This document shows positions 1 to 64,000 of a DNA stretch of 64,000 nt, piece by piece. The notes under the pieces are model-generated. The model was not told where the DNA came from and made no database searches. It was given only the letters and a program-made list of their open reading frames with translations. The position numbers and the translations under genes are program-made. Numbering within the stretch: position 1 is the stretch's first letter; every line of letters begins with the position of its first letter. This DNA is from an uncultured Alphaproteobacteria bacterium (GTDB lineage Bacteria > Pseudomonadota > Alphaproteobacteria > RF32 > CAG-239): assembly GCA_944392235.1 (NCBI GenBank), contig CALXVZ010000002.1, positions 73,288 to 137,287 of the forward strand. Reading direction: 5' to 3'.

Positions 1-2
1 AA

Positions 3-268
3 TACAATCACAGCTTAAACTGGATTGTATGCCAAAATAACTTATACCCCACAACTAGACTTGAAAGTTATGAAGAATTAAGTAAAAAATCAAAACTATA
101 TGGTTTCAGAACGCCACCACCATTAAATTTTAGATTTGCATATCAAAATATCACATCAGGAATTTCTGCACAAGACAGAACCGAACCCTCATTAGAAAAA
201 ACACTAACATATGAAGACATTTGCGCCAAAAGAGAAATAACAAAACTTGCAGAATTTATTTTTAATTG
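3..268 (+). CDS. 3' end of an upstream gene truncated by the window edge (unknown product)
   Basis: Frame 3 is open from the window start to TGA at 266-268 (88 codons) and has no start codon in the window. No recognisable motif. Confidence 0.3.
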
Positions 269-346
269 ATAAATAACCTTTACAAGAAATACAAATAGCA
301 TTAAGGTGCATTAGAGTTTTTAACATTTAAGCTAAAAGGAAAACAA

Positions 347-1966
347 ATGATAGAAACAGTAACAACCACCCCGTATACCGATCAAAAAATGGGAACAGCT
401 GGACTAAGAAAAAAGACAGCAATCGCAATGCAACCACATTACATTGAAAACTTTTTACAAAGTATATTCAACACCATACCTTCATTGGAAACAAAATCTT
501 TTTTAGTTGGAGGGGACGGACGTTACTTTAATAATATCGCTATACAAAAAATTATCAAAATTGCCGCAGCAAATAAGGTAAAGAAATTATACATTGCTCA
601 AAATGGATTAGTATCAACTCCAGCAGGCTCTTGTATTATATTAAAAAACAAACTAGACGGGGGTTTAATTTTAACAGCCTCTCATAACCCTGGCGGAAAG
701 AACGGAGATTTTGGCTTAAAATACTCCACCTCCACAGGCGGACAATGCCAACCGCATGAAAGCCAAGCAATTTTAGAGCAAACACTAAAAATAACAGAAT
801 ATAAAATATCAAATGCAACCGATTTTGACTTATCTCAAATAGGCATTTTCCACTGTGAAGAAACTGAAATTGAAATTATTGACCCCTACACAGACTACAT
901 CGAGACAATGAGAAACATTTTCGATTTCAATAAACTTCATGCATTATTAACATCAAATTTCAGATTTGTATTTGATGCCATGAATGGTGTAACCGGACCA
1001 TATGGCAAAAAGATTTTTGAAGAAATACTAGGAGCACCTGAAGGAAGTGTCTTAAATGCAACACCTAAAGAAGATTTTGGAGGTTTGCATCCTGATCCTA
1101 ATTTAATTTACGCAAAAAGCCTTGTTGACTTAATGTATTCGGATAATGCTCCTGATTTCGCAGCCGCCAATGATGGTGATGGCGATAGAAACATGATATT
1201 AGGTTCACATTTTTTTGTTTCACCCAGTGATAGTTTTGCCATTTTAACAGATAATTACAAAATCATCCCTGCATATAAAGATGGAATTTATGGAGTAGCA
1301 AAATCCGCTGCAACATCTATGGCAGTAAAAAGAGTTGCAGACAAGCTGAAAATTGGTTTTTATGAAGTTCCGACCGGATGGAAATACTTCATAAATTTAA
1401 TGGATTCTAAAAGAATTACATTTTGCGGAGAAGAAAGTTTTGGAACAGGAGCCACACACATACGAGAAAAAGATGGAATTTGGGCTATTCTATTCTGGTT
1501 AAGCATCATAGCCACTACCAACAAGAGCGTAAAACAAATAGCTCTTGATCATTGGCAAAAATACGGAAGAAGTTACTATCTAAGAAATGACTATGAAGGC
1601 ATAGCACAAGAAATTGCCGATAAATTAATGTCTGACCTAGAAAACAGATTACCGGAATTAACAAACAAACGATTTGGTAATTTCACCGTTTCGTCAGCTC
1701 ACCCATTCATCTACAACGATCCCGTTGATAACAGTTCAACAAAAAATGGCTTAATTGTCCACTTCACAGATGGATCAAGAATTGTCTATAGATTATCTGG
1801 CACAGGAACAAATGGAGCAACATTAAGAGTTTATATAGAAAGATACGTTACAGACAAGCTATTAGAAGAATCAAATGAAATCTTACAAGAATTAAGTAAA
1901 GTATCACAAGAAATTTCCCATGTTTGCACACTAACAGGTAAACAACAACCTGATATCATCACATAA
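347..1966 (+). CDS. pgm: phosphoglucomutase (alpha-D-phosphohexomutase family)
   Basis: 539 aa. Active-site serine loop TASHNPGGKNGDFG and metal-binding DGDGDR motif. Length matches Pgm. Confidence 0.9.
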   Translation: MIETVTTTPYTDQKMGTAGLRKKTAIAMQPHYIENFLQSIFNTIPSLETKSFLVGGDGRYFNNIAIQKIIKIAAANKVKKLYIAQNGLVSTPAGSCIILKNKLDGGLILTASHNPGGKNGDFGLKYSTSTGGQCQPHESQAILEQTLKITEYKISNATDFDLSQIGIFHCEETEIEIIDPYTDYIETMRNIFDFNKLHALLTSNFRFVFDAMNGVTGPYGKKIFEEILGAPEGSVLNATPKEDFGGLHPDPNLIYAKSLVDLMYSDNAPDFAAANDGDGDRNMILGSHFFVSPSDSFAILTDNYKIIPAYKDGIYGVAKSAATSMAVKRVADKLKIGFYEVPTGWKYFINLMDSKRITFCGEESFGTGATHIREKDGIWAILFWLSIIATTNKSVKQIALDHWQKYGRSYYLRNDYEGIAQEIADKLMSDLENRLPELTNKRFGNFTVSSAHPFIYNDPVDNSSTKNGLIVHFTDGSRIVYRLSGTGTNGATLRVYIERYVTDKLLEESNEILQELSKVSQEISHVCTLTGKQQPDIIT

Positions 1967-1991
1967 AAATTCCTGTCACAACTAGGAGCCA

Positions 1992-4646
1992 TTGATGTTC
2001 AGAAATAAAGATATACGACCGGATAAAATTTTAGAAGAGCGTCTCTTACTACTTGTATTTATGCTAACAGCCACAATAGTAAGTATAGGTTTTCTATTTG
2101 CTTATCCGGCATATCTTCGCCCAGTAATTTTACTAGTATTTTTATTTATTATCCTAAGCATATATATAACCATAACAATACTCCAATCTGGAGAAAGTGC
2201 CATTTTATATGGAGGATTAGCAAATGAGATATTAAAAAATCGCAAAACATGCTACATCATACTAAATTCAGAAGGTAAAACAATTCTGCAAAACCAAATT
2301 GCAAAAGATTTTTTAAAAGAAACCCCTATACTAAAATTTTTAGAAGATAATCTAGTTAAAACAGAAACAAACCAACAAAAACTAAAACAAATTCAATTAT
2401 CAGCAACACATTTTAAAGAAGACACAGTAGAGATTGCCCTAAAATTTAACAACACAGCCATATTTTCCGGAGAAGAATGGTATAGAATAACTCTTCGTCC
2501 AATCAGTTTAAATCAAAAAGACATAAGCGAAATAGATAATTCAAGCAAATTCAATATTAAATACAACACATATCTACTATGGAGTTTAGAAAATATCACT
2601 TCTGAAAAAACAATAAACACCATTTTCCAAGAAGAGAGAAGATCTTTTTACAACTTCCTCAATTTTATGCCAATAGGTTTATATATCTTAAACAATAAAG
2701 GAAAAATTGAATACATAAACAAAACGCTAAGCTTAATTTTAAATACCCCGAAAGAAAACATTTTAGGTAAAGACATCACAGATTTTTTACCTATTACCTC
2801 CGAAAGTATTGAAAAAATAAACAACACCAGCACACAATACATAACCTATATAAAAAATGCGAATAAAGCTCCGCAAGAATATTTAGTAAAAGTCGACCAA
2901 TTTAAACAAGGCAATGAAGTCCAAACAAGAGGAGCCATTATAGGCAATATTCCTACAGATTCGAAACTAAAAATAGCCTATGATGAAGCAATTTCTGAAG
3001 CAAATAGCATATTCAACTTATCACCATTTGGTATGTTGCTCTTAGATACAGAACTTGTAATTAAAAGAGTCAATCAAAAATTTACAGAAATCTTAGGTAT
3101 CCCTTCTTCCTCTCAATTATTAGACAACTATCTAGCCAATTATTTAGATGAGGATAGTATAGGCAAAATTAGAAAACAATTAAATGTCTTTACATCAGAA
3201 ACAGACAAACTCCAGCCGGCCTATTTTGATTTAAATTTAAGAGATAGAAAGAAGAATAAAATACTACGTATATATATCTGCCCTCTATTTAATTCTCCTT
3301 TACAAACAAAAGAGAATATCAAAGGAATTGTTCTGTTTTGTTTAGATACAACTGAACAAAAAAATCTAGAAACCCAATTTGCACAAGCCCAAAAGATGCA
3401 AGCGATGGGACAACTAGCCGGAGGAATAGCTCACGATTTTAATAACTTGCTTACTGCGATGATTGGTTTTTGCGATTTATTATTACAAAAGCACAAAATC
3501 GGAGATTCATCATTTGCCGATATAATTCAAATAAAACAAAATGCAAATTGTGCCGCTGAATTAGTAAAACAACTATTGCAATTTTCAAGAAAACAACCCT
3601 TACAACCAGAACTAAGTGATATAACAGATATATTAACAAACTACACACCTTTATTGAAAAGAACCGTCGGAGAACAAGTTGACTTACACTTTAAGCACGG
3701 TGAAAATTTAGATTATATAAAAGTAGATAAAGTCCAATTTTTGCAAGTTGTATTAAATCTATGCGTAAATGCAAAAGACGCAATGAACAAAAAGGGAGCG
3801 CTGACAATCTCTACGCAAAAAGAAACATTACTTGAGCCATATCACTTTGGAGCTGAAACAATCGAAAGTGGAAGCTTTATCAGAATGGATGTAACAGATA
3901 CAGGATGTGGTATTCCACTAGAAAATCTATCCAGAATATTTGAGCCATTTTTCTCAACTAAACAAAATGTTGTCGGTTCAGGGACTGGATTAGGTTTAGC
4001 TACTGTATACGGAATTGTACGCCAAATGGAAGGCTTTATAAAAGTAAAGAGTACCATAAATGTCGGCACAACTTTTTCAATATATTTACCAGCCTACCCA
4101 ATAGAAACATCTGCCAAAAAAGCAGAAGAAACATCCATGCGTAAGATATTAAATGACAAGAGAGGCAGAGCAATTTTAACACCAGCAGAAGTGCAAACAA
4201 CTAATAAAGACAAAGAAAAAATTATTTTAGGACTAAACTTATCTGCAATTGAAGACCCAGAACAAAAACCCGAAGAGATAGAAAATACAAGAATACTCTT
4301 TGTCGATGATGAGAATTCTGTTCGCACATTTGCCCTACGAGCTCTTCGTAAAAAAGGATATGATGTTATAGGATGCAATTCTGCAGAAAACGCCTTAGAA
4401 ACACTAGAGAATGATAAAAACTTCCAATTGATGATTACAGATATGGTAATGCCTGGACAAAATGGAATTGAACTATCCAAACAAGTTTTAGAAATTTTAC
4501 CGGATATAAAAATCATATTAGCATCAGGATACTCTGAAGACATTTTAAAAGGTGAATTTAATGATATAGATAATTTATCATTTATACCTAAGCCATTCAG
4601 TTTAAGTGATTTAACGCAAAAAGTTTATGAGGTTATGAAGTCATAA
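1992..4646 (+). CDS. cckA: hybrid sensor histidine kinase/response regulator, CckA-like
   Basis: 884 aa. N-terminal TM helices, PAS-like regions, H-box GGIAHDFNNLLTAMIGF, HATPase G-box GTGLGLATVYGIVRQ and a C-terminal receiver (VDDE...ITDMVMPGQNG). The H-box matches alphaproteobacterial CckA; the symbol is tentative. Confidence 0.7.
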   Translation: MMFRNKDIRPDKILEERLLLLVFMLTATIVSIGFLFAYPAYLRPVILLVFLFIILSIYITITILQSGESAILYGGLANEILKNRKTCYIILNSEGKTILQNQIAKDFLKETPILKFLEDNLVKTETNQQKLKQIQLSATHFKEDTVEIALKFNNTAIFSGEEWYRITLRPISLNQKDISEIDNSSKFNIKYNTYLLWSLENITSEKTINTIFQEERRSFYNFLNFMPIGLYILNNKGKIEYINKTLSLILNTPKENILGKDITDFLPITSESIEKINNTSTQYITYIKNANKAPQEYLVKVDQFKQGNEVQTRGAIIGNIPTDSKLKIAYDEAISEANSIFNLSPFGMLLLDTELVIKRVNQKFTEILGIPSSSQLLDNYLANYLDEDSIGKIRKQLNVFTSETDKLQPAYFDLNLRDRKKNKILRIYICPLFNSPLQTKENIKGIVLFCLDTTEQKNLETQFAQAQKMQAMGQLAGGIAHDFNNLLTAMIGFCDLLLQKHKIGDSSFADIIQIKQNANCAAELVKQLLQFSRKQPLQPELSDITDILTNYTPLLKRTVGEQVDLHFKHGENLDYIKVDKVQFLQVVLNLCVNAKDAMNKKGALTISTQKETLLEPYHFGAETIESGSFIRMDVTDTGCGIPLENLSRIFEPFFSTKQNVVGSGTGLGLATVYGIVRQMEGFIKVKSTINVGTTFSIYLPAYPIETSAKKAEETSMRKILNDKRGRAILTPAEVQTTNKDKEKIILGLNLSAIEDPEQKPEEIENTRILFVDDENSVRTFALRALRKKGYDVIGCNSAENALETLENDKNFQLMITDMVMPGQNGIELSKQVLEILPDIKIILASGYSEDILKGEFNDIDNLSFIPKPFSLSDLTQKVYEVMKS

Positions 4647-5383
4647 TGGATAATCGTTATAATGACAAAACCGGACAATATAAAATAAAATTTAGTCCTC
4701 GCAATGACTTAAGCGAAGAAGATTTCATGGTAACTTCGTGCAATGAAAATGCCTATAAAGCCATTAAGATGTGGCCCTACTGGCAACACTTTGCATTAAG
4801 CATTTACGGTCCTGAAAGTTGCGGAAAATCCCATCTTGCTCACATGTGGACAGACAGAATTCAACAATCACTTCCCCGTCCAATACAAATACCAATCATT
4901 GATGCACACAGTTTGAACATGAAAAATGTCAACAAAATCGCTAATGAACACAATTATTTGGTTATTGAAGATATGGACGCAAATATAAATGAAGAAGCTT
5001 TCTTCCATTTATACAATTTCTATAATGGTCCTGAACGATATATACTATTTACATCAGAAGTACCACTGTCAAAAATTCCACTAAAACTACCGGATTTACG
5101 ATCAAGATTAAACATTATTCCAAATATAGAAATAGAACAACCGAATGATGAAATGCTAACGGCTTTAATCGCAAAACTATTTAACGATCGCCAAATAATC
5201 ATCACACAAGAAATGCTTGATTACATATTAAAACATACAGAACGCTCATTTTCTTTTGTAACCAAATTAGTAGAAGAGATAGATGACATATCGTGGACAT
5301 ATGGAAGAGCTGTATCAATTCCTATAATCAAAGAAGCATTAAACAATTTAACAAAGAACCAACAATTGGAATTATTTATATGA
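4646..5383 (+). CDS. hdaA: DnaA-homolog regulatory protein (Hda/HdaA-like AAA+)
   Basis: 245 aa. Walker A-like YGPESCGKSHLAHMW and Hda-like size. The stop overlaps the truB start (ATGA). Confidence 0.55.
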   Translation: MDNRYNDKTGQYKIKFSPRNDLSEEDFMVTSCNENAYKAIKMWPYWQHFALSIYGPESCGKSHLAHMWTDRIQQSLPRPIQIPIIDAHSLNMKNVNKIANEHNYLVIEDMDANINEEAFFHLYNFYNGPERYILFTSEVPLSKIPLKLPDLRSRLNIIPNIEIEQPNDEMLTALIAKLFNDRQIIITQEMLDYILKHTERSFSFVTKLVEEIDDISWTYGRAVSIPIIKEALNNLTKNQQLELFI

Positions 5384-6282
5384 GTAGTCACTACACTGAA
5401 AACATCAATGGTTGGATTATCTTAGATAAGCCTCAAGGAGTAAGTTCCAATCAAATTTTGCGAAAAATCCAATACGAATTACAAGCCAAGAAAGCCGGAC
5501 ACATAGGCACATTAGATCCATTTGCAACAGGAGTATTACCCCTAGCCTTTGGAGAAGCCACAAAGCTAATACCATTTTTAGAAGAAGGAAATAAGACTTA
5601 TGAATTTACACTAAAATTAGGTATTGCAACAACAACTGATGATACGGAAGGAGAGATTATAAAAACTTCCGATCAAATCCCAACAAAAGAAGAAATAGAA
5701 GAAATACTCCCTAAATTTAGAGGAATGATAAAACAAATTCCACCCAAATATTCCGCCATACACATTAATGGGCAAAGGGCTTATGAATTAGCAAGAAAAG
5801 GAGAAGACTTTGAAATTCCGACAAGAGAAATTCATGTATATCAACTAATTCTGAAATCATACAGAGCAGAAAAGCATGAAGCAGATTTTCGTGTAACTTG
5901 CAGCAAAGGAACATATGTTAGAACGCTAGGCCACGATATAGCGGAATCTCTAAATAGTTGCGGACATCTAACCTCATTGCGACGCACACAAAATGGAATT
6001 TTCAAAATAGAGAATACGATTTTACTGGAAAATTTAAAAAATATATTGTATAAGGGGCAAGGAGTTTCAGCAATTCTTCCCGTTGAAACATTTCTGTGCG
6101 ACATCACGGATATCGCTTTAACAGAAGAAGAAGCTCAAAAGCTTAAGAATGGTCAAAGTCTTTCAGATCAACGGTTTAAGCCGTTTACTGGCAGAGCTGC
6201 CGCCATATACAACAATAAGCTTATAGCCCTAGTTGAAAGAAAGGATAACACCTTAATTCCGATTCGGGTATTTAATCTATAA
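5380..6282 (+). CDS. truB: tRNA pseudouridine(55) synthase
   Basis: Catalytic Asp motif GHIGTLDPFATGVLPLAFGEATK. The ORF track begins at 5293, but ATG 5380 (MSSHYTENINGWIILDKP) fits TruB N-termini and overlaps the hdaA stop. Confidence 0.9.
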   Translation: MSSHYTENINGWIILDKPQGVSSNQILRKIQYELQAKKAGHIGTLDPFATGVLPLAFGEATKLIPFLEEGNKTYEFTLKLGIATTTDDTEGEIIKTSDQIPTKEEIEEILPKFRGMIKQIPPKYSAIHINGQRAYELARKGEDFEIPTREIHVYQLILKSYRAEKHEADFRVTCSKGTYVRTLGHDIAESLNSCGHLTSLRRTQNGIFKIENTILLENLKNILYKGQGVSAILPVETFLCDITDIALTEEEAQKLKNGQSLSDQRFKPFTGRAAAIYNNKLIALVERKDNTLIPIRVFNL

Positions 6283-6313
6283 ACGTATAAAAAATTAGAA
6301 AAAGGAAAAAAAG

Positions 6314-6583
6314 ATGTCGATTACAAATGAAAAGAAACAAGAAATTATTGCACAATACGGAACAAAACCGGGCGATACAGGTTCTCCTGAAGTTCAAATT
6401 GCAATCTGGACACACAGAATTAATGCATTAATTGAACACTTCAACACTCATCAAAAAGACCTACACTCACGTTTAGGTTTGATGAAAATGGTAAGTCGCC
6501 GTCGTCACTTGCTTGATCACTTAAAGAAGACAAGTGAAGAAAGATATCAAACATTGATTAAGAAATTAGATTTACGTAAGTAA
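6314..6583 (+). CDS. rpsO: 30S ribosomal protein S15
   Basis: 89 aa with typical S15 sequence ([11 protein letters not shown]...[11 protein letters not shown]). Conserved rpsO-pnp linkage. Confidence 0.95.
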
Positions 6584-6595
6584 TGTTTGAAACAA

Positions 6596-6626
6596 ATAGC
6601 GGGGCAATGGGGCTCCGCTATTTGCA
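6596..6626 (+). promoter_or_regulatory. GC-rich hairpin in the rpsO-pnp intergenic region (terminator/processing-site candidate)
   Basis: aatAGCGGggcaatggggctCCGCTatt stem-loop, unusually GC-rich for this genome. In E. coli this position holds the rpsO terminator and the RNase III site of the pnp leader. Confidence 0.4.
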
Positions 6627-6677
6627 AAATCCTAGTATTACACTAGGTGAGGTATTTTAGAAGGAAAGGTAAAAAAT

Positions 6678-8792
6678 ATGGTCAATTGGAATGTGTGCCG
6701 CAAAGAAATAGAATGGGGCGGACGCAAATTAGTATTAGAAACAGGCAAAGTAGCAAAACAAGCAACCGGAGCAGTATGGGCGAGTTATGGAGATACAGTT
6801 GTTGTCGCAACGGTTGTTGCCGCCAAAGAAGTCAAAGCAGATCAAGATTTTTTCCCTTTAACTGTTAACTATCAGGAAAAATATTATGCAACCGGAAAAA
6901 TCCCTGGTGGCTTTATGAAACGTGAAGGTAAACCATCTGAGCATGAAGTATTAGTATCACGTTTAATAGATAGACCAATTCGTCCGTTATTCCCTGATGC
7001 ATTTAAGAATGAAGTCCAAATCATCTGCACAACAATCGCACACGATAAAAAGACCGATTCAGATATATTAGCAATGGTAGCCGCATCAGCAGCATTAGCT
7101 GTTTCCGGCATTCCATTTTTAGGCCCGATTGGAGCAGCAAAAGTTGGCTACATCAATGGCGAATACGTATTAAACCCAACAGTTGAAGAATTGAAAAAAT
7201 CAGAATTGGAATTAACCGTTGCCGGAACAGAAGAAGGCGTTTTGATGGTTGAATCTGAAGCAAACGAACTTTCAGAAGAAACCATGTTAAACGCAGTTAT
7301 GTTTGGTTTTGATAATTTCCAACCAATCATCAAACTTATCAACGAACTAAAGGCTGAAGCAGGCAAAGAAGCATGGGAAGCACCTGTATTTCCAGCTGAA
7401 TTTGACACTTTATACGAAAGAATTGAAAAAGAATTTCGTAGCAAATACGAAGAAGCTTTCAATGAAGTTGACAAGCAAAAACGTGCAACACGCTTAGGAG
7501 AATTGAGTGCCGAAGTAAATGCGACAATTGATCCAGAAAATGAATTGGAAGTTCGTTACTCCTTAGATGCAATTGAAAAATTAATGCACTCGGTAATGAG
7601 AGAAAAAGTATTAACAACAGGAAGACGTATTGATGGACGTGACACAAAGACTGTTCGTCCAATCACATGCGAAGTAGATGTATTACCAACCACTCACGGG
7701 TCAGCAATATTTACCCGTGGTGAAACTCAAGCACTTGTTGTTACAACTTTAGGAACTGCCGAAGATGCACAAATCATCGATGGTTTAATGGATGAAGAAC
7801 GCCAAGAATTTATGTTAAACTACAATTTCCCACCATTTTCTGTTGGCGAATGCGGTAGATTAGGTTCTCCAGGAAGACGCGAAATCGGACATGGAAAATT
7901 GGCTTGGCGTGCAATTCATCCAATGATGCCAAAAGATAAGAGCGTATTCCCCTATACGGTAAGAGTTGTATCAGATATTATGGAATCAAATGGTTCATCA
8001 TCAATGGCAACTGTATGTGGTTCTGTATTATCATTAATGGATGCCGGAGTTCCTTTGAAAAAGCCTGTTGCAGGTATCGCTATGGGTTTAATCAAAGAAG
8101 ATGATGGCAGAGTAGCAATTTTAACCGATATTTTGGGCGATGAAGATCACCTTGGAGATATGGACTTTAAGGTAGCCGGAACAAAAGATGGCGTAACTGC
8201 TTTACAAATGGATATTAAAATCACATCCATTACCAAAGAGATAATGAAAAATGCTTTAGCTCAAGCTCATGAAGGAAGAATTCACATTTTAGGTGAAATG
8301 GCAAAAGCGTTACCAGCACCAAGAGAAGAAATTTCTCCACGTGCTCCACGCATTATTTCTATCAAAATTCCGGTAGATAAAATCCGTGAAGTTATCGGTA
8401 CAGGAGGTAAAGTTATTCGTGAAATCATCGAAAAGACCAATACCAAAATTGATATTGACGATGATGGAACTGTAAATGTAGCTGCTGTTGACAAACAAGA
8501 TGCAGACGCTGCTATTGATATCATTAATGGCATCGTTGCTGTTCCAGAAGAAGGAAAGAACTACCATGGTGTTATAACCAAAATCATGGATTTCGGAGCT
8601 TTCGTTCGTTTCTTAGGAACAACTGAAGGTCTAGTTCACATTTCAGAAGTAAAAAATGAACGAATTGCTTCTGTTAATGATTTCTACAAAGAAGGCGATA
8701 AAATCTGGGTTAAATGCTTAGGCACAGATAATCGCGGTAAAATTAAGCTCTCTGCCAAAAGAGTTAACCAAGAAACTGGTGAAGACGCTTAA
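6678..8792 (+). CDS. pnp: polynucleotide phosphorylase
   Basis: 704 aa. Two RNase PH domains, then KH ([15 protein letters not shown]) and S1 ([15 protein letters not shown]) domains. Confidence 0.95.
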
Positions 8793-8814
8793 TTTAAATA
8801 CAGTGTTCCAAAAC

Positions 8815-8843
8815 AAAGGCATCTGTAGAACAGATGCCTTTTT
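8815..8843 (+). terminator. rho-independent terminator after pnp
   Basis: aaaGGCATCTGtagaaCAGATGCCttttt hairpin followed by a T-run. Confidence 0.6.
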
Positions 8844-8886
8844 CATTATCTATAACAAATAATACTGACAATTTGCACTATTTAAA

Positions 8887-9546
8887 CTATCTTAAGTAAT
8901 GTTCATTTGCTTTCAAAAACTCACGCGCAATATCTTTACCTTCCGCAGTTCCTTCATACCAATAGAAATTATTATTTTCTTCCTTAAGTTCCAAAACAGC
9001 AGGCTTTGTCATTTGCTCATATTCAGCTAAACGTTCGGGTAAAACTTCATCATCTTTACGCTTAATTAAACGTCCACCGCAAGAGCATTTCCCATCGCTA
9101 ACTTCATGAGCCATTCCGCATTTTTCACAAATACGACGATTTTTTACTCTTTCTAAAATTAAATCAACAGGAGTATCTCTAAATATAACAGCACAATTAT
9201 ACTGAGTGACGAGTTTATCAAACTCTTTAACCTGAGCAACTGTTCGAGGATATCCATCTAAAATTAAAATTTTGGCTTTAAGACGTTCAAACAAATCACT
9301 CAACATTTCATTAACCATTGCGTCCGGAGCCAAACCTCCCTCTTTCATATTTGCAGCCAATTTTTTACCCAACTCCGATTGAGCTTTAATTTCTTGACGG
9401 ATCATCGCACCAACAGAAATAGAAACAATATCCCCTAAAGAAACACCATATCTTTGTGTTAAAACCTCAATTAAAGAAGAAGCAATATACCCTTTACCAG
9501 AAGCAGGAGCTCCAATCAAAGAGATAACAAATTTTTTATCCATCAT
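8887..9546 (-). CDS. adk: adenylate kinase (Zn-lid type)
   Basis: P-loop GAPASGKG, LDGYPRT motif and a Cys4 lid (CEKCG...CSCGG). Confidence 0.8.
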   Translation of the reverse strand: MMDKKFVISLIGAPASGKGYIASSLIEVLTQRYGVSLGDIVSISVGAMIRQEIKAQSELGKKLAANMKEGGLAPDAMVNEMLSDLFERLKAKILILDGYPRTVAQVKEFDKLVTQYNCAVIFRDTPVDLILERVKNRRICEKCGMAHEVSDGKCSCGGRLIKRKDDEVLPERLAEYEQMTKPAVLELKEENNNFYWYEGTAEGKDIAREFLKANEHYLR

Positions 9547-9639
9547 CTTTCCTCAAAATCTTTTATCGTTTAAAAACCATAAAAAAGCTCCAAACAAATA
9601 TTTGAAGCTTTTACAAAAATACAACATAATCCTTAAAAT

Positions 9640-10884
9640 TTATTTTATGTATTCATCTAAATCGTCAACATAAATCTCTTCAAATTTAGGCTCATATTCC
9701 TCACTATCAACCTCGAATGGTCTAATCTCCTGAGGCTCCTCAGGTTTCAATATAACTCTATCAGATTTCACAATTGTATCTGGAGTTATTTTTATCGGTT
9801 GCATAGGATTAATATATTGCTGTTCCTCTGTATTTCCAAAAGACTTATTATCAACACTTGGTTCATCTGGTTGAGCAACTTTTTTTTCTGTTTCATTTTC
9901 ATCATTCAAACCAGATGTTTTACTATCTTGTTTTTCACTCTGAACTTTTTCATTTTCAGAAGTTTTTTCTTCTTTTTTTAACTTATCATCAGAAGCTTCT
10001 TCTGGCAATTCTTTCACATCGGGTTTAACAACGCTCTTATCGCTATTTTGGGAAGCTTTTGAATCAACTTCATCAACTTTCATCATCAACTCTGGACTAA
10101 GAGGTTGCGCATCCTTAGGCAAGCGAATAAGCCCATAACCAGAACCACCACCCATAGCCGGACCAGAAAGTCCTATTGAATAATATCCTCCAATATAACC
10201 ATAATCTAAATCAATATAATCAATATCAAACATAACACGAATTGTTGTCGTTCCAACACTTGTTACATCACATTTAAAGCCATTACCATTCAAAACGATA
10301 TTATTATTACCTTTAACATACATCATTGCCTTATCAGGCTTACAAACAAAAGGTGTCTGTCCGTTATAGCTTAAATTATAACCCAAAATAAGATTAATAG
10401 CGGTCTTACCTTTTACTGCCGATGCATCAACAATTTTAACTCCATCAAAGAACATATAAGCAGGAGTAACGCCTATTTTAGCAGGCACTGTCAAATATGA
10501 ATTAATACAAACATGCGCCTGAGGATTAGCCTCACAAAGCAACGCAGTAGCATCTAAATTATTATCCACTAAATGAGCAAGTGAATTAAAAATATACTCT
10601 CTCGCCATAAACAACTCAGTTGGTGCACATTGTTTATCTCTACAAACGATAACAGAATTCAAAGGAGGAACTCTTTTATTAAACACACGTGCAGCCTCAT
10701 CTGGGTTCTGCATATACCCTTCAACTTGTCCTGAAGGAAGATTTTCATCATTAAAATCCACACCTTTATCATCAACTAACGGCACATACTCGTATTCGCC
10801 ATTATTCCACCAAGAATTCGGAGCCGAACAAGAAGCCAAAGCTCCAAAACTGACCAAGCAACACAGTTTCCAAAACATTTTCAT
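9640..10884 (-). CDS. lipoprotein with a long acidic/lysine-rich disordered C-terminal tail (unknown function)
   Basis: Signal peptide with lipobox (LASC) after MKMFWKLCCLVSFGA. C-terminal ~150 aa is low-complexity K/E/D/S-rich. The track start at 10899 is TTG; ATG at 10884 is preferred. Confidence 0.45.
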   Translation of the reverse strand: MKMFWKLCCLVSFGALASCSAPNSWWNNGEYEYVPLVDDKGVDFNDENLPSGQVEGYMQNPDEAARVFNKRVPPLNSVIVCRDKQCAPTELFMAREYIFNSLAHLVDNNLDATALLCEANPQAHVCINSYLTVPAKIGVTPAYMFFDGVKIVDASAVKGKTAINLILGYNLSYNGQTPFVCKPDKAMMYVKGNNNIVLNGNGFKCDVTSVGTTTIRVMFDIDYIDLDYGYIGGYYSIGLSGPAMGGGSGYGLIRLPKDAQPLSPELMMKVDEVDSKASQNSDKSVVKPDVKELPEEASDDKLKKEEKTSENEKVQSEKQDSKTSGLNDENETEKKVAQPDEPSVDNKSFGNTEEQQYINPMQPIKITPDTIVKSDRVILKPEEPQEIRPFEVDSEEYEPKFEEIYVDDLDEYIK

Positions 10885-10953
10885 GGACACGCTAACCAAC
10901 CTTTAAACAAATTTAAGTATATACTGGAGTAAAAATATAATGAAAGTCCTGCA

Positions 10954-11523
10954 ATGAAAAGAAAATTGTCAAAAATATACACATATTGTCTGAGTATTGC
11001 GCTAGTAAATTCAATATACACAGCGATTCCTAACGTATACGCTAAAGATGAAGCCTCTACAAATCTTTCTCAAGACACATGGATAACATCTTCAAGCAAA
11101 ACAACCATTAAAGTTATAGATGGAGACAGTTTGGAAATAGGAAAGAGACGAATACGCCTGATGGGAATAGACGCTCCAGAATACAATCAAACGTGTAAAA
11201 ATGCTAAACAAGAAATATATGCATGCGGAAAGCGTTCGATGGAATATTTAGAAGAATTACTCACGAAGAACAATTTAAGATGCAAAGTCCACAAGCAAGA
11301 CAAATACAAAAGGGATTTATGCACCTGCTACACAGACAACAAGGACATAAACGCTCAAATGATAAAGAGTGGCAATGCTATAGTTTATCTAGAAAGCGCC
11401 TACCACAAAGAGCAAGATTACGCCAAAGAGCACCGACAAGGAATATGGTCAGGAAGTTTTATTCACCCACGTTTATTTAGACTTTTAGAAGAAAAAGCAA
11501 AGAAAAAAAATCAAATTATTTAA
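10954..11523 (+). CDS. secreted thermonuclease (SNase-like)
   Basis: N-terminal signal peptide. Staphylococcal nuclease motifs IDGDSLEIG...RIRLMGIDAPE. Confidence 0.75.
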   Translation: MKRKLSKIYTYCLSIALVNSIYTAIPNVYAKDEASTNLSQDTWITSSSKTTIKVIDGDSLEIGKRRIRLMGIDAPEYNQTCKNAKQEIYACGKRSMEYLEELLTKNNLRCKVHKQDKYKRDLCTCYTDNKDINAQMIKSGNAIVYLESAYHKEQDYAKEHRQGIWSGSFIHPRLFRLLEEKAKKKNQII

Positions 11524-11616
11524 ATTAGACATCAGATTCCTATTGACTCCTAAAAAAAGTTCTGTATATTGCACAAAAAAGTTATGTTTAAATTTCGAAA
11601 AAACAGGTGATTTAAA

Positions 11617-11916
11617 ATGTATGCAGTAATAAAGACAGGCGGAAAGCAATATAAAGTATCGTCAAATGACGTTATCAAAATTGAAAAAATTGCTGGAGAT
11701 GCCGGAAGTGAAGTAATTTTTAATGAAGTATTAGCAATGGATGACACAATTGGAACTCCATTAGTTGCAGGTGCAAGCGTAAAAGGAACAATTGTTAAAC
11801 AAGCTAAAGATGCAAAAGTTATTGTTTTCAAGAAAAAGAGAAGACAAAACTACCGTCGTAAAAGCGGACACAGACAAAACATCACAATCGTAAAAATAAC
11901 CGATTTGTGCAAATAA
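11617..11916 (+). CDS. rplU: 50S ribosomal protein L21
   Basis: MYAVIKTGGKQYKV... typical L21, followed by rpmA. Confidence 0.95.
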   Translation: MYAVIKTGGKQYKVSSNDVIKIEKIAGDAGSEVIFNEVLAMDDTIGTPLVAGASVKGTIVKQAKDAKVIVFKKKRRQNYRRKSGHRQNITIVKITDLCK

Positions 11917-11934
11917 GAATTAGGAGATTAAGAA

Positions 11935-12192
11935 ATGGCACATAAGAAATCAGGCGGAAGCTCATCAAACGGACGTGATTCTATCGGACGTCGTTTAGGT
12001 GTAAAGAAATTCGGCGGTGAATCTGTAATCTCCGGCAACATTATCATTCGTCAGCGTGGAACAAAATTCCACCCAGGTGAAAATGTTGGCATGGGTAAAG
12101 ACCACACAATTTTCGCAACAGCCGAAGGAAAAGTTGAATTCAAAACAAAAGCAAATGACAGAACATACGTATCTGTAATCCCTGCTGAATAA
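11935..12192 (+). CDS. rpmA: 50S ribosomal protein L27
   Basis: [16 protein letters not shown]...[15 protein letters not shown] typical L27. Confidence 0.95.
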
Positions 12193-12214
12193 TTCGACAA
12201 GAAAAGAAGAAATA

Positions 12215-12246
12215 ACGGGGATGACAACATCCCCTTTATTTTTCAA
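12215..12246 (+). terminator. rho-independent terminator after rpmA
   Basis: GGGGATGacaacATCCCCtttattttt. Confidence 0.6.
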
Positions 12247-12284
12247 AAAAATATCATATACTGTTTACAAAAGACAGCATCTAG

Positions 12285-13358
<1,074 letters not shown>

Positions 13359-13377
13359 TTAATAAAAGGAAAGATAA

Positions 13378-13722
13378 ATGACGAAAACTGATAAAAGTTT
13401 ACTTGAATTAGTTCAAAAAGTTTTAGATGACAATAAAGCAGAAGATATCGTAACAATAGATTTAAAAGGCAAGACATCTATTGCAAATTACATGGTTATC
13501 GCTAGTGGAACATCAAATCGTCATGTAGCATCTTTAGCAGACAAATTAAAATATGAATTAAAGCAAAATGGCTTTTCTTGTTCATCTGAAGGAGAAGAAA
13601 AAGCAAACTGGGTTCTCATCGATGCATTTGACGTCATCGTTCACATATTCTGCCCAGAAGTAAGAGATTTCTACAATTTGGAAAAAATGTGGGGATCAAT
13701 TGCAGAAATGCGAAAAGCATAA
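13378..13722 (+). CDS. rsfS: ribosomal silencing factor RsfS (Iojap)
   Basis: 114 aa with DIVTIDLKGKTSIANYMVIASGTSNRHVASLADKL. Conserved position after obg. Confidence 0.85.
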   Translation: MTKTDKSLLELVQKVLDDNKAEDIVTIDLKGKTSIANYMVIASGTSNRHVASLADKLKYELKQNGFSCSSEGEEKANWVLIDAFDVIVHIFCPEVRDFYNLEKMWGSIAEMRKA

Positions 13723-13816
13723 GCTTCGATATAAATTTATCGACAAGATCAAAAAAGCACTTGATTTATTATTTCGAAGCGTGTAATTAGGGTGAAGAAA
13801 TAATAAAAAAAGAGAT

Positions 13817-13892
13817 AGGGGTATAGCTCAGTTGGTAGAGCACCGGTCTCCAAAACCGGGTGTCGTGAGTTCGAATCTTACTGCCCCTGCCA
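13817..13892 (+). tRNA. tRNA-Trp (anticodon CCA)
   Basis: Hand-folded cloverleaf: acceptor AGGGGTA/TGCCCCT, D-arm GCTCAGTTGGTAGAGC, anticodon loop CTCCAAA, T-arm GTGAG-TTCGAAT-CTTAC, discriminator G, encoded CCA. Canonical position upstream of secE-nusG. Confidence 0.9.
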
Positions 13893-13926
13893 CTTAAGAT
13901 GAAGACGCTGAAAAGCGTCTTTTTTC
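13884..13926. repeat. direct repeat copy 0 (tRNA-Trp 3' end CCCCTGCCA + CTTAAGATGAAGACGCTGAAAAGCGTCTTTTTT), att-core-like
   Basis: The same ~43 bp recurs at 15081-15122 (identical) and 16031-16072 (3 mismatches). Confidence 0.85.
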
Positions 13927-13930
13927 TTTT
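13901..13930 (+). terminator. rho-independent terminator downstream of tRNA-Trp (part of repeat copy 0)
   Basis: GAAGACGCtgaaaaGCGTCTTTtttcttt: 8-bp stem plus T-run. Confidence 0.6.
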
Positions 13931-13950
13931 TAAATCAATGCGTTATTCAA

Positions 13951-14000
13951 GTCCGTGTAGCGTGTATCAGTTGAGGTTGTCTCCCGCTTTTTACACGGAC
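13951..14000. repeat. cassette-leader inverted repeat GTCCGTGTAG...CTACACGGAC (copy 1)
   Basis: Perfect 9-10 bp arms with a ~32 nt loop. Homologous hairpins lie at the same relative position in cassettes 2 and 3. Confidence 0.7.
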
Positions 14001-14173
14001 TACACAAAATAAAATTCTTTGATTTACAAGAGGTTAATCCAGTATGAATCTGATTTTGTTTTGGGATTTTTGTTCTTTGAATAATAAATTTGCAAAAGAA
14101 AAATAATTGCGATAGACTTCGAAAAATAAGTAATTTAATCTTACAAAAGAGCAGTTCGATTGGGAATTTTGGC

Positions 14174-14641
14174 ATGATATATTTGGTTTATCCTGGATTA
14201 GGAAAAACTTTTTTAGCTAAAAAAGATGTTGGATTTTGTGATATTAATGTTCGCAAATTCAAGGATGCTGACTTTGATAATTATACTTCAAGTTATCGGG
14301 GAACTAAAATTAAAAATATAAATCCAGATTTTCCAAACAATTTACAAAGCTACCTATTGGATAAAATCAAGTTAAACATAATTATTTTAATGGCCTTTAA
14401 GAAAGCAACAATACAGCTCCTTGAGAATATGAAGCTTGATTATGAAATTGTTTTACCCGATGAATCAAAACTTGAAGAATTAAAAGACATCTATAAACAG
14501 CGTGGTGATAGTGATAAGTATATTGAGCAAAATACAACCCATAGGTATAAGGAAACTTTATTTTTAGCCAGACAATCAGGAAAAGTCATTAGGTTTGTTG
14601 CAAAAGGTTTGTGGTTAGAAGATGTTATTATGGAAAAATAG
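14174..14641 (+). CDS. cassette 1 cargo: small P-loop (PGxGKT) kinase-like protein, unknown function
   Basis: YPGLGKTFLAKKD P-loop-like motif near the N-terminus. ~155 aa if ATG 14174 is used (the track alternative is 14090). No further recognisable family. Confidence 0.4.
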   Translation: MIYLVYPGLGKTFLAKKDVGFCDINVRKFKDADFDNYTSSYRGTKIKNINPDFPNNLQSYLLDKIKLNIIILMAFKKATIQLLENMKLDYEIVLPDESKLEELKDIYKQRGDSDKYIEQNTTHRYKETLFLARQSGKVIRFVAKGLWLEDVIMEK

Positions 14642-14756
14642 TTGAGATGAGTTTTACAACCATATTTAATGAAGAAATTGATGTGCTTTGTACTGATTGT
14701 ATGGTCATGGATAATAAAAAGTTTATGGCTTAATTGATTAAAAGGAAAAACAAATA

Positions 14757-15053
14757 ATGAAGGTCATTACAATTTGCGGTTCTTTGAAATTTGAGAAAGA
14801 TATTAAATATTGGGCGGAAAAATTGACCTTAGAGGGAAATTGTGTCTTATCAATTATCTATCCTATCAGTACAGATTTAGGTGTTTATACTTCTGAACAA
14901 CGAAGTTTTTTTGCCGAAGCTCATTACAAAAGAATAGATTTATCTGATGCCCTTTTTGTTGTTAATAAAAATGGATACATCGGCGATAGTACTCAAAAAG
15001 AGATTGAATATGCAAAGGCTCGCGGAAAGGAAGTTATCTTCTTGGAAAATTGA
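14757..15053 (+). CDS. cassette 2 cargo: nucleoside 2-deoxyribosyltransferase-like (Rossmann/SLOG-type) small protein
   Basis: 98 aa. N-terminal MKVITICGSL and C-terminal DALFVVNKNGYIGDSTQKEIEYAKARGKEVIFLE match the D...G..G.T..E..YA...GK.V signature of Nuc_deoxyrib_tr-like proteins. Confidence 0.55.
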   Translation: MKVITICGSLKFEKDIKYWAEKLTLEGNCVLSIIYPISTDLGVYTSEQRSFFAEAHYKRIDLSDALFVVNKNGYIGDSTQKEIEYAKARGKEVIFLEN

Positions 15054-15060
15054 AGAAATA

Positions 15061-15122
15061 GTCCGTATATTGTCCTATATCCCCTGCCACTTAAGATGAA
15101 GACGCTGAAAAGCGTCTTTTTT
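15061..15122. repeat. direct repeat copy 1 (cassette right end TAGTCCGTATATTGTCCTATAT + tRNA-3'-end/terminator core)
   Basis: 15081-15122 is identical to 13884-13925. The preceding 20 bp is shared with copy 2. Confidence 0.85.
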
Positions 15123-15145
15123 ATTATAAATCACAAGTCAGTTTA

Positions 15146-15195
15146 GTCCATGTAAGATATGTTTAATGAAGCCAATTCCCGCTTGTTACACGGAC
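15146..15195. repeat. cassette-leader inverted repeat GTCCATGTAA...TTACACGGAC (copy 2)
   Basis: Arms differ from copy 1 at 2 positions. Same position relative to the core repeat. Confidence 0.65.
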
Positions 15196-15329
15196 TTTCA
15201 TTTCTAAGTTTTTTTATTTTATAAGTGCTTAGCTAAGTGGGAATCCTATTAGGTTTCGGGATATTTTTGTTTTACAATAAAGGATTTTTCATTTACAATA
15301 TATCCTAGTTGAAAAAGGGGAGTTTTAGG

Positions 15330-16001
15330 ATGTCAATCTCAATAGAAGATGCAGAAAATATGGTTGATAATGTAAGGAAAAGGTGGATTGCACTTGGGCG
15401 TAAACCAGAGACCTTATATATGTATGACAATCATATAAAAGGTGCGGCAGTTGTTGCAAAAACAATAGCTACGCATTTGGAAAGCATAAATCCAGAACAA
15501 GCCTATGTTTGCGCTTTTTTACATGATATTGCAAAAATTGATGAATCTCCAGAATCTATGCTTGGGCGCTTTCATGGGATATTAGGATATGAAATGTTAA
15601 AAGATAAAGATTCCGCTGTTGCACGTGCGTGTTTATTACATGAAATTCCTTTAAATAGAATTACAAAATATACAGAAGCAAAATTTTTAGGTAATACAAA
15701 AGATTTTGATTTTGTCGTTGATTTTATCTCCAACACATCTTTAACTGATGAAGATATGCTTATCCAACTTTCAGATAGCATGGCTAATAAATCAAGTATT
15801 GTAACATTGGAACAGCGGCAGGAAGAATATGAGGCAAGATTTAATAAAAAGTTGCCTCCTGAATTTACTGAACCATATTTAGAAATAAAAGCATATTTTG
15901 ATAAAAAATTAGGTTTTAATTTGTATGAGCTGTTTCCAAGCCTTAATCAAAATTCTAGAAATACATATAAAATAGTCACAGAAAATATTAGGTATCGGTA
16001 A
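15330..16001 (+). CDS. cassette 3 cargo: HD-domain phosphohydrolase
   Basis: H...AFLHDIAK HD motif. RBS AAAGGGGA 8 nt upstream of ATG 15330 (the track start is 15309). Confidence 0.6.
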   Translation: MSISIEDAENMVDNVRKRWIALGRKPETLYMYDNHIKGAAVVAKTIATHLESINPEQAYVCAFLHDIAKIDESPESMLGRFHGILGYEMLKDKDSAVARACLLHEIPLNRITKYTEAKFLGNTKDFDFVVDFISNTSLTDEDMLIQLSDSMANKSSIVTLEQRQEEYEARFNKKLPPEFTEPYLEIKAYFDKKLGFNLYELFPSLNQNSRNTYKIVTENIRYR

Positions 16002-16009
16002 ATGAGGTA

Positions 16010-16078
16010 GTCCGTATATTATCCTATAAGCCCTGCCATTCAAGATGAAGACGCTGAAAAGCATCTTTTTTTCTTTTT
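16010..16078. repeat. direct repeat copy 2 (GTCCGTATATTATCCTATAAG + CCCTGCCATTCAAGATGAAGACGCTGAAAAGCATCTTTTTTT), slightly degenerate
   Basis: 3 substitutions relative to copies 0/1; the terminator stem carries one mismatch. Confidence 0.8.
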
Positions 16079-16097
16079 AAATCAATGCGTTATTCAA

Positions 16098-16147
16098 GTC
16101 CATATAGCGTGTATCCATTGAGATTGTTTTTCTCTTGATACACGGAC
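16098..16147. repeat. cassette-leader inverted repeat GTCCATATAG...TACACGGAC (copy 3)
   Basis: The ~95 bp after the repeat (16078-16170) is ~85% identical to 13930-14020. Confidence 0.65.
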
Positions 16148-16315
16148 CGCTCAAAATAAAATTTGTTGTTTTTTAAATAGTTAGCATGGTGAAACCTGAT
16201 TTTGTGGAGTTTATGCTCTAATTTTTTGATAGACTGACAGTCATTATTTATTGACACGATTATTCTTTTGTGCTATATACAATAATGAAGTTTATTCTAT
16301 ATGAGGAGAAATAAA

Positions 16316-16756
16316 ATGACTGAATATATTAAGTATTCAAATGATGAGGAACATGCTAATTTGTTTCTAAAAGTTGAGGATGATAAAGTTGTTGATTCTG
16401 TGAGAGATAAAGTTTATGCCGATAGGTATGGCCATAGTATTACCAGAAATTTGATTGGTATGAATATGGCTGATGTTGAGGAAATAATGAATTATGATGA
16501 TAAAATGTCTGCTCCTCAAAAGATTAGTGTTAAAGAGTTTTTAGAAGCAAAATCTAACTTTTTGAAAATTCAAAAAAAGGAGCATCAAATTGATGTTGCA
16601 AGAGCTAATACAACAAGAATACAAGATACAGGTACAGATAAATTGGCAGAAAAAGAACGAAAATTAAAGCGCAAATTAAATCCTGACCGTTATGAAAGTG
16701 AAGAAGCTATGGTTGACCAAAGAGTAAAAATTGCAAAAAAATATATGACTCGATAG
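16316..16756 (+). CDS. cassette cargo: hypothetical lysine-rich protein, unknown function
   Basis: RBS AGGAG 7 nt upstream of ATG 16316. No recognisable domain. Confidence 0.4.
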   Translation: MTEYIKYSNDEEHANLFLKVEDDKVVDSVRDKVYADRYGHSITRNLIGMNMADVEEIMNYDDKMSAPQKISVKEFLEAKSNFLKIQKKEHQIDVARANTTRIQDTGTDKLAEKERKLKRKLNPDRYESEEAMVDQRVKIAKKYMTR

Positions 16757-16789
16757 ATTTTTGAGCTAATTGTCGTAATTGGTTATTGA

Positions 16790-16878
16790 GCAAAAGGTGA
16801 AGGTTCGAAACCGGCAAGAGAGTTCGATGCTGAGGCTCACGAAAAACACGAAAAAGAAGTTATCTTTTGGGAAAATTA
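16790..16878 (+). pseudogene. decayed 3' fragment of a second deoxyribosyltransferase-like cassette gene
   Basis: Reads AKGEGSKPAREFDAEAHEKHEKEVIFWEN* against the intact GDSTQKEIEYAKARGKEVIFLEN* of the 14757..15053 protein. Preceded by an in-frame stop at 16787. Confidence 0.5.
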
Positions 16879-16894
16879 AAAGTATATGCAGATG

Positions 16895-16930
16895 AAAAAA
16901 CCCGTAGAACAATAGTATCCACGGGTTTTT
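16895..16930. terminator. weak bidirectional hairpin terminator candidate
   Basis: aaaaaaCCCGTagaacaatagtatccACGGGttttt: 5-bp stem, long loop, flanking A/T runs. Confidence 0.3.
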
Positions 16931-17285
16931 GTTAAGTTAATAATTCCAGTTAATTAACACATACAGTCTTTAGGACAAAAAACTCCAAGGATTTGACTGT
17001 ATTCCTAAACTCTTGTTGGTGAACGGATCTTTACATCGAGGAAAATCCATCTAATGCCACTTAGAACTACAATTACTTTCCTCTTTAAGTAATTTAGCAC
17101 TAGAAAGAGTAAATATTGGGGTTCACCATAATCCTGAATTATTTTTAACTGGGATATTACATAAATAGTAAGAGCCAATAAACAAAGCAGGATTAGTATT
17201 CCACAGTAATTCATAAATTATAAGATTTATCGTCACTAAGCTATAAAAATTAAAAATAAAAGTCAATGTTTTATTATTGATAAAA

Positions 17286-17350
17286 GTCCCTGGATTATCC
17301 TATATTCCCTACCAATAAAAAAGGAAGTCTTAAAAGAGACTTCCTTTTTT
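17286..17350. repeat. degenerate 4th copy of the cassette-end/tRNA-core repeat followed by a perfect terminator hairpin
   Basis: GTCCCTGGATTATCCTATATTCCCTACCA versus GTCCGTATATTGTCCTATATCCCCTGCCA, then GGAAGTCTtaaaagAGACTTCCtttttt. Same core+terminator architecture as copies 0-2. Confidence 0.6.
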
Positions 17351-17351
17351 A

Positions 17352-18161
17352 TTATAAAATATCTGTCATCATATTATCCTTTGAAGATTTCAAATTCATC
17401 TCGCTAAAACGTATGACAGATAGTTCTTGCTTAGAGCTTATTTTAAAGGCAATGACTGGATAGATTGTTTTTCCAATTAAATGCCCTACTAAAAAATCTT
17501 CGTTTTCTTGCGGATTTTTCAGCTCACCAGGAAAAAGATGTGTAACATTTAATTCATCATAAAAACGATGCAATGCACATGGATAAATAATATATTTTTT
17601 TCCTGTCTTTTGTGTTAAAAGCCAGATAGGTTCATCATAACTCGTTATTTTTAATTCTATGTTTTTTACTCCTTTAATAACTTCTTTAAAAGGAAAGTTA
17701 TTCAATATATCAGTCGGAGTCAAAAACAAGAGAGGACAATCAGTTCGATGCTCGTAATAACAACTCATCCCTAAAAACTGAGGAAGATAAATTTGTTCTC
17801 TTTTTTCAGAGATTGCAAACTTAGTTACAACGCTTTTACCTTTGATTTGCCACTGACGAAAAACGGAAGTCCACGCATTGGAATTATTTTTTTCTATAAA
17901 ATCATCAATATCAAATCCATTTCCTACATTGACGCTCTCGAGCGAGCAGAATTCATGATTAAATATCAAGTATTTAATATATTCTTTACCTAATATTGTC
18001 ATAGGGATAATCCATTGAGGTGTAACATCTGGAGAAGATGCTCTCAATATAATATCCTGCTCTCTGCATAATTTATATTCCAGTCCCTTTGCTTGAGAGC
18101 AAAGATAACCAACCAACGCTAAAATATCTTTAGCTTCGGTAATAAGTTCTATTGTCTTCAT
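17352..18161 (-). CDS. hypothetical protein (269 aa), island cargo
   Basis: No recognisable motif. Lies immediately downstream of the macro-domain gene on the same strand. Confidence 0.4.
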   Translation of the reverse strand: MKTIELITEAKDILALVGYLCSQAKGLEYKLCREQDIILRASSPDVTPQWIIPMTILGKEYIKYLIFNHEFCSLESVNVGNGFDIDDFIEKNNSNAWTSVFRQWQIKGKSVVTKFAISEKREQIYLPQFLGMSCYYEHRTDCPLLFLTPTDILNNFPFKEVIKGVKNIELKITSYDEPIWLLTQKTGKKYIIYPCALHRFYDELNVTHLFPGELKNPQENEDFLVGHLIGKTIYPVIAFKISSKQELSVIRFSEMNLKSSKDNMMTDIL

Positions 18162-18294
18162 AATATAATATTTTAATAGTTTAACATCATAATTTTATTT
18201 TACCTAAGTATATGGCTTCAAGGTAAAATGTAAAGAATTTATAATAAAAAAGGCTTTCCCTCCAAAGAGAAAGCCTTTCTTCATGTAGATAACA

Positions 18295-18903
18295 CTATTC
18301 AGGCAAGAGTCCCATTCCAATAAGCCATTCAGCTAAATTGATTTTCTTTTCGCCAGTTTCAATTTTAAAATCAAAAGATTGACTAGCTAAAACAGTTTCT
18401 GCCGGAACAGTTGAATTCCGAAAAATAACCAATCTGACCTCTTTCACGCAAGAATCAGGATAACGAGTACTAAACTGATCAATCGCAGAAAAAATCACCC
18501 GAGCAGATTGGTCCTGAGTTAAACGTCCTATAATGCCTGTTCCAAGTTCAGGAATAGCTATTCTACTAAACTTACGTTTATCAGCTTCTTGCAGAACACG
18601 CAAGATAGCCTCAAACACCACTCTGAACTGTTCAGACTTTCCAGCCCCTGCCGTCGCAACATGAGCCAACTGAATATTATTTTTTCCAGAATCTGTAATC
18701 ATAATCTCGCCATATTTTAACGGCTTTTTCTGCACAGCAAATTCGTAACGATCCAATCCTGAACACATTCCGTTTGCTGCTATTGCACCACCAACTCCGC
18801 CATAAGAAGCACCGTTTGTAAACTCCGGAACAACAATACAATCGACATTTTCCATAGCTATGTTACCATTTTTTACGATAACATCAACATTTCTAATCTT
18901 CAT
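18295..18903 (-). CDS. macro-domain (ADP-ribose binding/hydrolase) protein
   Basis: NVDCIVVPEFTNGASYGGVGGAIAANG matches the macro-domain N..A.....GGGV.GAI signature. Start preferred at MKIRNV (18903); the track start is 18978. Confidence 0.55.
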   Translation of the reverse strand: MKIRNVDVIVKNGNIAMENVDCIVVPEFTNGASYGGVGGAIAANGMCSGLDRYEFAVQKKPLKYGEIMITDSGKNNIQLAHVATAGAGKSEQFRVVFEAILRVLQEADKRKFSRIAIPELGTGIIGRLTQDQSARVIFSAIDQFSTRYPDSCVKEVRLVIFRNSTVPAETVLASQSFDFKIETGEKKINLAEWLIGMGLLPE

Positions 18904-19097
18904 AATCTGTAATCTTTTAGTTAGACATAATGATAATTGAACAAAAAGGAGTTTAACACAAAGAATCATCCTTTTCAAGAACTAAAGTAGCATAAATATC
19001 TCTTCGATAAAAATATTGACATTCGTTACTCTAACTATAAGATAAAATTCGATAAATTATAATTTATATATCATTTAACACCTAAAAATATAAGTTT

Positions 19098-19607
19098 ATG
19101 GAAAATTACGTATTATTACATGGCAACCATTACTATAAATGGTGGCATTTTTTTCTAAGAGATTCAGAGAAATATTTCCCCTATCCTATCGTTTACGAAG
19201 ATGGTTTGATAAGCAATTTAAAATCAGACAAAGAAAACAGAAAAGTCTGGGGCTTCATTTACAAGAAGCACATTATTTCTATTTACGCAGAGAAGATGTC
19301 CCCTAAAGAAGCCAGAGAATTCTGTAAGAAAAACATTTTCGCAGGAAAAAACTACTGTATAGTTCCGATAGCGATAATGAAAAAGATCCTACAAAACACT
19401 TCTCTTATCAACTCATTAATTAAGGAGTTAGGAGGAACTCTCATCGAATCTCAATGGTATATGGCTGCAAATGACCGCTGGCTGGATAAAGATTTTATAT
19501 TAGATAAAAAAATGTGCGGAGTTCATCCTCAAATCAAACCAGTAAGAAATTGCTGCTTCATTGATGAAGAAACAAACGCATATTTTTATCCGGCAATTGT
19601 GTTATAA
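19098..19607 (+). CDS. hypothetical protein (169 aa), island cargo
   Basis: No recognisable motif. Confidence 0.4.
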   Translation: MENYVLLHGNHYYKWWHFFLRDSEKYFPYPIVYEDGLISNLKSDKENRKVWGFIYKKHIISIYAEKMSPKEAREFCKKNIFAGKNYCIVPIAIMKKILQNTSLINSLIKELGGTLIESQWYMAANDRWLDKDFILDKKMCGVHPQIKPVRNCCFIDEETNAYFYPAIVL

Positions 19608-19612
19608 TTCGA

Positions 19613-19645
19613 AGGAGGTAAGATAACCATTCTTACCTCCTTTTA
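19613..19645 (+). terminator. rho-independent terminator
   Basis: AGGAGGTAAGataaccattCTTACCTCCTtttt: 10-bp stem. Confidence 0.6.
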
Positions 19646-19865
19646 CACAACTTGAACCATTTAAATTCCATTTTCCGACATCTCAACTCAAAGTCTCAAG
19701 CTATTAATTGAGCAAACAAATAATATATTTATTGACATCTAAAAAATAATTTACTATGTTTCTCGCATTAGTATGGGTATATAAAAACGAGAACATTCTA
19801 CCAAAATGAAATAATCGCAGTAATATATCCTACCATTTTTCAAACATTAATAGAGTGGAAGAGCT

Positions 19866-20057
19866 ATGGGAAACACAAGTCCGATACAATTTTTTAGACA
19901 AGTTAAACAAGAAGTAAAAAAGGTTACATGGCCATCTAAAAAAGAAGTAACACGAGCAACAATTATGGTAATGATAATCGTTGCAATTGCTTCTGCATTT
20001 TTCTTCTGTGTAGATATGATATTTGCCGCCATAGTTCGTGCAATATTTGAATATTAG
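19866..20057 (+). CDS. secE: preprotein translocase subunit SecE
   Basis: 63 aa with a single C-terminal TM helix (KKVTWPSKKEV...). Immediately upstream of nusG. Confidence 0.85.
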   Translation: MGNTSPIQFFRQVKQEVKKVTWPSKKEVTRATIMVMIIVAIASAFFFCVDMIFAAIVRAIFEY

Positions 20058-20067
20058 GAGATGCCAC

Positions 20068-20601
20068 ATGACAGCACGTTGGTACGTTGTTAACGTATAT
20101 TCTGGATCTGAGAAAAAAGTTGCCGAATCTATCAGAGAGCAAGCCGTCTTAAAGAAGATGGATGATAAGATTTTGGAAGTATTAGTTCCAACCGAACAAG
20201 TAGTAGAAGTTCGTAAAGGAACAAAAGTAAACGCAGAACACAAATTCTTCCCAGGATATATTCTAGTAAAGATGGAAATGAGTGATGATGCATGGCATAT
20301 CGTAAAAGATACACCTCGTGTTAGTGGTTTCTTAGGAAGTCACAACAAGCCACAAGCAATTAGTGATGCTGAAGTAAAAAGAATCATGACACAAATTGAA
20401 GAAGGTGTTGAACGTCCATCTACTGAAATTTACTTTGAAGTTGGCGAACAGATAAAAGTAACAGATGGTCCATTTGCATCATTTGTTGGAGTAGTTGAAG
20501 AAGTTGACAATGAAAAGTCACGTGTAAAAGTTTCTGTATCAATCTTCGGACGTTATACTCCAGTAGAATTAGAGTTCAGTCAAGTAGAAAAAATTGCTTA
20601 A
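20068..20601 (+). CDS. nusG: transcription termination/antitermination factor NusG
   Basis: NGN domain WYVVNVYSGSEKKV plus a C-terminal KOW domain. RBS AGGAG 7 nt upstream of ATG 20068. Confidence 0.9.
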   Translation: MTARWYVVNVYSGSEKKVAESIREQAVLKKMDDKILEVLVPTEQVVEVRKGTKVNAEHKFFPGYILVKMEMSDDAWHIVKDTPRVSGFLGSHNKPQAISDAEVKRIMTQIEEGVERPSTEIYFEVGEQIKVTDGPFASFVGVVEEVDNEKSRVKVSVSIFGRYTPVELEFSQVEKIA

Positions 20602-20625
20602 CAGACTGAATAAGACAATAAAAAA

Positions 20626-20654
20626 GCCTCCTTTGGAAAGGAGGTTTTTTTTAT
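20626..20654. terminator. bidirectional rho-independent terminator
   Basis: aaaaaaGCCTCCTTTggaAAGGAGGTtttttttt. Confidence 0.65.
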
Positions 20655-20669
20655 ATTACTAAGAAACTG

Positions 20670-21116
20670 TTATTTTTGAGATGTCTCTAATATTTTCTCA
20701 CGAGCTTTACGAGCTTTCTCTGCAACTGTTTCTTTTGTTTTACTCTCTGTATCTCTATTCTGCATTTTTGCTAACTGATTTGGTTCTTTTTTTTTTAAAG
20801 AAGCCGCATATGCATACAAAATTTCATTTTCCGCATCAGGATTATCATTATATTTCATTTCACAAACATAGAGTGTTTCTAATTTTTTAATTTTACTAAT
20901 TGCTTCACTTTTTAAGCCTTCAATCAAAACCAAATCATCCTTAGAACGAGAAATTTCAATTAATTTATTTTTTTCATCCAACAAAAATGTAGGATTAGCA
21001 GGTTTACCCTCACCTGCATACAATAAAACCATAACTTCACCGGCATCATTATCCATCAATTCATAAACATTTTTAGGAGATAATGCTGTCGCATCTTTAT
21101 TTTCAGTCATATTCAC
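20670..21116 (-). CDS. hypothetical protein (148 aa)
   Basis: No recognisable motif; K/E-rich C-terminus. Confidence 0.4.
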   Translation of the reverse strand: MNMTENKDATALSPKNVYELMDNDAGEVMVLLYAGEGKPANPTFLLDEKNKLIEISRSKDDLVLIEGLKSEAISKIKKLETLYVCEMKYNDNPDAENEILYAYAASLKKKEPNQLAKMQNRDTESKTKETVAEKARKAREKILETSQK

Positions 21117-21271
21117 ATCCTTTTCTATAATTCTGTAGAAATAATAATAATAAGTTATTAAAAATCTCTTACCCTCAAAAAAGATAATAAATTTTTTATT
21201 GCAATCTAAAAAATATATGATATAAATGCGGAACAGTTTAACATTTTAAGAATAGAAAAGAGGTGATTTAA

Positions 21272-21478
21272 GTGGTTCAAGTTACTGTTATTGGTAATGA
21301 TGTAGCTCAGTCTTTAAAGATTTTAAAGAAGAAAATGCAACGTGAAGGAATCTTCCGCGAAATGAAATTAAGACGTTGCCATGAGAAAAACTCAGAAAAG
21401 AAAGCACGTCGCCAAGCTGAAGCTATCAGAAGAGCAAGAAAGCAGTTGCGTAAACGCTTAGATACAGAAGGTTTCTAA
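21272..21478 (+). CDS. rpsU: 30S ribosomal protein S21
   Basis: [35 protein letters not shown]... typical S21, 68 aa. Confidence 0.9.
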
Positions 21479-21539
21479 TCTACTGTTATAAAGGGAACAT
21501 AAAAATGTTCCCTTTTCATTTTACAGAAAGACAATTTTT

Positions 21540-22346
21540 ATGATTTTCGAAAATGCAAAAACTCTTTTAAAAAGAGAATATGAAAAATATTACAATATAT
21601 CCTCAGCACACGCCCAAAAAGTTATGAATGAAAAAACACGCCATTCATACCAAGTACTAGGAGTAGGAAATTACCTATTAAAGCACGAAGCTTGCTTTAA
21701 TACGGCATCACCTGAAGAAGTAACACGTTTAAAAGCAACCGTTCTTTTACATGATATTGGCCGTTTCTATGAAGTTTATAGAGAAGGTTTTGATGAAAAA
21801 GTAGACCATGGAGAATATGGTGCACAATTATTAGAAACCATCCCTCTTTACAAAGATATAAGAATAACTCTACCTATAAAGCACCATGGTCATCTAATCA
21901 AAAATCTATACAAAGATGAGACATACATCGACTTAGATGCAACGAAAAAAAAAGAAATAGAAAAAATAATTTATTTAGTAAGAGATTCAGATAAAATCGC
22001 CAACTTTTACTTACTTTCAAGAGAATTCCCAGACATGGAAGAGCTTTTTTTCTTTGCTCAACGCATGGATATAGGAAGCCAAGAAATATCTCAAGAAGTA
22101 TGGCATGATTTTTTAAATCACACAGAAGTTAATATAAACAATGTCCACACAGCAGCAGAAAACGCTTTAATGATACTAGCCTGTGCTTTTGATATAAGAT
22201 ATATCTCCTCATATCAACTGTTACAAAAAACACAAATGCTAACAAAACTATATAACTATATGAAAAAATTTTGGACAGAGAAAGATGCTGAAATTTGTTG
22301 GACTGAAATAAATCATCACATAAAAAAGAAATTAAGCAATTTATAA
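21540..22346 (+). CDS. HD-domain phosphohydrolase (unknown substrate)
   Basis: H...LLHDIGRF HD motif. Confidence 0.55.
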   Translation: MIFENAKTLLKREYEKYYNISSAHAQKVMNEKTRHSYQVLGVGNYLLKHEACFNTASPEEVTRLKATVLLHDIGRFYEVYREGFDEKVDHGEYGAQLLETIPLYKDIRITLPIKHHGHLIKNLYKDETYIDLDATKKKEIEKIIYLVRDSDKIANFYLLSREFPDMEELFFFAQRMDIGSQEISQEVWHDFLNHTEVNINNVHTAAENALMILACAFDIRYISSYQLLQKTQMLTKLYNYMKKFWTEKDAEICWTEINHHIKKKLSNL

Positions 22347-22550
22347 ATATAATTATTTTTTTACTCTCAAACACAAAAAAGCAAAAATATAAGTTAGGCT
22401 ATTTTTTATTATGATATAAATAAAAAGACCAATAACATTTTCATCAGATTTAGCTGTGTTTGTGCATTAAATTTATGTTGTTTTTAATTTTAAATATTGA
22501 TAATCTAAGGCTAGATTTTTGCAATAACCTATATAAAAAGGAAAATAAAG

Positions 22551-23852
22551 ATGTTGGATATAAAATTTATAATAGAAAATCCTGAATTGGTAAAAGAAGG
22601 ATTAGCTAAAAAAGGATACACTGAAGAACAAATCAACATAGATGATTTAATTAGTTTACACAAAGATATAAATAAACTAAAAACATCCACTCAAGCATTA
22701 GCTGAAGAAAAAAATAAACTTAGCAATTCTATTAAATCCGCATCAACAGAAGAACGTCCATCAATAATTGCAAAAAGTAAAGAATTAGGAGAAGAATTAA
22801 AGAAAGAACAAGAATTATTAGCTGCAGAGCAAGAAAAATTTGACTATATTATGTGGAGAATGCCAAACTTACCTTGCCCAGATTCTCCAATAGGACCTGA
22901 CGAGTCTGGAAACATTATCCTAAGAAAAGTCGGAGAGCCAACGAAATTTGACTTCACACCGAAAGATCATATAGAGTTAATGGAACTAAATGATTGGTCT
23001 GAACTAGAACGTATTACAAAAGTTTCCGGCGCCCGCACATATGCTATAAAAAATGAATTATCGCGCCTAGAATTAGCTATGCACATGCTCGTGTTAGATA
23101 AATTAAGTGAACATGGATTTACAACAATCACCGTTCCTTCATTATCAAAGCAAAAACCCCTTTATGGCATGGGCTACTTACCATTTTCAAAAGATGAAGT
23201 ATACTATATGCCAGCGGATGATTTGTATCTATCAGGCACCGCCGAATTAGTATTGAATTCTCTAAGAGCTGATGAAATATTATCTGAAAACGATCTACCA
23301 GTATTATATGCAGGTTTCTCTCCATGCTTCCGCCGTGAAGCCGGAGCAGCCGGGAAGGATACAAGAGGTTTAGTTCGCGTTCACCAATTCTTAAAGACAG
23401 AACAATTCGTTATCTGCAAAAATGATATCGCTGAAAGTGAAAAATGGCATAAAACCCTATTAGCTATCTCTGAAGAAGTATTACAAGACTTAGAATTACC
23501 TTATCAGGTACTAGAGATTTGCACTGGTGATATGGGAGCTCCTAAATATCGTCAATACGACTTAGAGGCTTGGACACCTTCACAAAATTGTTATAGAGAA
23601 ACCCATTCATGCTCAAACATTACAGAATGGCAAGCTCGTAGAACAAATTTAAGATACAGAGACAATAAAGACGGCAAAGTAAAATTTGTTCATACATTAA
23701 ACAATACAGGCATAGCAACACCACGTATATTAGTTCCGTTTATTGAAAACCATCAGCAATCCGACTACACCGTTAGAATTCCTGAAAAATTGCAACCATA
23801 TATGAACGGAAAGAAATATATTGGTAAAAATGCTAAAAATAAAAACGCATAA
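22551..23852 (+). CDS. serS: seryl-tRNA synthetase
   Basis: 433 aa. N-terminal coiled coil and class II core (GFSPCFRREAGAAGKDTRGLVRVHQF). Confidence 0.95.
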   Translation: MLDIKFIIENPELVKEGLAKKGYTEEQINIDDLISLHKDINKLKTSTQALAEEKNKLSNSIKSASTEERPSIIAKSKELGEELKKEQELLAAEQEKFDYIMWRMPNLPCPDSPIGPDESGNIILRKVGEPTKFDFTPKDHIELMELNDWSELERITKVSGARTYAIKNELSRLELAMHMLVLDKLSEHGFTTITVPSLSKQKPLYGMGYLPFSKDEVYYMPADDLYLSGTAELVLNSLRADEILSENDLPVLYAGFSPCFRREAGAAGKDTRGLVRVHQFLKTEQFVICKNDIAESEKWHKTLLAISEEVLQDLELPYQVLEICTGDMGAPKYRQYDLEAWTPSQNCYRETHSCSNITEWQARRTNLRYRDNKDGKVKFVHTLNNTGIATPRILVPFIENHQQSDYTVRIPEKLQPYMNGKKYIGKNAKNKNA

Positions 23853-23875
23853 ATAAGCAAAACAAAAGGAGAGTT

Positions 23876-24535
23876 ATGAAAAAGATTGATAAAATCATCA
23901 ATTTTATGCGAGCATTAGAAGAAGTTTGTATCGTAAAAAGAGACTTACTCTTATACGAAGGCTCCCCGGAAAATGATGCCATGCATATTTTCAAACTCTC
24001 CTTTTTAGTTATGCTTATAGCACCTTATCTCAAATCTCCTATAGATTATACAAAGATGTTAGAAATGGCATTAGTCCACGATATAGCAGAAGGAAAGGTT
24101 GGAGATTACACTGCAGCAAATCAAATAGCAAATCCATCCATTAGAGAAGAAAAAAAGTATAAAGAAGCACAAGCCATCAAAGAATTAAAAAAGCTTCTTC
24201 CAGCTCCCTTAAATAAAAAAATCTATGATTTATATGAAGAATACGAAGAAAAGCAGACCATTGAAGCAAAAATAGTCTCTGCACTAGACAAATTAGAAGC
24301 AAATCTGCAGGCAAATCAATATAAAGATGGCGATGTTCGCTATTGGGGATTATGTGAAAATGGTGGAGAATATTATAAAATGGCACTAAAGAAAAAGCCA
24401 CTCATAGCCGAATTAAATGAACCAATAATAAAAGAATTAGAAAAAGCCATTATAGCCTTATCTCGTGAAAACATGCAAAAATGTGCATTACATCCTGTAA
24501 ATAAGAAGAGGACAGATGCTACTATATGTAAATAA
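23876..24535 (+). CDS. HD-domain 5'-deoxynucleotidase, YfbR-like
   Basis: H..LVHDIAEGKVGDY motif of the HD_3/YfbR family. Confidence 0.55.
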   Translation: MKKIDKIINFMRALEEVCIVKRDLLLYEGSPENDAMHIFKLSFLVMLIAPYLKSPIDYTKMLEMALVHDIAEGKVGDYTAANQIANPSIREEKKYKEAQAIKELKKLLPAPLNKKIYDLYEEYEEKQTIEAKIVSALDKLEANLQANQYKDGDVRYWGLCENGGEYYKMALKKKPLIAELNEPIIKELEKAIIALSRENMQKCALHPVNKKRTDATICK

Positions 24536-25604
24536 AAAAGAAGAGCGTCGCAAAAAAATAAAAAAGCTTATAACAATAATAAGCATCATTTTATTCTGTA
24601 TTATCAATCTACTTTATTTACATAAACACTTAAACTATACAAACAACAATATTCTATCTTATACTTCCCCTATTAAAGCACCTGAGTGGTATACCCAAAC
24701 ATCACCAGTAGTAATATTTTATACAAAAGATAAGACACATTTTGCCATATTAATCCCAGAAGAATTAAATAGAGAAAATTTAAAAACAATATCTGTTGCT
24801 TTATCTAAACTTCCCTCTTCAATAAATAATCACTACTTTGCAGATAAAATAGAAAATAATAAAATATTGCTTGAACTCATTCAGTTTTACACCCCACAAA
24901 TACAACAGACACAAGACAAAGATAAAGCAGAACTTATAATAGCATCAAAAGAAGATAGTCTACTACCACTTTTAAACAACCAAAATTTTTACACCAAAAC
25001 AATAAATTACAAACAAATCAAGCATTATTCATTACCCTCACAAATATACAGCATAATAGACACTAATTATCCCATAAGTTTTACCCCAAAAACACAATTA
25101 GAAAAAGAACAAAAAAACCTTCAAAATTTCGCCAAAGACAATAAAGATAAGCTACTAAGCTATTTTTCTCAAAGAACTATCTCAAATGTAGATTTTCCAT
25201 TATCAACCGATAATCTTTTTTTAAAAAATGTGCGCCTATGCATTTCTGGAACATTAGAAAAATCATGTAGTTTGAAAAAGCACCTATCCTTAGAAAAAAA
25301 CATAGAAAATGCATTAAAAAAACTCACCACGCACGATAAACCTCAACGCTTATCGCTATTAACATCATTCAAAAAAATAGCAGATACTGAAACAATAGAA
25401 CAAGACGAAGGAATATTTTTCCGTTTTGAAAAAAGAGAATATCTAATGCTTCCCAACGAAATTGCTAAATATAAAGAACAAGATAGTAAAAATTTATTTA
25501 ACTATATAAAATTACAATCAGGAATAAACCCAGAATATAAAACATCTAAAATGCAATTTTATAAATTTAAGACAGTGGAGATAAATTTAAATGACAACAT
25601 ATAA
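24516..25604 (+). CDS. hypothetical membrane-anchored protein
   Basis: N-terminal TM helix, then an N/K/T-rich sequence. No recognisable domain. Confidence 0.4.
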   Translation: MLLYVNKKEERRKKIKKLITIISIILFCIINLLYLHKHLNYTNNNILSYTSPIKAPEWYTQTSPVVIFYTKDKTHFAILIPEELNRENLKTISVALSKLPSSINNHYFADKIENNKILLELIQFYTPQIQQTQDKDKAELIIASKEDSLLPLLNNQNFYTKTINYKQIKHYSLPSQIYSIIDTNYPISFTPKTQLEKEQKNLQNFAKDNKDKLLSYFSQRTISNVDFPLSTDNLFLKNVRLCISGTLEKSCSLKKHLSLEKNIENALKKLTTHDKPQRLSLLTSFKKIADTETIEQDEGIFFRFEKREYLMLPNEIAKYKEQDSKNLFNYIKLQSGINPEYKTSKMQFYKFKTVEINLNDNI

Positions 25605-27309
25605 TGGTTATGAATTAAACTACAGTATAGATGAGCTAAAAAAAATGACTACAGAGGAAATGACAGATGTCATTCTTTTATCACCAAATTCAGAAGAATA
25701 TCTCTCCTTAGAAGAAGGCGATAAAAAAGCCCTTAGGCATTTAGTCATTGCTGCCAAAATTTTTAATAACGTTAGTTTAAAACAAGACAATGCATTAAAT
25801 ATAACAATGAAACAAGCACTTGAAGAAGCTGCTCCTAATAATGAACAAGCAGCCTTATCATTAAAGATGTTCAATTCTTTAAATGGCGTAAGTGGACTAA
25901 ACGGAGTCGATAAAGAACCTATAACCATATTTAAAGGACTAATCACTCCTGCAGGTAAAAACTTTTACCCACAAGACTTAACAGTTGAAGAATTTCATCA
26001 AATACTTCTAAATATGTTTAATGAAGAAAAAGTAACTGAAATAGCAAAAATTTTATCTTCCAGAACAATGGTAATTCGTGATAAAAATGAATTAAAAGCC
26101 ATTGACTACACCGAATACTTTAAGGATGAATTTTCAGAAATAGCCAATGAATTAGAAGTTGCCGCACATTATTGCACAAACTCATTATTCAAAGAATACC
26201 TTTCATGGCAAGCCCAAGCTCTTTTACAAAATAACGAAGAGATGGACATGCTAGCAGATAAGCATTGGGCAATGATGCAAGATACACCATTAGAATTTAC
26301 AATAAGCCGAGAAAATTATGATGATGAAATGACTCCAACTGTTTTAGAAAATACTGAGCTAGCACAAAAAATAAAAGAAAAAAACATCGAAGTAATCGCC
26401 AAAGATATGCTTGGAGTAAGAGTTGGCATAGTCAACAAAAAAGGAACAGAAGTTTTATTAAAATTTAAAGATACAATGCCTCAATTAAGCAGTTTGATGC
26501 CTTATGCAGAAAAATACACACAAAGCATCAACACAACAACCGAATTAAAGCAAACAATGGTAGATGTAGATTTAATAAGTTTAACAGGGGATTACGCACA
26601 ATGCCGAGGCGGTATGACTGTAGCACAAAATCTACCTAACAATGACAAATTATCCATAAAGACAGGAGGCGGAAGACGTAATGTATATCACCGCCAAGTA
26701 AGATTGAGCCAAGATGCTGCAAGAACCCAAAAAATGCTAAATGCATTTTTACATCCTGACTTTCATAAATATTACAACATTGAAGCAGATCACTTATTTG
26801 TTATCGGTCACGAAAATGGACATTCCTTAGGTCCAAATAGTGAATATCAAAATTCTCCAGGAATATGCAAATCCATAATAGAAGAAAACAAAGCCGATAC
26901 AATTTCCATATCATTTATGCCTGAATATGTCAAAAAAGGTATTATCGATGAAACAACCTTAAAAGAAATATATACGACGTGGATTTTCCGCTTATTATTG
27001 AGAGCACAACCAATTTTTCCAACAGAAACATATAAAATTGTCGATTTAATTGAATTTAATACACTATTAAAACATCAAGCAATTTTCTTTGATGAAAATA
27101 AATTAATCCATATAAACTTCGACAAGGTAAGTCCAGCCATGTATGAATTGCTTAGCCAAGTGATAGATATTCAATTATCTAAATCACCTCAAAAAGCACG
27201 TCAATATATTGAAGCAAATACAACATGGAACGATTTGCATGAATATATTGCAGACACACACAAAAAATTAGGCCTAAAGAAATACAAGAATATTGTAAAT
27301 TTCTTTTGA
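25591..27309 (+). CDS. putative zinc metallopeptidase (HExxH; M64-like pattern)
   Basis: GHENGHSLGPNSEY resembles the HExGHS...EY motif of M64-type peptidases. Family assignment is tentative. Confidence 0.4.
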   Translation: MTTYNGYELNYSIDELKKMTTEEMTDVILLSPNSEEYLSLEEGDKKALRHLVIAAKIFNNVSLKQDNALNITMKQALEEAAPNNEQAALSLKMFNSLNGVSGLNGVDKEPITIFKGLITPAGKNFYPQDLTVEEFHQILLNMFNEEKVTEIAKILSSRTMVIRDKNELKAIDYTEYFKDEFSEIANELEVAAHYCTNSLFKEYLSWQAQALLQNNEEMDMLADKHWAMMQDTPLEFTISRENYDDEMTPTVLENTELAQKIKEKNIEVIAKDMLGVRVGIVNKKGTEVLLKFKDTMPQLSSLMPYAEKYTQSINTTTELKQTMVDVDLISLTGDYAQCRGGMTVAQNLPNNDKLSIKTGGGRRNVYHRQVRLSQDAARTQKMLNAFLHPDFHKYYNIEADHLFVIGHENGHSLGPNSEYQNSPGICKSIIEENKADTISISFMPEYVKKGIIDETTLKEIYTTWIFRLLLRAQPIFPTETYKIVDLIEFNTLLKHQAIFFDENKLIHINFDKVSPAMYELLSQVIDIQLSKSPQKARQYIEANTTWNDLHEYIADTHKKLGLKKYKNIVNFF

Positions 27310-27373
27310 AAAAGATTGCTAAACAATAAGAAGTAAGATATATAAAAAAACAAACATAATAGGAGTAAAAGAA

Positions 27374-27748
27374 ATGTTTGGAAAATTTGTTTACGGACAA
27401 TACTCATTAGCAGAAGCTTTTTGGAAATTTTCTGTATTAGGATTATTCGCCTCAAGTTTCATTGCTCGAGCATTAATGATTTTCTTAAAACAATCCGCAG
27501 GATATGAAACCAGATTTCTGCAAATCGTTTGGAATAATATTTCATTATTGAGTATGAATCCAACAACATTCATATGGTTATGTTTTTATATAGCTGCTTT
27601 TCTAGGAGTTGCAACATACAGCATTGTTTGCATCATTGGCATGTGGAACACATACAAAGAATATGAAAAAAGTAAAGTTTTAGCATTTATTTGTATGATA
27701 TTAGTCTGGATAATGGTTTATTTTGCAATAAAGTATTCCATTTACTAA
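27374..27748 (+). CDS. small integral membrane protein (3-4 TM)
   Basis: Hydrophobic segments only. Confidence 0.4.
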   Translation: MFGKFVYGQYSLAEAFWKFSVLGLFASSFIARALMIFLKQSAGYETRFLQIVWNNISLLSMNPTTFIWLCFYIAAFLGVATYSIVCIIGMWNTYKEYEKSKVLAFICMILVWIMVYFAIKYSIY

Positions 27749-27767
27749 ACACTGTATTATAGCAAAA

Positions 27768-27795
27768 AACTCTCCTAATCATGGAGAGTTTTTTT
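27768..27795. terminator. bidirectional terminator
   Basis: aaaaAACTCTCCtaatcatGGAGAGTTttttt. Confidence 0.55.
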
Positions 27796-27889
27796 ATGTT
27801 AATTTTTTGCATAAAATATATTTTTTTTAAAATTAGAGAAGAAACTCAAAGGCTTCTTCTCTACTTTTTTAATATTTAGCCAACAATGA

Positions 27890-30343
<2,454 letters not shown>

Positions 30344-30554
30344 TTATAATAAATTTCAAGCACACTTTAATATAGCACCATCACAATTTTAACCAAGTAA
30401 TTTTTGCAAAAAATGCAAGGTTATCCCCTATTTTTTGCAAAAATACGCAATTTATCAAAGCAATAAAATACAGCCATAAAAATTATCAAATTTCAAAGCT
30501 ATTTTACAACAAAGCAAACAGTTTATAAGCCTAACAGTTGAGAAATAATTTCAC

Positions 30555-30584
30555 AAAAAAAAATGCCTTCTAATAGAAGACATT
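30555..30584 (-). terminator. rho-independent terminator for the 30618..31259 gene
   Basis: Minus strand reads ATGTCTTCTattagAAGGCATttttttttt. Confidence 0.5.
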
Positions 30585-30617
30585 TTCATACAATATCATT
30601 TTATTAACGATTTAAGA

Positions 30618-31259
30618 CTAAAGACGTCCCATTCTTCTTTTCTGTTCCATAATTCGACGAGCCAGAACATTTTTTTGATGTTGAGCTCTAATATCTGAAA
30701 TAATATTTTTAGGAGCTTTCACTTTTTCCCCTTTTGCAATACTATCTACAATACGCTCTCCATTAGCTTTAACTGCTTTCCATTTTTCGTCATCACGTAT
30801 ATCCATAATACGTTCATCACCAATAGACAAAGGTACGCTCATATCAACATCTTTAAATCCAAACTGTTGTTCCAAAGCAACAATAATTCGTGGATCAGTT
30901 GTAACAATCATATCCGCACCGGAAGAAGTCATCGCCGCATATACACCGTTATTACGGCCCAAATACCCAGAGGCTATCTGCAGTTCTCCATTTTTCCTAA
31001 GATTAGTTCTTATATCCTCCGCCATATTTTTACAATTGCTTTTTCCTGTATTACTATCAATTCCGCCCAAAGAACGAGCAGGATCCTCAACCAGACGTCC
31101 AGATTGATCTCGACCAACTGCCACTCTTATTTTATGGGAATCATCTACATGTAAATAATCATTATCTTTAAATCCCATTTCCGTAAGAATTTCTTTCAAA
31201 GAATGAGGACGAAATCCCTCATTACCATAAATATAATCAAAAGCTGGATCATTAGACAT
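30618..31259 (-). CDS. conserved hypothetical protein (213 aa), co-directional with nrdG
   Basis: No motif confidently recognised. Confidence 0.35.
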   Translation of the reverse strand: MSNDPAFDYIYGNEGFRPHSLKEILTEMGFKDNDYLHVDDSHKIRVAVGRDQSGRLVEDPARSLGGIDSNTGKSNCKNMAEDIRTNLRKNGELQIASGYLGRNNGVYAAMTSSGADMIVTTDPRIIVALEQQFGFKDVDMSVPLSIGDERIMDIRDDEKWKAVKANGERIVDSIAKGEKVKAPKNIISDIRAQHQKNVLARRIMEQKRRMGRL

Positions 31260-31388
31260 CTTTTTTCTCCTCCCTAATTAAACATAATAAGAATATATAC
31301 GATTCTCAGCCACATTGTAAGAAAAAGCGCCATCATTTCTGTAAAATGACGACGCATGCAAATATAAGATTCTCAATAAAATAAGGCC

Positions 31389-32090
31389 TCATTTACGAAC
31401 ATCAAACACATCAAAAGATGTTTTCAAATATTGTAAAAGACCTTCATTTTCAACCAAAGCCAAGCATTGACTCTCAGTAGTATCTGTGTCAGAAGGAACT
31501 TTCCGATATTTTTGTAAATAGTATTCTTTAACCCCCATATTTTTCAAGGAGTCTGCTATTTTATAAATATCCTCAACAGATAAAAATCGCGGATCACAAG
31601 TTGTCCGACATTCAAAATGGATTCCAGAATCAACAAGGAGTTTCAAACTTTCTTGAACCTTGTATACATCTGCGATTCCCCCTGTTACTTCTTTATAATG
31701 CTTTTCATCAAAAGGAGCTTTAATATCAAAGCCCACCCAATCAATCAGATGAAGAACTTTTTGAAAACGAGTAGGATGATATCCTCCTGTATGAAGACCT
31801 ATCTGATAGCCCAAAGCTTTTACTTCATTAATAGCGTCAATCAATCCGTCTTGCACCAATGGTTCTCCGCCAGAAAAGACCACAGCATCCAAAACACCTT
31901 TTCTCTGATTTAAGAAATCAACAAACTTATGCCAAGCAATATCCGTATCGGCATTTACATCCTGAAGATGGACATTATGACAGAAAGGACAACGCCAAGG
32001 ACATCCCTGCATAAAGACAACAGCGGACATCTTATTCGGAAAATCGACGATACTGAATTTCTCAATACCGCCGATTTTAATAGGGTTCAT
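31389..32090 (-). CDS. nrdG: anaerobic ribonucleoside-triphosphate reductase activating protein (radical SAM)
   Basis: CPWRCPFCHN (CxxxCxxC) radical SAM motif, VFSGGEPL, and adjacency downstream of nrdD. Confidence 0.7.
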   Translation of the reverse strand: MNPIKIGGIEKFSIVDFPNKMSAVVFMQGCPWRCPFCHNVHLQDVNADTDIAWHKFVDFLNQRKGVLDAVVFSGGEPLVQDGLIDAINEVKALGYQIGLHTGGYHPTRFQKVLHLIDWVGFDIKAPFDEKHYKEVTGGIADVYKVQESLKLLVDSGIHFECRTTCDPRFLSVEDIYKIADSLKNMGVKEYYLQKYRKVPSDTDTTESQCLALVENEGLLQYLKTSFDVFDVRK

Positions 32091-32112
32091 AATTCAATTA
32101 CACCCAAATAAA

Positions 32113-32361
32113 TTATTCTGCCGCCAAAGCCAAAGTTTCATCTGCCTTGCAAGCACATTCACGAACTTCGCAACCATGAATAGCTTTTTCTTCGCAGAAG
32201 CATAATCTACTATTATATTCGCCTTTCTTACCAACATTAAATTCTGTAGTTGGACGAATATACCCCATAACTCTGGTATAAACTTCGCAACGTTGTCTTT
32301 CGGAATCATCCAACTTTACATCATCAATATTAATAATATTACTCATCGTTCTCCCTTTCAA
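32113..32361 (-). CDS. stand-alone glycyl-radical module corresponding to the NrdD C-terminus
   Basis: 82 aa with its own RBS (AAGGGAGA). Contains CEVYTRVMGYIRP, the RVxGY glycyl-radical motif that normally ends NrdD. Confidence 0.55.
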   Translation of the reverse strand: MKGRTMSNIINIDDVKLDDSERQRCEVYTRVMGYIRPTTEFNVGKKGEYNSRLCFCEEKAIHGCEVRECACKADETLALAAE

Positions 32362-32374
32362 TTAATATAATATA

Positions 32375-34486
32375 TTACGCTACTTCTTGCTTTTTTGCAA
32401 GCATTTTTAACTTTTCTGCCTTTTTTTCTTGATCACAGATCGGGCAAAATTCATGTTCACCAGCAATATAACCATGTTTCGGGCAAACAGAAAATGTCGG
32501 AGTAATCGTGATATAAGGCAAGCGATAATTAGCCAACACCTTTTTAATAAAGTCGCGGCAAACTTTTGCAGAGGAAATACGCTGATTCATATAGAGGTGC
32601 AGCACAGTTCCTCCTGTATATTTTGATTGCAATCTAGCTTGTAAATCTAGAGCTTCAAAAGGATCATCTGTATATCCAACTGGCAACTGAGAAGAGTTAG
32701 TATAGAAAGGAGCATCCGGAGTCCCTGCTTGAATAATACCAACATAACGTTTTTTATCTTCTCTAGCAAATCTTGTAGTAGCCCCTTCAGCCGGAGTAGC
32801 TTCAAGATTATACATATGCCCAGTTTCTTCTTGGAATTTCACTAATCTATCACGAACAAAATCTAAGAATTTCTCAGCAAAAGCCTGTCCCCAAACATCT
32901 GCAATATTATGTTCATCATTAGTAAAGTTTCTAATCATTTCATTCATACCATTAACACCAATAGTAGAGAAGTGATTACGAAGAGTTCCAAGATATCTTT
33001 TTGTAAATGGGAACAAACCATTATCAATCAAACGTTGAATAACTTTCCTTTTAATTTCCAAAGAAGTTCTTGCAATATTCATCAACTCATCAACTCTAGC
33101 AAAGAGTCCTGCTTCATTACCTTTATAAACATAACCTAATCTAGCACAGTTAATGGTAACAACACCAACAGAACCTGTCTGTTCAGCAGAACCAAACAAA
33201 CCATTACCACGAGCTAACAATTCTCTCAAATCCAACTGTAAACGACAGCACATAGAACGGATTTGCCCTGGTTTCAAAGAAGAATTCAAGAAATTCTGGA
33301 AATAAGGCAAACCATATTTTGCAGTCATTTCAAATAACAATTCAGTATTTTCATCTTCCCAAGGAAAATCCCAAGTCATATTATAAGTTGGGATAGGGAA
33401 AGTGAATGGACGTCCTTTAACATCACCACCCATCATAACATTGATATAGGCTTTATTAATCATAGCCATTTCTTCGCCTAAATCACCATATGTATAATCC
33501 TGTTCCACACCTGCAATTATAGGATGTTGATCACGCAAATCTTCAGGACAAACCCAATCAAAAGTAAAGTTTGTAAACGGAGTCTGAGAACCCCAACGAG
33601 AAGGAACATTAAGATTATAAATCAGTTCCTGCATACATTGTTCAACTTGTTCATACTTTAACTTATCTTTTCTAACATAAGGAGCCAAATAAGTATCAAC
33701 AGAAGAGAAAGCCTGAGCCCCAGCCCATTCATTTTGCAAAGTTCCCATAAAGTTAACCATTTGCCCAATTGCAGAAGATAAGTGCTTTGGAGCACCTGCT
33801 TCTACTTTACCTGGCACACCATTAAAACCTTCTCTTAATAAATTCTTCAAAGACCAACCAGCACAATAAGCTGCAAGCATACTCAAATCATGAATATGGA
33901 TATCACCATTTCTATGAGCTTCACCTACTTCTGCTGGATAAACATGAGATAACCAATAGTTCGCTGTAACTTTACCAGAAACGTTTAAGATTAAGCCTCC
34001 ATTAGAATATCCTTGGTTAGCATTTTCTTTAATACGCCAATCTAAATTTTCCAAATATTCATTAACAGAGCTTTCAACATCGATAACTGTTTTTCCATCA
34101 CCACGCATTCTATTTCTTTTATCTCGATACAAGATATAAGACTTAGCTGTTTTGAAATAGTTTGAGGATATTAAAACTTGTTCAACTACATCTTGAATAT
34201 CTTCCACAGAAGGCAAAGACTCATCAAATTTATGAGCTAAAATTTTCATAACTTGAGCTGTCAAAAGCCATGCATCATCATTATCAAATTCACCTGTAAT
34301 TTCACCTGCTCTAACAATAGCATTATAAATTTTATCACCATCAAAATCAGCAAGCGTTCCGTCTCTTTTAGTTATACTTTTAAACGGCAATTTATATTTT
34401 TTCACCGTTGGCATTTGCAACTCATTATTGGCCATTTTTTTATAAATCCCTTCGCTCAAATTTAACAAGTTCTTAAAATTCGTCAC
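32375..34486 (-). CDS. nrdD: anaerobic ribonucleoside-triphosphate reductase, large (catalytic) part lacking the terminal glycyl-radical segment
   Basis: ATP-cone (ITKRDGTLADFDGDKIYNAI) and class III RNR core. Ends after the Zn-ribbon CPKHG...CPIC without RVxGY. The track start at 34486 is GTG; ATG 34435 (MANNELQM, GAAGGGA RBS) is plausible. Confidence 0.85.
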   Translation of the reverse strand: MTNFKNLLNLSEGIYKKMANNELQMPTVKKYKLPFKSITKRDGTLADFDGDKIYNAIVRAGEITGEFDNDDAWLLTAQVMKILAHKFDESLPSVEDIQDVVEQVLISSNYFKTAKSYILYRDKRNRMRGDGKTVIDVESSVNEYLENLDWRIKENANQGYSNGGLILNVSGKVTANYWLSHVYPAEVGEAHRNGDIHIHDLSMLAAYCAGWSLKNLLREGFNGVPGKVEAGAPKHLSSAIGQMVNFMGTLQNEWAGAQAFSSVDTYLAPYVRKDKLKYEQVEQCMQELIYNLNVPSRWGSQTPFTNFTFDWVCPEDLRDQHPIIAGVEQDYTYGDLGEEMAMINKAYINVMMGGDVKGRPFTFPIPTYNMTWDFPWEDENTELLFEMTAKYGLPYFQNFLNSSLKPGQIRSMCCRLQLDLRELLARGNGLFGSAEQTGSVGVVTINCARLGYVYKGNEAGLFARVDELMNIARTSLEIKRKVIQRLIDNGLFPFTKRYLGTLRNHFSTIGVNGMNEMIRNFTNDEHNIADVWGQAFAEKFLDFVRDRLVKFQEETGHMYNLEATPAEGATTRFAREDKKRYVGIIQAGTPDAPFYTNSSQLPVGYTDDPFEALDLQARLQSKYTGGTVLHLYMNQRISSAKVCRDFIKKVLANYRLPYITITPTFSVCPKHGYIAGEHEFCPICDQEKKAEKLKMLAKKQEVA

Positions 34487-34496
34487 TACGAACGTT

Positions 34497-34545
34497 ATAC
34501 TACATATTGTATTAAAAAAGCATTAACACCTACAAGATATAGTAG
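34497..34545. promoter_or_regulatory. two 16-bp palindromes (ATACTACATATTGTAT, CTACAAGATATAGTAG) upstream of nrdD; NrdR-box-like operator candidate
   Basis: Centres 33 bp apart. 13/16 and 9/16 matches to the acaCwAtATaTwGtgt NrdR consensus. Confidence 0.3.
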
Positions 34546-34831
34546 AAAAATACTTATTCAATAAAAATTGAACAACTGCCCACATCATAAAAAAAACATC
34601 ATAATTGGCAAGCATTCGCCCCCTTTTTTTTTTATTTTTTTCATATCTCATTATAATTAAATTGATTTTTTTTTTTTAAAAGGTCCATAAATCTCTCTCC
34701 AAAATTTTTAAATACGTTACTAACAGTTTTTTTTATATTTTTCTCAAATTCTTTTTTATAATAAAAATTATTGACCTCAGCCATATATAAATATAATATA
34801 AGCAACGGATTAATTTTTGGGAGTATAAAAA

Positions 34832-35500
34832 GTGAGCAAAACCATAATTTGGGATTTAGACAATACCCTTTACTATGAAACAGATGAATACAAAAATAAA
34901 TTAAACGAAGCCACTGCTACAGCAGCAATAAAAGAATTTAAAATCCCACTAGAATTCAAAGAAGCTACAGAAAAAGTAAAAGAATCATATGCCACATACA
35001 GAGATGGCTTAGAAATTTTTGCCAGAGAATATGGCATACCCCACAAAGAACTATACAAATCATATCACAATTATAAAAGCGAATTAGTAAAAACAATCGC
35101 ACCATATGAAGGTTTATTAGAAGAATTACAGAGTCTCAAATGTCCACAATATGTATTTTCCACCTCATCTAAAGATATTTGCGAAAAAATACTAAAACAC
35201 ATCTCCCTATATGATTTCTTCAAAGACAAATTCTATTCTGTCGAAGATTTCGATGTATACAAAAAAAATGAAAGCTCTGATGTATACAAAAGACTATGCG
35301 AAACAATAGGTATCTCTCCTAAAGATTGTATATTTATCGATGACAGCTATTCTAATCTAGACTATGCGAAACAGTGTGGAATGACAACTATTCGTATTTA
35401 TTATGGTAACAACTCAGCTAAAGATAAGACTTTTATAGATTCTGCCTACAAAGGTATCTATGAATGTTTAGAAGGATTAAAAAAAGATTATAATTGCTAA
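34832..35500 (+). CDS. HAD-superfamily hydrolase (subfamily IA, nucleotidase-like)
   Basis: Motif I WDLDNTLYY (DxDxT) and C-terminal IDDS motif. Confidence 0.7.
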   Translation: MSKTIIWDLDNTLYYETDEYKNKLNEATATAAIKEFKIPLEFKEATEKVKESYATYRDGLEIFAREYGIPHKELYKSYHNYKSELVKTIAPYEGLLEELQSLKCPQYVFSTSSKDICEKILKHISLYDFFKDKFYSVEDFDVYKKNESSDVYKRLCETIGISPKDCIFIDDSYSNLDYAKQCGMTTIRIYYGNNSAKDKTFIDSAYKGIYECLEGLKKDYNC

Positions 35501-35518
35501 ACAATAGCGTTATAAATT

Positions 35519-36232
35519 TTAATCTTCATCAAATTGTGCGCACAATTTACTTTCTAACAGGTAATGCTCTGGGGTATCGAGTTTTACCTGTTCTTTTTCT
35601 ACATCTTTTCTCCAAATATCCACTTTATTTTTAAGAGTATTAACATATTCCGTATTAAGTTCTTTAGCCACTAATTTTCCATTTTGTCCTGACTGTAAAA
35701 TTTTAACTCCAACTGTTTCAAATAAATTATTAACTTCTTTTTTAAACTCAGGTAAAAAATAATCTAAAGCCTCAATATAGATTTGCATATGAGTTTTCTC
35801 ATGTCTTAAAGCAACTTCGTATAAGCAAGATTGCTTCTTTAAATCTTTTAGAATATAGATTGTAGGAGAAACATATCCCAAATGAACAGTTATCGTTTTC
35901 GGAAAGACACACTCATAATTACGACTAATTTCTATTTGTCCAACAGTCATATTAAAATTAAAAGTATCTCGAACTTTTGTTAAGCCAATAGGCTCAAATT
36001 CTACTGGAAACCTCAATCCATTTTCCTTAAATTTAATTTCAGTTTCATTCTTTAGGAAATCACGATCTTTTGAAAAATCATACATAAGATTCCCATACGC
36101 AGCAGTAATTTGGATTGAAGGTTTTTCAATAATGCTCAAACACTCTTTTTCATATTTTTCCAAATCATCAATAGCTAAAGCAGTATTACCTAAAGAACAC
36201 ATAAAAATTAAGGCAAAAAAAACTTTTTTCAT
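35519..36232 (-). CDS. secreted protein with HExxH motif (putative Zn-dependent protease, DUF922-like)
   Basis: Signal peptide MKKVFFALIFMCSLGNTALA; ALRHEKTHMQIY HExxH. Confidence 0.4.
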   Translation of the reverse strand: MKKVFFALIFMCSLGNTALAIDDLEKYEKECLSIIEKPSIQITAAYGNLMYDFSKDRDFLKNETEIKFKENGLRFPVEFEPIGLTKVRDTFNFNMTVGQIEISRNYECVFPKTITVHLGYVSPTIYILKDLKKQSCLYEVALRHEKTHMQIYIEALDYFLPEFKKEVNNLFETVGVKILQSGQNGKLVAKELNTEYVNTLKNKVDIWRKDVEKEQVKLDTPEHYLLESKLCAQFDED

Positions 36233-36273
36233 CTAAAATACTTTCAAGCACAACAATTAACGCGGAGATAGTT

Positions 36274-36945
36274 ATGAAATATATATATATCATAAGCATA
36301 ATCTTGTCCAGTTTTTTTGCCAACAATGCTATGAGTTCAAACAATCATAAAACGATTTTAGCCTTTTTCATTCCACAAGGAGCATTTCAGCAAAACAATC
36401 AAATTCAAGATATCCGTTTAATGAAACCACGATACATCAAAACAGAAACTCAAAGAGAACAACCTAAAGAAGAAATATTTGACAATCACATCTCACAACA
36501 ATCACCCCAAAATCAGCAAAATAACTACTCAAAATCACCCGCTATCCCACAAAAACAAATATCCACAAAAAATACAGAGATAAAAAGAAGAACAATACAA
36601 TCAAAAACCGATACAACAAAAAAAATAAAAGACACAGAAATCACAGAATCAATCCCCTCTTCAAAATATCAGTTAGAAGATAACCAAAAGAACAAATCAA
36701 CAACAACTTCTGAAACCTCACAAATAGCAGAAGTAAATATCAAAGACTTACACAAAAAAAGTCTAAAAGAACTATTATCTGAAATACCATACCCAGATTC
36801 TCATCAACCTAAATTTAAGCAATTATACGGTCTATATGGATTAGAGTTACGTTCTTTCCAACGTCGAGGAAAATTCCCTATCAACCGCGACCAAGAAGAT
36901 GCTTTAGCAAAAGCAAACTCTACAAAAAGATTTACTATTCAATAA
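36274..36945 (+). CDS. secreted low-complexity (Q/N/T/K-rich) protein
   Basis: Signal peptide followed by compositionally biased sequence. Confidence 0.4.
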   Translation: MKYIYIISIILSSFFANNAMSSNNHKTILAFFIPQGAFQQNNQIQDIRLMKPRYIKTETQREQPKEEIFDNHISQQSPQNQQNNYSKSPAIPQKQISTKNTEIKRRTIQSKTDTTKKIKDTEITESIPSSKYQLEDNQKNKSTTTSETSQIAEVNIKDLHKKSLKELLSEIPYPDSHQPKFKQLYGLYGLELRSFQRRGKFPINRDQEDALAKANSTKRFTIQ

Positions 36946-36996
36946 TCCACAAAAGAGCATTTTTATTATAAAAATTAAGAGGGAACATAGCCCCTC

Positions 36997-38799
36997 TTAA
37001 TCATCCCCAATACGCAAAGCTTCAATAAATGCAGACTGTGGAACTTCAACTTTTCCGAATTGTCTCATTCTCTGCTTACCTTTTTTCTGTTTATCTAAGA
37101 GCTTACGTTTACGAGTAATATCACCACCATAACATTTCGCTGTAACATCTTTACGCATAGCAGAAATAGTTTCTCGAGCAACAACACGCCCCCCAATAGC
37201 TGCTTGAATAGGAATTTTGAATAAATGCCTCGGGATTAAATCTTTTAATCTCTCACAAATTTGTCTTCCCCTAGATTCTGCCTCGCTTCTATGACACAAA
37301 AATGCTAATGCATCGACAGGTTCTTCATTAATAAGAATTTGAACTTTAACCAAATCAGATTGTTCATATCCAATCAATTCATAATCAAAACTTGCATAGC
37401 CACTTGTAATAGATTTCAATCTATCATAAAAATCAAAAACAATTTCATTAAGCGGAATACGATACACAACCATTGCGCGTGAGCCCACATAAGTTAATTC
37501 TTGCTGCAAACCACGACGCTCTGTGCAAAGTTTCAAAACTGCCCCTAAATATGTATCAGGAACAAGAATAGTTGCTTTAACCATAGGTTCTTCGATAGAT
37601 GCAACTGTAGACAAATCCGGCATATCGGCAGGATTATGAAGCATAATCGTCTCACCTTTTGTCAGATTAATTTTATAAGCCACAGATGGTGCAGTAGTAA
37701 TGATATCCAAATCAAATTCACGACCGATTCGTTCCTGAATAATTTCCATATGCAACAACCCTAAGAACCCACATCTAAAACCGAGTCCAAGAGCAGCTGA
37801 ATTTTCATTTTGATAATCAATACTTGCGTCGTTAAGTTTCAATTTAGCAAGAGCATCTTTAAGAGCTTCATACTGACTGCTATCAACAGGGAAGATTGAG
37901 CAGAACACAACAGGAATAGAAGGTTTAAATCCAGGTAAAGCTTCATCGCACGGGCGCTTATTATCTGTAATTGTATCACCAACGCTACAATCTCCAACAC
38001 TTTTAATGCTTGCTGTAATATACCCAACTTCACCGGCAGATAATTCTTCCGCTTCTTGCATTTTAGGAGTGAACACCCCTAAACGATCCACTGTATAAGT
38101 AGCATTATTACTCATCATACGAATAATTTGTTTTTTACGTAAAACACCATCTTTAATCCGCACTAAAATAACAACACCTAAATAAGGATCATACCAACTA
38201 TCAATCAGAAGAGCCTTAAGCGGAGCCTCAACATCACCTTGCGGAGCCGGCAAATAGTGAACAATTGCTTCTAATAATTCATCGATTCCTGCACCAGTTT
38301 TACCAGAAGTTTCAACAGCATTACCAGCATCAATACCAATAACATCTTCAATTTGACTTTTAACTTTTTCAACATCTGCAGAAGGTAGATCAACTTTATT
38401 AAGAGCCGGAACAATTTCATGATTATTATCAATAGCCAAATAAACATTAGCCAAAGTCTGAGCCTCTACACCTTGAGTAGCATCAACAACCAAAACAGAG
38501 CCCTCACAAGCAGCCAAAGAACGAGATACTTCATAAGAGAAGTCCACATGCCCTGGAGTATCAATTAGATTCAGCATATACTCTTGCCCATCTTTAGCAA
38601 TATATTTCAATCTAACAGTCTGAGCCTTAATAGTAATTCCACGTTCTCTTTCAATATCCATAGAGTCCAGAACTTGCTCCGTCATTTCACGTCTTTCCAA
38701 ACCACCGCAAGTTTCAATAATTCTATCTGCAATTGTAGATTTACCATGGTCAATATGAGCAATAATTGCAAAATTTCTAATTTTTGCCAAATCCTGCAT
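36997..38799 (-). CDS. lepA: translation elongation factor 4 (LepA)
   Basis: G1 [10 protein letters not shown]3 DTPGHVDF and the unique LepA C-terminal domain. Start preferred at [10 protein letters not shown] (38799); the track start is 38820. Confidence 0.95.
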
Positions 38800-38946
38800 T
38801 GAGCTATCCTTAAAAAACAAATTTATAAACTTATATTTCTACATAAAGTAAATTTTACAGGAACGCAACAGATTTTAAACACTTTACTGTTGCAAGTAAC
38901 ATAAAACTATGCTTAAATAGTAACAATAAATTATTCTGAAAGAAAT

Positions 38947-39396
38947 ATGGAGGCTGCAATGATTAAATTTATAGACATTGAATTTGGTTCAGGAAGATAC
39001 CAAGAGTTATTAGATCTAAGGTATAAAATATTATTGCAACCATTAGGATTAAAATTTTTAGATTCTTTCAGAGAAGAAGAAGCAGGTTTTCTCCACATTG
39101 GCTGTATAGATTCCGTTAGTGATAAATTAATCGGTGGTTTAATTATGGTTCCAATTAATAATGACGAGATAAGAATAATGCAAGTAGCCGTAGACGTAGT
39201 TCATCAAGGCGAAGGAATTGGAAAAAAATTAATTGAATACGCTGAAAAAACTGCTAAAGAAATCGGTTATAGCACTATGGTAATGCATGCAATGCTATCC
39301 GTTGTAGGTTTTTATGAAAAATTAGGCTTCAAGCAAGACGGAGATTTATTTGAAGAAAAAGGCATTAACTTTATCCGAATGGTCAAAGACCTCTAA
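38947..39396 (+). CDS. GNAT family N-acetyltransferase
   Basis: Motif A VDVVHQGEGIGKKLIEYAEKTAKEIG. Confidence 0.7.
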   Translation: MEAAMIKFIDIEFGSGRYQELLDLRYKILLQPLGLKFLDSFREEEAGFLHIGCIDSVSDKLIGGLIMVPINNDEIRIMQVAVDVVHQGEGIGKKLIEYAEKTAKEIGYSTMVMHAMLSVVGFYEKLGFKQDGDLFEEKGINFIRMVKDL

Positions 39397-39902
39397 ATAA
39401 ACTTTAATAAAAAATCTTTAATTATCTGAGCCGTCTGAAAAGGAGTTTGCTCATCATTACAGATGACCTTGTCTGAATTTAAAGGCATTTGATATCCTTG
39501 CTGATACATTTCAGCAATACGCTTTTTCTCTCGCTCAGAAAGTTCACGACTTCCACGATTCCTCAAACAATTTTCTAGAGATGGAGAAAGTGTAATATTG
39601 ATAAATTTATCATTTTCATCATCCCATTGTTTCCAATTTTCGAAATTACGCTGACTCATTGGATAAGCAAAAAACAAAATTTTATATCTTTGCAGATGCT
39701 TTTCCTCCTGAACAGATATTTGAAGTCTCTTCAAACGTTCAACAATTCCTGCTCTAAAATCAAGCTGAAGTCGTTCCTGTTCTTCATCTGACAAAAGCTC
39801 ATCAACCTCCAGAAAAAAGGCTTGATCAAAGAAGGTTGGCAAAATTTTTCCTACAGTTGATTTACCAGAATTAATTGGTCCATTTATATTAACAATTAGC
39901 AT
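39393..39902 (-). CDS. P-loop NTPase/kinase-like protein
   Basis: Walker A GPINSGKST at the N-terminus. Confidence 0.45.
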   Translation of the reverse strand: MLIVNINGPINSGKSTVGKILPTFFDQAFFLEVDELLSDEEQERLQLDFRAGIVERLKRLQISVQEEKHLQRYKILFFAYPMSQRNFENWKQWDDENDKFINITLSPSLENCLRNRGSRELSEREKKRIAEMYQQGYQMPLNSDKVICNDEQTPFQTAQIIKDFLLKFI

Positions 39903-39909
39903 ATTTATG

Positions 39910-40983
39910 CTAATCCAAATAGAGTGAACTTTGCTTATATCTTTTAACTAGATTACGCAAAAGAACGCCGATAATAGCAGCAACAGGCACAGCCAACATT
40001 AATCCTAAAAATCCTAAGAGGACACCACCTGCCAACAAAGCAAACATTACCCAAACAGGATGTAGACCTACATTTTCACCAACCAATTTTGGCGTTAAGA
40101 AGTTCCCTTCTAAAAACTGCCCACTCAAAAATACCGCAACAACATACATAACATGAGTAATATCATTAAATTGAGCAAACGCTAAAATAACCGCCAAAAC
40201 AAAACCAGTAATTGAACCTACATATGGAATAAAGGAAATAACCCCTGCAATAAAACCAACAAGTAAACCCAACTCTAAACCAACTAATTTTAAGCCAATG
40301 GAATAATACAAACCAAGGATAACGCAAACACTCAATTGTCCTCGAATAAAACCTGCAATAATTACATTAATTTCATGCATGCTTTGCATAATACCTTTTT
40401 TTGACTTCTTAGGCAACAATCCCTCAAATTTTTTAACAAAAGCATCCCAATCACGCAGCATATAAAATGCAACGATAGGTGTAATCAAAATAAGCGAAAT
40501 AAGGTTAATAAATGCAAAACCATTAGCAATTAGCCCTTGAAAGACCTTTCCGGCCAATTTAACCCCATTACCTATATTTGCTTTAATCACCTCTTCAATA
40601 TTACCGGCAACAACATCAGGAAAACGTTCCGCAAGATCTTTCAAAGTAGGACGAATTTTATCCAATAACAACCCCAAATATTTAGGAGTAGCCTGAATCA
40701 ATAAAGAAAGCTGACTTTCCACAATTCCTAGAAATAAAAAGATAGCCGGAATGAGAAGCAAAATCATGATAATACAAACTATAACCGTTGCCCAGGTTCT
40801 AGATATTTTGCATTTTTCCAATTTAATTGTAAGAGGATTTAAGAGATACGCCAATAAGATTCCTGCTACAAAAGGCATCAAAACAGAACGTAGTAAATAT
40901 AAAAAGAAAAAAAATACAAAAAATATAACAAACCACATATATGGATTAACATAAAATCGACTTTGCAATTTAGTAGATGGCAT
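39910..40983 (-). CDS. AI-2E family transporter (PerM/UPF0118-like permease)
   Basis: 357 aa with ~8 TM helices in the topology typical of the AI-2E family. Confidence 0.55.
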   Translation of the reverse strand: MPSTKLQSRFYVNPYMWFVIFFVFFFFLYLLRSVLMPFVAGILLAYLLNPLTIKLEKCKISRTWATVIVCIIMILLLIPAIFLFLGIVESQLSLLIQATPKYLGLLLDKIRPTLKDLAERFPDVVAGNIEEVIKANIGNGVKLAGKVFQGLIANGFAFINLISLILITPIVAFYMLRDWDAFVKKFEGLLPKKSKKGIMQSMHEINVIIAGFIRGQLSVCVILGLYYSIGLKLVGLELGLLVGFIAGVISFIPYVGSITGFVLAVILAFAQFNDITHVMYVVAVFLSGQFLEGNFLTPKLVGENVGLHPVWVMFALLAGGVLLGFLGLMLAVPVAAIIGVLLRNLVKRYKQSSLYLD

Positions 40984-42001
40984 AATATCCTCCTTCTTTT
41001 TTCAATTTATATCCTCTTAAAGCCAAATTAGCCTGCAGCTTTTCCCAAACACCGCTATAAATAAAGTTAAAATGAACTTTACCATTAGCCATAGACACCA
41101 CTTTAACATCTTTTACTTGCGGATAAGTATCTAAAAAGCGTTTAAGAGACAGCCAATCACTAAGCCTCACATATGTATAGACTACTTCAATTTTTTGATT
41201 AACAATTTCATCAGCATTTTCTATATTTTCAAGATGGTGAACTTTTTTAACATCTTTGAAAAAAGGCAAAGTTAAATCTATTAATTCCTGAGGAGAAGCT
41301 TGCCCTATAATAATCTCATTAACTTCACGACTAGGAAATTCCTTAACATAAACCTTTCCATCTTTAAGAGAATATTTCAAAACATACATATTATCAACAT
41401 TATTAAAAGAAGCCAATTCATTAAATTCGCTATCATTCATATCGTAAATACGATTAGCCTCAACAGCAGTAATATTCCCCAAATTTTTATCAATATCATG
41501 AAGAATCAAATTACCTTTACGAATATCTTTACGTTCAGTAAAAGCATTTCTCCAAAAATTATCATCTCCCCACAAATTCAGAGAACCATCTTGATTTTCT
41601 AAAACAGGAATAATCAAAACAGTTTGTTCTTCTCCAACAACAAAAGGGAGATTATTTTCTTCCATATAAGCTTTAAGAACATCTTCATTAACAGTAACCC
41701 GTAAATCAGCAATATATCTGACATTAGAAGATTTTTCCATTAATACCATCACCCCAGAAATAAAATGTTGTATTTGATTATCATTAAGGTTTTTAATATT
41801 TTCAACACTTTGAGGTGTGCTAATACTCAATAAGACCTCATTAAGAGCATCGCGTCTAGCCTTATTCATCGCTTGCTTTTTTGCATCAACAACACTCTCA
41901 GCCGTTACATCAACATTCACATCAGCATCAAAAAGAGAGTTAGCTATAACATTTTTAAAAGAAAACAACACCAATGTCAGAATAAAGAAAAACCTACGCA
42001 C
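40970..42001 (-). CDS. hypothetical periplasmic protein (signal peptide)
   Basis: N-terminal signal peptide MRRFFFILTLVLFSFKNVIA. Confidence 0.4.
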   Translation of the reverse strand: MRRFFFILTLVLFSFKNVIANSLFDADVNVDVTAESVVDAKKQAMNKARRDALNEVLLSISTPQSVENIKNLNDNQIQHFISGVMVLMEKSSNVRYIADLRVTVNEDVLKAYMEENNLPFVVGEEQTVLIIPVLENQDGSLNLWGDDNFWRNAFTERKDIRKGNLILHDIDKNLGNITAVEANRIYDMNDSEFNELASFNNVDNMYVLKYSLKDGKVYVKEFPSREVNEIIIGQASPQELIDLTLPFFKDVKKVHHLENIENADEIVNQKIEVVYTYVRLSDWLSLKRFLDTYPQVKDVKVVSMANGKVHFNFIYSGVWEKLQANLALRGYKLKKEGGYYAIY

Positions 42002-42139
42002 AACAAAATCTCCTAAATTAAACTATCTAAATGTTTATACCGTAAAAGCATAAAAATCAAACTTTTTTATTGCCTTTTAAAAGGTTATGATATTAACTGA
42101 AGAAAAATTTCGAACATACATCATAAAAGGACGATAGAT

Positions 42140-43144
42140 ATGAAAATAAGCAAATTTCTGGACAGCCTTTTAGAGAGAGCCTCTAAAGAGCCAAAAACAA
42201 TTGTATTACCTGAAGGAGAAGACGAACGCATCTTGCAAGCCGCTCATGTAATAGCAGAAAGAAAAGCAGCAAAATTAATCATTTTAGGCAATCCAGCAGA
42301 AATCAAATCATACTTTGATAAAAACAACTGGAAGATGGATGGAATAGAATTATTGCAACCAGAAACATCAGACAAATTAGAACAATATGCTGATTTATTA
42401 TATGAATTGCGCAAAGCTAAAGGAATGACACCAAACGATGCAAAAAAATTAGCCTTAAACTACAATTACTTTGGCACATTGATGATTAAAGCAGGCGATG
42501 CAGACGGTATGGTATCCGGAGCCAATCACTCAACAGCCGATACAGTAAGACCTGCACTACAAATTATAAAATCAGCACACAAAGATCGTAGCGTTTCTTC
42601 CGCTTTAATTTTAGTAGCCAATGATAAACCATATATTTTCTCAGATTGTGCTATTATCATTAATCCAAGTGAACAAGAATTAGCTGATATGGCTTTAGCA
42701 AGTTCAGAAACAGCGTTAAAATTTGGCTTATCACCAAAAGTTGCAATGCTCTCCTATTCAACCAGAGGTTCAGGTTCAGGTGGAATGGTTGACAAAGTTC
42801 GCAATGCAACAAAATTAGCACAAGACATGTTATTGCTTGACGAATATAAGAGTCTTCCAATCATGATTGATGGAGAAATGCAAGCAGATGCTGCCTTAGA
42901 TGAAGTCGTTGCCAAAAAGAAAGCACCGGATTCGAGAGTTGCCGGACAAGCCAATGTTTTAATTTTCCCATGTTTGGAAGTAGGAAACATTAGTTATAAA
43001 TTATTACAACGCCTATGTGGCTGTGAAGCATATGGACCAATGTTACAAGGCCTAAACGCTCCTGTAAATGACTTATCAAGAGGCGCCTTAGCAGAAGACA
43101 TTGTTGGAATGATTGCAATAACCGCTATCCAAGCAACCAAATAA
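42140..43144 (+). CDS. pta: phosphate acetyltransferase
   Basis: PTA_PTB family (SGANHSTADTVRPALQII, YSTRGSGSG). Followed by ackA. Confidence 0.9.
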   Translation: MKISKFLDSLLERASKEPKTIVLPEGEDERILQAAHVIAERKAAKLIILGNPAEIKSYFDKNNWKMDGIELLQPETSDKLEQYADLLYELRKAKGMTPNDAKKLALNYNYFGTLMIKAGDADGMVSGANHSTADTVRPALQIIKSAHKDRSVSSALILVANDKPYIFSDCAIIINPSEQELADMALASSETALKFGLSPKVAMLSYSTRGSGSGGMVDKVRNATKLAQDMLLLDEYKSLPIMIDGEMQADAALDEVVAKKKAPDSRVAGQANVLIFPCLEVGNISYKLLQRLCGCEAYGPMLQGLNAPVNDLSRGALAEDIVGMIAITAIQATK

Positions 43145-43168
43145 ATTAACCCGAAAAAGGAATATAAA

Positions 43169-44353
43169 ATGAAAAAAATTCTTGTATTAAATTCAGGATC
43201 ATCATCCCTAAAATATCAATTATTCAACGTTGATGGAAACAAATATGATGTTATAGCCAAAGGTAAAGCAGATCGTATTGGTATTCATGGTTCATTCGTT
43301 GAAATCAAAATAACTGGTGGCGAAAAAAGAACCAGAGAAGTAGCTCTTCCCACCCACAATGAAGCCATTGAAGAAGTTACAAAAGAATTATTAAATGGCG
43401 CTTTAAAATCTATGAATGAAATTGATGCTGTCGGCCACCGTATTGTGCAAGGCGGTGACATCTTCAAAAATTCTGTATTAGTAACAGATTCTGTTATTGA
43501 CCAAATTGAAGAATTATCCGAATTAGCCCCTCTTCACAACCATGCGCATGTATTAGGCATCAAAGCTGTAAAAAAACTTCTACCAAATATTCCACAAACT
43601 GTTGTATTTGATACAGCCTTCCACCAAACAATGCCCAAAGAAGCATTTTTATACGCATTACCAATTGAACAATATACAAAATACAAGATTCGTCGTTATG
43701 GTTTCCATGGAACATCACACGCATATGTTTCACAAAAAGCAGCTGAACTAATCGGCAAAAAAGGAAAAATCATCACATGTCACTTAGGTAACGGAGCATC
43801 AATTTCTGCCGTTGACAATGGCATGTGCCTAGATACATCAATGGGATTTACACCGCTAGCAGGTCTTGTCATGGGAACTCGTTGCGGAGACATTGATCCA
43901 TACATTCCATTATATATTTGCAAAACCCAAAATAAGACCCCTGATGAAGTAAACGAAATATTAAACAAGAAGAGTGGTATGTTCGGTCTCTGCGGATATT
44001 CAGATAACCGCGACATAGAAACACTTTATGGAGTTGAAGAAGCTGCAACAGATGCTTTAAATGCGTATATTCACAGCATTATTCGCTTCATCGGAGCATA
44101 TATTGCGGTTCTTGGAGGCGTCGATGCCATCGTATTTACTGCGGGTATTGGCGAAAATGGTTCTTTGGTAAGAAAATTAGTTGTTGAACGTTTAGCATAT
44201 TTAGGCATTACATTAAATGAAGAAGCAAATAGCAAACGTGGCGACATAACTGAAATTTCAACAAAAGATTCAAAGGTTCGCGTATTCGTTATACCAACAG
44301 ATGAAGAATACATGATAGCAAAAGACACTATGCAGATTGTATTCGGCGCATAA
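43169..44353 (+). CDS. ackA: acetate kinase
   Basis: MKKILVLNSGSSSLKYQLF N-terminal signature; VGHRIVQGG. Confidence 0.95.
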   Translation: MKKILVLNSGSSSLKYQLFNVDGNKYDVIAKGKADRIGIHGSFVEIKITGGEKRTREVALPTHNEAIEEVTKELLNGALKSMNEIDAVGHRIVQGGDIFKNSVLVTDSVIDQIEELSELAPLHNHAHVLGIKAVKKLLPNIPQTVVFDTAFHQTMPKEAFLYALPIEQYTKYKIRRYGFHGTSHAYVSQKAAELIGKKGKIITCHLGNGASISAVDNGMCLDTSMGFTPLAGLVMGTRCGDIDPYIPLYICKTQNKTPDEVNEILNKKSGMFGLCGYSDNRDIETLYGVEEAATDALNAYIHSIIRFIGAYIAVLGGVDAIVFTAGIGENGSLVRKLVVERLAYLGITLNEEANSKRGDITEISTKDSKVRVFVIPTDEEYMIAKDTMQIVFGA

Positions 44354-44373
44354 GTATCTATATACTTTTAAGC

Positions 44374-44409
44374 AAAAAGCTCTTCACAAAAGAAGAGCTT
44401 TTTTATTTT
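44374..44409. terminator. bidirectional terminator after ackA
   Basis: AAAGCTCTTCacaaaaGAAGAGCTTTtttatttt. Confidence 0.6.
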
Positions 44410-44426
44410 ACCTAATATAATAAGCA

Positions 44427-45866
44427 CTAATTTTTTCGAACATAGATAAAACCTCTATTATCATAATATTCATCCAAAAAGTCTTTATCATAAGTAGACA
44501 CGCTATGACAATCAAATGTAAATTTATAATCCTTAGTCATACATTTTCTTTTATCTTCCGCAGAAATAATTTTAGGTTTACGTGCCTTTAAGACATTATC
44601 TTCAACAGGAAATTCTCTACGATGAAAATGAATATAATCCAACAGTGCAATATAATCACGACCAAACCAATAATATCCCATTGCATCAAAACGTAATCCC
44701 CCTAAAGTAGAAGTATTACCAATAATGAAATCATTTTCATTAGATAGAGATAATTCAACAGAAGATAAATACACAAAAGAAGATAAATTTCCATATTTAG
44801 CCATAGTATCTTTCAATGTTAAATAATTAAAAGAAGCAATACTAATAACCCCTAGAAAAAGAAAACAACCGCAAATTCTATCAGCAAATTTAGCAAAACA
44901 ATATGCGACAACAATTGCAAAATAAGGATAGACTGACAACCAGTAGTGTCGGAATGGAGCATACACTACAAATTGCCATAAAAAAGACAAAAACAATGCT
45001 TGAAAAGCAATAAATTTCAAAAAAGGGTCTTTCGTTCGCCATAAAATTATTATAGCTAAACCATTGGCAATACCATAATACATCGTTAGATGAACAGGAA
45101 AGCGATACTCCATACGCATAATTGTATTTAATACCCAATTAAGCTCAAAATAATCTTTAAAAATACCTAAAAATAGCACACCAAATAAAAACAATCCTAT
45201 TAAGGCACAAACAGGAAACAATGCTAACAATGTCTTTTTTAACGATATGTGATACTGAAAAAATCCATAAACCCAAAAACATCCCATAGGAAATAAAATC
45301 AATAACGCTTTTTGTAGAGTTAAAATCGCCAACCCAAATAACAGAAAAGCAACAGAAAGGTCTAAAGTTTTCTCATTTTTCCAAAAACAAAACAAGAAGT
45401 AGATCCCTGCTAAAATAAATGTCATCATCAACACATCAGGTCGAAATGACGTTCCCTCAAGCATAACAACTTCCGGAGCACAAAAAAAACAAACAGCCAA
45501 CATCGCAAAGATATTGTTTTTAGAAATAAAGCGACAAATTTTTACAATAAACCAACAATCAATCACTATCAAAAAAAGGGAAAAAGCTCTAATTGCATAC
45601 CAAATATTTTCATTATTTAAGAATAAGGCAACAATTGGAGAAAAGATATACCATAGTAACGGATGATGATGTTCAAAAAAATCACGATAAGGCACATAAC
45701 CATTTAATACCAAAAAAGATGCATATACATGTTCCCGTTCATCACCGTAAAGCACATTATTAAAGGTAAAATAAGACAAGAAAAAGAAAACACATAAAGC
45801 GAAAATGAACAATTCTAAACGATATAAAAGTTTCGCTGATAACGAACTCATAAGCACATCTCCCAA
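44427..45866 (-). CDS. polytopic membrane protein (putative glycosyltransferase-like, ArnT/GT39-type topology)
   Basis: ~11 predicted TM helices. Assignment by topology only. Confidence 0.35.
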   Translation of the reverse strand: MGDVLMSSLSAKLLYRLELFIFALCVFFFLSYFTFNNVLYGDEREHVYASFLVLNGYVPYRDFFEHHHPLLWYIFSPIVALFLNNENIWYAIRAFSLFLIVIDCWFIVKICRFISKNNIFAMLAVCFFCAPEVVMLEGTSFRPDVLMMTFILAGIYFLFCFWKNEKTLDLSVAFLLFGLAILTLQKALLILFPMGCFWVYGFFQYHISLKKTLLALFPVCALIGLFLFGVLFLGIFKDYFELNWVLNTIMRMEYRFPVHLTMYYGIANGLAIIILWRTKDPFLKFIAFQALFLSFLWQFVVYAPFRHYWLSVYPYFAIVVAYCFAKFADRICGCFLFLGVISIASFNYLTLKDTMAKYGNLSSFVYLSSVELSLSNENDFIIGNTSTLGGLRFDAMGYYWFGRDYIALLDYIHFHRREFPVEDNVLKARKPKIISAEDKRKCMTKDYKFTFDCHSVSTYDKDFLDEYYDNRGFIYVRKN

Positions 45867-46012
45867 TCACTATTTTTATGCTTTATAACACTTTTAAATT
45901 TACGTCCAGATAATCATAAAACATTTACCAAACTAATTCAGGAAATGTTTATTTAATCGAGCAAAAAGGCTCTCTCAATCAAGAGAAAGCCTTTTCAAAT
46001 AATCAAGTCATA

Positions 46013-47155
46013 TCAAGAACCGAGTAATCCTCGCCATTGAGCCATTTCAGCAATATCGGCATCAAACCCATACCGTTCTTGATACATCTCAATCAACTGA
46101 GAATTAGCAAGTTTCACTAACTCTTTCTGTGCCGCAGAACAAAGACAATGATAATCCAAGTAATATTTTATCATCTCGACATTTCCAGACTGTATAAGCA
46201 ACACAACATCTTCATCAAACCAATCGTCATATTTCCGAATTTGTGTTTTCAAAAGTTCAGGATGACCTGCTTTAAGAATAGTTTCCACATATCGGGAAAC
46301 CTCTCCCAAAGCCGAAGGATGATTAAGAGAAGAAACTTCCTGAATTTTCTCAATCAGTTCAAATCGCCCCAATTCAAGCAATTTTCCCATAAATTTAACA
46401 TCCACCAACCAATTATCAAAATATTTCAGAATAACTTCATCAGAACAACGTTCAGCCATCAAAATAACATCATCATCCCAAACAAAACTATTATCCTCAA
46501 TATATTCTTCCAAAAGTTTTTGATTACCTTTCCAAATCAAGAGTTCACTACATTTCAAATAAGGAAAATACGCTCTCACTTCCTCATCTGTTCCAAAATA
46601 AACAAGAGCTTCCTCTTCTTCGTAAGTTAACTCTTCGTAGGTTAAATTAATACCTTTTGACAATGCTTGGCGCACCACTTCTAAACGCGCCAAATGAATA
46701 GGAGTTGGATTGTTCATTATCGGCTCAGGCATAACCAATTTTGTGTGAGGAACTTCTGGCGTAATATGGTTGATTTTAGGATTTACAGACTGACATACCA
46801 TCTCTGTCATTTCTCGAACAATAAACATCTTTTTAACAACCATTACAGAAGAACAACCCTCTAAGCGAGGTTTATTACCACACGTTCCATCAGAATAAAT
46901 ATAAATCGGAAAATTTATTTTATCTTTAAGACTTATAATAGCTTCACCCAAGGACAAATTTTCATCATCCCAAACAGCCAAACATTCATCTTTAAGACTC
47001 GAAGCAGTAAATTTTCCTTTTACAATCCCAATAGCGTTCATTTTACCAGAGATAATAGATTTACCAAATGTCCCATCAGGATAAAAATAGAAAGGATAAC
47101 CGATTTTCGCTCCGATATCGTTAACTCGTTTTAAAATAATATTTTTCATATGCAT
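46013..47155 (-). CDS. hypothetical protein with a duplicated N-terminal ~45-aa motif
   Basis: IGYPFYFYPDGTFGKS and INFPIYIYSDGTCGNK repeats. C-terminal alpha-rich region. Confidence 0.4.
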   Translation of the reverse strand: MHMKNIILKRVNDIGAKIGYPFYFYPDGTFGKSIISGKMNAIGIVKGKFTASSLKDECLAVWDDENLSLGEAIISLKDKINFPIYIYSDGTCGNKPRLEGCSSVMVVKKMFIVREMTEMVCQSVNPKINHITPEVPHTKLVMPEPIMNNPTPIHLARLEVVRQALSKGINLTYEELTYEEEEALVYFGTDEEVRAYFPYLKCSELLIWKGNQKLLEEYIEDNSFVWDDDVILMAERCSDEVILKYFDNWLVDVKFMGKLLELGRFELIEKIQEVSSLNHPSALGEVSRYVETILKAGHPELLKTQIRKYDDWFDEDVVLLIQSGNVEMIKYYLDYHCLCSAAQKELVKLANSQLIEMYQERYGFDADIAEMAQWRGLLGS

Positions 47156-47221
47156 AAAAATTTTAAGTTTTACAATAATTTTATTTTACGAAAATACTAA
47201 ATAGTCAAACATTTCCTGTCA

Positions 47222-47250
47222 ACAAAAATGACGAAGCATCTCTGCTTCGC
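47222..47250 (-). terminator. terminator for the OmpA-like gene
   Basis: Minus strand reads GCGAAGCAgagaTGCTTCGtcatttttgt. Confidence 0.5.
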
Positions 47251-47276
47251 CATAACTCAAACAAACCGTTTTTGAA

Positions 47277-47915
47277 TTAACGATTAATCAATACAATTTC
47301 AACACGTCGATTCTGTTCTCTACCTGCTGCAGTTGCGTTCGATGCAATAGGATTAGAAGAACCATAACCATTAGAAACAATACGATTAGCATTAACGCCC
47401 TTCAATCTCAAATAATTAGAGATTGAGTTAGCACGCATTAAAGAAAGAGAGTTATTAGTTGCAGCACTACCTGTGCTATCGGTATAACCATTAATTTGAA
47501 CCATAGTCTTATCATATTCATTAATAACTTTAGCAATAGAATTCAAGACCGGTTGAAAAGCTGGTTTAATATTAGCATCATTAGAATCAAAAGTAATATT
47601 ACCCGGCATAATCAAATAAATCTGACCATTGACTTCTTGAACTTGCACACCGGTATTAAGCAATTCCTGACGCAATTTACGAGCTTGCACATCCATATAT
47701 GCACCAGTTCCCGCACCAGCAGCTGCACCAACGCCAGCACCGATCAAAGCACCTTTTTCACCACCAGCAAGAGCACCAATACCAGCACCGGCAAGAGCAC
47801 CTATACCTGTTCCCCAAGCAGTATTAGAAACCTTACTTTGCCCTGTATAAGGATCCGTAGCACAAGCGGTTAACATAGAAACAGCTAACACACTGCAAAT
47901 AAGTGATTTTCTCAT
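47277..47915 (-). CDS. OmpA-family lipoprotein with glycine-zipper region
   Basis: Lipobox LTAC, glycine zipper GIGALAGAGIGALAGG, and an OmpA C-like domain (NGYTDSTGS...NRRVEIVL). Confidence 0.85.
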   Translation of the reverse strand: MRKSLICSVLAVSMLTACATDPYTGQSKVSNTAWGTGIGALAGAGIGALAGGEKGALIGAGVGAAAGAGTGAYMDVQARKLRQELLNTGVQVQEVNGQIYLIMPGNITFDSNDANIKPAFQPVLNSIAKVINEYDKTMVQINGYTDSTGSAATNNSLSLMRANSISNYLRLKGVNANRIVSNGYGSSNPIASNATAAGREQNRRVEIVLINR

Positions 47916-47981
47916 AAATTTAACCCCTCAATAAAAATTGATAACACATACAATTTATAGTCTGGAGAGCTTAAAATACTC

Positions 47982-48644
47982 TTAATACTTAGTCAACTTT
48001 TTAACAACATAATGGATGATTAATAATATATATATAGTTCCCAACCCCAGAATCAACCAATTTTTTAGTTCTCTATTACTAATTGCACGTGTAATTTTAT
48101 TAACATTAAGAGCACTACCAGTAACCTTAATTCTATCGGTTGGTTTTTCATGCAAAATATTAACGACATATTGATAATCAGGATTAAGAAAATCAAAGTT
48201 TAAAATTAAATCTTCACCATAAGGAACAACTTCCGCTGTAATAGCATTAGTTGTTTCGTCATTATCTAAATTATAATGTTGCATCATAGCATCTTGAGGA
48301 ACTTCTATTCGAATAGGATCATGCCCTAAATGAGAAACATCAGATCCAGAAAGTGCCTGTTCCCCCTGATTATATAAATAAACTTTAGTTAAATACAAAT
48401 CTTTATATTTTTTACCTTTAACATCAACATCATATTCATTAGTATTATTTGAAGAAATCAATTTAATAGTATTAGTCTGATATCGTAAAATAGGTCTACT
48501 AATATAAAATTGATAATAACCGAGAGCAATAGCAGAAACAGCTAATATAAAAGCTCCTGTCGGACTAGTCCAAAAGTTCCAAAAACTATTAAATAAACTT
48601 CTCAAAAATCTTTTTTCTACTTTTTTTTCATAATGAGTAAACAT
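47982..48644 (-). CDS. hypothetical membrane-anchored protein
   Basis: Two TM segments (N- and C-terminal). No recognisable domain. Confidence 0.4.
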   Translation of the reverse strand: MFTHYEKKVEKRFLRSLFNSFWNFWTSPTGAFILAVSAIALGYYQFYISRPILRYQTNTIKLISSNNTNEYDVDVKGKKYKDLYLTKVYLYNQGEQALSGSDVSHLGHDPIRIEVPQDAMMQHYNLDNDETTNAITAEVVPYGEDLILNFDFLNPDYQYVVNILHEKPTDRIKVTGSALNVNKITRAISNRELKNWLILGLGTIYILLIIHYVVKKLTKY

Positions 48645-48755
48645 ATATTTCTCCTTAAATTGTGATAGATATATACATCAAAAACCAAATTTAAAGAGCA
48701 AAAGAGCCCGCAATTGCGAGCTCTTAAATTAAATCCCTTAAAATAACTAAATCAA

Positions 48756-50573
48756 TTATGCTGTAGCATCATTTCTAGAACGTTTACGTAAAATAGGATC
48801 TAAAATTTTCTTACGCAAACGTAATGATTTCGGAGTAACTTCCAATAACTCATCTTGTTGAATATAAGACAAAGCTTGCTCCAAAGACATTTTGCGAGGA
48901 GGAATAAGATCAATAGCCTCATCTTTACCAGCTGCACGAATATTAGTAAGTTGCTTAGATTTTGTCGGATTAACTTCCAAATCATTAGATTTTGTATGTT
49001 CACCAATAATCATACCAACATAAACCGGACTATTGTGTTCAATAAACATAGGTCCCCTGTCTTGTAATTTCCAAAGAGAATAAGCAACAGCAGTCCCAGC
49101 TTCACTAGAAATAAGCACACCATTACGATGGCTTTCAATTTCACCTTTAAATGGTTCATAAGCATAGAAAATACGGTTCATAACACCCGTTCCACGAGTA
49201 TCAGTCAAAAACTCGGAATGATACCCGATAAGCCCTCTAGAAGGAGCATGAAAGATTAAGCGAGTTTTATTACCAACCTGCGAAGGAATCATCTCTAAGA
49301 GTTCTGCTTTACGTTGACTTAATTTTTCAACAACTGTTCCTGAGAATTCATCATCAACATCGACAACAACTTCTTCAACCGGCTCCAATAAATCACCATT
49401 TTCATCTTTATGAAACAACACTTTCGGACGAGAAATAGAAAGTTCAAATCCTTCACGCCGCATTGTTTCAATCAGAACACCCAACTGAAGTTCACCACGA
49501 CCTGCGACTTCAAAAGAATCTGTCATTTCGGTACGAGAAATTTTCAATGCAATATTACATTCTGCTTCTTTTTGCAATCTATCCCAAATCATACGAGAAG
49601 TAACTTTATCGCCTTCTTTACCAGCCAAAGGGGAATCATTTACAGAGAAAGTCATAGCCAAAGTAGGAGGATCAATAGGTTGTGCTTCAATAGCCTCCAT
49701 AACATCAGGAGCACAAATTGTATCAGCAACCGTTCCTTTAACAACACCGGCAACAGCTACAATATCACCGGCATGAGCTTCATTAAGAGCCACTCTTTCC
49801 AATCCTTTATAAGCCATAATTTTAGTAATGCGTGTCCGTTCGACTTCACCATTATCATTAATAACCTTAACAGCATCATTAACCTTCAAAATTCCGCTAT
49901 GAATTTTACCGGTTAAGATACGTCCCACAAATTTATCCGCTTCCAAAGTAGTAGCCAACATAGAAAAAGGCTTATCTTTTTCACAAACAGGTTCTGGAAC
50001 ATAAGAAAGAATCAATTCGAACAAAGGTTTCAAATCTTTTTTCTCATCAGACAATTCTTTAACAGCCCAACCATTACGTCCAGAAGCGTAAAGAACAGGA
50101 AAATCTAATTGTTCATCATTAGCATCAAGGCTAACAAACAAATCGAATATTTCATTTAAGACTTCGTCAGGTCTTGCATCTGGTTTATCTGCTTTATTAA
50201 TAACAACAATAGGTTTCAAACCAATTTTCAAAGCTTTACCAAGAACGAACTTAGTTTGAGGCATTGGACCTTCTGATGAATCAACCAACAGAACAACACC
50301 ATCAACCATAGAAAGAATACGTTCAACTTCGCCACCAAAATCGGCGTGTCCAGGAGTATCAACAATATTAATATGAGTTCCATTCCAATCAACAGCAGTA
50401 CATTTAGAAAGAATAGTAATACCTCTTTCACGCTCCAAGTCATTACTATCCATAACGCAGTCAGCAACTTTTTGATTATCTCTAAAAGTTCCGCTTTGAC
50501 GCAACAAGCCATCAACAAGAGTTGTTTTACCATGGTCAACGTGCGCAATAATCGCAATATTTCTAATATCCAT
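48756..50573 (-). CDS. typA: translational GTPase TypA/BipA
   Basis: G1 [10 protein letters not shown]3 DTPGHADF, and 605 aa length. Confidence 0.95.
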
Positions 50574-50680
50574 ACTCTATAAAATCCTTAAAAGCTAAAC
50601 AATAAAAGGGAAAATCCAATATAATTTCCCCCTTTTATAACAAAAAAAATTTAAATAGCAATACCTTACATCAAAAAAAG

Positions 50681-51697
50681 CTAAGCTCGTTTACCATATT
50701 GCACCAATTTATTACGCACAAACCCACGTAAAGAAACTTCTGGACGAGCTCCATAATGTCCAACAATTTCAGAAGCAGCAATACTACCAATCATTGCACA
50801 AGTTCCCAAACTACGTCCTTTAACCATACCATACAAAAATCCTGCAGCATATAAATCACCAGCACCAGTTGAATCCACAACCTCATCAACCTTTTCTGCT
50901 TCTACAAAAATTTTAATACGATTTTTAACAACAACAGAACCTCTTGCATCTCTAGTAATAGCTGAAAGCTCTACAATATTTTTAAGTAGATCCAAAGCTT
51001 TCATAAAATCTTTTTCATCAAACAAAGCCAATAATTCTTCTTCATTTGCGAACAAGACATCAACTTGTTTTTGAATAAATTCAATCAACTCCTCTCTATG
51101 ACGTTTAACACAAGCGGTATCAGACAAAGTAAACGCAACTTGTCTATTATAATGATGAGCCAAATCTGCCGCTTTTTTAACAGCTTCTTTAGAAAATTCA
51201 TTATCCCACAAATACCCTTCCAAAAAGATTATATTAGAAACTTTAATTAAATTTTCATCAATATCTTGAACTGTTAAACGACTAGAAGCTCCCAAATATG
51301 TAAACATTGAACGTGTTGCATCAGGAGTTACAAGCACAATACTACGACCAGTTGCTTGTCCTTCCCAAAGCGGTTCTGTAAAATAATCAATACCGGCGGC
51401 AGCAACTTGCCGTTTAAAAACCTGACCTAATTCATCATCATGGACTTTACCAATAAAAGCGCAATCAGCTCCTAAAGAAGCCAATCCTGCAACAGTATTT
51501 GCAGCAGAACCACCAGAAACTTCTCTTTCAGGAATAATATCATTATAAATTTGTCCAGCTTCACGAGCCTCAAGTAAAGTCATTCCCCCTTTACTCAAAT
51601 TTCGCTCACTTAAAAATCCTTCTCCGACTTTAGCTAAAACGTCAACAATCGCATTACCTATACCTAAAACATCATAAATAATTTCTTCTTTATTCAT
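50681..51697 (-). CDS. PfkB-family carbohydrate/nucleoside kinase (adenosine kinase-like)
   Basis: GGSAANT and DSTGAGDLYAAGFLYG signatures. Confidence 0.75.
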   Translation of the reverse strand: MNKEEIIYDVLGIGNAIVDVLAKVGEGFLSERNLSKGGMTLLEAREAGQIYNDIIPEREVSGGSAANTVAGLASLGADCAFIGKVHDDELGQVFKRQVAAAGIDYFTEPLWEGQATGRSIVLVTPDATRSMFTYLGASSRLTVQDIDENLIKVSNIIFLEGYLWDNEFSKEAVKKAADLAHHYNRQVAFTLSDTACVKRHREELIEFIQKQVDVLFANEEELLALFDEKDFMKALDLLKNIVELSAITRDARGSVVVKNRIKIFVEAEKVDEVVDSTGAGDLYAAGFLYGMVKGRSLGTCAMIGSIAASEIVGHYGARPEVSLRGFVRNKLVQYGKRA

Positions 51698-51752
51698 ATT
51701 AACACCTCAACAATAAAGCACCAACCAGACACTAACATTAAATTTATAAATT

Positions 51753-52271
51753 TCAAAGTTTAAAAAGCACTCCTAAAACAGCAGAAAGAATAATATAAAA
51801 AATAGGACTTTTTTTAAGAAAATAAACCAACAAAAAGAAAGCCACTGCAAAAATTATTGAAAACAAATCATGAACACTCAACTTCAACAATTCGAAACCA
51901 GCCAATAAAATAAGAGCGACCACAGCAGGTCTAATAGAGGACATAATTTCCTTAATCCATAAATTATCCTTATAGTGACTAAGAAGTTTAGACACCATAA
52001 TAACAATGATAACCGAAGGAAGAACAAGACCTAATGTTGCAATAATTCCGCCACCAATTCCTGCCGTTTGAAATCCGGCATAAGTTGCCATATTCACTCC
52101 AACAGGTCCTGGAGTAGATTGAGAAACAGCAATCATATTTGTTAACTCCTCAGCTGAAAACCAATCATATTTCTTTGTTAAATCAAATAGGAATGGAATA
52201 GTAACCATACCACCGCCGATAGCAAATAATCCTATTTTAAAAAATTCCCAAAATAAAACACCATAAACCAC
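51753..52271 (-). CDS. chrA: chromate transporter, short-chain CHR family subunit
   Basis: FFKIGLFAIGGGMVTIPF motif. Forms a pair with the upstream paralogue. Confidence 0.75.
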   Translation of the reverse strand: MVYGVLFWEFFKIGLFAIGGGMVTIPFLFDLTKKYDWFSAEELTNMIAVSQSTPGPVGVNMATYAGFQTAGIGGGIIATLGLVLPSVIIVIMVSKLLSHYKDNLWIKEIMSSIRPAVVALILLAGFELLKLSVHDLFSIIFAVAFFLLVYFLKKSPIFYIILSAVLGVLFKL

Positions 52272-52272
52272 T

Positions 52273-52827
52273 TTATTTATCCTTCAGACGTTTAAAAAAT
52301 CCGGCACAGGCTGCCAACAATACAACCGAGACAGCCGAAAGGTGAATACAAAACAATAAAAACAAAACCAATAAAAATAGAATCAGCTGAAATTTTGTTT
52401 CCACAGCTTTTTTAAATAGAACAACAACCTCTTTTAAGATAAGAGCAATAACACCTATTCTAATCCCCGCAAATGCATGAGCAACCCATTGATTATCAGA
52501 CAAAGTATTTAAGAGTCCGGCCAAAGCCATAATAATCAATAAAGAAGGCAAAACTATTGCAAGTGTCGCAATAGCCGCTCCCAATACTTTTTTAATTTTA
52601 TATCCAGTAAAAGTAGCCACATTAACAGCAATAACACCAGGAGTACATTGCCCAATTGAATAGTAATCAATTAATTCATTTTCTGAAATATACTTTCTTT
52701 TTTCAATAAGTTCTTGTCTAAATAACGGCATCATTGCATAACCACCACCAAACGTAAACAAACCTATTTTAAAAAAAGATACAAAAATTTTACCTAATTC
52801 ATTCATTAATATTCTTCTTTTACTCAT
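52273..52827 (-). CDS. chrA: chromate transporter, short-chain CHR family subunit
   Basis: FFKIGLFTFGGGYAMMPL motif. Confidence 0.75.
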   Translation of the reverse strand: MSKRRILMNELGKIFVSFFKIGLFTFGGGYAMMPLFRQELIEKRKYISENELIDYYSIGQCTPGVIAVNVATFTGYKIKKVLGAAIATLAIVLPSLLIIMALAGLLNTLSDNQWVAHAFAGIRIGVIALILKEVVVLFKKAVETKFQLILFLLVLFLLFCIHLSAVSVVLLAACAGFFKRLKDK

Positions 52828-52919
52828 TCATCAATTTTTAATAAAGAATACAAAAAAGATTCTTAAAATAAAGATATTTTTATGGTTATAAGCTCAAGAA
52901 AGATAAAATAAAGTAAAAA

Positions 52920-53516
52920 TTATTTTTTCGCATCAAGATAAGACATTCCAGCCAAATAAGTATTAAACAAGATTCTAACAACATACTTCTTATCCAAAGC
53001 AACAAACTCTTTTTCTGACGTCAGCAAAGAGCTAAGAGCAAAAACAGTCACAAATAAAACCTGAGAAGAAACTTCTCTTTCTTTCTGAGGTATTTTAACA
53101 AAAAGTTTTTTTAAATTTTTTTCTAATAACAACAAAAGACGCACAATTCGACGCAAATAAAAGATATCATACTCCTCAACAACATTTTGAAAATGAAAGC
53201 TATATAAAGCAAACCAAAGATTTTTATTATTAAGCACAAATTCTACAAATTTCTCCAATAATTTATTTAGATTAATATAAACATCTGAGCCCATTTCTGC
53301 AGAAAGCAACACTTCATATAATTCATCAAGAGTTTGAGCATTTTCTTCTAAAAAAAGATTATCCATGCTCTTGAATTGATTATAAATAGTCCCCACAGAA
53401 TAACCGGAATAATCAGCCAACTTTCTAGCCGTTAAAAACTCCATACCTTTATCAACTAAAAGTTCTCTAGCCTTAAGAATTAAATCAGCTCTAATTTCCT
53501 CTTTAGATTTAACCAT
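52920..53516 (-). CDS. TetR-family transcriptional regulator
   Basis: N-terminal HTH TARKLADYSGYSVGTIYNQF. Confidence 0.8.
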   Translation of the reverse strand: MVKSKEEIRADLILKARELLVDKGMEFLTARKLADYSGYSVGTIYNQFKSMDNLFLEENAQTLDELYEVLLSAEMGSDVYINLNKLLEKFVEFVLNNKNLWFALYSFHFQNVVEEYDIFYLRRIVRLLLLLEKNLKKLFVKIPQKEREVSSQVLFVTVFALSSLLTSEKEFVALDKKYVVRILFNTYLAGMSYLDAKK

Positions 53517-53534
53517 ATCATCAATCCAAATTCA

Positions 53535-53557
53535 TTCTCATATTAAAAATAAGAATA
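53535..53557. promoter_or_regulatory. candidate TetR operator (ATTCTCAT-N7-ATAAGAAT inverted repeat)
   Basis: 7/8 inverted repeat just upstream of the tetR start in the divergent promoter region. Confidence 0.25.
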
Positions 53558-53656
53558 ACTGATTTTAAAACACTGTTCAAGTCTTTTTTTTATAAAAAAG
53601 TTAACTATTAAGGATTAGAGTAAAATAAAGTAAAAAACAATATACAAGGATAGAAA

Positions 53657-55021
53657 ATGACAAAAATAGGATTCTGTGCAATTTCAGGCAGTGGCATGAG
53701 TGCATTAGCGCAAGTTTGTAAATTTCAAGGAAATGACATCTACGGAACAGATAGAAGTTTCGATCAAGGAAAAGATCAAAAAAACAAATCAGCCTTAGAG
53801 TCTCTAGGGATAAAGATTTATCCGCAAGATGGTTCCATGTTAAATAAAGACTTCTCTGTATTATATGCATCAACCGCCGTTGAAGATACGATTCCCGACA
53901 TAAAAAGAGCAAAAGAATTAAATATTCCAATCAAGCACCGTTCAGATTTACTTTCAGAAATTTTTGCATCATACAAAACTAGAATAGCAGTAGGAGGAAC
54001 AAGCGGAAAATCAACCGTAACAGCAATGATTGGATATATTTTGGATAAAGCTAATAAAAAACCATTAGTAATCAATGGTGCTTTATTAAAGAATTATGAA
54101 AATCAAAAAGGCATTCCTAATGTCATTTTAAATTCTGGAGATTATTGCGTTATAGAAGCAGATGAAAGTGATGGATCAATAGAAAAGTATACTCCAAGTG
54201 TATCAGTAATTAACAATATCACCTTAGATCATAAATCCATAGAAGAACTACAAAGTATTTTTAAAAATTTTGCTCAAAAAGCGGAATTAGGTGCAATAAT
54301 TAACAAAGATTGCCTCAATAGTAAAAGTCTAATAACTGCAAATAAGAAAGTACTTTCATTCAGCATAAAAGACAGCAGCGCAGATTTTCACGCTTCAAAT
54401 ATTTCACCTATAGCTGATGGAACAACCTATATTTACAATAATAAAAGCTACAAATTAAACCTCATCGGAGCATTCAATGTTGCAAATGCAATGTGTGCGG
54501 CAGCTTGTTGTTCTTTACTAGGAATTTCCGGAGAAACCTCATGTGAAATTTTGCAAACATTTTTAGGAACCAAACGCCGCTTAGAAGTATTAGGAATAAA
54601 CAAACAAATAACAGTAATTGATGATTTTGCACACAATCCAGACAAAGTAGATGCCTCAATGTCTGCATTAAAAAGCTATCAAGGACGTTTATTAATTATG
54701 TTCCAACCACATGGGTTCTCACCTATGCGTTTAATGGGAAAACAAATCATGTCTAGCTTTGCTAAACATATGAATAAGAACGATATATTACTAATTCCAG
54801 AAATTTTCTTTGCTGGAGGAACCGTAAAAAGAGATATCTCCTCAAAAGATTTAGTAGAGTACGCACAACAACAAGGTGCTAATGCTTTATATTTTGCCAC
54901 ACGTGACGAATTAAAAGAGCACATACTAAAAATAGCTCAACCTCAAGATAGAATTGTATTGATGGGAGCAAGAGATAATTCAATTACAACAATGGGTTAT
55001 GAACTTCTGGAGAAATTATAA
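53657..55021 (+). CDS. mpl: Mur ligase, likely UDP-N-acetylmuramate:L-alanyl-gamma-D-glutamyl-meso-DAP ligase
   Basis: Mur ligase N-domain plus GGTSGKSTVTAM P-loop. 454 aa (Mpl-sized) and followed by ldcA, a peptidoglycan-recycling pair. MurC is not excluded. Confidence 0.65.
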   Translation: MTKIGFCAISGSGMSALAQVCKFQGNDIYGTDRSFDQGKDQKNKSALESLGIKIYPQDGSMLNKDFSVLYASTAVEDTIPDIKRAKELNIPIKHRSDLLSEIFASYKTRIAVGGTSGKSTVTAMIGYILDKANKKPLVINGALLKNYENQKGIPNVILNSGDYCVIEADESDGSIEKYTPSVSVINNITLDHKSIEELQSIFKNFAQKAELGAIINKDCLNSKSLITANKKVLSFSIKDSSADFHASNISPIADGTTYIYNNKSYKLNLIGAFNVANAMCAAACCSLLGISGETSCEILQTFLGTKRRLEVLGINKQITVIDDFAHNPDKVDASMSALKSYQGRLLIMFQPHGFSPMRLMGKQIMSSFAKHMNKNDILLIPEIFFAGGTVKRDISSKDLVEYAQQQGANALYFATRDELKEHILKIAQPQDRIVLMGARDNSITTMGYELLEKL

Positions 55022-55908
55022 TGAGCCTTTTACAAAAAGGAGACATAATAGGATTTGCAGCAACTTCATCTGGTTTAGAAGGAAAAGATCTTTTTCCTGC
55101 CCTCAACTATTTTGAGAAAGTATTAAATTTAAGAGTAAAGCTAGCCCCTAACCTAAACCATGCTTACCGTTATATGGCTGGAACGGATGAAGAACGAGCA
55201 CAAGCTCTAACATCTATGTATAAAGACAAAGATATCAAAGCTATATTTACCATACGAGGAGCAGGAGGTTCTCTTCGTATGCTATCGCTATTAGATTATG
55301 ATGTTATTAAAAAAAATCCCAAACCACTTTTTGGATTAAGTGATGTAAGCTGCGTTCAAAATGCGATATTATCACAAACAGAAAATTCATGTTACACCGG
55401 CTTCCTACCTTTATATAATATAAATAATGAAATAAATGCAGAAATGGCACAACATCTTGATACCACTTTATTTTCAACTTCGCACAAAATAATCTCCGGA
55501 GAAGCCTCTATAGAAGGAGAAGCAGAAGGAGAGATTATTGGAGGCTGTCTTAGATCTTTTCTATTTTTAGCCGGAACAAAATATATGCCGGATTTTAAGG
55601 ATAAGATTTTATTGTTAGAAGATAAGGGTGAAAAGACATTCAATGTTGATTTAATGTTTGCACAAATAAAACAACTAAAAAATTTCGATAAATTAAGAGG
55701 TATAATTTTAGGTCAATTCACCAATTGCCCAATTATAGATAGTTTTGATGGAACTATTGATGATTGTATCAAAGATTTTATAGAAGACTTAAGAATTCCG
55801 GTTATAAAGAATTTCACCTATGGTCATATTCAAAACAGTCACATTATCCCTTTAGGAACAACAGTTAAAATATCCGCTTCTGCTACATCATGTACACTTA
55901 CATGGTAA
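55021..55908 (+). CDS. ldcA: LD-carboxypeptidase (muramoyltetrapeptide carboxypeptidase, S66)
   Basis: N-terminal LQKGDIIGFAATSSG; 295 aa. Confidence 0.65.
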   Translation: MSLLQKGDIIGFAATSSGLEGKDLFPALNYFEKVLNLRVKLAPNLNHAYRYMAGTDEERAQALTSMYKDKDIKAIFTIRGAGGSLRMLSLLDYDVIKKNPKPLFGLSDVSCVQNAILSQTENSCYTGFLPLYNINNEINAEMAQHLDTTLFSTSHKIISGEASIEGEAEGEIIGGCLRSFLFLAGTKYMPDFKDKILLLEDKGEKTFNVDLMFAQIKQLKNFDKLRGIILGQFTNCPIIDSFDGTIDDCIKDFIEDLRIPVIKNFTYGHIQNSHIIPLGTTVKISASATSCTLTW

Positions 55909-56596
55909 AAAAGGACAACACTTGAGCAAGATTTTGTTGGGTTAATCTATAAACGATATAGAAATATTTTTGAACACTAACCCACCCCCCATTATTAAAA
56001 GCAAGCACGGCCAAACACATCAACATATTTGCTCCAGGTAAAAACATCAAACAAAAGGAAAAGCCGACCTCATGAAAATCTGGTTGCTCACCATGAATTT
56101 GCACAAAAATACTTTCAAGGTGATAAGCAAAAAAATATCCAAGGATACCATTTATCAACAATCCTTCAGGAAATTTTTCTGAAAAAAACGTAATACCAAG
56201 CATTAGAAAAAATAAAAAAAGAGGAAAGAAATAAGGAGCAATCGTAATCAACCAATTTCCATTTCCTTTAAACCCCATAGCACCACCAGACTCATCCATA
56301 TTCAAATGAATATGAAACACTTTATGAAATGTCAGCAATGCAAAAAATATATGCGTAAATTCATGAGCTAAAATTTGCATCGAAACATTTGAACGAGAAG
56401 ACGCTACAATTTTCAAAGCCAAATACAAAAAAGCACCAGCTAAAAACGCAAAAAAACGTAAATTAGTAAAACTAAAATAGTCTAAGACATGTATTAAAGC
56501 AGGCAATACTAAAACCATTAAAACTGCAACAGGCCACTTTAATAAATTCAAAATAAAATCTAACCATCTATCCATAGCATCTCCAATCATCCACAA
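55898..56596 (-). CDS. membrane-embedded HExxH protein (M50B-like putative metalloprotease)
   Basis: LAHEFTHIFF HExxH within a hydrophobic segment. ~6 TM. Confidence 0.4.
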   Translation of the reverse strand: MWMIGDAMDRWLDFILNLLKWPVAVLMVLVLPALIHVLDYFSFTNLRFFAFLAGAFLYLALKIVASSRSNVSMQILAHEFTHIFFALLTFHKVFHIHLNMDESGGAMGFKGNGNWLITIAPYFFPLFLFFLMLGITFFSEKFPEGLLINGILGYFFAYHLESIFVQIHGEQPDFHEVGFSFCLMFLPGANMLMCLAVLAFNNGGWVSVQKYFYIVYRLTQQNLAQVLSFFTM

Positions 56597-56742
56597 CCAT
56601 AACCTACAAACTCCTAATTATTTTTGCAAATAGAAATAATATTTAGTGGAAAAATCACTTAAGTATTATATAAAAATAAAATAAAAAAGGAAACATATTA
56701 AAATAGCCACTCTTTTTACTAAAGAAAACATTCAGAAAAAAC

Positions 56743-56771
56743 TTGACAAAAAGATTTACTTCTGTGATACT
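56743..56771 (+). promoter_or_regulatory. candidate sigma70 promoter (TTGACA-17-GATACT)
   Basis: Perfect -35 hexamer, 17-bp spacer, and a 4/6 match in the -10 hexamer. Confidence 0.35.
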
Positions 56772-56778
56772 ACAGCAG

Positions 56779-56917
56779 TATTAAATTTGAATTGAAAAAG
56801 TAATGATAGGATTAAAAAATACATCTCTGCGTCTGCGCAGATTATCTTTGCGACGATGACTTATCAAGACACCGGTAAGTTAGTCGCGAGATTTGAGCTC
56901 ACTCAAATCTTTTTTTA
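56779..56917 (+). ncRNA. candidate small RNA or structured 5' leader ending in an intrinsic terminator
   Basis: Locally GC-rich segment with a 10-bp perfect palindrome TCTGCGCAGA (56832-56841). Terminator AGATTTGAgctcacTCAAATCTtttttt at 56889-56917, 30 bp before the GNAT start. Confidence 0.3.
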
Positions 56918-56950
56918 TAGCAGATTTTAGAAAATACGCAGAGGAAAATT

Positions 56951-57724
56951 ATGAATAAAAAACATTTAACTGTAAAAAAATTAGACATTAATAATTTGTC
57001 AGATGTTATGAAGCTCCAAGAAAAAATCATAAAAGGTTTACATCCTGACGAACAGCATTTCATTTTACACAGAACAGAAGCAGATTATATGAAATCTCTT
57101 AACGGAAGCAATTCAAACATGTTAGGAGTTTTTGATGGCGAAACATTAATTGCACAAACAGTATATTGCATGCCTCAAAATGGAGAAAGCAGAGACATGC
57201 CAGAATTTAAGCCTGAAATAGAAAACAAGGATCTCGTTTTATACGAAGCAATTTTAGTTGATCCCGCATACAGAGGATCAAGTTTAATGAAAAGAATGCT
57301 TGAATTTATTGAAAATCATGCAATAGATAATGGCAGAACCCATTCAATCATTCAAATAGCCATAGATAACCCCGCTAGTTGGATAAATGCATTACATCAT
57401 GGAATGTCCATTACAAAAGTAGATAAAGATCCAACAGATGGTGTTAAAGTAATCTATTTAGAAAAGAAAATAACACACCAACCAGATGATGACAAACAAC
57501 TTCCTCCCCAAAAAGATAGCTATTACATGTATTTAGGTGACAATATACACAAAAAAATCCCAACTTTATTTAATAAGATGCAATTTCTAATTCAAAGCGG
57601 TTATCAGGGAGTAAGCTTAGATAAAGAAACCCAAAGCCTAATATGGGAAAAACAAGAAAAACAAAATACAAATGTCTTAAATCTAAACTTATTTATGCAG
57701 AACAAAAAAATTAGCTCTTTATAA
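56951..57724 (+). CDS. GNAT-like N-acetyltransferase
   Basis: LVDPAYRGSSLMKRMLEFIENHA motif A-like segment. Confidence 0.5.
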   Translation: MNKKHLTVKKLDINNLSDVMKLQEKIIKGLHPDEQHFILHRTEADYMKSLNGSNSNMLGVFDGETLIAQTVYCMPQNGESRDMPEFKPEIENKDLVLYEAILVDPAYRGSSLMKRMLEFIENHAIDNGRTHSIIQIAIDNPASWINALHHGMSITKVDKDPTDGVKVIYLEKKITHQPDDDKQLPPQKDSYYMYLGDNIHKKIPTLFNKMQFLIQSGYQGVSLDKETQSLIWEKQEKQNTNVLNLNLFMQNKKISSL

Positions 57725-57729
57725 AAGAG

Positions 57730-58581
57730 CTAATTTTTTACTCTTCCCAAATAATACCACTCAGTATTCACGGGAGCCTGAAGATTTGGCAAAAGAATAT
57801 ACCCATCGTATGGAGCATATAAACATTCTCCATCATCATAACGAGCAATTTCTTCACCTTTAGCAACAGGATCGAGATGCTTATAATTACGAGAAAGCTG
57901 TCCTTCTTTTGTTTTTAAGATATAACTATCCATCTGAATATGCTCTTTTTCACGCTTATCTGGAGTAGATGCCTCAATCATATCAAAAACCGCCAATGTA
58001 TTAATAATAGCCTGATAAGCCAACAAGATAGCTTCTGGTGCTTTATGATAGCCACATTCTAAAGTCGTCGCAGTATTACCATACATATGAGCACAATGTT
58101 CAGTAGAAAAATCTTGAATAGCGTCTTGTTTACTATAAATATCTGGCCAACCTTCTAAAACAAAACCGACATTAAGAGCATCGATTAATTTCTTATTATA
58201 TTGGTCAGGATAATCACAAAACGCAAAAGGAACATCACCCACACAGTGAGTAGAATGAAGATCAAGAACCACTCTATGACTTTGAATTAAAGGACAAATT
58301 TCATTTGCAAGACTTTGCTCATAAGAGCAAGGATTTTCATGCATAATCATAACACGATTCAAATTTTCATCAATACTCCGCACATCTTTTTCATAAGCTT
58401 GAGGATTACAAACAGGCACTAATGTTAATTTTCCTTTTTTTAATTTAATAGCACCATTTTCAAATTCTTGTATCAATTTATAACAAGCATTTGTTCCAGC
58501 AGTTTCATTTCCATGAACTGCTGCTAGAATTAATAAATTAAGTCCATCTACATCTGAATCAAATTCAAATTTAGTAATCAT
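57730..58581 (-). CDS. succinylglutamate desuccinylase/aspartoacylase family Zn hydrolase
   Basis: LILAAVHGNETAGT (HGNE) signature. Confidence 0.7.
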   Translation of the reverse strand: MITKFEFDSDVDGLNLLILAAVHGNETAGTNACYKLIQEFENGAIKLKKGKLTLVPVCNPQAYEKDVRSIDENLNRVMIMHENPCSYEQSLANEICPLIQSHRVVLDLHSTHCVGDVPFAFCDYPDQYNKKLIDALNVGFVLEGWPDIYSKQDAIQDFSTEHCAHMYGNTATTLECGYHKAPEAILLAYQAIINTLAVFDMIEASTPDKREKEHIQMDSYILKTKEGQLSRNYKHLDPVAKGEEIARYDDGECLYAPYDGYILLPNLQAPVNTEWYYLGRVKN

Positions 58582-58937
58582 GCTATTTTTTCCTCATCCA
58601 CAATTTCTATAAATTTCTTATATCTCTCTGCATATTTATCTTCATATTTACTAGCGATTTCGACTAAAGATTTTTGTTCTTTAAAACGAGCAATAAGAGT
58701 ATCATCTGTTTTAACAGATAGTATTTCAGAAGTTGCATCATAATCAAGATACAGTCTAATCAGCTGTGCATGAAGTGGGAAAGCCATAATTTCATCATAA
58801 TAAACTTTGGGCAATTTAAAATGCACAACAAGCTGTGTAGTTTCTGCACCTAAGCATCTAGCCACTGTAGATTGCCGGATAAATTCCATAATTAAAATTG
58901 GAGAAAAAGGAACATCCCCATCATCAATATCAGCCAT
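58578..58937 (-). CDS. hypothetical protein (119 aa), probably co-transcribed with the AstE/AspA-like gene
   Basis: 4-bp overlap with the downstream gene. No recognisable motif. Confidence 0.4.
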   Translation of the reverse strand: MADIDDGDVPFSPILIMEFIRQSTVARCLGAETTQLVVHFKLPKVYYDEIMAFPLHAQLIRLYLDYDATSEILSVKTDDTLIARFKEQKSLVEIASKYEDKYAERYKKFIEIVDEEKIA

Positions 58938-59060
58938 AATGTTTCAATCCGTATAAAATTGCATCTAACGAACAACATAATAATACACTAATAACAGTTT
59001 ACAAGCAAAAAAATCTAGCTTTTTAATTCATTATATATAGAATTTAACAAGGAGAAAAAT

Positions 59061-59390
59061 ATGACACTGGAATTAAAAGAAAACCCAACATTACACGACT
59101 TTCAAGACTACATTTTACAAATGAAACAAGAACGTGGATTTAATACAACCGATAAATTTTATGAATGTTGTCTATTAGCAGAAGAATGTGGAGAGTTAAT
59201 TTCAGCTATCCGCAAAAATAGTAAAAAAGGCTCCATAGGAAGTGGATCAATAGCAGGCAACATAGAAGAGGAACTAGCAGATGTATTCATTTATGTATGC
59301 TCGCTCGCCAATATGCATAATATAGACTTAGAACAAGCATTTAGAAATAAAGAAGAAAAAAATAAACAACGGACATGGAAGAGACTATAG
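59061..59390 (+). CDS. MazG-like nucleotide pyrophosphohydrolase
   Basis: EECGELISAI and EELADVFIYV motifs. Confidence 0.7.
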   Translation: MTLELKENPTLHDFQDYILQMKQERGFNTTDKFYECCLLAEECGELISAIRKNSKKGSIGSGSIAGNIEEELADVFIYVCSLANMHNIDLEQAFRNKEEKNKQRTWKRL

Positions 59391-59619
59391 GTTCCTACTA
59401 GGTTGCTATAAAAAACATCATATAAATATGATTCTCCGAGTAGAAACACCATTTCCCAACAAAACAACAAGTATGAATCCCTTTAATCATTAGCCTATTA
59501 CTTGTATTAGCAATTTATAATACATTTAGCGTATCTCATTCCAAAGATAAAGGCCAAAAAAGAGAGAGATATTAAAAACATATCTCTCTTACACTCTGTA
59601 ATAAGTTTACAGATATAAA

Positions 59620-60678
59620 TTATTTTTCAAACAATCTATCTTTAAAATAATTAATACCCATAGCTGTTTTAACTTCACTTAAAGTCTGAGCAGCAACTTC
59701 TCGAGCTTTAATACTTCCTGACTCTAGCATATGAAAGATTTCAGGTAAATCCTGAGCTAAAAGTTCTCTTTTTTCACGTATTGGCTTAAGTTCGTTCTGC
59801 AAAATTTCATTTAAGAACTTTTTAACAGTACCATCCCCCAAACCACCACGACGATAGTGTTCTTTCATTTCATCTAAATTCTGATAAGCTGGCAAAAACT
59901 CTTGAAAATACTCATCTTTACAAAATGCATCTAAGTAGATAAATACCGGATTATTTTCTGTATGCCCCGGATCTTCAACACGAAGATGTGTCGGATCTGT
60001 AAACATACTTTGCACCTTTTTCTTAATATCATTAGAGGAATCAGATAAATAAATACAGTTTCCAATAGATTTACTCATCTTCGCAGCACCATCAATACCC
60101 GGCAAACGCGAACAAACAGAATTTTCAGGCAATACGGCAGTAGGTTCAACCAAAACCGGACTATACTGAGAATTGAAAGAACGAACAATTTCACGAGTTT
60201 GTTCGATCATCGGCAATTGATCTTCTCCAACAGGAACAATATTAGCTTTAAAAGCAGTAATATCTGCGGCCTGACTAATTGGATAGGTAAAAAATCCCAC
60301 AGGAATACTCTGTTTAAAACCACGCATCTGAATTTCATTTTTAACAGTAGGATTTCTCTGCAATCTAGAAACTGTAACCAAATTCATATAATAAAAAGAC
60401 AGTTCACAAAGTTCTGGAATTTGTGATTGAATAAAGATCGTAGATTTTTGCGGATCCAAACCACAAGACAAATAATCTAAAGCAACTTCAGAAATATTAT
60501 TTCTAACTTTATTAATATTATCAGCGTTATCTGTAAGAGCCTGAGCATCTGCAATCATAATATAGATATTGTGATACTTACCGCTATTTTGCAATTCAAC
60601 ACGACGTTTCAAAGATCCAACGTAGTGCCCCAAATGTAATTTACCTGTAGGGCGATCCCCTGTTAAAATAACATCCAT
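59620..60678 (-). CDS. trpS: tryptophanyl-tRNA synthetase
   Basis: HLGHY and KMSKS class I motifs. Confidence 0.95.
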
Positions 60679-60884
60679 TTTACAATCCTTTCATTTTGCG
60701 AGAAGGAATAACACAGAGAATATGTAATGTCAACAAAGATAAGTCTTTATATCAAAAGAAATGAACTAGAAAATAGTGAATTATCAAAAACTAACCTAAA
60801 ATTTAATTGCTTTTCAATAAACAATATGCTAGCACAAGAGTATAAATATAATCATTATGTTCAACTATTAAATTTTTATGTATT

Positions 60885-61160
60885 ATGGAACAATTACAAA
60901 CAATAATTTGCATTTACGGAGGCTTAGGAATACTTTGTTGTCTCTGTGCAATAATAAAGCTTAATAAGCAATCAAAACAATGTAAGCAGAAGAATGATTT
61001 TACTCCATTAAAAAAAACATTCTTTCAATTTATTGCAATATTCCTTTTAATTATAGCAGCTTTAGTTCTACATCTCAGTTGCTTAATAGGATCAATTTCC
61101 GGCACATGGCCGATATTAGTTCTGTTAGTATTAATGGTAGTAGGTATCTTTATTCTCTAA
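60885..61160 (+). CDS. small membrane protein (2-3 TM)
   Basis: Hydrophobic only. Confidence 0.35.
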   Translation: MEQLQTIICIYGGLGILCCLCAIIKLNKQSKQCKQKNDFTPLKKTFFQFIAIFLLIIAALVLHLSCLIGSISGTWPILVLLVLMVVGIFIL

Positions 61161-61232
61161 AAATGCTAAAAGAAACAAAAACATAAAAGCTCAATCTTTT
61201 CAAGGATTGAGCTTTTATTGTATCAATTAATT

Positions 61233-61418
61233 TTAAGAATTTCTTGTTAAATCAAAAGCCGAGTAAATTGCAGATAAACCAACAATAATATAAACAGCTC
61301 TTTCTAGCAACGGAGCAAACCCCAAGAGCATATTAACCAAATTAAAATTAGCAATACCAACCAAACCCCAGTTAATACCACCGATTATCGTTAAAATAAG
61401 TGCTATTTTGCCTAACAT
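61233..61418 (-). CDS. DUF378-like small membrane protein
   Basis: GINWGLVG...GLSAIY pattern in 61 aa. Confidence 0.45.
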   Translation of the reverse strand: MLGKIALILTIIGGINWGLVGIANFNLVNMLLGFAPLLERAVYIIVGLSAIYSAFDLTRNS

Positions 61419-61706
61419 GTTATCTCTCCTAAAATATTATAAACAAAGTTTATGTATGAGTGATAACAGAATTTTCAAGACATCTGATTTTTATTTTCTG
61501 AAAATTTCTTCCAGAATTTAAAATAGCCACTTTTTACCTTTTAATAAAGAACCAATTTCTTTAAATAAGAACTCAACAATTTTTATTTAGCATTCAATAA
61601 GTTAATCAACACACAAAATCATCTTGTTTTTTAATTTATATGCTTTATTATAATCAGATAAATAATATTATTAACTAAGAACCTACTGAAAAGGCAGTAG
61701 TTATAT

Positions 61707-62300
61707 TTGTGTATGAATAATATAGAAAAAAAAGTAAAACAATTTCAAAAGGACCATTTTACTTCCTTTAGAGAACTTTCTCCTGTTATGAAACAACACT
61801 ATCTAGCACTTGGCAGAATGTTGATTGAAAAGGAAGAAATGTCAGTAGAACAGCTTATTCAACAAGCACACCGCATTAAACCCTTAATGCGCCCCAAAGA
61901 AGGTAGTTCATTAAAAGAAGCCCTATACTGGACTAAGCCGGTGCCACTCACTCAAAGTTTCTACTTCAATTTCGAGGATGAATCGATTCTCAAAAAAGCA
62001 GACGGAGAAATCCTACCCGTTGAATCAATAGAAAAAGTATGTGAGTTTGTATGTTTCCATCGTTACGGAGGATATTATGGCTGTTTACGTCCTGGCATGG
62101 ACGAGATAATACAACAATTCCCTGCATATCTACTAGAGGATGAACAAGCTGAATATGCAGTAGAACTGATTTTCCCGTCTCTGGAAATACAAGATGTATA
62201 CGATTGCGTTCTTGACAGACATATTTCTACAGTAGTAGTTTACCGTTTAAAAAATGGGCTGCCACCTGAAGTTAAAGAACAAGAAGTCATATACAAGTAA
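61707..62300 (+). CDS. hypothetical protein (197 aa)
   Basis: No recognisable motif. Confidence 0.4.
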   Translation: MCMNNIEKKVKQFQKDHFTSFRELSPVMKQHYLALGRMLIEKEEMSVEQLIQQAHRIKPLMRPKEGSSLKEALYWTKPVPLTQSFYFNFEDESILKKADGEILPVESIEKVCEFVCFHRYGGYYGCLRPGMDEIIQQFPAYLLEDEQAEYAVELIFPSLEIQDVYDCVLDRHISTVVVYRLKNGLPPEVKEQEVIYK

Positions 62301-62400
62301 CAAAAAATAGTTCTTCAAAAGTAAAAACTTTTGAAGAACTATTTTATTTATAACAAATTCAAAAAACTTGAAAATACCAAATATCTATAAATTACCATTA

Positions 62401-64000
62401 TCAATCTCTCTGCTTATGAATTATATTCACCCAAGATGATTGTTTTAATATTTTTTCCATTTTTAAAGTCGTATCATCCAAACTTTTTATGAGACGATGC
62501 TTTAAGAAGTCCAAACGATTATCATCAATAAAATCAAACTTACCATTATTTTCCTTAGCAGACATAAATCTCATATGAGCTATTCTCAGTTCTCTTTCTG
62601 CAGGAGAATTCAACATTGCACCAGCCAAACAACTCAAAGCTGCTTTATTATCATTTTCCTTAGCAATTGCAAAATACTGCCCCAACCTATGGATTTTTGA
62701 TAATAATTGAGACTCTTTAAGAATATCTTCCTCAGCAACCCCCATAATTTGAGCTGCCATCTCTCTATTATACTCTGAACTCGGATATTGATTAACAATA
62801 TCAAAAGGGGCTTTAATCTTATCATTTTTATCCATTTCCGCTAACATAATACCATATTTGAATATTGGCATATCAGAAAAATGCATCTTTCCACTTAAAT
62901 CTACAGCATGAAAAAGTTCATGATAAATTCTGCGTTCATTATTATTCCAATTATCTTTATGCTCTGTTTTATACTTATGTTGAGCAAAATACTCATACGA
63001 ATATTTACTCGGTAAAACAACTATTGGGTATTTTTCACCTTTTTCAGTTACCCCTAAACTACAATATCCCCCATAAGATCCGCCATTTCCATTATGCTCA
63101 ATTTTTTCCTCATTACTTTCAAAAACTAAAGCTCCTCTGTTTTTCGTAAAATACCGATACATAGCTGATAAATAAGGACTTTGTCTTACTCTATTATAAT
63201 CATCTTCAAATACTTGCAAAGCATAAAAATGCTTTCCATAATCCTCTGGAAAATCAATTTTATCAATAGCCTGTGATAGCAAAGTTTCATCACTATTTAA
63301 TTTTAATCCTCTAATAACACAAAAATCCTCAGAGATACCATTTTCCTTATTTTCAAAATTTCTCAAACGAATTTCTGGAAATTCTTCTTGAATAGAACCT
63401 TTAATATACATCGCAGGATTTCCATTTCTATCAGAAAGATACAACGCAGCAGAAACAGGTGTTCCATTCGGAAAAGCATCAATATAATTACTTGATGTAT
63501 CTTGATATTCTTTAGCTATTGAATGACTATCCCTCTCTGGAGATAAAATTTTAAGCTGCAATATATGCTTTTTTATTTCCTGATATAACTTAATTTTATT
63601 TTTTTCAAAATTTGTTCGTTTATCCAATACATCAGTCATATTAGATACATCATGACCTCTAAAAAATTCAAAACTTTTTTTACTTTCTGGATGCAAATAT
63701 TGATAGACATATGTAAAATCTGCAGCAAATTTACCTTTTGTATTTCTTTGAAGAAAAAGTTGCTCTTTCAAACTTTGTTTATTTTCTAAATCATATGCTT
63801 TAATTACTTCATTTAAGAAATCCACAGGATTTTTTTCTTCATTTTTATATTGATTATACATCAATGTATGCAAAAATCCACCACCATTTCGCACATCTCT
63901 ATATCTCACTAGATCATGAGCATCCGGTAATAATTCTTGCAAATAACCTAAATCTTGCAAATAACAAGCAACAACAACATCCCTACACAGTTTTTGTCTA
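62401..64000 (-). CDS. large hypothetical protein, 5' end beyond the window
   Basis: The frame stays open to the window end. The track 'start' at 63960 is TTG. No recognisable motif. Confidence 0.45.
   Translation of the reverse strand, partial: RQKLCRDVVVACYLQDLGYLQELLPDAHDLVRYRDVRNGGGFLHTLMYNQYKNEEKNPVDFLNEVIKAYDLENKQSLKEQLFLQRNTKGKFAADFTYVYQYLHPESKKSFEFFRGHDVSNMTDVLDKRTNFEKNKIKLYQEIKKHILQLKILSPERDSHSIAKEYQDTSSNYIDAFPNGTPVSAALYLSDRNGNPAMYIKGSIQEEFPEIRLRNFENKENGISEDFCVIRGLKLNSDETLLSQAIDKIDFPEDYGKHFYALQVFEDDYNRVRQSPYLSAMYRYFTKNRGALVFESNEEKIEHNGNGGSYGGYCSLGVTEKGEKYPIVVLPSKYSYEYFAQHKYKTEHKDNWNNNERRIYHELFHAVDLSGKMHFSDMPIFKYGIMLAEMDKNDKIKAPFDIVNQYPSSEYNREMAAQIMGVAEEDILKESQLLSKIHRLGQYFAIAKENDNKAALSCLAGAMLNSPAERELRIAHMRFMSAKENNGKFDFIDDNRLDFLKHRLIKSLDDTTLKMEKILKQSSWVNIIHKQRD

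What the first reader, a model, noticed from the sequence alone, without database searches (positions are those of the whole stretch)
13817..17350. Tandem single-gene cassette array seeded at the tRNA-Trp 3' end, between tRNA-Trp and secE
tRNA-Trp normally sits directly upstream of secE-nusG. Here ~6 kb intervenes, from the tRNA end at 13892 to secE at 19866. The last 9 nt of the tRNA plus its terminator (CCCCTGCCACTTAAGATGAAGACGCTGAAAAGCGTCTTTTTT) recur as direct repeats at 15081-15122 (identical) and 16031-16072 (near-identical). A degenerate copy with its own perfect terminator lies at 17286-17350. Each interval holds one small same-orientation gene, with a conserved cassette 'left end' (hairpin + leader) and a conserved 'right end' (TAGTCCGTATATTRTCCTATA) abutting the core. 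This is the architecture expected from serial site-specific integration into a tRNA 3' end, but in miniature: ~1 kb units with one gene per unit. It resembles an integron cassette array or tandem CIME-like elements rather than a classical genomic island. I do not recognise it as a described system.
Basis: seen in the sequence. Interest (0 to 1): 0.85.

Follow-up and report, generated by a model that had tools for sequence, protein, structure and literature searches.

The report
Mobile gene-cassette stack at tRNA-Trp
Three small gene cassettes without any recombinase are stacked at the 3' end of the tRNA-Trp gene of an uncultured human-gut alphaproteobacterium; the same cassettes appear, nearly identical, in distantly related species, and they share their ends with a larger element that encodes a large serine recombinase.

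Summary
The last 9 nt of tRNA-Trp plus a terminator recur at 15081-15122 (42/42) and 16031-16072 (38/42). A degenerate copy lies at 17285-17350. None is expected by chance.

Each unit has a conserved ~190-nt left end: terminator, a fixed-length 58-nt inverted-repeat module, and a leader. Each also has a 22-nt right end. The 'one gene per unit' claim is only partly right: unit 1 has two genes, and unit 3 is a fusion of at least three cassette fragments.

The same junction occurs at the tRNA-Trp-secE locus of about 15 species-level gut Alphaproteobacteria MAGs. Cassettes are shared in different positions. The HD cassette is 99% identical between genomes whose nusG genes are 70% identical. A 95-99% identical strain lacks all three cassettes.

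No recombinase lies in the 64-kb window. In another species a 9.5-kb element with the same two ends sits at tRNA-Trp and encodes a 530-aa large serine recombinase and a 198-aa small one. The right-end motif AGTCCGTAT lies 5 bp further from the crossover than its tRNA T-loop counterpart. That is the attP/attB geometry of large serine recombinases.

Best reading: non-autonomous cassettes mobilised in trans, as in SCCmec/psi-SCC and Dehalococcoides ssrA islands. It is a new variant of a known kind. The recombinase assignment is inferred.

The parts
13817..13892 (+). tRNA-Trp (CCA). Its last 9 nt, CCCCTGCCA (13884-13892), are the shared core in which crossover must occur. The T-loop motif AGTTCGAAT lies at 13867-13875.
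   Evidence: ARAGORN; Rfam tRNA, 68 bits; half-site table
13893..14173 (+). Left end of cassette 1. It comprises CTTAAGAT plus the element-borne terminator (13901-13925), S2 AGTCCGTGT (13950-13958), S3 ACACGGACT (13993-14001), and a conserved leader.
14174..14641 (+). Cassette 1, gene 1: 155 aa with a P-loop-like GLGKT motif and no family hit.
   Evidence: an orthologous cassette occurs in L016
14757..15053 (+). Cassette 1, gene 2: 98 aa with a weak nucleoside 2-deoxyribosyltransferase-like match (E = 4e-4, below the Pfam cutoff).
15059..15122 (+). Junction B. It comprises the right end of cassette 1 (S1 AGTCCGTAT 15060-15068 plus ATTGTCCTATATC), the core at 15081-15089, and the terminator at 15098-15122.
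15123..15329 (+). Left end of cassette 2: S2 at 15145-15153, S3 at 15188-15196, leader, and a promoter-like TTTACA-17-TACAAT at 15271-15299.
15330..16001 (+). Cassette 2 gene: a 223-aa HD-domain protein.
   Evidence: Pfam HD, E = 3e-9. The same gene is 99.1% identical in L019 and 100% identical in L047, which has a different tRNA background.
16008..16072 (+). Junction C. It comprises the right end of cassette 2 (S1 at 16009-16017), the core GCCCTGCCA at 16030-16038, and the terminator at 16047-16072 (one stem mismatch).
16073..16756 (+). Cassette 3a: left end (S2 at 16097-16105, S3 at 16140-16147; 81% identical to the cassette 1 left end) and a 146-aa gene of unknown function (16316-16756).
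   Evidence: (D2)
16797..16880 (+). Remnant of the C-terminus of a 98-aa-type gene (...EKEVIFWEN*). It is evidence of cassette decay and fusion.
   Evidence: (D5/D7)
16895..17304 (-). Cassette 3b, which has lost its own left junction. It comprises a terminator hairpin at 16895-16930, a 69-aa reverse-strand membrane-type ORF at 17005-17214, and a degenerate right end AGTCCCTGGATTATCCTATA at 17285-17304.
   Evidence: 81% nt and 71% aa identity to the second cassette of L028
17305..17353 (+). Terminal junction D: degenerate core TCCCTACCA (17306-17314) followed by a different terminator (17317-17350). There is no S2/S3. It is the distal boundary of the variable array.
   Evidence: (I8). The same position is conserved in strain L061, which lacks the three cassettes.

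Best explanation
The 13.9-17.35 kb segment is a stack of non-autonomous integrative cassettes inserted one after another into the 3' end of tRNA-Trp.

Anatomy. Each cassette, in circular form, would carry a single attachment region made of:
- a 22-nt right end (AGTCCGTAT + ATTRT + CCTATATC);
- a core of 8-9 bp identical to the tRNA 3' end (C-CCCTGCCA);
- a replacement terminator for the upstream transcript (nTCAAGATGAAGACGC...);
- a 58-nt fixed-length module with inverted AGTCCGTGT arms;
- a leader.

Reaction. Recombination inside the core joins the tRNA to the incoming terminator and left end. It pushes earlier cassettes downstream. The distal boundary is left as right end + core + a different terminator.

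Recombinase (inferred). The enzyme is not in the window. The most likely one is a 530-aa large serine recombinase ('LSR530'), with its accompanying 198-aa small serine recombinase and two small ORFs. These are encoded on 9.5-kb-class elements that have exactly the same two ends and sit at the same tRNA in related species. The mini-cassettes would be its non-autonomous relatives, used in trans, as psi-SCC elements use Ccr and as integrase-less ssrA islands are proposed to use DsiAB.

Half-site reading (inferred). The 9-bp motif AGTCCGTAT in the right end is the P-type distal (zinc-ribbon-domain) motif. The tRNA T-loop AGTTCGAAT, 5 bp closer to the core, is the B-type counterpart.

Status of each step:
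- Shown: anatomy, conservation, cassette-wise variation, horizontal transfer, the LSR-bearing element with identical ends, and the 5-bp offset.
- Inferred: that LSR530 catalyses the reaction, the crossover dinucleotide, the role of the 58-nt module, and how arrays grow.
- Conjecture: because the incoming left end supplies a B'-like half-site, integration regenerates an attB-like site at the tRNA.

Confidence. About 0.9 that this is a site-specific, horizontally mobile cassette array. About 0.55 that LSR530 is the recombinase. The single figure given (0.6) is for the statement as a whole.
For: 1. Repeats are far beyond chance and confined to this locus.

2. The junction S1 + core + terminator + S2/S3 is conserved at the tRNA-Trp-secE locus of about 15 species-level MAGs.

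3. The crossover is delimited to C-CCCTGCCA. The first junction has tRNA sequence on its left. The last junctions have S1 + core followed by unrelated terminators and no S2/S3.

4. Cassettes are shared at different array positions, with identity far above that of housekeeping genes:
- HD cassette 99.1% against nusG 69.8% (window/L019);
- 89-aa cassette 92.5% against nusG 71.8% (L011/L020);
- the HD gene is 100% identical behind a different tRNA-Trp sequence in L047.

5. Strain-level variation:
- L061 is 99% identical in nusG and 95% identical over 5 kb. There the tRNA runs straight into another terminator and a single 77-aa module, and the three cassettes are absent.
- L016 and L024 have identical nusG but different arrays.

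6. L189 carries, directly at tRNA-Trp, a canonical left end, then cargo, then SR198 + 146 aa + 163 aa + LSR530 + 304 aa, then a canonical right end AGTCCGTGCATTATCTTACTGC + CCCTGCCA.

7. LSRs at least 67% identical to LSR530 lie in this interval in four independent contexts: L029, L176, L180 and L189. Each is followed 1.2-2.7 kb later by S1 + core. In L179 the same arrangement occurs with no secE in view. A 53% relative lies elsewhere without these sites.

8. The 5.7-kb element of L028 is a deletion derivative. It keeps SR198 (93% aa) and the first ~100 nt of the LSR gene.

9. The motif offset is -22..-14 (right ends) against -17..-9 (tRNA), with 7/9 identity. This matches the published 5-bp shift of the zinc-ribbon-domain motif between LSR attP (positions 16-24) and attB (11-19) (PMC3783163).

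10. No tyrosine recombinase was found in any element bounded by these ends. No recombinase of any family was found among the window ORFs of at least 150 aa.

11. An S2-like 11-mer (GAGTYCGTGTG) is conserved about 70 nt upstream of the LSR operon in four lineages at 61-98% identity to LSR530: L176, L179, L180 and L192. L192 showed no cassette ends in the DNA held.
Against: - No experiment, and no read-level evidence of excised circles.
- The window genome shows no LSR within 64 kb, and its presence elsewhere in that genome could not be tested.
- Canonical phage LSRs recombine only attP x attB. The internal junctions are full P-O-P' sites and the tRNA-proximal site is a B-O-P' hybrid. Array growth therefore needs either Ccr-like relaxed pairing or a B'-like left end. 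Neither is shown.
- The core region shows no dyad symmetry above background (10/24). The P' half-site matches the 9-bp motif only weakly (4-5/9).
- Left ends are mosaic relative to cargo. HD-cassette homology between the window and L047 starts only at S3. Cassette 1 homology with L016 starts about 95 nt after S3. So homologous recombination also shapes the arrays.
- The LSR gene is itself a sharply bounded module with unrelated flanks in different genomes. It could be a frequent passenger rather than the driver.
- L192 (61% LSR) has the promoter motif but no cassette ends in the 4.9 kb available.
Confidence: 0.6

Rival explanations
1. The cassettes are moved by a trans-acting tyrosine recombinase, with the S sites as arm-type sites. 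It could be a chromosomal enzyme such as the widespread 199-aa recombinase 'YR199', or the integrase of an unseen ICE or phage.
For: - Tandem arrays with full attP-like internal junctions and a short identity core of 6-9 bp are typical of tyrosine recombinases and integrons.
- S1, S2 and S3 resemble arm-type sites. A prophage integrase family at the same tRNA uses the similar arm motif AGTCAGAAT.
- In L017 a 199-aa tyrosine recombinase (Pfam PF00589, E = 1e-17) lies 2.3 kb upstream of a cassette junction that is not preceded by a tRNA.
- YR199 is highly conserved and abundant in these bacteria.
Against: - No tyrosine recombinase lies inside any element bounded by the cassette ends.
- YR199 in ten other contexts has no S or core motif within 10 kb. 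It has its own, different inverted repeats, ACTCATTATA.
- The prophage integrase shares a 54-nt identity block starting at the anticodon stem, so it crosses over elsewhere in the tRNA.
- The 5-bp motif offset and the LSR-bearing element with identical ends are unexplained by this model.
Confidence: 0.15
2. Present-day shuffling is mainly homologous recombination. After DNA uptake or transduction, the ~190-nt conserved left ends and ~60-nt right end/core/terminator act as portable homology arms. The site-specific origin is ancient, and the spacers are kept as terminator-promoter insulators.
For: - Left ends are mosaic relative to cargo, with breakpoints inside the best-conserved stretches: S3, and the leader TTTTGGGA.
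- Loop types of the 58-nt module recur with unrelated cargo.
- Fused and decayed cassettes are common.
- The window has no recombinase.
Against: - Homology arms of 20-60 nt are short for efficient RecA-dependent exchange between genomes only about 70% identical in a housekeeping gene.
- This model does not explain the near-invariant 22-nt right end, the fixed 58-nt length, the tRNA-end core at every junction, or the LSR element with the same ends.
- The first and last junctions have the hybrid structure expected of conservative site-specific recombination.
Confidence: 0.15
3. The repeat is a generic dispersed repeat (REP/MITE), an assembly artefact, or local tandem duplication of the tRNA 3' flank.
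For: Contigs from other samples break at the repeats, which shows that assemblers struggle here.
Against: - There is a single locus per window and per genome.
- The same architecture was assembled independently in many samples and species.
- Each interval holds unrelated genes.
- Logan unitigs L048, L060 and L062 reproduce the window junctions at 100% identity.
Confidence: 0.02

Closest known systems
SCCmec / psi-SCC composite islands at rlmH (orfX) in staphylococci (own knowledge of the family; CcrB comparison)
   Same: - Cassettes insert at the 3' end of one essential gene and restore that end.
- They are bounded by short direct repeats and stack in tandem.
- Many units lack recombinase genes and depend on large serine recombinases (CcrAB/CcrC) supplied by another unit.
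- Cargo is variable and the elements spread between species.
   Different: - The target here is a tRNA gene, not a protein gene.
- Units are much smaller, down to 0.65-1.2 kb.
- Every unit brings a terminator, a 58-nt palindromic module and a leader.
- LSR530 is only distantly related to CcrB (59 bits against a cutoff of 900).
- The host is a Gram-negative gut alphaproteobacterium.
Dehalococcoides ssrA-specific genomic islands (McMurdie et al. 2011, PMC3146451)
   Same: - Multiple tandem islands lie downstream of a small stable-RNA gene, bounded by a repeat of its 3' end.
- The integration module holds a ~540-aa large serine recombinase plus a ~200-aa small serine recombinase.
- About half of the islands lack the module and were proposed to be cis-mobilizable.
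- The inferred insertion point is near the T-loop/3' end.
   Different: - There the target is tmRNA, with a 20-bp repeat; here it is tRNA-Trp, with 9 bp.
- Those islands are 10-30 kb, with the module next to attL.
- Here most units are about 1 kb, with highly conserved left and right ends, and there is inter-genus transfer at 99% identity.
Integron cassette arrays
   Same: Functionally alike: ordered arrays of small, mostly one- or two-gene, recombinase-less cassettes. Each carries its own recombination site with conserved ends and a variable middle. Cassettes are exchanged between species, and the newest is next to the fixed site.
   Different: - There is no intI, attI or Pc next to the array.
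- The junction is not an attC: no R''/R' GTTRRRY boxes, and the crossover lies about 60 nt away from the palindrome.
- Cassettes appear to carry their own leader/promoter region and a terminator.
- The fixed site is a tRNA 3' end.
CIMEs and tandem accretion at ICE/IME attachment sites; tycheposons of Prochlorococcus (10.1101/2020.12.28.424599)
   Same: - Elements are flanked by att repeats at a tRNA 3' end.
- Successive integrations push older elements inward.
- Degenerate remnants accumulate.
- Non-autonomous units rely on a relative's integrase.
   Different: - Those systems use tyrosine recombinases (mostly), and the elements are several kb to tens of kb.
- Described arrays are separated by partial tRNAs of tens of nt.
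- No conserved terminator, palindrome or leader module has been described for them.

Membership tests
Integron | intI tyrosine recombinase gene adjacent to the array, with attI and Pc | tested here: not met
   No PF00589 or other recombinase among the window ORFs of at least 150 aa. Genes upstream of the tRNA are rsfS/obg/rpmA in this species and differ between species.
Integron | attC site at each cassette 3' end (R''-L''...L'-R' imperfect palindrome with crossover in GTTRRRY) | tested here: not met
   The junction alignment shows the crossover core CCCTGCCA about 60 nt upstream of the palindrome. The palindrome arms are AGTCCGTGT/ACACGGACT, and no GTTRRRY/RYYYAAC pair is present. Hairpin stems show one-sided changes only.
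Large-serine-recombinase cassette elements (SCC-like / ssrA-GI-like) | Autonomous members encode an LSR and share att ends with the non-autonomous members | tested here: met
   The L189 element at tRNA-Trp has a canonical left end and right end and encodes LSR530 (PF00239 + PF07508) and SR198. L029, L176 and L180 have the LSR followed by S1 + core.
Large-serine-recombinase cassette elements (SCC-like / ssrA-GI-like) | Insertion at the 3' end of a single conserved gene, with short direct repeats and tandem stacking | tested here: met
   The 9-bp tRNA-end core is present at every junction. Arrays hold 1 to at least 4 units in about 15 species.
Large-serine-recombinase cassette elements (SCC-like / ssrA-GI-like) | attP/attB half-site geometry of LSRs (distal 9-bp motif 5 bp further out in attP) | tested here: inconclusive
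   The left half-sites fit: AGTCCGTAT at -22..-14 against AGTTCGAAT at -17..-9 (rule from PMC3783163). The right half-sites match weakly, and overall dyad symmetry is not above background.
Large-serine-recombinase cassette elements (SCC-like / ssrA-GI-like) | The LSR actually catalyses integration and excision at these sites | not testable with these tools
   Needs recombination assays or read-level detection of circles.
CIME / accretion at a tRNA att site | Integrase-less unit flanked by functional att sites of a cognate integrative element | tested here: met
   The window cassettes have no recombinase, and their ends match those of the LSR element in L189. The functionality of the sites is inferred from inter-species transfer.
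Tycheposon | Element-encoded tyrosine recombinase (or LSR) with a replication module, next to a tRNA, with partial tRNA repeats | tested here: not met
   There is no integrase or replication gene in the window cassettes, and the repeat is only 9 nt of the tRNA. For the description of the family.
REP / MITE dispersed repeat | Many copies dispersed at unrelated loci | tested here: not met
   There are zero copies elsewhere in the 64-kb window. There are 1-2 hits per species genome, at the tRNA-Trp-secE locus wherever context is visible. L017 and L179 are possible exceptions.
IMEX / dif (pdif) modules | 28-bp XerC/XerD dif-like site (11-6-11) at module borders | tested here: not met
   By inspection of the junction consensus, the S1 left arm resembles a XerC arm at 7/10, but there is no XerD arm (3/11). 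The comparison with the E. coli dif consensus is from memory.

The most novel reading that the evidence does not exclude
This is an undescribed gene-capture platform that does the job of an integron with a large serine recombinase and a tRNA 3' end instead of IntI/attI/attC.

Each cassette is a self-contained expression unit (terminator, 58-nt LSR-binding palindrome, leader, gene). Its left end supplies a B'-type half-site. Every insertion therefore regenerates an attB-like site at the tRNA, while internal junctions are attP-like. Insertion and excision are then the same attP x attB reaction, with no directionality factor. Only blocks that begin at the tRNA can leave, so the array behaves as a last-in-first-out stack. 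The cassettes circulate among genera of human-gut Alphaproteobacteria.
Probability: 0.25. Interest if true: 0.85.

Novelty: new variant of a known kind. Interest (0 to 1): 0.72.

Why it matters
If the reading holds, a clade of uncultured human-gut Alphaproteobacteria keeps a dedicated, highly standardised slot at tRNA-Trp. Kilobase-sized, ready-to-express gene units are stacked there and traded across genus-level distances.

That would be a second, mechanistically independent solution to the problem integrons solve. It probably runs on a large serine recombinase.

It would also bear on genome engineering. LSRs with a natural, short, tRNA-embedded attB and compact attP modules are of practical interest. 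A system in which integration regenerates the target would allow serial stacking.

The cargo is almost entirely uncharacterised: HD, macro-like, P-loop and deoxyribosyltransferase-like proteins, and small membrane proteins. It sits beside restriction, Dam and AAA-ATPase modules. The arrays are therefore a catalogue of candidate accessory or defence genes.

Tried and rejected
1. Rfam scan of 13.5-20 kb: only the tRNA reached threshold, so the left end matches no described RNA family.

2. Hairpin as a structured element. The 58-nt module folds with a 9-11 bp basal stem (z from -1.4 to -4.8). Variation is one-sided and sometimes disruptive, with no compensatory changes. It is treated as paired protein-binding sites, not as a proven hairpin.

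3. Promoter scan. Promoter-like hexamers are no more frequent than in shuffles (17 against 18.7), so 'own promoter' stays an inference from leader conservation.

4. SR198 as the driver. In L028 it is flanked by a 31-nt 90% inverted repeat and may be an invertase. Later it proved to be a conserved partner of the LSR module. Its role is unresolved.

5. YR199 as the driver: rejected as unsupported.

6. Prophage integrase Int359 at tRNA-Trp: a different crossover region and different arm motif.

7. Viral-contig scan for paired AGTCCGTRT sites. This returned 99 hits. The seven from the same dataset as L066 that were inspected are an unrelated phage group with a 21-nt tandem repeat. The others were not inspected and are presumed chance matches.

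8. The JGI metagenome scan gave one genuine hit only (L046, human gut). The other 15 hits were chance matches.

9. The viral scan for the junction pattern gave nothing.

10. Dyad-symmetry search around the core: nothing above background.

11. PADLOC and NCBIfam scans of the cargo: no convincing defence-system assignment.

12. I first called the alternative terminator 'native'. It is more likely the left end of a second cassette class, the 77-aa reverse-gene module. In L014 that module is itself flanked by core + the same terminator.

Full report
**1. What is in the window**

ARAGORN finds one tRNA in the 64 kb: tRNA-Trp at 13817-13892 on the plus strand (Rfam tRNA 68 bits). secE starts at 19866 and nusG follows.

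The last nine bases of the tRNA plus a GC-stem terminator form a 42-nt block, CCCCTGCCACTTAAGATGAAGACGCTGAAAAGCGTCTTTTTT (13884-13925). It recurs at 15081-15122 with 42/42 identity and at 16031-16072 with four mismatches.

Immediately upstream of the second and third copies lies AGTCCGTATATTRTCCTATA (15060, 16009). A 3-mismatch copy at 17285 is followed by TCCCTACCA and a different, perfect terminator at 17317-17350. Neither pattern occurs in any of 100 dinucleotide-preserving shuffles, nor anywhere else in the window.

After each of the three terminators comes a module with inverted arms AGTCCRTRT...ACACGGAC (13950/13993, 15145/15188, 16097/16140), and then a leader.

- Interval 1 has two genes: a 155-aa protein, and a 98-aa protein with a weak deoxyribosyltransferase-like match.
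- Interval 2 has one gene: a 223-aa HD-domain protein (Pfam E = 3e-9).
- Interval 3 is a fusion of three parts: a left end with a 146-aa gene; the C-terminal remnant of a 98-aa-type gene; and a reverse-strand 69-aa gene whose segment is 81% identical in DNA to a separate cassette in another genome.

**2. The same architecture in relatives**

The window is part of a 70.8-kb metagenomic contig (BRZ_SM NODE_365).

I scanned one genome per prokaryotic species with the pattern ATTRTCCTATANNCCCTRCCA. It returned 21 stretches. Seventeen come from about 15 uncultured Alphaproteobacteria MAGs of human-gut series. The other four are chance matches.

A scan of JGI metagenomes gave one genuine hit, in a human-gut assembly. 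A scan of viral contigs gave none.

In the genuine loci the junction is almost invariant. In order, it reads:
- right end AGTCCGTATATTATCCTATATC;
- core CCCTGCCA;
- nTCAAGATGAAGACGCTGAAAAGCGTCTTTTTT;
- about 25 nt;
- GAGTCCGTGTG;
- a variable stretch;
- TTCCCGCTTGTTACACGGACT;
- a leader with conserved blocks.

The segment from the first inverted arm to the second is 58 nt in 16 of the 18 distinct copies listed (the others are 59 and 65 nt). Its ends are conserved and its middle is variable.

Wherever context is visible, the locus is tRNA-Trp upstream and secE-nusG downstream.

**3. Where the crossover is**

The first junction of an array has genuine tRNA sequence to the left of C-CCCTGCCA, and the element terminator and inverted-repeat module to the right.

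Internal junctions have the right end to the left and the same terminator and module to the right.

The last junction has the right end and core, followed by an unrelated terminator and no inverted-repeat module.

This is the attL / attP-like / attR pattern of conservative site-specific recombination. It confines the crossover to the nine shared bases. One consequence is that each incoming unit replaces the terminator of whatever lies upstream: the tRNA, or the previous cassette.

**4. Cassettes move**

Clustering of predicted proteins shows the same cassettes at different positions in different genomes.
- The HD cassette is second in the window, last in L010 and L019, and first in L047.
- The two-gene cassette 1 is first in the window and later in L016.
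- A 71-aa cassette occurs in five genomes.
- An 89-aa cassette is first in L011 and second in L020.

DNA identity of shared cassettes far exceeds that of nusG.
- HD cassette: 99.1% against 69.8% for nusG (window/L019).
- 89-aa cassette: 92.5% against 71.8% (L011/L020).
- In L047 the HD gene is 100% identical to the window but follows a tRNA-Trp of different sequence.

Variation also occurs within a species.
- L061 is 99.3% identical in nusG and 95% identical over 5 kb downstream of position 17286. There the tRNA runs directly into ATAAAAAAACCGTCCGAAAGGGCGGTTTTTTTT, a single 77-aa reverse gene and two fossil junctions. The three window cassettes are absent.
- L016 and L024 have identical nusG but different arrays.

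**5. Search for the recombinase**

Pfam scans and precomputed annotations cover the window's ORFs of at least 150 aa. They show no recombinase or transposase. tblastn with the recombinases found elsewhere gives nothing.

Three leads were rejected or left open.
- A 199-aa tyrosine recombinase near a junction in L017 belongs to a very abundant family. Its members sit between wholly different defence gene sets. They have no cassette motifs within 10 kb and have their own inverted repeats.
- A prophage at tRNA-Trp has a 359-aa integrase. Its identity block is the 3' 54 nt of the tRNA, starting at the anticodon stem, and its arm motif is AGTCAGAAT. It therefore uses another part of the tRNA.
- A 198-aa small serine recombinase in L028 is flanked by a 31-nt inverted repeat.

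The productive lead was a 530-aa large serine recombinase (PF00239 + PF07508 + zinc ribbon), first seen in L029.
- Relatives at least 67% identical lie in the tRNA-Trp-secE interval in L176, L180 and L189 as well as L029. Each is followed 1.2-2.7 kb downstream by right end + core. In L179 the same arrangement occurs with no secE in view.
- A 53% relative lies elsewhere, without these motifs.

L189 contains a complete interval, in this order:
- tRNA-Trp at 1410-1485;
- a canonical left end;
- three reverse cargo genes;
- the small serine recombinase (93% identical to that of L028);
- a 146-aa ORF and a 163-aa ORF;
- the 530-aa recombinase;
- a 304-aa gene;
- the right end AGTCCGTGCATTATCTTACTGC + CCCTGCCA.

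This 9.5-kb element has the same two ends as the mini-cassettes. The 5.7-kb element of L028 is a deletion derivative that retains the first ~100 nt of the LSR gene.

**6. Site geometry**

Right ends carry AGTCCGTAT at -22..-14 from the core. The tRNA carries AGTTCGAAT (its T-loop) at -17..-9, which is 7/9 identical and 5 bp closer.

The L189 right end equals the tRNA 3' half with a 5-nt insertion (ATTAT) between this motif and CTTACTGC.

For large serine recombinases, a 9-bp zinc-ribbon-domain motif occupies positions 16-24 in attP half-sites and 11-19 in attB half-sites, a 5-bp shift (Rutherford et al. 2013, PMC3783163). The numbers fit if the crossover dinucleotide lies within CCCTGCCA.

The fit is limited to the left half-sites. 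The right half-sites match weakly, and no dyad symmetry above background is seen.

The two arms of the 58-nt module are 52 bp apart at their outer ends. That is about the size of an attP, so the module may bind a recombinase dimer. An S2-like 11-mer is also conserved upstream of the LSR operon in four lineages at 61-98% identity: L176, L179, L180 and L192. These points are suggestive, not proof.

**7. Complications**

Left ends are mosaic relative to cargo, so homologous recombination between conserved modules also operates.

Canonical phage LSRs do not recombine attP with attL. Array growth therefore needs Ccr-like relaxed pairing. The alternative is my conjecture that the left end supplies a B'-type half-site, so that insertion regenerates an attB-like site.

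A second junction class exists: core + ...CCGTCCGAAAGGGCGG terminator + a 77-aa reverse gene, without the inverted-repeat module.

The cargo is largely uncharacterised.

**8. Comparison and verdict**

The closest described systems are these.
- SCCmec/psi-SCC composite islands (own knowledge).
- The ssrA-specific islands of Dehalococcoides. [quoted passage not shown] They have a 540-aa large and a 200-aa small serine recombinase, and about half the islands lack the module (PMC3146451).

In function the arrays resemble integrons, but they fail both defining tests: no intI/attI and no attC.

This system differs from all of the above in five ways:
- the tRNA target;
- the kilobase size of most units;
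- the standardised terminator-palindrome-leader left end;
- the tRNA-mimicking 22-nt right end;
- near-identical cassettes in genomes whose nusG genes are only about 70% identical.

I rate it a new variant of a known kind. The array, its site-specific origin and its mobility are well supported. The identity of the recombinase is a reasoned inference that needs experiment.

Noticed in passing
L017 (orig. 3345-3941, minus); L049-L058: A 199-aa catalytic-domain-only tyrosine recombinase is extremely abundant in gut Alphaproteobacteria. It comes with about 150 nt of upstream DNA carrying two ACTCATTATA...TATAATGAGT inverted repeats. The identical protein is flanked in different samples by entirely different defence systems (Z1/AIPR/Dcm-Vsr, type I RM, DpnII, LSR elements). 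Variation starts exactly at the ends of the ~770-nt unit. It looks like a second, independent hotspot or platform.
   Followed up: partly
L066 and L070 (IMGVR_UViG_3300045988_182299); L171-L175: A ~39-kb prophage is integrated in tRNA-Trp upstream of a cassette array. It has a 359-aa tyrosine integrase, a 54-nt tRNA identity block starting at the anticodon stem, and arm-type repeats AGTCAGAAT. A 51% relative with the same arm motif targets tRNA-Ser. tRNA-Trp is thus used by at least two unrelated integration systems.
   Followed up: partly
L028 3447-3477 and 6572-6602: A 31-nt, 90% complementary inverted repeat brackets a 3.1-kb segment holding the 198-aa small serine recombinase and a 636-aa repeat protein. 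It may be an invertible segment. The same recombinase is a conserved neighbour of the LSR in L189, L185 and L176.
   Followed up: partly
L013 (oriented) ~2170-2200; L189 13810-13847: Some junctions lack S1. Instead they have GCAGGGG-N8/9-...CTTACTGCCCCTGCCA, in which GCAGGGG can pair with CCCCTGC. This looks like an acceptor-stem mini-helix ending in CCA. Its meaning is unknown.
   Followed up: no
window 20670-21116 (-), 21272-21478: In this species nusG is followed by a reverse 148-aa gene of unknown function, then rpsU, an HD protein and serS. In L176, L180 and L189 nusG is followed instead by mscL and rplK-rplA-rplJ-rplL. The secE-nusG-rplKAJL cluster is therefore broken here.
   Followed up: no
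window 17352-19607: Three genes lie between the array and secE: a 269-aa unknown (-), a 202-aa macro-domain protein (-), and a 169-aa unknown (+). They are conserved in the cassette-free strain L061. They are absent from species such as L024, where secE follows the last junction within ~0.85 kb. They may be old, fixed cargo.
   Followed up: partly
L014 (oriented) 1060-1500; L061 50-520; L024, L029: There is a second cassette class. It has core + ...CCGTCCGAA(A/T)GGGCGG terminator + a 77-aa reverse gene, with a degenerate S1 + core at the far side and no S2/S3 module. It is usually at the distal end of arrays. In L061 it is the only occupant.
   Followed up: partly
L017 (orig. ~1620-2010): A 133-aa ORF consists largely of about 11 tandem copies of YTGPGGGL. 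It lies in the island between the 199-aa recombinase and the cassette junction.
   Followed up: no
L098, L105, L106, L109, L125, L133, L150: A group of 30-45-kb viral contigs carries 2-3 tandem 21-nt repeats, AATGCAAGYACAGTCCGTATT, in an intergenic region next to structural genes. They share the 9-mer of the cassette S site. No integrase or tRNA fragment was seen in the stretches held, and they were judged unrelated.
   Followed up: yes
L002-L008, L060, L062: Contigs of the same species from other samples end inside tRNA-Trp or begin exactly at junction C (window 16072). Short-read assemblies systematically break at this array, so its diversity is probably under-reported in MAGs.
   Followed up: partly

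What the first reader, a model, noticed from the sequence alone, without database searches (positions are those of the whole stretch)
13893..19865. No recombinase anywhere in or near the array: cassettes would need a trans-acting integrase
None of the ORFs between tRNA-Trp and secE, nor any ORF in the 64-kb window, shows tyrosine/serine recombinase or transposase motifs. Yet the repeat structure implies repeated site-specific recombination at a ~43-bp core. This is analogous to integron cassettes or cis-mobilisable elements that depend on an integrase encoded elsewhere. Finding that enzyme would define the system.
Basis: inference. Interest (0 to 1): 0.55.

Follow-up and report, generated by a model that had tools for sequence, protein, structure and literature searches.

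The report
Recombinase-less cassette array at tRNA-Trp
Three small gene cassettes sit head to tail behind the tRNA-Trp gene of an uncultured chicken-gut alphaproteobacterium and encode no recombinase, but full-length relatives with the same ends in other genomes carry a large serine recombinase, so this is probably a stack of non-autonomous passengers of a known kind of mobile element.

Summary
No tyrosine or serine recombinase and no transposase was found between tRNA-Trp and secE, or anywhere on the window's contig. This was tested with Pfam, NCBIfam, PHROGs and PADLOC on the ORFs, six-frame family searches of the genome, and one fold search.

The interpretation needs two corrections.

1. 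The recombination site is the last 9 bases of the tRNA (CCCCTGCCA), not a 43-bp core. The other 33 bases are a terminator that each cassette carries at its own left end. The same HD cassette (about 98% identical) is followed in three genomes by three unrelated sequences, and the break falls right after CCCCTGCCA.

2. The likely enzyme is a roughly 530-aa large serine recombinase (LSR), not an IntI-like tyrosine integrase. A 16-kb element in a relative has the same left and right ends at tRNA-Trp. Its only recombinases are this LSR and a small resolvase. A sister LSR clade sits in a 9.4-kb element of the same design at tRNA-Gln.

This genome is 77% complete. Its only LSR is a 38%-identical paralogue beside tRNA-Thr, so the cognate enzyme was not found here.

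The closest known systems are the Dehalococcoides ssrA islands, staphylococcal SCC and pseudo-SCC elements, and streptococcal cis-mobilisable elements (CIMEs).

The parts
13817..13892 (+). tRNA-Trp (CCA). Its last 9 bases, CCCCTGCCA (13884-13892), are the inferred attachment and crossover block.
   Evidence: ARAGORN and Rfam. In other genomes the shared cassettes break exactly at CCCCTGCCA.
13893..15089 (+). Cassette 1. It consists of its own terminator (13893-13925), a leader with the inverted repeat AGTCCGTGTA..TACACGGACT (13950-14001), a 183-aa ORF (14090-14641), a 98-aa ORF (14757-15053), the right end AGTCCGTATATTGTCCTATAT (15060-15080) and CCCCTGCCA (15081-15089).
   Evidence: terminator. 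The whole unit is 85% identical over 1242 nt to one in L071, where it has a different left neighbour.
15090..16038 (+). Cassette 2. It consists of a terminator (15090-15122), a leader inverted repeat (15145-15196), a 230-aa HD-domain ORF (15309-16001), the right end (16009-16029) and GCCCTGCCA (16030-16038).
   Evidence: Pfam HD, E = 3e-9. The cassette is 98.7% identical in L074 and 97.7% in L065, and each copy is followed by a different sequence right after CCCCTGCCA.
16039..17314 (+). Cassette 3, which is composite and decayed. It consists of a terminator (16039-16071), a degraded leader inverted repeat (16097-16148), a 151-aa ORF (16301-16756), a C-terminal remnant of a gene like the 98-aa ORF (about 16790-16880), a 69-aa ORF on the minus strand (17005-17214) and a decayed right end plus TCCCTACCA (17285-17314).
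   Evidence: Repeat D4. The 151-aa part is found in L081, and the 69-aa part with the right end forms a separate cassette in L083.
17315..17350 (+). A-tract hairpin terminator of the type that follows the last CCCCTGCCA in relatives. It is read as the displaced original tRNA-Trp terminator and so as the end of the array.
   Evidence: The same type of terminator (ATAAAAA plus a GC hairpin) follows the right junction in G064, G023 and L084. This reading is an inference.
17352..19607 (.). Three ORFs beyond the array: 269 aa on the minus strand (unknown, beta-rich), 227 aa on the minus strand (Macro domain) and 169 aa on the plus strand (unknown). They have no cassette ends and no recombinase.
   Evidence: The 269-aa gene also lies beside the 151-aa gene in L081.
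19866..20057 (+). secE, the conserved right flank of the variable region.
   Evidence: Pfam SecE, E = 5e-22. The distance from tRNA-Trp to secE varies from 0.66 to about 6 kb in the genus, and is about 20 kb in the family-level relative G064.

Best explanation
The stretch is a tandem stack of three miniature, non-autonomous members of a family of integrative elements. The family inserts at the last bases (CCCCTGCCA) of tRNA-Trp.

Each unit brings four things:
- its own terminator for the tRNA;
- a leader of about 150 nt with an inverted repeat;
- one or two cargo genes;
- a 21-22-nt right end.

A new unit enters at the tRNA and pushes older units towards secE. That produces the repeated 'core' and the decay seen away from the tRNA.

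The enzyme is most likely a roughly 530-aa large serine recombinase. Only the full-length members of the family encode it, so here it would have to act in trans, from a co-resident or transient full-length element. It was not found in this genome.

Shown: the anatomy, the exact breakpoint, the spread of identical cassettes between genera, and the presence of the LSR in full-length elements with the same ends.

Inferred: that the LSR is the enzyme, that it works in trans on the small units, and the order of insertion.
For: 1. Full-length element. In G064:C1 a 16.1-kb element runs: tRNA-Trp, CCCCTGCCA, terminator, the same leader inverted repeat, genes, the right end AGTCCGTATATTATCCTATAT, CCCCTGCCA. 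No other such junction lies inside it. Its recombinases are a 530-aa LSR (Resolvase, Recombinase and Zn_ribbon_recom domains) and a 204-aa resolvase. No PF00589 match lies on that contig.

2. LSRs of this clade in the tRNA-Trp-to-secE region. LSRs 67-99% identical to the G064 enzyme lie there, 2.6-3 kb upstream of a right end, in G062 (L084), G003 (L036, N-terminally truncated), G095 (L097) and G131 (L098). A 53% clade does so in G161.

3. Same design at another tRNA. In G068 a 9.4-kb element at tRNA-Gln is bounded by a 44-nt repeat of the tRNA end plus terminator. It has a leader inverted repeat (AGTCCGAAAT..TTCGGACT) and a right end (TAGTCCGCGGATTG..), and it carries an LSR 52% identical to the Trp-type enzyme. 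The LSR clades therefore appear to track the target tRNA; for the Gln clade only this one member was seen beside its tRNA.

4. Breakpoint. The HD cassette is 98.7% and 97.7% identical in L074 and L065. Each copy is followed by a different terminator immediately after CCCCTGCCA. L074's secE is only 62% identical to the window's, so that genome is from a distant relative.

5. Extent of the right end. In 15 distinct junctions conservation starts 21-22 nt before CCCCTGCCA and is absent further upstream. That gives a half-site of about 25 bp, the size of an LSR attP arm.

6. Motif shift. The motif AGTYCG starts 16 nt before CCCCTGCCA in the tRNA (its T-loop) and 21 nt before it in the right end. 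The matching figures at tRNA-Gln are 18 and 23 nt. PMC3783163 reports a 5-bp outward shift of the zinc-ribbon-domain motif in attP relative to attB.

7. Intact enzyme. The LSRs keep the catalytic ARVSS motif.

8. Spread. The right end plus CCCCTGCCA occurs in 20 of 151 genomes of the family, in 9 of 23 genera, with 0 hits for the reversed control pattern.
Against: - No experiment links the LSR to these sites.
- LSRs are common in this family: 76 of 151 genomes have one. Their presence in a hot spot could therefore be coincidence.
- In G064 the LSR lies 2.8 kb from the right end rather than at an end.
- Most genomes with cassettes lack a close LSR. Of the 19 other sampled genomes with a right-end match, only 3 have one.
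- The element side to the right of the crossover varies between cassettes, and no mirror motif was found there.
- The T-loop mimic is only GTYCG at tRNA-Gln, and the Trp and Gln systems are related, so the 5-bp shift counts as about one observation.
- The leader inverted repeat lies too far from the crossover to be part of an LSR attP, and its role is unexplained.
Confidence: 0.55

Rival explanations
1. A tyrosine integrase acts in trans. The three AGTCCGTRTA motifs would be arm-type binding sites, and CCCCTGCCA would be the overlap region.
For: - tRNA 3' ends are classic targets of tyrosine integrases.
- A prophage with a 359-aa tyrosine integrase does use tRNA-Trp in this group, with a 54-nt att repeat.
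- This genome has a 515-aa tyrosine integrase beside tRNA-Leu.
- Each cassette has three copies of one 10-mer.
Against: - No tyrosine recombinase lies in the full-length Trp or Gln elements.
- The phage integrase has no relative in 36 genomes of the genus. Its identity block ends at the CCA of the tRNA, so unlike the cassette repeat it does not continue into the terminator.
- The right end is conserved for only 21-22 nt, which is short for an arm with arm-type sites.
- The tyrosine recombinases of this genome are XerC/D-like, a shufflon enzyme and one tied to tRNA-Leu.
Confidence: 0.12
2. The array is a fossil. Each unit was once a full element with its own recombinase and shrank in place by deletion. 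Nothing is mobilised in trans, and the array changes only by homologous recombination between the repeated leaders and cores.
For: - Cassette 3 is visibly composite, with a gene remnant.
- G003 has a truncated LSR inside the array.
- The repeats of 43 and about 150 nt could support RecA-dependent exchange.
- Contigs of related strains join leaders in other orders (a weak observation).
Against: - The same small cassettes occur at 85-99% identity in other species and genera with other neighbours.
- They break exactly at CCCCTGCCA next to unrelated sequence.
- Homology-driven exchange within the repeats would not give that pattern, and neither would independent shrinkage.
Confidence: 0.15
3. Another protein does the job. 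Candidates are the small (about 200 aa) resolvase found in several larger cassettes, the 406-aa protein with a SAM-like N-terminus and an HTH_17 domain that sits beside the leader in full-length elements, or the host XerC/D recombinases as with IMEX or pdif modules.
For: - A resolvase is present in the G064 and G003 elements and in a 5.7-kb cassette without an LSR in L083.
- This genome has three resolvases 56-59% identical to it.
- The 406-aa family lies directly downstream of tRNA-Trp, tRNA-Gln and tRNA-Glu in several genomes, including this one at tRNA-Gln.
- XerC/D-like proteins are present in this genome and in every genome searched. That would explain cassettes without a dedicated enzyme.
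Against: - Resolvases with an HTH_7 domain normally resolve or invert rather than integrate, and here the resolvase travels with a methylase module found in either orientation.
- The 406-aa family shows no catalytic domain, and its model is poor, with pLDDT 49.
- No dif-like site with a 6-8-bp spacer fits the junction, and no dif site was found in the assembly.
Confidence: 0.1

Closest known systems
Dehalococcoides ssrA genomic islands (McMurdie et al. 2011, PMC3146451)
   Same: - Tandem islands lie downstream of a single-copy tRNA-like gene and are bounded by short direct repeats of its 3' end.
- The integrase is a roughly 540-aa CcrB-like serine recombinase, accompanied by a serine recombinase of about 200 aa.
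- Many of the islands lack the integration module, and the authors read these as cis-mobilisable elements.
   Different: - Here the target is a true tRNA (Trp, and Gln for a sister clade), the repeat is 9 bp, and the host is an alphaproteobacterium.
- The units are far smaller (0.9-1.3 kb, one or two genes). Each carries its own terminator and conserved leader.
- The LSR lies inside the element rather than at attL.
- The LSR matches the CcrB and XisF models only far below their cut-offs.
Staphylococcal SCC elements and pseudo-SCC composite islands (CcrAB/CcrC); comparison from general knowledge
   Same: - Serine-recombinase cassettes stack in tandem at the 3' end of one conserved gene.
- Some units lack the recombinase genes and depend on Ccr proteins supplied in trans.
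   Different: - The SCC target is a protein-coding gene (rlmH/orfX), and SCC units are 10-60 kb.
- There is no sequence kinship beyond the LSR superfamily.
CIMEs and site-specific accretion with ICEs or IMEs in streptococci (reviewed in PMC5704250)
   Same: These are non-autonomous units that keep their att sites, lie in tandem with autonomous elements, and are moved by the autonomous element's integrase.
   Different: - The streptococcal systems use tyrosine integrases and conjugative transfer.
- No conjugation or mobilisation genes were seen in the cassettes here.
Tycheposons of Prochlorococcus (bioRxiv 10.1101/2020.12.28.424599)
   Same: - Cargo elements are specific for particular tRNAs, and the integrase clades track the target tRNA.
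- Islands grow next to the tRNA from degraded elements.
   Different: - 910 of 937 tycheposons use tyrosine recombinases.
- Many of them carry replication modules, and they are not arrays of single-gene cassettes with uniform ends.
Integrons
   Same: Both are arrays of small cassettes, mostly of one gene, without a recombinase of their own.
   Different: - Here there is no attC hairpin site, no adjacent intI and no common promoter.
- Insertion is at a tRNA end, and each cassette has its own terminator and leader.
- No integron integrase was found in the genome.

Membership tests
Integron | An IntI-type tyrosine integrase next to the array | tested here: not met
   There is no PF00589 match on the window's contig. 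The two Xer-like proteins score 119-122 bits against a cut-off of 265 for the integron-integrase model.
Integron | Cassettes bounded by attC sites (imperfect inverted repeats with RYYYAAC/GTTRRRY ends) | tested here: not met
   The junctions read: right end, CCCCTGCCA, terminator. No attC-type site appears in those sequences. This was judged by reading them, not with an attC model.
Large-serine-recombinase integrative elements (SCC or ssrA-island type) | Full-length members encode an LSR with Resolvase, Recombinase and zinc-ribbon domains and a catalytic serine | tested here: met
   The 530-aa protein of G064 has all three domains and the ARVSS motif. This holds for relatives only, not for the window.
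Large-serine-recombinase integrative elements (SCC or ssrA-island type) | Short identity at the crossover, with attP half-sites of about 25 bp and an attB motif shifted 5 bp inward | tested here: inconclusive
   The identity is 9 bp in G064. The right end is conserved for 21-22 nt. The left-arm motif is shifted by 5 bp at both Trp and Gln. No matching motif was found on the right arm.
Large-serine-recombinase integrative elements (SCC or ssrA-island type) | The LSR catalyses integration and excision at these sites | not testable with these tools
   This needs a recombination assay.
Cis-mobilisable element (CIME) | The unit has att sites like those of an autonomous element but no recombination or transfer genes | tested here: met
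   Cassettes 1-3 have the same ends as the 16-kb G064 element and no recombinase.
Cis-mobilisable element (CIME) | The unit is excised or moved by the integrase of a related element | not testable with these tools
   There is only indirect support: identical cassettes occur in different genera and array contexts.

The most novel reading that the evidence does not exclude
This is a serine-recombinase counterpart of the integron. A whole family of uncultured gut Alphaproteobacteria would use the 3' end of tRNA-Trp (and tRNA-Gln) as a shared docking site. Self-contained cassettes of one or two genes, each with its own terminator and leader, would be captured there, stacked and exchanged between genera by a dedicated LSR that is usually absent from the recipient genome.
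Probability: 0.3. Interest if true: 0.65.

Novelty: new variant of a known kind. Interest (0 to 1): 0.45.

Why it matters
The host lineage is uncultured, and its gene flow is little studied. The result points to a defined, testable route of gene exchange in it: a 9-bp docking site, a minimal right end of 21-22 nt, and a candidate enzyme with tRNA-specific clades.

If the LSR works as proposed, it would extend the SCC and ssrA-island principle to true tRNA genes and to very small cassettes. It would also add LSR and att pairs with known natural targets.

For annotation, such arrays should be read as stacks of passengers of a serine-recombinase element. They are not integrons, and they are not remnants of a tyrosine-integrase island.

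Tried and rejected
- **Phage records.** A GenBank phage search with the array matched only tRNA-Trp genes.
- **IMG/VR scans.** The right end gave no match. The leader motif matched one prophage contig. That contig is a separate tyrosine-integrase phage integrated in the same tRNA, and its integrase has no relative in the genus.
- **406-aa family.** Its structure model was too poor to search with (pLDDT 49).
- **269-aa ORF.** The ESM Atlas gave nothing usable, and Foldseek against the PDB gave no match at E <= 0.001.
- **Known RNAs.** Rfam found none in the leaders or in the GC-rich segments.
- **Promoters.** Promoter-like sites in the array are no more frequent than in shuffled sequence, so a leader promoter is not shown.
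- **dif site.** A search of this assembly found no dif-like site, so the Xer idea could not be tested.
- **Metagenome contigs.** Contigs from chicken-gut runs were laid on the array. The assemblies break at the repeats. The few joints have short sides or come from relatives of 90-95% identity. They show neither excision nor its absence.
- **Type-A LSR element of G028.** It shares only CTGCCA at its two ends and lacks the cassette right end, so it is a different element using the same tRNA.
- **Empty attB site.** None was found. The shortest interval (G032, 663 bp) still starts with an element-type terminator. Five further genomes of the genus carry other insertions.

Full report
**What is in the window**

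tRNA-Trp lies at 13817-13892 and secE at 19866-20057. Between them the sequence repeats a 43-nt block three times. The block is the last 9-10 bases of the tRNA followed by a hairpin terminator. It lies at 13883-13925, 15080-15122 and 16029-16071, and a decayed fourth junction lies at 17285-17350. The block is unique to this locus in the 1.29-Mb assembly.

Each interval has the same anatomy:
- a terminator;
- a leader of about 150 nt containing the inverted repeat AGTCCGTGTA..(32 nt)..TACACGGACT;
- cargo;
- a right end AGTCCGTATATTRTCCTATAT, followed by CCCCTGCCA.

The cargo is as follows:
- Cassette 1: a 183-aa protein (PHROG of unknown function) and a 98-aa protein (weak nucleoside deoxyribosyltransferase match).
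- Cassette 2: a 230-aa HD-domain protein.
- Cassette 3: a 151-aa unknown protein, a remnant of a second gene like the 98-aa one, and a 69-aa ORF.

**Is there a recombinase?**

None was found.
- Pfam, NCBIfam, PHROGs and PADLOC find none among the ORFs of 13893-19865.
They are a Macro-domain protein, a 269-aa protein with a confident beta-rich model and no PDB match, and a 169-aa protein with only hypothetical neighbours.
- Six-frame searches of the whole genome with the tyrosine-recombinase, serine-recombinase, rve, DDE_Tnp_1 and Y1 transposase families give no match on the window's contig.

Elsewhere the genome has:
- XerC-like and XerD-like proteins, which are not integron integrases;
- a recombinase in an hsdS shufflon;
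- a 515-aa tyrosine integrase abutting tRNA-Leu;
- a 514-aa large serine recombinase (LSR) convergent with tRNA-Thr, with a 99% identical partial copy on a small contig;
- small resolvases on contigs C4 (one clear and one weak match), C18 and C21.

The assembly is 77% complete.

**Who carries such cassettes**

Record titles identify the hosts as uncultured Alphaproteobacteria MAGs. The runs that hold this DNA are chicken-gut metagenomes.

The junction is found in 14 of 35 other species of the genus. The distance from tRNA-Trp to secE ranges from 0.66 to about 6 kb in the genus, with entirely different cargo in each. In the family-level relative G064 the distance is about 20 kb.

The right end plus CCCCTGCCA occurs in 20 of 151 sampled genomes of the family, in 9 of 23 genera, with no hit for the reversed control pattern.

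**Where the exchange happens**

The HD cassette of the window recurs at 98.7% identity in L074 and 97.7% in L065. L074's secE is only 62% identical to the window's, so that genome is a distant relative.

In the three genomes the cassette's right end and CCCCTGCCA are followed by three unrelated sequences, each starting with a different terminator.

Cassette 1 recurs whole, at 85% identity, in L071 behind a different neighbour. Parts of cassette 3 are separate cassettes in L081 and L083.

In the 16-kb element of G064 only CCCCTGCCA is repeated at the two ends.

Two conclusions follow. The crossover lies within these 9 bases. The 33-nt terminator belongs to the left end of each unit, and the '43-bp core' appears only because units of one terminator type are stacked.

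The hairpin at 17315-17350 is of the type that follows the last junction in relatives. I read it as the displaced original terminator, which marks the end of the array. This is an inference.

**The candidate enzyme**

*The full-length element.* In G064 a single 16.1-kb element has exactly these ends at tRNA-Trp. Its genes, in order, are: an HTH_17 protein, a C5 methylase, a 204-aa resolvase, an autotransporter, a 530-aa LSR, and a PD-(D/E)XK protein. No tyrosine recombinase lies on that contig.

*LSRs of this clade in other arrays.* LSRs of the same clade (67-99% identical) lie in the tRNA-Trp-to-secE region, 2.6-3 kb before a right end, in four more genomes (G062, G003, G095, G131); together with G064 these span four genera. 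A 53% clade does so in a further genome of another genus, G161.

*The sister system at tRNA-Gln.* A sister clade, 52% identical, sits in a 9.4-kb element at tRNA-Gln. That element is built the same way: a 44-nt repeat of the tRNA end plus terminator, a leader inverted repeat AGTCCGAAAT..TTCGGACT, and a right end TAGTCCGCGGATTG...

*Intactness.* The enzymes keep the catalytic ARVSS motif.

*Fit to known LSR sites.* Two features of the sites fit what is known of LSRs.
- The right end is conserved for only 21-22 nt before the crossover block, which gives a half-site of about 25 bp.
- The motif AGTYCG lies 5 bp further from the crossover in the right end than its counterpart, the T-loop, lies in the tRNA. 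This holds at both Trp and Gln. Rutherford et al. describe this shift for the zinc-ribbon-domain motif in attP versus attB (PMC3783163).

I treat the shift as suggestive only. At tRNA-Gln the match is short, and the two systems are related.

**What remains open**

- No LSR of the Trp clade was found in this genome. Its only LSR is 38% identical and tied to tRNA-Thr.
- Most genomes with cassettes also lack a close LSR.
- This fits rare, transient autonomous elements and many passengers. It equally fits an array that is now inert.
- The leader inverted repeat is too far from the crossover for an LSR attP, and its role is unknown.
- In full-length elements a protein with an excisionase-type HTH_17 domain is encoded beside the repeat. 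A 418-aa member of that family sits beside tRNA-Gln in this genome.
- It could be a directionality factor, but its model was too poor to test this.

**Comparison with known systems**

The nearest described system is the ssrA island array of Dehalococcoides. It has tandem islands bounded by a short repeat of the tmRNA 3' end, a roughly 540-aa CcrB-like serine recombinase with a second one of about 200 aa, and many islands without the integration module, which the authors read as cis-mobilisable elements (PMC3146451).

Also related in principle are:
- staphylococcal SCC and pseudo-SCC composites;
- streptococcal CIME accretion (PMC5704250);
- the tRNA-specific tycheposons.

Three features differ here: the true tRNA target, the very small uniform cassettes each carrying its own terminator and leader, and the host group.

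The integron analogy fails on its defining features (no attC, no IntI).

I rate this a new variant of a known kind, of moderate interest.

**Other users of the same tRNA end**

I saw three:
- a prophage with a tyrosine integrase and a 54-nt att repeat;
- an element of about 11.7 kb in G028 whose 506-aa LSR overlaps the tRNA end;
- tandem GC-rich units of about 176-180 nt that end in a 19-nt copy of the tRNA 3' end.

Noticed in passing
L110, L111, L112, L032:8556-8915 and L056:9086-9270 (relatives; not in the window): Right after tRNA-Trp, several relatives carry one to several tandem copies of a GC-rich unit of about 176-180 nt. Each unit has its own terminator and ends in a 19-nt copy of the tRNA-Trp 3' end. 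It looks like a structured RNA or a tRNA-derived mini-element. No Rfam family matched the copy that was scanned (L056).
   Followed up: partly
Own genome, contig C4 about 21591-23564 (locus L049): tRNA-Gln(ttg) is followed by a terminator, an inverted repeat TTGTCCGAA..TTCGGACAA, a GC-rich segment of about 120 nt (no Rfam match), and a 418-aa protein with a SAM-like N-terminus and an HTH_17 domain. This layout matches the left part of the full-length Trp and Gln elements. Its right end was not found.
   Followed up: partly
Own genome, contig C17 6862-8469 (locus L008): A 514-aa large serine recombinase runs convergent with tRNA-Thr(ggt) and overlaps its 3' end. A GTCCG..(40 nt)..CGGAC inverted repeat lies inside the 3' end of the gene. 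A 99% identical partial copy lies on contig C28.
   Followed up: partly
L064 and L086 (IMG/VR contig of 39.5 kb): A prophage is integrated in tRNA-Trp with a 54-nt direct repeat that runs from the anticodon stem to the CCA. It carries a 359-aa tyrosine integrase that Pfam barely detects (E = 2e-6). A cassette leader follows directly after it.
   Followed up: yes
L060 and L039 (G028:C7:1-11809): An element of about 11.7 kb sits at tRNA-Trp. It carries a 506-aa LSR overlapping the tRNA end, a 199-aa tyrosine recombinase consisting only of the catalytic domain, and an XRE/ImmA-like gene pair. Only CTGCCA is repeated at its far end.
   Followed up: partly
window 17352-18161 (minus strand): This 269-aa protein is conserved in about 19 metagenomic clusters. 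It has no Pfam family, a confident beta-rich model (pLDDT 79, pTM 0.81) and no match in the PDB, so it may have a new fold.
   Followed up: partly
L037, L083 and L096 (relatives): A module of a C5 cytosine methylase (636-716 aa) and a resolvase of about 200 aa occurs in larger cassettes in either orientation relative to the leader. It may be an invertible or separately mobile unit.
   Followed up: no
L040 (G035:C32): secE-nusG lie upstream of tRNA-Trp on the opposite strand. That is an inversion of the usual tRNA-Trp-to-secE arrangement, with one breakpoint at or near the tRNA.
   Followed up: no

What the first reader, a model, noticed from the sequence alone, without database searches (positions are those of the whole stretch)
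13930..16250. Conserved cassette-leader module: GTCCRTRTA inverted-repeat hairpin plus a shared downstream motif; candidate recombination site/promoter
Immediately after each core repeat there is a hairpin with arms GTCCGTGTAG/CTACACGGAC (13951-14000), GTCCATGTAA/TTACACGGAC (15146-15195) and GTCCATATAG/TACACGGAC (16098-16147). The 13930-14020 and 16078-16170 segments are ~85% identical. The same GTCCGTATA word occurs once, in direct orientation, at each cassette's right end. Further downstream a second shared motif (CTGATTTTGT...GGGATWTTTGTT) occurs at 14050-14074, 15253-15273 and 16196-16213. Conserved, structured, position-fixed elements of this kind are what recombinase-binding sites (attC-like) or a shared cassette promoter would look like.
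Basis: seen in the sequence. Interest (0 to 1): 0.6.

Follow-up and report, generated by a model that had tools for sequence, protein, structure and literature searches.

The report
Recombination module of tRNA-anchored gene cassettes
The repeated hairpin "leader" is the conserved junction between small mobile gene cassettes stacked behind a tryptophan-tRNA gene in an uncultured gut alphaproteobacterium, and it most likely holds docking sites for a recombinase encoded elsewhere, which resembles an integron without being one.

Summary
GTCCRTRTA occurs 8 times in 64 kb (0.87 expected), and every copy lies in 13951-16147.

Three ~200-bp modules each follow a copy of the tRNA-Trp 3' end plus terminator. 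They separate three ~1-kb cassettes inserted between tRNA-Trp and secE-nusG.

The same module sits at tRNA-Trp in at least 10 other uncultured gut/rumen Alphaproteobacteria assemblies. Its order is:
- right-end site a;
- pseudo-tRNA end and terminator;
- IHF-like site;
- sites b and c, inverted and exactly 32 bp apart;
- a leader ending in TTTTGGGAT.

One cassette (HD protein) is 100% identical over 846 nt in another species' array. There it sits at a different position, and identity stops at site c and at site a.

The inverted arms show no compensatory changes, and the right arm is invariant. They therefore look like protein-binding sites, not a structure-defined attC.

A shared promoter is not supported. 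Some cargo is antisense to the leader, and each cassette has promoter-like hexamers of its own further downstream.

No recombinase gene is annotated in the ~66 kb of the 70.8-kb source contig for which I have gene tables.

Best reading: an att-type recombination module of integrase-less cassettes served in trans. This is a new variant of tRNA-linked tandem integrative elements that works somewhat like an integron. The recombinase and the exact crossover point remain unknown.

The parts
13817..13892 (+). tRNA-Trp (CCA), anchor of the array. Its last 9 nt, CCCCTGCCA, are repeated at each junction. Its T-arm 5' half, GTCGTGAGT (13863-13871), occupies the position of site a at the first junction.
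   Evidence: ARAGORN; Rfam; alignment of the right ends with the tRNA 3' third
13884..13925 (+). Junction J0: core (tRNA 3' end) plus Rho-independent terminator
   Evidence: Compensatory changes in the terminator stem across 16 modules
13933..13945 (+). IHF-consensus-like site AATCAATGCGTTA in the spacer of J0. The same site is at 16080-16092 in J2; it is absent in J1.
   Evidence: WATCAANNNNTTR at the same module position in 11 of 16 modules; background 0.094 per kb per strand
13951..14000 (+). J0 inverted 9-mers: site b GTCCGTGTA (13951-13959) and site c TACACGGAC (13992-14000), 32-nt gap
   Evidence: ssDNA fold z = -4.2 (top strand) and -4.6 (bottom strand)
14001..14075 (+). J0 leader ending in CTGATTTTGTTTTGGGATTTTTGTT (motif d)
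14174..15053 (+). Cassette 1 cargo: 155-aa P-loop protein (14174-14641) and 98-aa nucleoside-deoxyribosyltransferase-like protein (14757-15053)
   Evidence: An 85% identical cassette is in L001, at a different array position
15061..15079 (+). Right end of cassette 1: site a GTCCGTATA plus TTGTCCTATA
15081..15122 (+). Junction J1 core plus terminator, 42 nt identical to J0
15146..15195 (+). J1 sites b (GTCCATGTA) and c (TACACGGAC). The 32-nt loop is identical to that of L005, where a different cassette follows.
15196..15273 (+). J1 leader (a different sequence type) ending in TTTCGGGATATTTTTG
15183..16028 (+). Unit that is 100% identical (846 nt) to L014 from another species' array: TTGTTACACGGAC, leader, HD-domain gene (15330-16001), GTCCGTATATTATCCTATA
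16010..16028 (+). Right end of cassette 2: site a plus TTATCCTATA
16031..16071 (+). Junction J2 core (CCCTGCCA) plus terminator (1 mismatch)
16098..16147 (+). J2 sites b (GTCCATATA) and c (TACACGGAC)
   Evidence: The minimum-energy fold uses an alternative inner stem, not the GTCC arms
16148..16213 (+). J2 leader with a partial motif d (CCTGATTTTGTGG)
16316..17214 (.). Cassette 3 region. It looks like a fusion of decayed cassettes: a 146-aa gene (16316-16756, +), a remnant of the 3' end of cassette 1's second gene (16850-16885), and a 69-aa gene (17005-17214, -) that forms a separate cassette in L007.
17286..17350 (+). Terminal junction J3: degenerate right end GTCCCTGGATTATCCTATA, degenerate core CCCTACCA, and a different terminator. 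No hairpin follows.
   Evidence: Equivalent terminal junctions in L001, L005, L006 and L007

Best explanation
The 'leader' is the junction module of a tandem array of small, integrase-less integrative gene cassettes. The array is anchored at the 3' end of tRNA-Trp, between that tRNA and secE-nusG.

Each junction reads, in order:
- site a (GTCCGTATA + TTRTCCTATA), which is a degenerate copy of the tRNA T arm;
- a copy of the tRNA 3' end, CCCCTGCCA;
- a Rho-independent terminator;
- an IHF-consensus site;
- site b, a 32-bp gap, then site c (GTCCGTGTA...TACACGGAC);
- a ~75-nt leader ending in TTTTGGGAT;
- the cargo.

I infer that the three GTCCGTRTA copies are binding sites for a site-specific recombinase encoded outside the array. 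The most likely candidate is a tyrosine integrase that assembles with a DNA-bending protein, as at lambda-type attP sites. This enzyme would insert, excise and reshuffle the cassettes.

The tRNA-end copy restores the tRNA after insertion. The terminator copy both ends the tRNA transcript and insulates each cassette. Cargo genes appear to use promoter-like sequences of their own.

Shown here: the anatomy, its conservation across species, cassette mobility between species, and similarity breakpoints that coincide with sites c and a.

Inferred, not shown: protein binding, the identity of the recombinase and the exact strand-exchange point.
For: (1) All 8 GTCCRTRTA copies lie in the array, with a fixed 32-bp b-c gap and an a-b distance of 85-88 bp.

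(2) The same module lies next to tRNA-Trp or upstream of secE-nusG in 7 MAGs of uncultured gut/rumen Alphaproteobacteria and in further metagenome contigs (L014, L020, L021, L041), each with different cargo.

(3) The HD cassette is 100% identical over window 15183-16028 in L014. There it is the first cassette after a different tRNA-Trp allele and is followed by a different cassette. The flanking modules are only ~79% identical to the window's.

(4) Conversely, module J1 is 91% identical to the L005 module, with an identical loop. Similarity ends exactly after site c, where a different cassette begins.

(5) Terminal junctions in five genomes keep site a and a decayed core, followed by a different terminator and no hairpin (I read this as the native tRNA terminator). 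This fits insertion at the tRNA 3' end, with the hairpin brought in by cassettes.

(6) Arm variation is one-sided and the right arm is invariant, with 0 compensatory pairs. The terminator stem, by contrast, covaries.

(7) An IHF-consensus site at a fixed position in 11/16 modules has variable inner bases.

(8) The right end plus core aligns to the last ~32 nt of the tRNA.
Against: - No integrase or other recombinase is annotated in the ~66 kb of the 70.8-kb source contig covered by gene tables, nor in the 18.8 kb held of the 25-kb contig (L041). The only recombinase seen in related islands is an Mpi-type invertase with its own, different inverted repeats.
- A classical attP x attB crossover inside the tRNA-identity block predicts that a cassette keeps its own upstream module. 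The HD cassette does not.
- Other similarity breakpoints fall at the GGGAT motif (L001 vs window) or inside the leader (L021). Homologous exchange at short conserved blocks could therefore contribute.
- L014 is a 1.75-kb short-read metagenome scaffold. Its right-hand join, about 20 nt of shared sequence, could be an assembly chimera. The left join shares only about 13-15 nt, so a chimera is unlikely there.
- No circular intermediate or empty site has been observed.
Confidence: 0.6

Rival explanations
1. Integron-like attC analogue. The module, or the b-c hairpin, folds as single-stranded DNA, and a structure-specific recombinase recombines it at a platform site next to tRNA-Trp. The tRNA-proximal hairpin would act as an attI equivalent.
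For: - Cassette size and order resemble an integron array.
- tRNA-proximal modules of six genomes form a tight cluster, 84-93% identical, whatever the first cassette is.
- Two breakpoints lie at site c.
- The J0 hairpin folds significantly better than shuffles, z about -4.2 to -4.6.
- The G-to-A changes in the left arms of J1 and J2 would be G-T wobbles on the bottom strand.
Against: - There are no attC core boxes.
- The stem has 0 compensatory changes, and left-arm mutations are not compensated (L006b has 3).
- J2 does not use the GTCC arms in its minimum-energy fold, and J1 folds weakly, z = -1.8.
- The module downstream of the HD cassette is not co-inherited with it.
- No intI-like gene is adjacent.
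- Terminal junctions show tRNA-end (core) recombination.
Confidence: 0.15
2. Passive repeats. The modules are relics of old integrations or segmental duplications of the tRNA downstream region. Present-day shuffling would occur by RecA-dependent homologous recombination, or by uptake of foreign DNA flanked by modules. The 9-mers would have no recombinase.
For: - The modules are mosaic. Core/terminator, spacer, loop and leader have incongruent similarity patterns.
- Breakpoints are also seen at the GGGAT motif and inside the leader.
- No recombinase was found.
- Some within-genome module similarity (J0 and J2 are 87% identical; the L014 spacers are identical) suggests gene conversion.
Against: - Strong purifying selection acts on specific short blocks. 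TACACGGAC is invariant in 15 of 16 modules, the 32-bp gap is exact, and the IHF-like site is fixed, all across genomes of 33-44% GC.
- Two breakpoints fall in identity tracts of only about 13-20 nt, although a 40-nt identical core/terminator tract lies nearby.
Confidence: 0.15
3. Regulatory element. The leader is a shared promoter or operator region, and the inverted 9-mers bind an array-wide repressor or silencer that controls cassette expression.
For: - The position is fixed, between a terminator and the cargo.
- TTTACA and GAAT blocks are conserved in one leader type.
- Inverted-repeat half-sites are typical of operators.
Against: - The promoter scan shows no enrichment and no conserved -35/-10 pair in the leader.
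- Better promoter-like sequences lie in cargo-specific DNA: 15271-15299 and, read directly from the sequence, TTGACA-17-TATATA beginning near 16251.
- The same leader precedes antisense cargo in L005 and L007.
- A third 9-mer lies at the 3' end of each cassette.
- A 32-bp gap between half-sites is atypical for an operator.
- There is no Rfam match and no conserved RNA structure in the leader.
Confidence: 0.07
4. A REP/MITE-like selfish palindromic repeat that happens to lie between genes.
For: - The module is flanked by inverted 9-mers (a...c).
- In L007 this symmetry extends to 25 nt.
Against: - The module is confined to one locus, with no copy elsewhere in the 64-kb window.
- No similar sequence was found in the phage or plasmid collections.
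- It always has the same orientation and always contains the tRNA-end copy.
- No target-site duplication is present.
Confidence: 0.03

Closest known systems
Tandem accretion of integrative elements at tRNA/tmRNA genes, including integrase-less cis-mobilizable elements (CIMEs; reviewed in PMC5704250) and Dehalococcoides ssrA genomic islands (PMC3146451)
   Same: - Elements are stacked head-to-tail behind a small-RNA gene.
- Each is bounded by a copy of that gene's 3' end.
- Decayed copies lie at the far end of the array.
- Members without a recombinase depend on an enzyme supplied in trans.
   Different: - Here the units are ~1-3.5 kb with one to five genes, and all of them lack a recombinase.
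- They share a ~200-bp structured module, with three copies of one 9-mer at fixed spacing.
- No parent ICE, IME or phage with the same ends was found.
- The Dehalococcoides islands each carry their own serine recombinase.
Lambda-type attP architecture of tyrosine integrases (arm-type sites plus IHF sites around a core; established knowledge)
   Same: - A short repeated word lies on both sides of the core, in direct and inverted orientation.
- An IHF-consensus site lies between the core and the distal sites.
- About 250 bp is conserved in total.
- The tRNA 3'-end identity block restores the tRNA.
   Different: - No integrase is linked.
- The observed similarity breakpoints lie at the repeated word (a and c), not inside the tRNA-identity block.
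- Binding has not been tested.
Integron cassette arrays (attC/attI/IntI; established knowledge)
   Same: - Small, mostly single-gene cassettes sit in one orientation at a fixed chromosomal platform.
- An imperfect-palindrome element lies at every junction.
- Cargo differs between related genomes.
   Different: - There is no intI, no attC core boxes, and no structure-only conservation.
- The cassettes appear to have their own promoter-like sequences (not tested) and carry tRNA-end/terminator copies.
- The platform is a tRNA gene.
Tycheposons of Prochlorococcus (bioRxiv 10.1101/2020.12.28.424599)
   Same: - tRNA-anchored islands are built by successive integrations.
- Partial tRNA copies are scattered through the island.
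- Cargo behaves as a 'plug-in' cassette.
   Different: - Tycheposons carry a tyrosine recombinase and usually a replication module.
- They are larger than these cassettes.
- They have no GTCCGTRTA module.

Membership tests
Integron attC site | Inverse core / core boxes RYYYAAC ... GTTRRRY at the ends of an imperfect palindrome | tested here: not met
   The arms are GTCCRTRTA / TACACGGAC. No GTTRRRY boxes are seen in the sequence or in the alignment of 16 modules
Integron attC site | Structure conserved rather than sequence (covarying stem, extrahelical bases) | tested here: not met
   10 stem pairs with 0 compensatory changes. The right arm is invariant and left-arm changes break pairs. J2 folds through an alternative stem
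Integron attC site | Array adjacent to intI, attI and Pc; cassettes promoterless | tested here: not met
   No integrase Pfam hit in the gene tables covering ~66 kb of the source contig. Promoter-like sites specific to the cargo lie downstream of the leader
tRNA-targeting integrative element (tyrosine-integrase att sites) | Direct repeats of the tRNA 3' end bound each element | tested here: met
   CCCCTGCCA plus terminator at 13884, 15081 and 16031, and a decayed copy at 17307
tRNA-targeting integrative element (tyrosine-integrase att sites) | Integrase gene in the element or demonstrably in the same genome | tested here: not met
   None in the window/source contig or in related loci. The rest of the genome was not available
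tRNA-targeting integrative element (tyrosine-integrase att sites) | Repeated arm-type sites and an IHF site flanking the core | tested here: inconclusive
   The sequence pattern fits: three 9-mers at fixed spacing, and an IHF consensus in 11/16 modules. Protein binding cannot be tested here
tRNA-targeting integrative element (tyrosine-integrase att sites) | Crossover inside the att identity block, so each element keeps its own arms | tested here: inconclusive
   Terminal junctions fit this. The HD cassette, however, shares neither flanking module with its copy in L014
Cis-mobilizable element (CIME) | att-flanked, lacks recombination/transfer genes, and derives from and is mobilised by a related ICE/IME | tested here: inconclusive
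   First two features met. No related integrase-bearing element with these ends was found in the genome, viral, metagenome, phage or plasmid searches
Tycheposon | Carries a tycheposon-clade tyrosine (or large serine) recombinase, usually with a replication module | tested here: not met
   No such genes in any cassette
Sigma-70 promoter shared by cassettes | Conserved -35/-10 hexamers at a fixed leader position, upstream of sense-oriented cargo | tested here: not met
   17 promoter-like sites found vs 18.7 expected, none at a conserved leader position. Cargo is antisense to the leader in L005 and L007
REP/MITE | Many dispersed copies, terminal inverted repeats, target-site duplication | tested here: not met
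   Only three copies, all in the array
Known RNA family (Rfam) | Match to a curated covariance model | tested here: not met
   Only the tRNA reaches its family threshold (gathering score) in 13600-17600
Mpi-type inverton | Inverted repeats recognised by a serine master invertase flank a promoter segment | tested here: not met
   The invertase is present only in the L004 and L007 islands. Its 31-nt inverted repeats differ from the 9-mers. All 16 loops have the same orientation

The most novel reading that the evidence does not exclude
This may be a second kind of gene-cassette platform, independent of integrons. A fixed docking module behind tRNA-Trp would alternate with cargo units that are bounded by inverted copies of one 9-mer (site c on the left, site a on the right). 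An unlinked recombinase could cross over at like sites (a with a, c with c). Cassettes and modules would then reassort freely, and cassettes could be exchanged between species in a natural form of recombinase-mediated cassette exchange.
Probability: 0.25. Interest if true: 0.8.

Novelty: new variant of a known kind. Interest (0 to 1): 0.58.

Why it matters
Uncultured low-GC gut and rumen Alphaproteobacteria are poorly known. How they gain and lose accessory genes has not, as far as my searches show, been described.

This locus shows a compact, orderly way of stacking small accessory genes behind one tRNA gene. The cargo includes restriction-modification enzymes, a nuclease matching a candidate defence family, and HD-domain and nucleotide-related proteins. 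The sequence module involved is conserved across species, and at least one cassette is shared, base for base, between species.

If a dedicated recombinase is found, the system would be a simple, programmable cassette-docking platform, comparable in logic to integrons but built from tRNA-att parts. The module itself is also a ready search handle for finding such arrays, and their enzyme, in metagenomes.

Tried and rejected
- Viral-contig scan for the hairpin. It hit only ~13.8-kb linear phage-like contigs whose terminal repeats carry GTCCGT-N5-ACGGAC palindromes. I judged this coincidental.
- Viral scan for CCCGCTTGTTACACGGAC. It found a prophage integrated in tRNA-Trp with a 52-nt partial-tRNA att site, so a different specificity. 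It is not the cassette recombinase source.
- Metagenome scan for right end plus core. Only one more array was found (L020).
- BLAST of the module against phage and plasmid collections. No match.
- Candidate recombinases in related islands:
  - The 406/217/182-aa proteins next to the leader have an integrase-like N-terminal motif plus an HTH domain. They have no catalytic domain and sit next to methyltransferase or nuclease genes, so I read them as part of restriction-modification cargo.
  - The small serine recombinase in L004 and L007 is an Mpi-family invertase with its own 31-nt inverted repeats.
- Proteins without Pfam hits in the window. I inspected four of the larger ones (419, 343, 380 and 362 aa) by eye. 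None looks like a recombinase; the 419- and 343-aa proteins begin with signal-peptide-like sequences.
- Conserved RNA or DNA structure in the leader. An apparent inverted repeat (CCCAAAACAAAATC / GATTTTGTTTTGGG) in one leader type gives no significant fold (z from 0 to -0.9) and no consensus structure.
- Homologues of the HD protein on long contigs. They are ordinary chromosomal genes with no module nearby. One set revealed a second array family with different junctions.
- PADLOC scan of the window cargo. No confident defence-system hit.
Full report
**What is in the sequence**

The window carries obg (12294-13358), rsfS (13378-13722) and a tRNA-Trp gene (13817-13892), with secE and nusG near 19830-20601. 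About 6 kb of accessory DNA lies between the tRNA and secE.

The first 3.4 kb of that DNA is a head-to-tail array. The last 9 nt of the tRNA (CCCCTGCCA) and the terminator that follows it (GAAGACGCTGAAAAGCGTCTTTTTT) recur at 15081-15122 and 16031-16071. A decayed copy with a different terminator is at 17307-17350.

GTCCRTRTA occurs 8 times in the 64-kb window against 0.87 expected. All 8 copies lie in 13951-16147.
- Six copies form three inverted pairs with an identical 32-nt gap.
- Two copies lie, in direct orientation, about 20 nt before the tRNA-end copies, at the right ends of cassettes 1 and 2.

A profile built from the module finds three full copies in the window and nothing elsewhere. 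Small corrections: the exact arms are 9 nt, and the left arms of copies 2 and 3 carry A-C mismatches.

**Anatomy of a junction**

I aligned 16 modules, from the window and from relatives. The order at each junction is:
- site a, GTCCGTATA followed by TTRTCCTATA;
- two variable bases;
- CCCTGCCA;
- the terminator;
- a spacer, TTTATAAATCAAT....TTA;
- site b, GTCCGTGTA;
- a 32-nt gap whose 3' part, TTTCCCGCTTGT, is conserved;
- site c, TACACGGAC;
- a ~75-nt leader, which occurs in at least two sequence types;
- the cargo.

The distance from a to b is 85-88 bp. The spacer matches the IHF consensus WATCAANNNNTTR at the same position in 11 of 16 modules. The four inner bases vary while the flanks stay fixed, and the background rate is 0.094 per kb per strand.

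Site a plus the core aligns with the last ~32 nt of tRNA-Trp (T arm plus acceptor 3' strand), with a 3-nt deletion. At the first junction the tRNA's own GTCGTGAGT sits where site a would be.

**Distribution**

A scan of 185,579 species-representative genomes for the hairpin pattern found 7 loci. All are uncultured gut, rumen or colon Alphaproteobacteria or 'proteobacteria' MAGs with 33-39% GC. In every locus where the context is visible, the module is next to tRNA-Trp and/or upstream of nusG.

Further copies came from metagenome contigs: L014, L020, L021 and L041/L042, the last at 44% GC.

The window itself is part of ENA ERZ24773551 contig NODE_365, 70.8 kb long.

Cargo differs from genome to genome. 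It includes C5 methyltransferases, a PD-(D/E)XK nuclease matching the candidate defence family PDC-M36A, a GGDEF protein, an L,D-transpeptidase-like protein, GNAT acetyltransferases, HD and macro-domain proteins, and many unknowns.

**Evidence for mobility**

The HD cassette (window cassette 2) is 100% identical over 846 nt, window 15183-16028, to part of scaffold L014 from another study.

In L014 it is the first cassette, directly after a tRNA-Trp with a different T-arm sequence. A different cassette follows it.

Identity starts within TTGTTACACGGAC (site c). It ends right after GTCCGTATATTATCCTATA (site a), before the dinucleotide that precedes the core. The flanking modules differ:
- The L014 upstream module is 79% identical to window J1.
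- The same L014 module is 90-91% identical to the tRNA-proximal modules of L003, L007 and L020.

The converse case also exists. Window J1 and the L005 module are 91% identical, with an identical 32-nt loop. Similarity stops exactly after site c, where unrelated leaders and cargo begin.

Cassette 1 has an 85% identical counterpart in L001. There it is the last cassette of the array rather than the first.

**Direction of assembly**

In five genomes the far end of the array is a junction with three features: site a, a decayed core (CCCTACCA, CTCCTGCCA, TTCTACCA and similar) and a different terminator (I read it as the native one). No hairpin follows.

That is what integration at the tRNA 3' end predicts. 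The original tRNA tail is pushed outward, and the hairpin-bearing arm comes in with the cassettes.

**Structure or sequence?**

RNAalifold on the 16 modules gives two helices.
- The terminator stem has compensatory changes in 6 of its 9 pairs. It is a real structure under selection.
- The GTCC stem has none. All variation is in the left arm and breaks pairing (A-C mismatches in J1 and J2; three mismatches in L006b). TACACGGAC is invariant apart from one 1-nt deletion.

Folding as single-stranded DNA gives mixed results:

| Copy | z-score (top strand / bottom strand) | Note |
|---|---|---|
| J0 | -4.2 / -4.6 | clearly better than shuffles |
| J1 | -1.8 / -2.7 | weak |
| J2 | -3.1 / -2.7 | the minimum-energy fold uses a different inner stem and ignores the GTCC arms |

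The leader after site c has no significant fold (z from 0 to -0.9) and no consensus structure. Rfam finds nothing but the tRNA.

The arms therefore behave as sequence-specific sites in inverted orientation at a fixed distance, not as a structure-defined attC.

**Promoter?**

Sigma-70-like sites are not enriched in 13700-17500 (17 found, 18.7 expected). None lies at a conserved leader position.

Promoter-like hexamers lie further downstream in cargo-specific sequence. One is TTTACA-17-TACAAT at 15271-15299. A second, TTGACA-17-TATATA beginning near 16251, I read directly from the sequence.

In L005 and L007 the same leader is followed by cargo genes on the opposite strand. The leader is therefore not simply the cassettes' promoter.

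Each terminator copy lies just after the preceding cassette. I infer that it ends that cassette's transcript and insulates the next one.

**The recombinase**

None was found.
- Gene tables covering ~66 kb of the 70.8-kb source contig (the ~60 kb of the window from about 4.2 kb onward, plus flanks) show no integrase, resolvase or transposase domain.
- The 18.8 kb held of the 25-kb contig (L041) shows none either.
- Of the window proteins without Pfam hits, the four larger ones I inspected do not look like recombinases.
- In L002, L004 and L020 the first gene after the leader has an integrase-like N-terminal motif plus an HTH. It has no catalytic domain and sits next to methyltransferase or nuclease genes.
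- L004 and L007 carry an Mpi-family master DNA invertase, 275 bits against a cut-off of 272. In L007 it lies in a 3.1-kb segment flanked by its own 31-nt inverted repeats, which are unrelated to the 9-mers.

The enzyme must therefore act in trans from elsewhere in the genome, or from a helper element.

**Mechanism: commitment and caveats**

I think the module is most likely an att-type recombination site. The GTCCGTRTA copies would be recombinase-binding sites on both sides of a tRNA-derived core, helped by an IHF-type bend, and served by an unlinked integrase. My confidence is about 0.6.

The simple lambda-like picture, with a crossover only inside the tRNA-identity block, does not explain why cassettes and modules reassort with breakpoints at a and c. 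There are two possibilities:
- The enzyme can also exchange strands at like 9-mer sites. This is the novel reading, with a probability of about 0.25.
- Secondary homologous exchange shuffles the blocks. Other breakpoints, at the GGGAT motif (L001) and inside the leader (L021), would fit this.

The identity tracts at the two best-defined breakpoints are only about 13-20 nt long. A 40-nt identical core/terminator tract lies next to them. That argues for site-specific events.

One caveat applies: L014 is a short metagenome scaffold, and its right-hand join could be an assembly chimera.

**Comparison with known systems**

The closest known kinds are:
- tandem accretion at tRNA/tmRNA genes;
- integrase-less cis-mobilizable elements (PMC5704250);
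- Dehalococcoides ssrA islands (PMC3146451);
- tycheposon islands (bioRxiv 10.1101/2020.12.28.424599).

In function the locus resembles an integron. It fails the defining tests for an attC/IntI system that could be made here.

I found no description of this module in the paper library and no similar sequence in the phage or plasmid collections. I rate it a new variant of a known kind.

Noticed in passing
L008-L011 (e.g. L010 1-120 and 13690-13816): Linear phage-like contigs of ~13.8 kb from one metagenome. Their inverted terminal repeats are packed with GTCCGT-N5-ACGGAC palindromes. They matched the hairpin pattern, probably by coincidence.
   Followed up: partly
L021 1-3012 (end of 39.5-kb IMG/VR contig): A prophage (PLD-like protein, holin/lysozyme genes) integrated into the tRNA-Trp of a relative. 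Its attR is a 52-nt partial tRNA, followed by the host terminator and GTCC hairpin. tRNA-Trp is thus a hot spot used by at least two integration specificities.
   Followed up: partly
L037 2500-2570; L038 24-71 and 2952-3000; L039 70-130: A second cassette-array family in related low-GC contigs. Its junctions are ...CAGCCA plus the terminator GTCGTCATTCTGGCGAC, with no GTCC 9-mers. The same HD-homologue cassette has different upstream neighbours (Fic vs a type IIG restriction-modification enzyme). Here identity starts at the core, as the classical model predicts.
   Followed up: partly
L004 1985-2590; L007 3716-4312, with inverted repeats at 3447-3477 and 6572-6602: An Mpi-family master DNA invertase lies inside the islands. 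In L007 a 3.1-kb segment holding the invertase and a 636-aa ORF is flanked by 31-nt inverted repeats that are 90% complementary. The outer repeat lies in the tRNA-proximal leader region. The invertase segment has opposite orientation in L004 and L007.
   Followed up: partly
window 16850-16885 and 16937-17321: Cassette 3 contains a remnant of the 3' end of cassette 1's second gene. It also contains a 69-aa minus-strand gene that forms its own 0.5-kb cassette in L007 (81% identical). Cassette 3 therefore looks like a fusion of decayed cassettes.
   Followed up: partly
L005 ~7050-7110 and ~5100-5170 (minus strand): Another element end, GATAACCGACGCAGCAAC..GTCATCGTCTGCCCCTGC, occurs twice. Each copy abuts a 12-nt tRNA-end copy. 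This suggests a third element type using the same tRNA.
   Followed up: no
window 17352-19607: The genes between the terminal junction and secE are a 269-aa unknown, a macro-domain protein and a 169-aa unknown. They are replaced by other genes in the close relative L001, so this stretch is also variable although it has no recognisable junctions.
   Followed up: no
Logan contigs L013 (1198 nt), L015 (1004 nt) and the P0001-P0017 contigs of ~1 kb: Many homologues of the HD cassette sit on cassette-sized contigs of about 1 kb that break inside the repeated core/terminator. This is an assembly signature that could be used to find such arrays.
   Followed up: no

Follow-up and report, generated by a model that had tools for sequence, protein, structure and literature searches.

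The variable region between the tRNA-Trp gene and secE of an uncultured gut alphaproteobacterium raised two questions: how four small genes came to lie there in repeated units, and whether their products, several of which resemble nucleotide enzymes, serve in defence against phages. The window is the whole stretch of DNA that was analysed, 64,000 nucleotides in length. A sequence-only reading had taken the genes for cargo of small mobile cassettes, possibly forming a swappable defence or nucleotide-modification toolbox. Our best explanation, which as a whole we hold to be probable, is that the window from 13.9 to 17.35 kb contains three recombinase-less mobile cassettes in tandem at the 3' end of tRNA-Trp, which would be mobilised in trans by a serine recombinase and would carry phage-type nucleotide-pool cargo. 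The features of the region were as follows.

13817..13892, plus strand: tRNA-Trp (CCA), anchor of the array (ARAGORN; Rfam tRNA, 68 bits); tRNA-Trp also stands at the first junction of related loci
13885-13892, plus strand: repeated core CCCTGCCA, the final 8 nt of tRNA-Trp (sequence)
13875..13900, no strand assigned: quasi-palindrome, ATCTTA-N7 facing N7-TAAGAT, with its centre at C13887/T13888 inside the core (read from the sequence)
13893..14173, plus strand: leader of junction 1 (P' arm), with terminator hairpin 13901-13922, 10-bp inverted arms 13950-13959 and 13992-14001, and conserved leader (nhmmer E 4.6e-54; terminator scan, motif search, alignments)
14174..14641, plus strand: cassette 1, gene 1, 155-aa P-loop protein with predicted NMP-kinase fold (ORF call, family alignment, AF2/Foldseek)
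14757..15053, plus strand: cassette 1, gene 2, 98-aa protein with predicted minimal NDT/DNPH1 fold (ORF call, family alignment, AF2/Foldseek)
15059..15329, plus strand: junction 2, full site, with P arm 15059-15081, core 15082-15089, terminator 15098-15119, inverted arms 15145-15154 and 15187-15196, and leader (nhmmer E 1.9e-49)
15330..16001, plus strand: cassette 2, predicted 223-aa HD-domain phosphohydrolase (Pfam HD, family alignment)
16008..16300, plus strand: junction 3, full site, with P arm 16008-16030, core 16031-16038, inverted arms 16097-16106 and 16140-16147, and leader (nhmmer E 1.8e-53)
16301..16756, plus strand: cassette 3, 151-aa ORF without assigned function (ORF call)
16757..17284, no strand assigned: decayed tail of cassette 3 (repeat D6/D9, sequence)
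17285..17353, plus strand: distal, attR-like end of the array, with P arm, degenerate core CCCTACCA (17307-17314) and a different terminator (partial nhmmer match, model positions 4-76; pattern with 1 mismatch)
19866..20601, plus strand: secE-nusG, conserved right flank (Pfam tables for the identical locus L001)

The four small genes were distributed over units of about 1 kb. Three cassettes and not four were counted, since the genes for the kinase and the 98-aa protein travelled together throughout (9 loci). Each cassette consisted of a leader of ~200-230 nt, the cargo, an arm of ~22 nt resembling a tRNA T-arm, and then the 8-nt core; within the leader were a terminator, 10-bp inverted arms around a variable centre, and a conserved stretch of ~85 nt. 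The boundary module of each cassette was ~230-260 nt long and included a copy of the tRNA 3' end. Four copies of the junction model were found in the window with nhmmer, all on the plus strand. The core pattern was observed 4 times in the window versus 0.13 expected, and AGTCCRTRTA 7 times versus 0.27 expected, and the cassette boundaries therefore exceed chance. GC content was 29-32% in the array versus 35-40% in the flanks. The types of junction matched integration: the first was tRNA plus leader, the internal ones arm, core and leader, and the last arm, core and a different terminator. This distal terminator (arms 17314-17330 and 17337-17353, inverted repeat I10) was taken as native, and the same type of end, 'CCA-AAAAAAGG-hairpin', closes the arrays in L003 and L014. 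In all alignments the left limit of cassette-specific sequence was CCCTGCCA, and the quasi-palindrome around it is proposed as the region within which crossover would fall. A known riboswitch or sRNA leader was dropped as the identity of the junctions, as they had no family match in Rfam. A promoter scan performed no better than on shuffled sequence, and the junction DNA had no match in collections of isolated phages or plasmids.

All related loci contained 2-10 junction copies, the first of them always on tRNA-Trp, and the arrays ended before secE, with secE-nusG found 3' of the arrays in L003, L004, L011 and L012. The boundary module was present at this site in at least dozens of gut Alphaproteobacteria assemblies, where it delimits 2-10 cassettes in differing order; this species count is a lower bound, as the contig scan pattern, with 16 specified bases, was too loose and true matches were recovered with nhmmer. 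Among the matches listed, true junctions came only from gut 'uncultured Alphaproteobacteria' MAGs and human-gut contigs. The HD unit lay 5' of the kinase/98-aa unit in L003, and 3' of it in the window and in L014. Between the window and L003, identity was 96.7% for the kinase, 98.7% for the HD protein and 73.3% for NusG, with dS of 0.05-0.08 for cassette genes and saturated for NusG. In general, cassette proteins were 96-99% identical between genomes with NusG at only 70-83%, a sign of horizontal transfer. L012 and L093 had identical NusG but differed in the order and alleles of their cassettes. The genes carried in the window's array are accessory and were acquired horizontally, and the earlier description of the genes as cargo of small swappable cassettes was borne out by the changes in order and by the transfer. 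That no mobile element is involved, and that the four are normal salvage genes of the chromosome in an intergenic region that simply varies, is highly unlikely. The 98-aa protein has homologues in housekeeping contexts of other Alphaproteobacteria, and the window has genes for further HD proteins close by; against this stand the tRNA 3' fragments repeated at each unit boundary, the variable order of units between genomes, the low GC, and the difference in identity between cassettes and NusG.

According to the Pfam tables, no recombinase is encoded in the window, and none next to most arrays. Recombinase and Rep were carried only by rare long elements, L269 and L100. In L269 an element of 12.5 kb lies between tRNA plus leader and a full junction, and its frameshifted recombinase gene matches Resolvase (1.6e-18), Recombinase (1.6e-8) and Zn_ribbon_recom (4.5e-5). 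In L100 an intact large serine recombinase of 530 aa (Resolvase, Recombinase, Zn_ribbon_recom), matching the TP901-1 integrase and phage serine integrases, is encoded upstream of two recombinase-less cassettes. Remnants of recombinase C-termini were found inside the arrays of L011, L247, L263 and L249. The attachment module belongs to an element family encoding a large serine recombinase. Such a recombinase, supplied in trans, would insert and excise the elements by crossover within CCCTGCCA. Large serine integrases of the canonical kind pair attP only with attB. Since the internal junctions are of attP type and the site nearest the tRNA is a hybrid, serial insertion requires an unusual tolerance for sites, or some other route. 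Within the inverted repeat, the variable centre was linked to neither neighbouring cassette, which a single crossover point does not explain. The cassettes are probably reshuffled further by recombination between their long conserved leaders. Neither a circular cassette nor an empty-site pair was seen. Our first model, a tyrosine integrase with arm-type sites, is now a minor possibility, since a serine recombinase was found in elements with the same ends. The prophage L139 was rejected as mobiliser of the cassettes: its 47-nt duplication is from the anticodon stem, a different crossover class, and the prophage is therefore regarded as using the same tRNA independently. Viral scans with the DUF5906 helicase and MT-A70 methylase of the large element found nothing, and a viral scan with the tRNA-Trp sequence found only unrelated phage tRNA arrays.

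The layout invites comparison with a chromosomal integron or CALIN, in which attC-bounded cassettes would be moved by the tyrosine recombinase IntI. Like integrons, sedentary chromosomal integrons and CALINs, the array is a stock of small, mostly one-gene units with imperfect inverted repeats or palindromes with variable centres; many cargo proteins are unknown or secreted, and the recombinase is encoded outside the cassettes. However, no intI, attI or tyrosine recombinase (Phage_integrase/IntI Pfam) was found in the window or beside any array, and the repeat arms AGTCCGTGT/ACACGGACT are not the R/L boxes (RYYYAAC/GTTRRRY) of the attC consensus, the conserved arms AGTCCGTGTrAG and TTACACGGACy having been compared by motif. 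Moreover, a terminator and a tRNA 3' fragment with the tRNA-derived core belong to every unit, the cargo of the various loci is encoded on both strands, and the recombinase associated with the module is of the serine type. An integron is in our judgement extremely improbable.

The closest analogue is the staphylococcal SCC composite island, with up to 8 copies of the integration site and ccr-less elements (PMC3900703). SCC and the array have in common a large serine recombinase, integration at the 3' terminus of a housekeeping gene that is conserved and left intact, repeated integration-site copies bounding tandem elements, recombinase-less elements beside recombinase-bearing ones, and exchanged accessory cargo (PMC3900703; 10.1101/336396). 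Recombinase-encoding elements bounded by the repeated site (L269, L100) were found, as were tandem recombinase-less elements at the tRNA-Trp 3' end, with no such recombinase encoded in the window itself. Trans-mobilised cassettes would be comparable to the ccr-less pseudo-SCC elements of the composite islands. The array differs from SCC in its target (tRNA-Trp versus rlmH/orfX), in its units (~1 kb with 1-2 genes versus 5-60 kb), in its site (a module of ~230-260 nt versus a 15-bp ISS), in its candidate recombinase (one gene versus usually a ccrAB pair), and in its hosts (gut Alphaproteobacteria versus staphylococci). Tycheposons and the tRNA-linked islands of Prochlorococcus (10.1101/2020.12.28.424599) likewise insert at tRNA genes, have partial tRNA copies between successive elements, degenerate remnants and cargo modules, and some carry large serine recombinases. 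A tycheposon has its own integrase and in most cases several kb of replication module, whereas most units of the arrays have neither; the cassettes of the window have 1-2 cargo genes only, and all units have one long conserved attachment module in common. If the proposed mechanism holds, it would be a second, independently evolved route to integron-like stacks of tiny swappable genes, based on a serine recombinase and a tRNA-derived site, in abundant uncultured bacteria of human and animal guts. It would also give a defined place in which to seek new accessory and anti-phage genes in array-bearing gut Alphaproteobacteria, and a compact recombinase/att pair whose unusual behaviour towards its sites might be useful to genome engineers.

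Some of the same observations can be read differently: the cassettes would not move one by one, the array being the debris of successive full-length recombinase-bearing elements whose recombinase and most other genes were deleted, with identical cassettes of different genomes explained by transfer of array segments and RecA recombination between the leaders of ~200 nt. The recombinase remnants inside arrays agree with this, as does cassette 3 of the window, which is visibly decayed. It is a composite with a 9-codon remnant of a second gene of the 98-aa family (16851-16880, EKEVIFWEN followed by a stop), and in its tail are a hairpin (16892-16930) and a 69-aa ORF on the minus strand; tblastn of the tail gave no longer remnant of the 98-aa family. 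Furthermore, the kinase/98-aa and HD units are shared with L014 as one block of 2.16 kb at 93.6% identity, the mosaic centres of the junctions fit recombination within leaders, and intervals go down to 180-190 nt. On the other hand, a single cassette recurs across loci with different neighbours on both sides, and a complete arm-core-leader module is kept in every cassette, an apparent conservation that decay alone would not preserve. We regard debris as possible though rather unlikely, and favour cassettes mobilised in trans.

As to the cargo, all four ORFs were found at the coordinates given by the sequence-only reading and are real, conserved genes, with purifying selection on three (dN/dS 0.14-0.24). 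The 155-aa product of 14174-14641 contains the motif YPGLGKT and had no match in Pfam or NCBIfam. In its family of 83 representative clusters GxGKT is invariant, as are G10, K11, N56 and R110, and dN/dS of the gene was 0.17-0.24. In the AF2 model (pLDDT 93) the top Foldseek matches were all Fap7/AK6, guanylate kinase and adenylate kinase (E ~5e-4, TM ~0.5). The Walker A motif and the core/lid architecture of the model assign the protein a predicted P-loop NMP-kinase fold, in agreement with the earlier 'kinase-like' label. Fold and Walker A are common to these NMP kinases and the 155-aa protein, and its relatives match AAA_18, AAA_17 and AAA_33 weakly; it differs in that Pfam has no family for it, its identity to the structural matches (TM ~0.5) is ~15%, and the motifs NPxFPxNY and RGN are peculiar to it. 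The protein also matched phrog_4182 (E 1e-10). For the kinase, the 98-aa protein and the product of cassette 3 alike, searching solved structures by sequence was unproductive.

The 98-aa protein had been called Nuc_deoxyrib_tr-like, and the structural model upheld this for the fold, not for the Pfam gathering score: its match to PF05014 (E 3.9e-4, 21 bits) was below the cut-off of 28.8. One close homologue carries a precomputed PF05014 match. There was no PDB sequence match. The AF2 model (pLDDT 89) gave Foldseek TM of 0.65-0.79 to NDTs, DNPH1 and the CMP N-glycosidase BcmB, which made up the top 27 matches. E82 is invariant in the family and D64 more than 90% conserved, with the motifs 'SDA..VV' and 'G.ST..E.EYA'; from motif position, D64 and E82 may be the catalytic Asp/Glu. 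dN/dS was 0.14-0.17. The predicted fold is that of DNPH1/Rcl, NDTs and the BcmB/MilB N-glycosidases (PF05014 superfamily), with 98 aa versus 120-160 and without the N-terminal Tyr of NDT/DNPH1 or the C-terminal segment. Its N-terminal CGS resembles the CGS of DNPH1, in an hhalign alignment that covered CGS alone and was not significant. The family was found in 78 viral contigs among NrdD, NrdG, ThyA, dUTPase, UDG, a Tmk-like kinase and canonical NDT. Outside this clade pairing with a kinase was seen only in 6 of these viral loci, where the Tmk-like kinase, of another family than the 155-aa protein, is directly upstream. Homologues with 63-70% identity occupy fixed housekeeping contexts in other Alphaproteobacteria, e.g., RNase HII-98aa-PGK with overlapping start. 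The identification of a widespread DNPH1/NDT-like family in phages and bacteria makes its chemistry directly testable.

The HD phosphohydrolase signature was confirmed, the 223-aa product of 15330-16001 matching Pfam HD (PF01966) with E 3e-9 and 37.6 bits versus a cut-off of 22. In the family alignment H35, H65, D66, H82, H104 and D149 are invariant, giving the ligand pattern H..HD..H..H..D; dN/dS was 0.14. The NCBIfam HDIG score was 27.0 bits with a cut-off of 27.6. A profile of the family matched the YqeK Ap4A hydrolase 8jja (PDB) over its full length, weakly (E 0.014). YqeK-type HD hydrolases (symmetrical Ap4A hydrolase) have a single HD domain of ~200 aa and the same ligand pattern, whereas the family here is confined to Alphaproteobacteria MAGs and has no nadD neighbour. 

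Three of the four genes, as the sequence-only reading had it, have nucleotide-enzyme folds (Pfam, Foldseek), so that a motif-level guess has now been replaced by structural assignments. Our best guess is that the kinase/98-aa pair would phosphorylate a (deoxy)nucleoside or nucleotide and cleave or exchange its base, while the YqeK-like HD hydrolase would act on a nucleotide phosphoester or polyphosphate. In line with the defence side of that reading, the pair, perhaps with the HD protein, might have an undescribed anti-phage or counter-defence function, in which nucleotides of the infected cell would be depleted, destroyed or altered. Sister arrays make the site a hot spot of defence, with the candidate defence genes HEC-01A/B (3e-137 and 2e-55), PDC-S26 (1e-109), GajA- and GajB-like ATPase and helicase, and SoFic. 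In addition, the pair is strictly co-inherited and horizontally spread, DNPH1/NDT-type folds cleave nucleotide glycosidic bonds, and phrog_4182 together with the 78 viral loci places both families in phage-host biology. However, none of the four proteins matched a defence model in PADLOC-DB 2.0: kinase, 98-aa protein and cassette 3 product had no match, and the HD protein only Cas3-HD (E 0.0035-0.05). The phage 98-aa genes sit among ordinary nucleotide-synthesis genes, and the cassette contains no sensor or regulator. Housekeeping families with conserved context elsewhere had been named as evidence against defence, and this was found in part, for the 98-aa protein, as a stand-alone gene. Most cassette cargo is unrelated to defence, the wider pool comprising small membrane and secreted proteins, GNAT, S41 peptidase, ABM monooxygenase, GH108 lysozyme and an L,D-transpeptidase-like protein. 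The toolbox is thus partly supported: 'swappable' was right, while 'defence or nucleotide-modification' was too narrow for an array whose pool is not nucleotide-themed, and is unproven for these four genes. A defence function of the pair is doubtful in our view. Equally speculative, and unlikely as a whole, is the combination of an integron-like capture platform of gut Alphaproteobacteria, with a serine recombinase in trans stacking ~1-kb cassettes at the tRNA-Trp 3' end because every insertion would restore a target site made of the tRNA half-site and its mirror-image leader half-site, and a kinase plus DNPH1-like pair forming an undescribed two-gene nucleotide-targeting anti-phage module. 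The three proteins with nucleotide folds are most likely phage-type nucleotide-pool cargo and not members of a recognised defence system.

The remaining product, that of 16301-16756, had no match in Pfam, PHROGs, NCBIfam, PADLOC or PDB. Its true start is more likely 16316 (146 aa) than 16301 (151 aa), because GAGGAG precedes the ATG at 16316 and gene callers use that position.

The window is AT-rich, at about 33% GC, and its genes run in the order rplU-rpmA-obg-rsfS, tRNA-Trp (13817-13892), about 6 kb of intervening sequence, and secE-nusG. Between 14 and 17 kb the GC content is 29-32%, compared with 35-40% in the flanks. The four open reading frames proposed by the sequence-only reading were present as described, and were found to make up three units:

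14174-14641 and 14757-15053, cassette 1: kinase-like protein of 155 aa and protein of 98 aa
15330-16001, cassette 2: HD protein of 223 aa
16301-16756, cassette 3: unknown gene (151/146 aa) with a decayed tail

That these cassettes are real was confirmed by the repeated junctions bounding them, and by core and arm motifs occurring far above chance expectation. Inside cassette 3, at 16851-16880, lies a nine-codon remnant, EKEVIFWEN*, left from the 3' end of a second gene of the 98-aa family, so that cassette 3 must have arisen by fusion or decay. The remnant is followed by a hairpin at 16892-16930.

A direct repeat of 64 nt was located at 13862, 15059 and 16008, the first copy starting within tRNA-Trp, and a shorter match to it marks a fourth, partial junction at 17285. 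Alignment of the junctions resolved five parts, in this order:

Parts of the junction in the alignment
Part 1: arm of ~22 nt, AGTCCGTATATTrTCCTATA, similar to the T-arm of the tRNA if a 3-nt gap is allowed
Part 2: final 8 nt of tRNA-Trp, CCCTGCCA
Part 3: terminator hairpin
Part 4: 10-bp inverted repeat, AGTCCrTrTA ... TACACGGAC
Part 5: conserved leader

In 64 kb there are exactly four occurrences of the core pattern (0.13 expected). The arm motif was counted seven times (0.27 expected), each time inside a junction. Junction 1 consists of tRNA and leader, the two internal junctions of arm, core and leader, and the last one of arm, a degenerate core and another type of terminator. Successive insertion of elements at the 3' end of the tRNA would be expected to leave such a series. 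Whatever the cassette type and whichever strand its cargo is on, the conserved module reaches about 85 nt past the inverted repeat, and thus is an attachment or regulatory module and not just a promoter. The start of the leader (GGCAnTyAAGAT) mirrors the tRNA half-site (ATCTTACTGCC), the axis being the dinucleotide CT at 13887-13888. This dinucleotide belongs to the 8-nt core, and it is in the core that cassette-specific sequence starts. It is plausible that this arrangement constitutes the core site of a serine recombinase. The centre of the inverted repeat, roughly 20-30 nt between the conserved 10-bp arms, is hypervariable (e.g., 13960-13991, 15155-15186, and 16107-16139). These centres show no linkage to the cassette on either side, yet tend to be alike within one array, as in the first and third junctions of the window and in four junctions of the related locus L003, which suggests gene conversion.

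A second type of sequence was also seen after the core, with a different terminator and then a GC-rich stretch (GAGAACTCACGAGGAAGTGAGTTTGAC ... GGCGGCCGAAAGGCCG), without any match in Rfam:

Occurrences of the second post-core sequence type
L003, 8305-8640
L003, 14075-14400
L014, 5234-5357

It terminates arrays, and is therefore probably the native downstream flank of tRNA-Trp; L003 has it within the array as well, just ahead of the PDC-S26 gene.

Exact-protein look-ups showed many gut metagenome contigs in which the genes of the window precede secE-nusG, with differing upstream flanks and neighbours. An nhmmer model recovered 2-10 junction copies per locus, all in a single orientation and with the first on tRNA-Trp; the junction-to-junction interval had a median of 953 nt (n=41). 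The genome collection was scanned with a loose pattern and then filtered; among the matches listed, which are a minimum, true junctions were confined to MAGs labelled 'uncultured Alphaproteobacteria', of human, mouse and ruminant gut origin. A tighter scan of metagenomes added 34 arrays, mostly from human gut. Two kinds of comparison bear on mobility. Firstly, cassette order changes: the HD cassette precedes the kinase/98-aa unit in L003 and follows it in the window and in L014. The latter shares with the window a two-cassette block of 2.16 kb at 93.6% identity, and carries an extra cassette on the tRNA side. Two further loci, L012 and L093, have identical NusG and differ in cassette order and alleles. 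Secondly, the kinase and HD proteins of the window and L003 are 96.7% and 98.7% identical, against 73.3% for NusG, and dS is 0.05-0.08 for the cassette genes and saturated for NusG. This contrast in divergence, taken with the changes of order, shows that cassettes pass between species within the clade.

No recombinase is encoded in the window or beside most arrays. The locus L269 holds an element of 12.5 kb with tRNA and leader at one end and a full junction at the other. Among its genes is that of a large serine recombinase, which is split by a frameshift and has Resolvase, Recombinase and Zn_ribbon_recom domains; Rep and Fic proteins and further cargo are encoded as well. An intact copy of 530 aa, 95% identical to that in L269, is found in L100 upstream of two recombinase-less cassettes, and has likeness to TP901-1 integrase and phage serine integrases. 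The large cargo after the recombinase differs between the two elements:

L100, 3911-6058, minus strand: 715-aa protein
L269 (oriented), 12536-13993: 485-aa SEC-C-motif protein, assigned via a scanned 538-aa homologue in L258

Each of these may be cargo particular to its element, or else an accessory factor for recombination. In the phage collection the closest relatives of the array-linked recombinase were in MT837677.1 (6.4 kb) and MT836653.1 (9.3 kb), at 32-33% identity and >90% coverage; both are small contigs of human faecal origin, unannotated and labelled 'Bacteriophage sp.', and may be small integrative elements or satellites. C-terminal remnants of the recombinase lie inside the arrays of four loci (L011, L247, L263, and L249), and it is a viable alternative that the cassettes are mere debris of full elements, shuffled by homologous recombination. 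Canonical serine integrases recombine attP with attB only, and the internal junctions are of the attP type; the stacks could have grown by Ccr-like site tolerance or by RecA recombination in the leaders.

We found no paper describing this array in the literature. Among known systems, the staphylococcal SCC composite island comes closest; in it, tandem elements lie at the 3' end of rlmH with up to eight copies of the integration site, including ccr-less pseudo-SCC elements (PMC3900703; 10.1101/336396). Tycheposons likewise use tRNA sites, but carry their own integrases (10.1101/2020.12.28.424599). The array is a stack of mini-cassettes anchored at a tRNA and linked to a serine recombinase; parts of it are best compared with SCC and with tycheposons, and its behaviour with that of integrons. 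This platform beneath the four genes is a more interesting result than the genes themselves.

The 155-aa kinase-like protein belongs to no curated family, and matched the phage family phrog_4182 at 1e-10. A full HMMER scan gave 83 representative clusters, which share the motifs fPGxGKT, NPxFPxNY and RGN, some members matching AAA_18, AAA_17 and AAA_33. Its confident AF2 model (pLDDT 93) matched Fap7/AK6, guanylate kinase and adenylate kinase, which makes it a P-loop protein with the NMP-kinase fold. The 98-aa family is large and tightly conserved (>350 clusters), with invariant C7, E21, N28, C29, H56, N70, G73, Y74, G76 and E82, and the model (pLDDT 89) matched NDTs, DNPH1 and the CMP N-glycosidase BcmB. 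Elsewhere in Alphaproteobacteria its homologues stand alone in housekeeping contexts, e.g., RNase HII-98aa-PGK. In 78 viral contigs its neighbours include NrdD, NrdG, thymidylate synthase, dUTPase, UDG, a canonical NDT and xanthine/uracil permease. A Tmk-like kinase lies directly upstream in six of these, so a small kinase beside the 98-aa protein recurs, from another kinase family; the window's own kinase family was not found as its partner elsewhere. The 223-aa protein scored above the Pfam HD threshold with the ligand pattern H..HD..H..H..D. Its 30 clusters are all in Alphaproteobacteria MAGs, and the nearest solved relative by profile was the YqeK Ap4A hydrolase, a weak match (E 0.014). 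A copy with 62% identity in L157 also follows a junction. Searches of Pfam, PHROGs, NCBIfam, PADLOC and PDB returned no match for the 151/146-aa protein. The kinase, 98-aa and HD genes are under purifying selection (dN/dS 0.14-0.24).

The sequence-only reading had suggested that the array might be a swappable defence or nucleotide-modification toolbox. This holds in part: sister arrays carry candidate defence genes, whereas none of the four window proteins had a match in PADLOC.

Candidate defence genes in related loci
L248: complete HEC-01A/B pair in a single cassette
L003, and L268 by clustering with L003: PDC-S26
L274: GajB/RTasHel-like UvrD helicase
L247: OLD/GajA-like ATPase
Recombinase element: SoFic

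The remaining cargo across arrays is mixed, with small membrane and secreted proteins, GNAT, S41 peptidase, ABM monooxygenase, GH108 lysozyme, an L,D-transpeptidase-like protein and many proteins of unknown function; the site is thus a hot spot for accessory genes, defence genes included. The cargo of the window itself has more the look of phage-type nucleotide-pool enzymes, and its acting in defence, though possible, is unsupported.

The same tRNA-Trp is used in L139 (IMG/VR contig IMGVR_UViG_3300045988_182299), where a prophage end (1-3012) is inserted in it directly upstream of an array. This end encodes a lysozyme, a lipoprotein that reads as spanin-like, and a secreted 182-aa protein. Some 50 nt of the tRNA, between the anticodon stem and the CCA end, are duplicated by it, and a second, different integration system therefore uses this tRNA. 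In L004 (866-2753), an HTH regulator and a 482-aa SEFIR/TIR_2 protein lie immediately upstream of tRNA-Trp, on the side opposite to the array.

Three further genes occupy 17352-19607 in the window, between the last junction and secE:

Minus strand: 269-aa protein of no known family, also found after array junctions in L108
Minus strand: Macro-domain protein (Pfam 6e-8; NCBIfam ADP-ribose-binding 1e-12; PADLOC DarG only 0.011)
169-aa protein without family

No junction repeats surround them; they may thus be island content that is older or came in by another route. Just 3' of nusG, at 20550-20651, there is a weak, sub-threshold Rfam match to BTnc231 (39 bits against 80). This match, two further HD-domain proteins, one of them YfbR-like, and a secreted SNase-type nuclease (together at 20550-20651, 21540-22346, 23876-24535, and 10954-11523) lie outside the array and look chromosomal.
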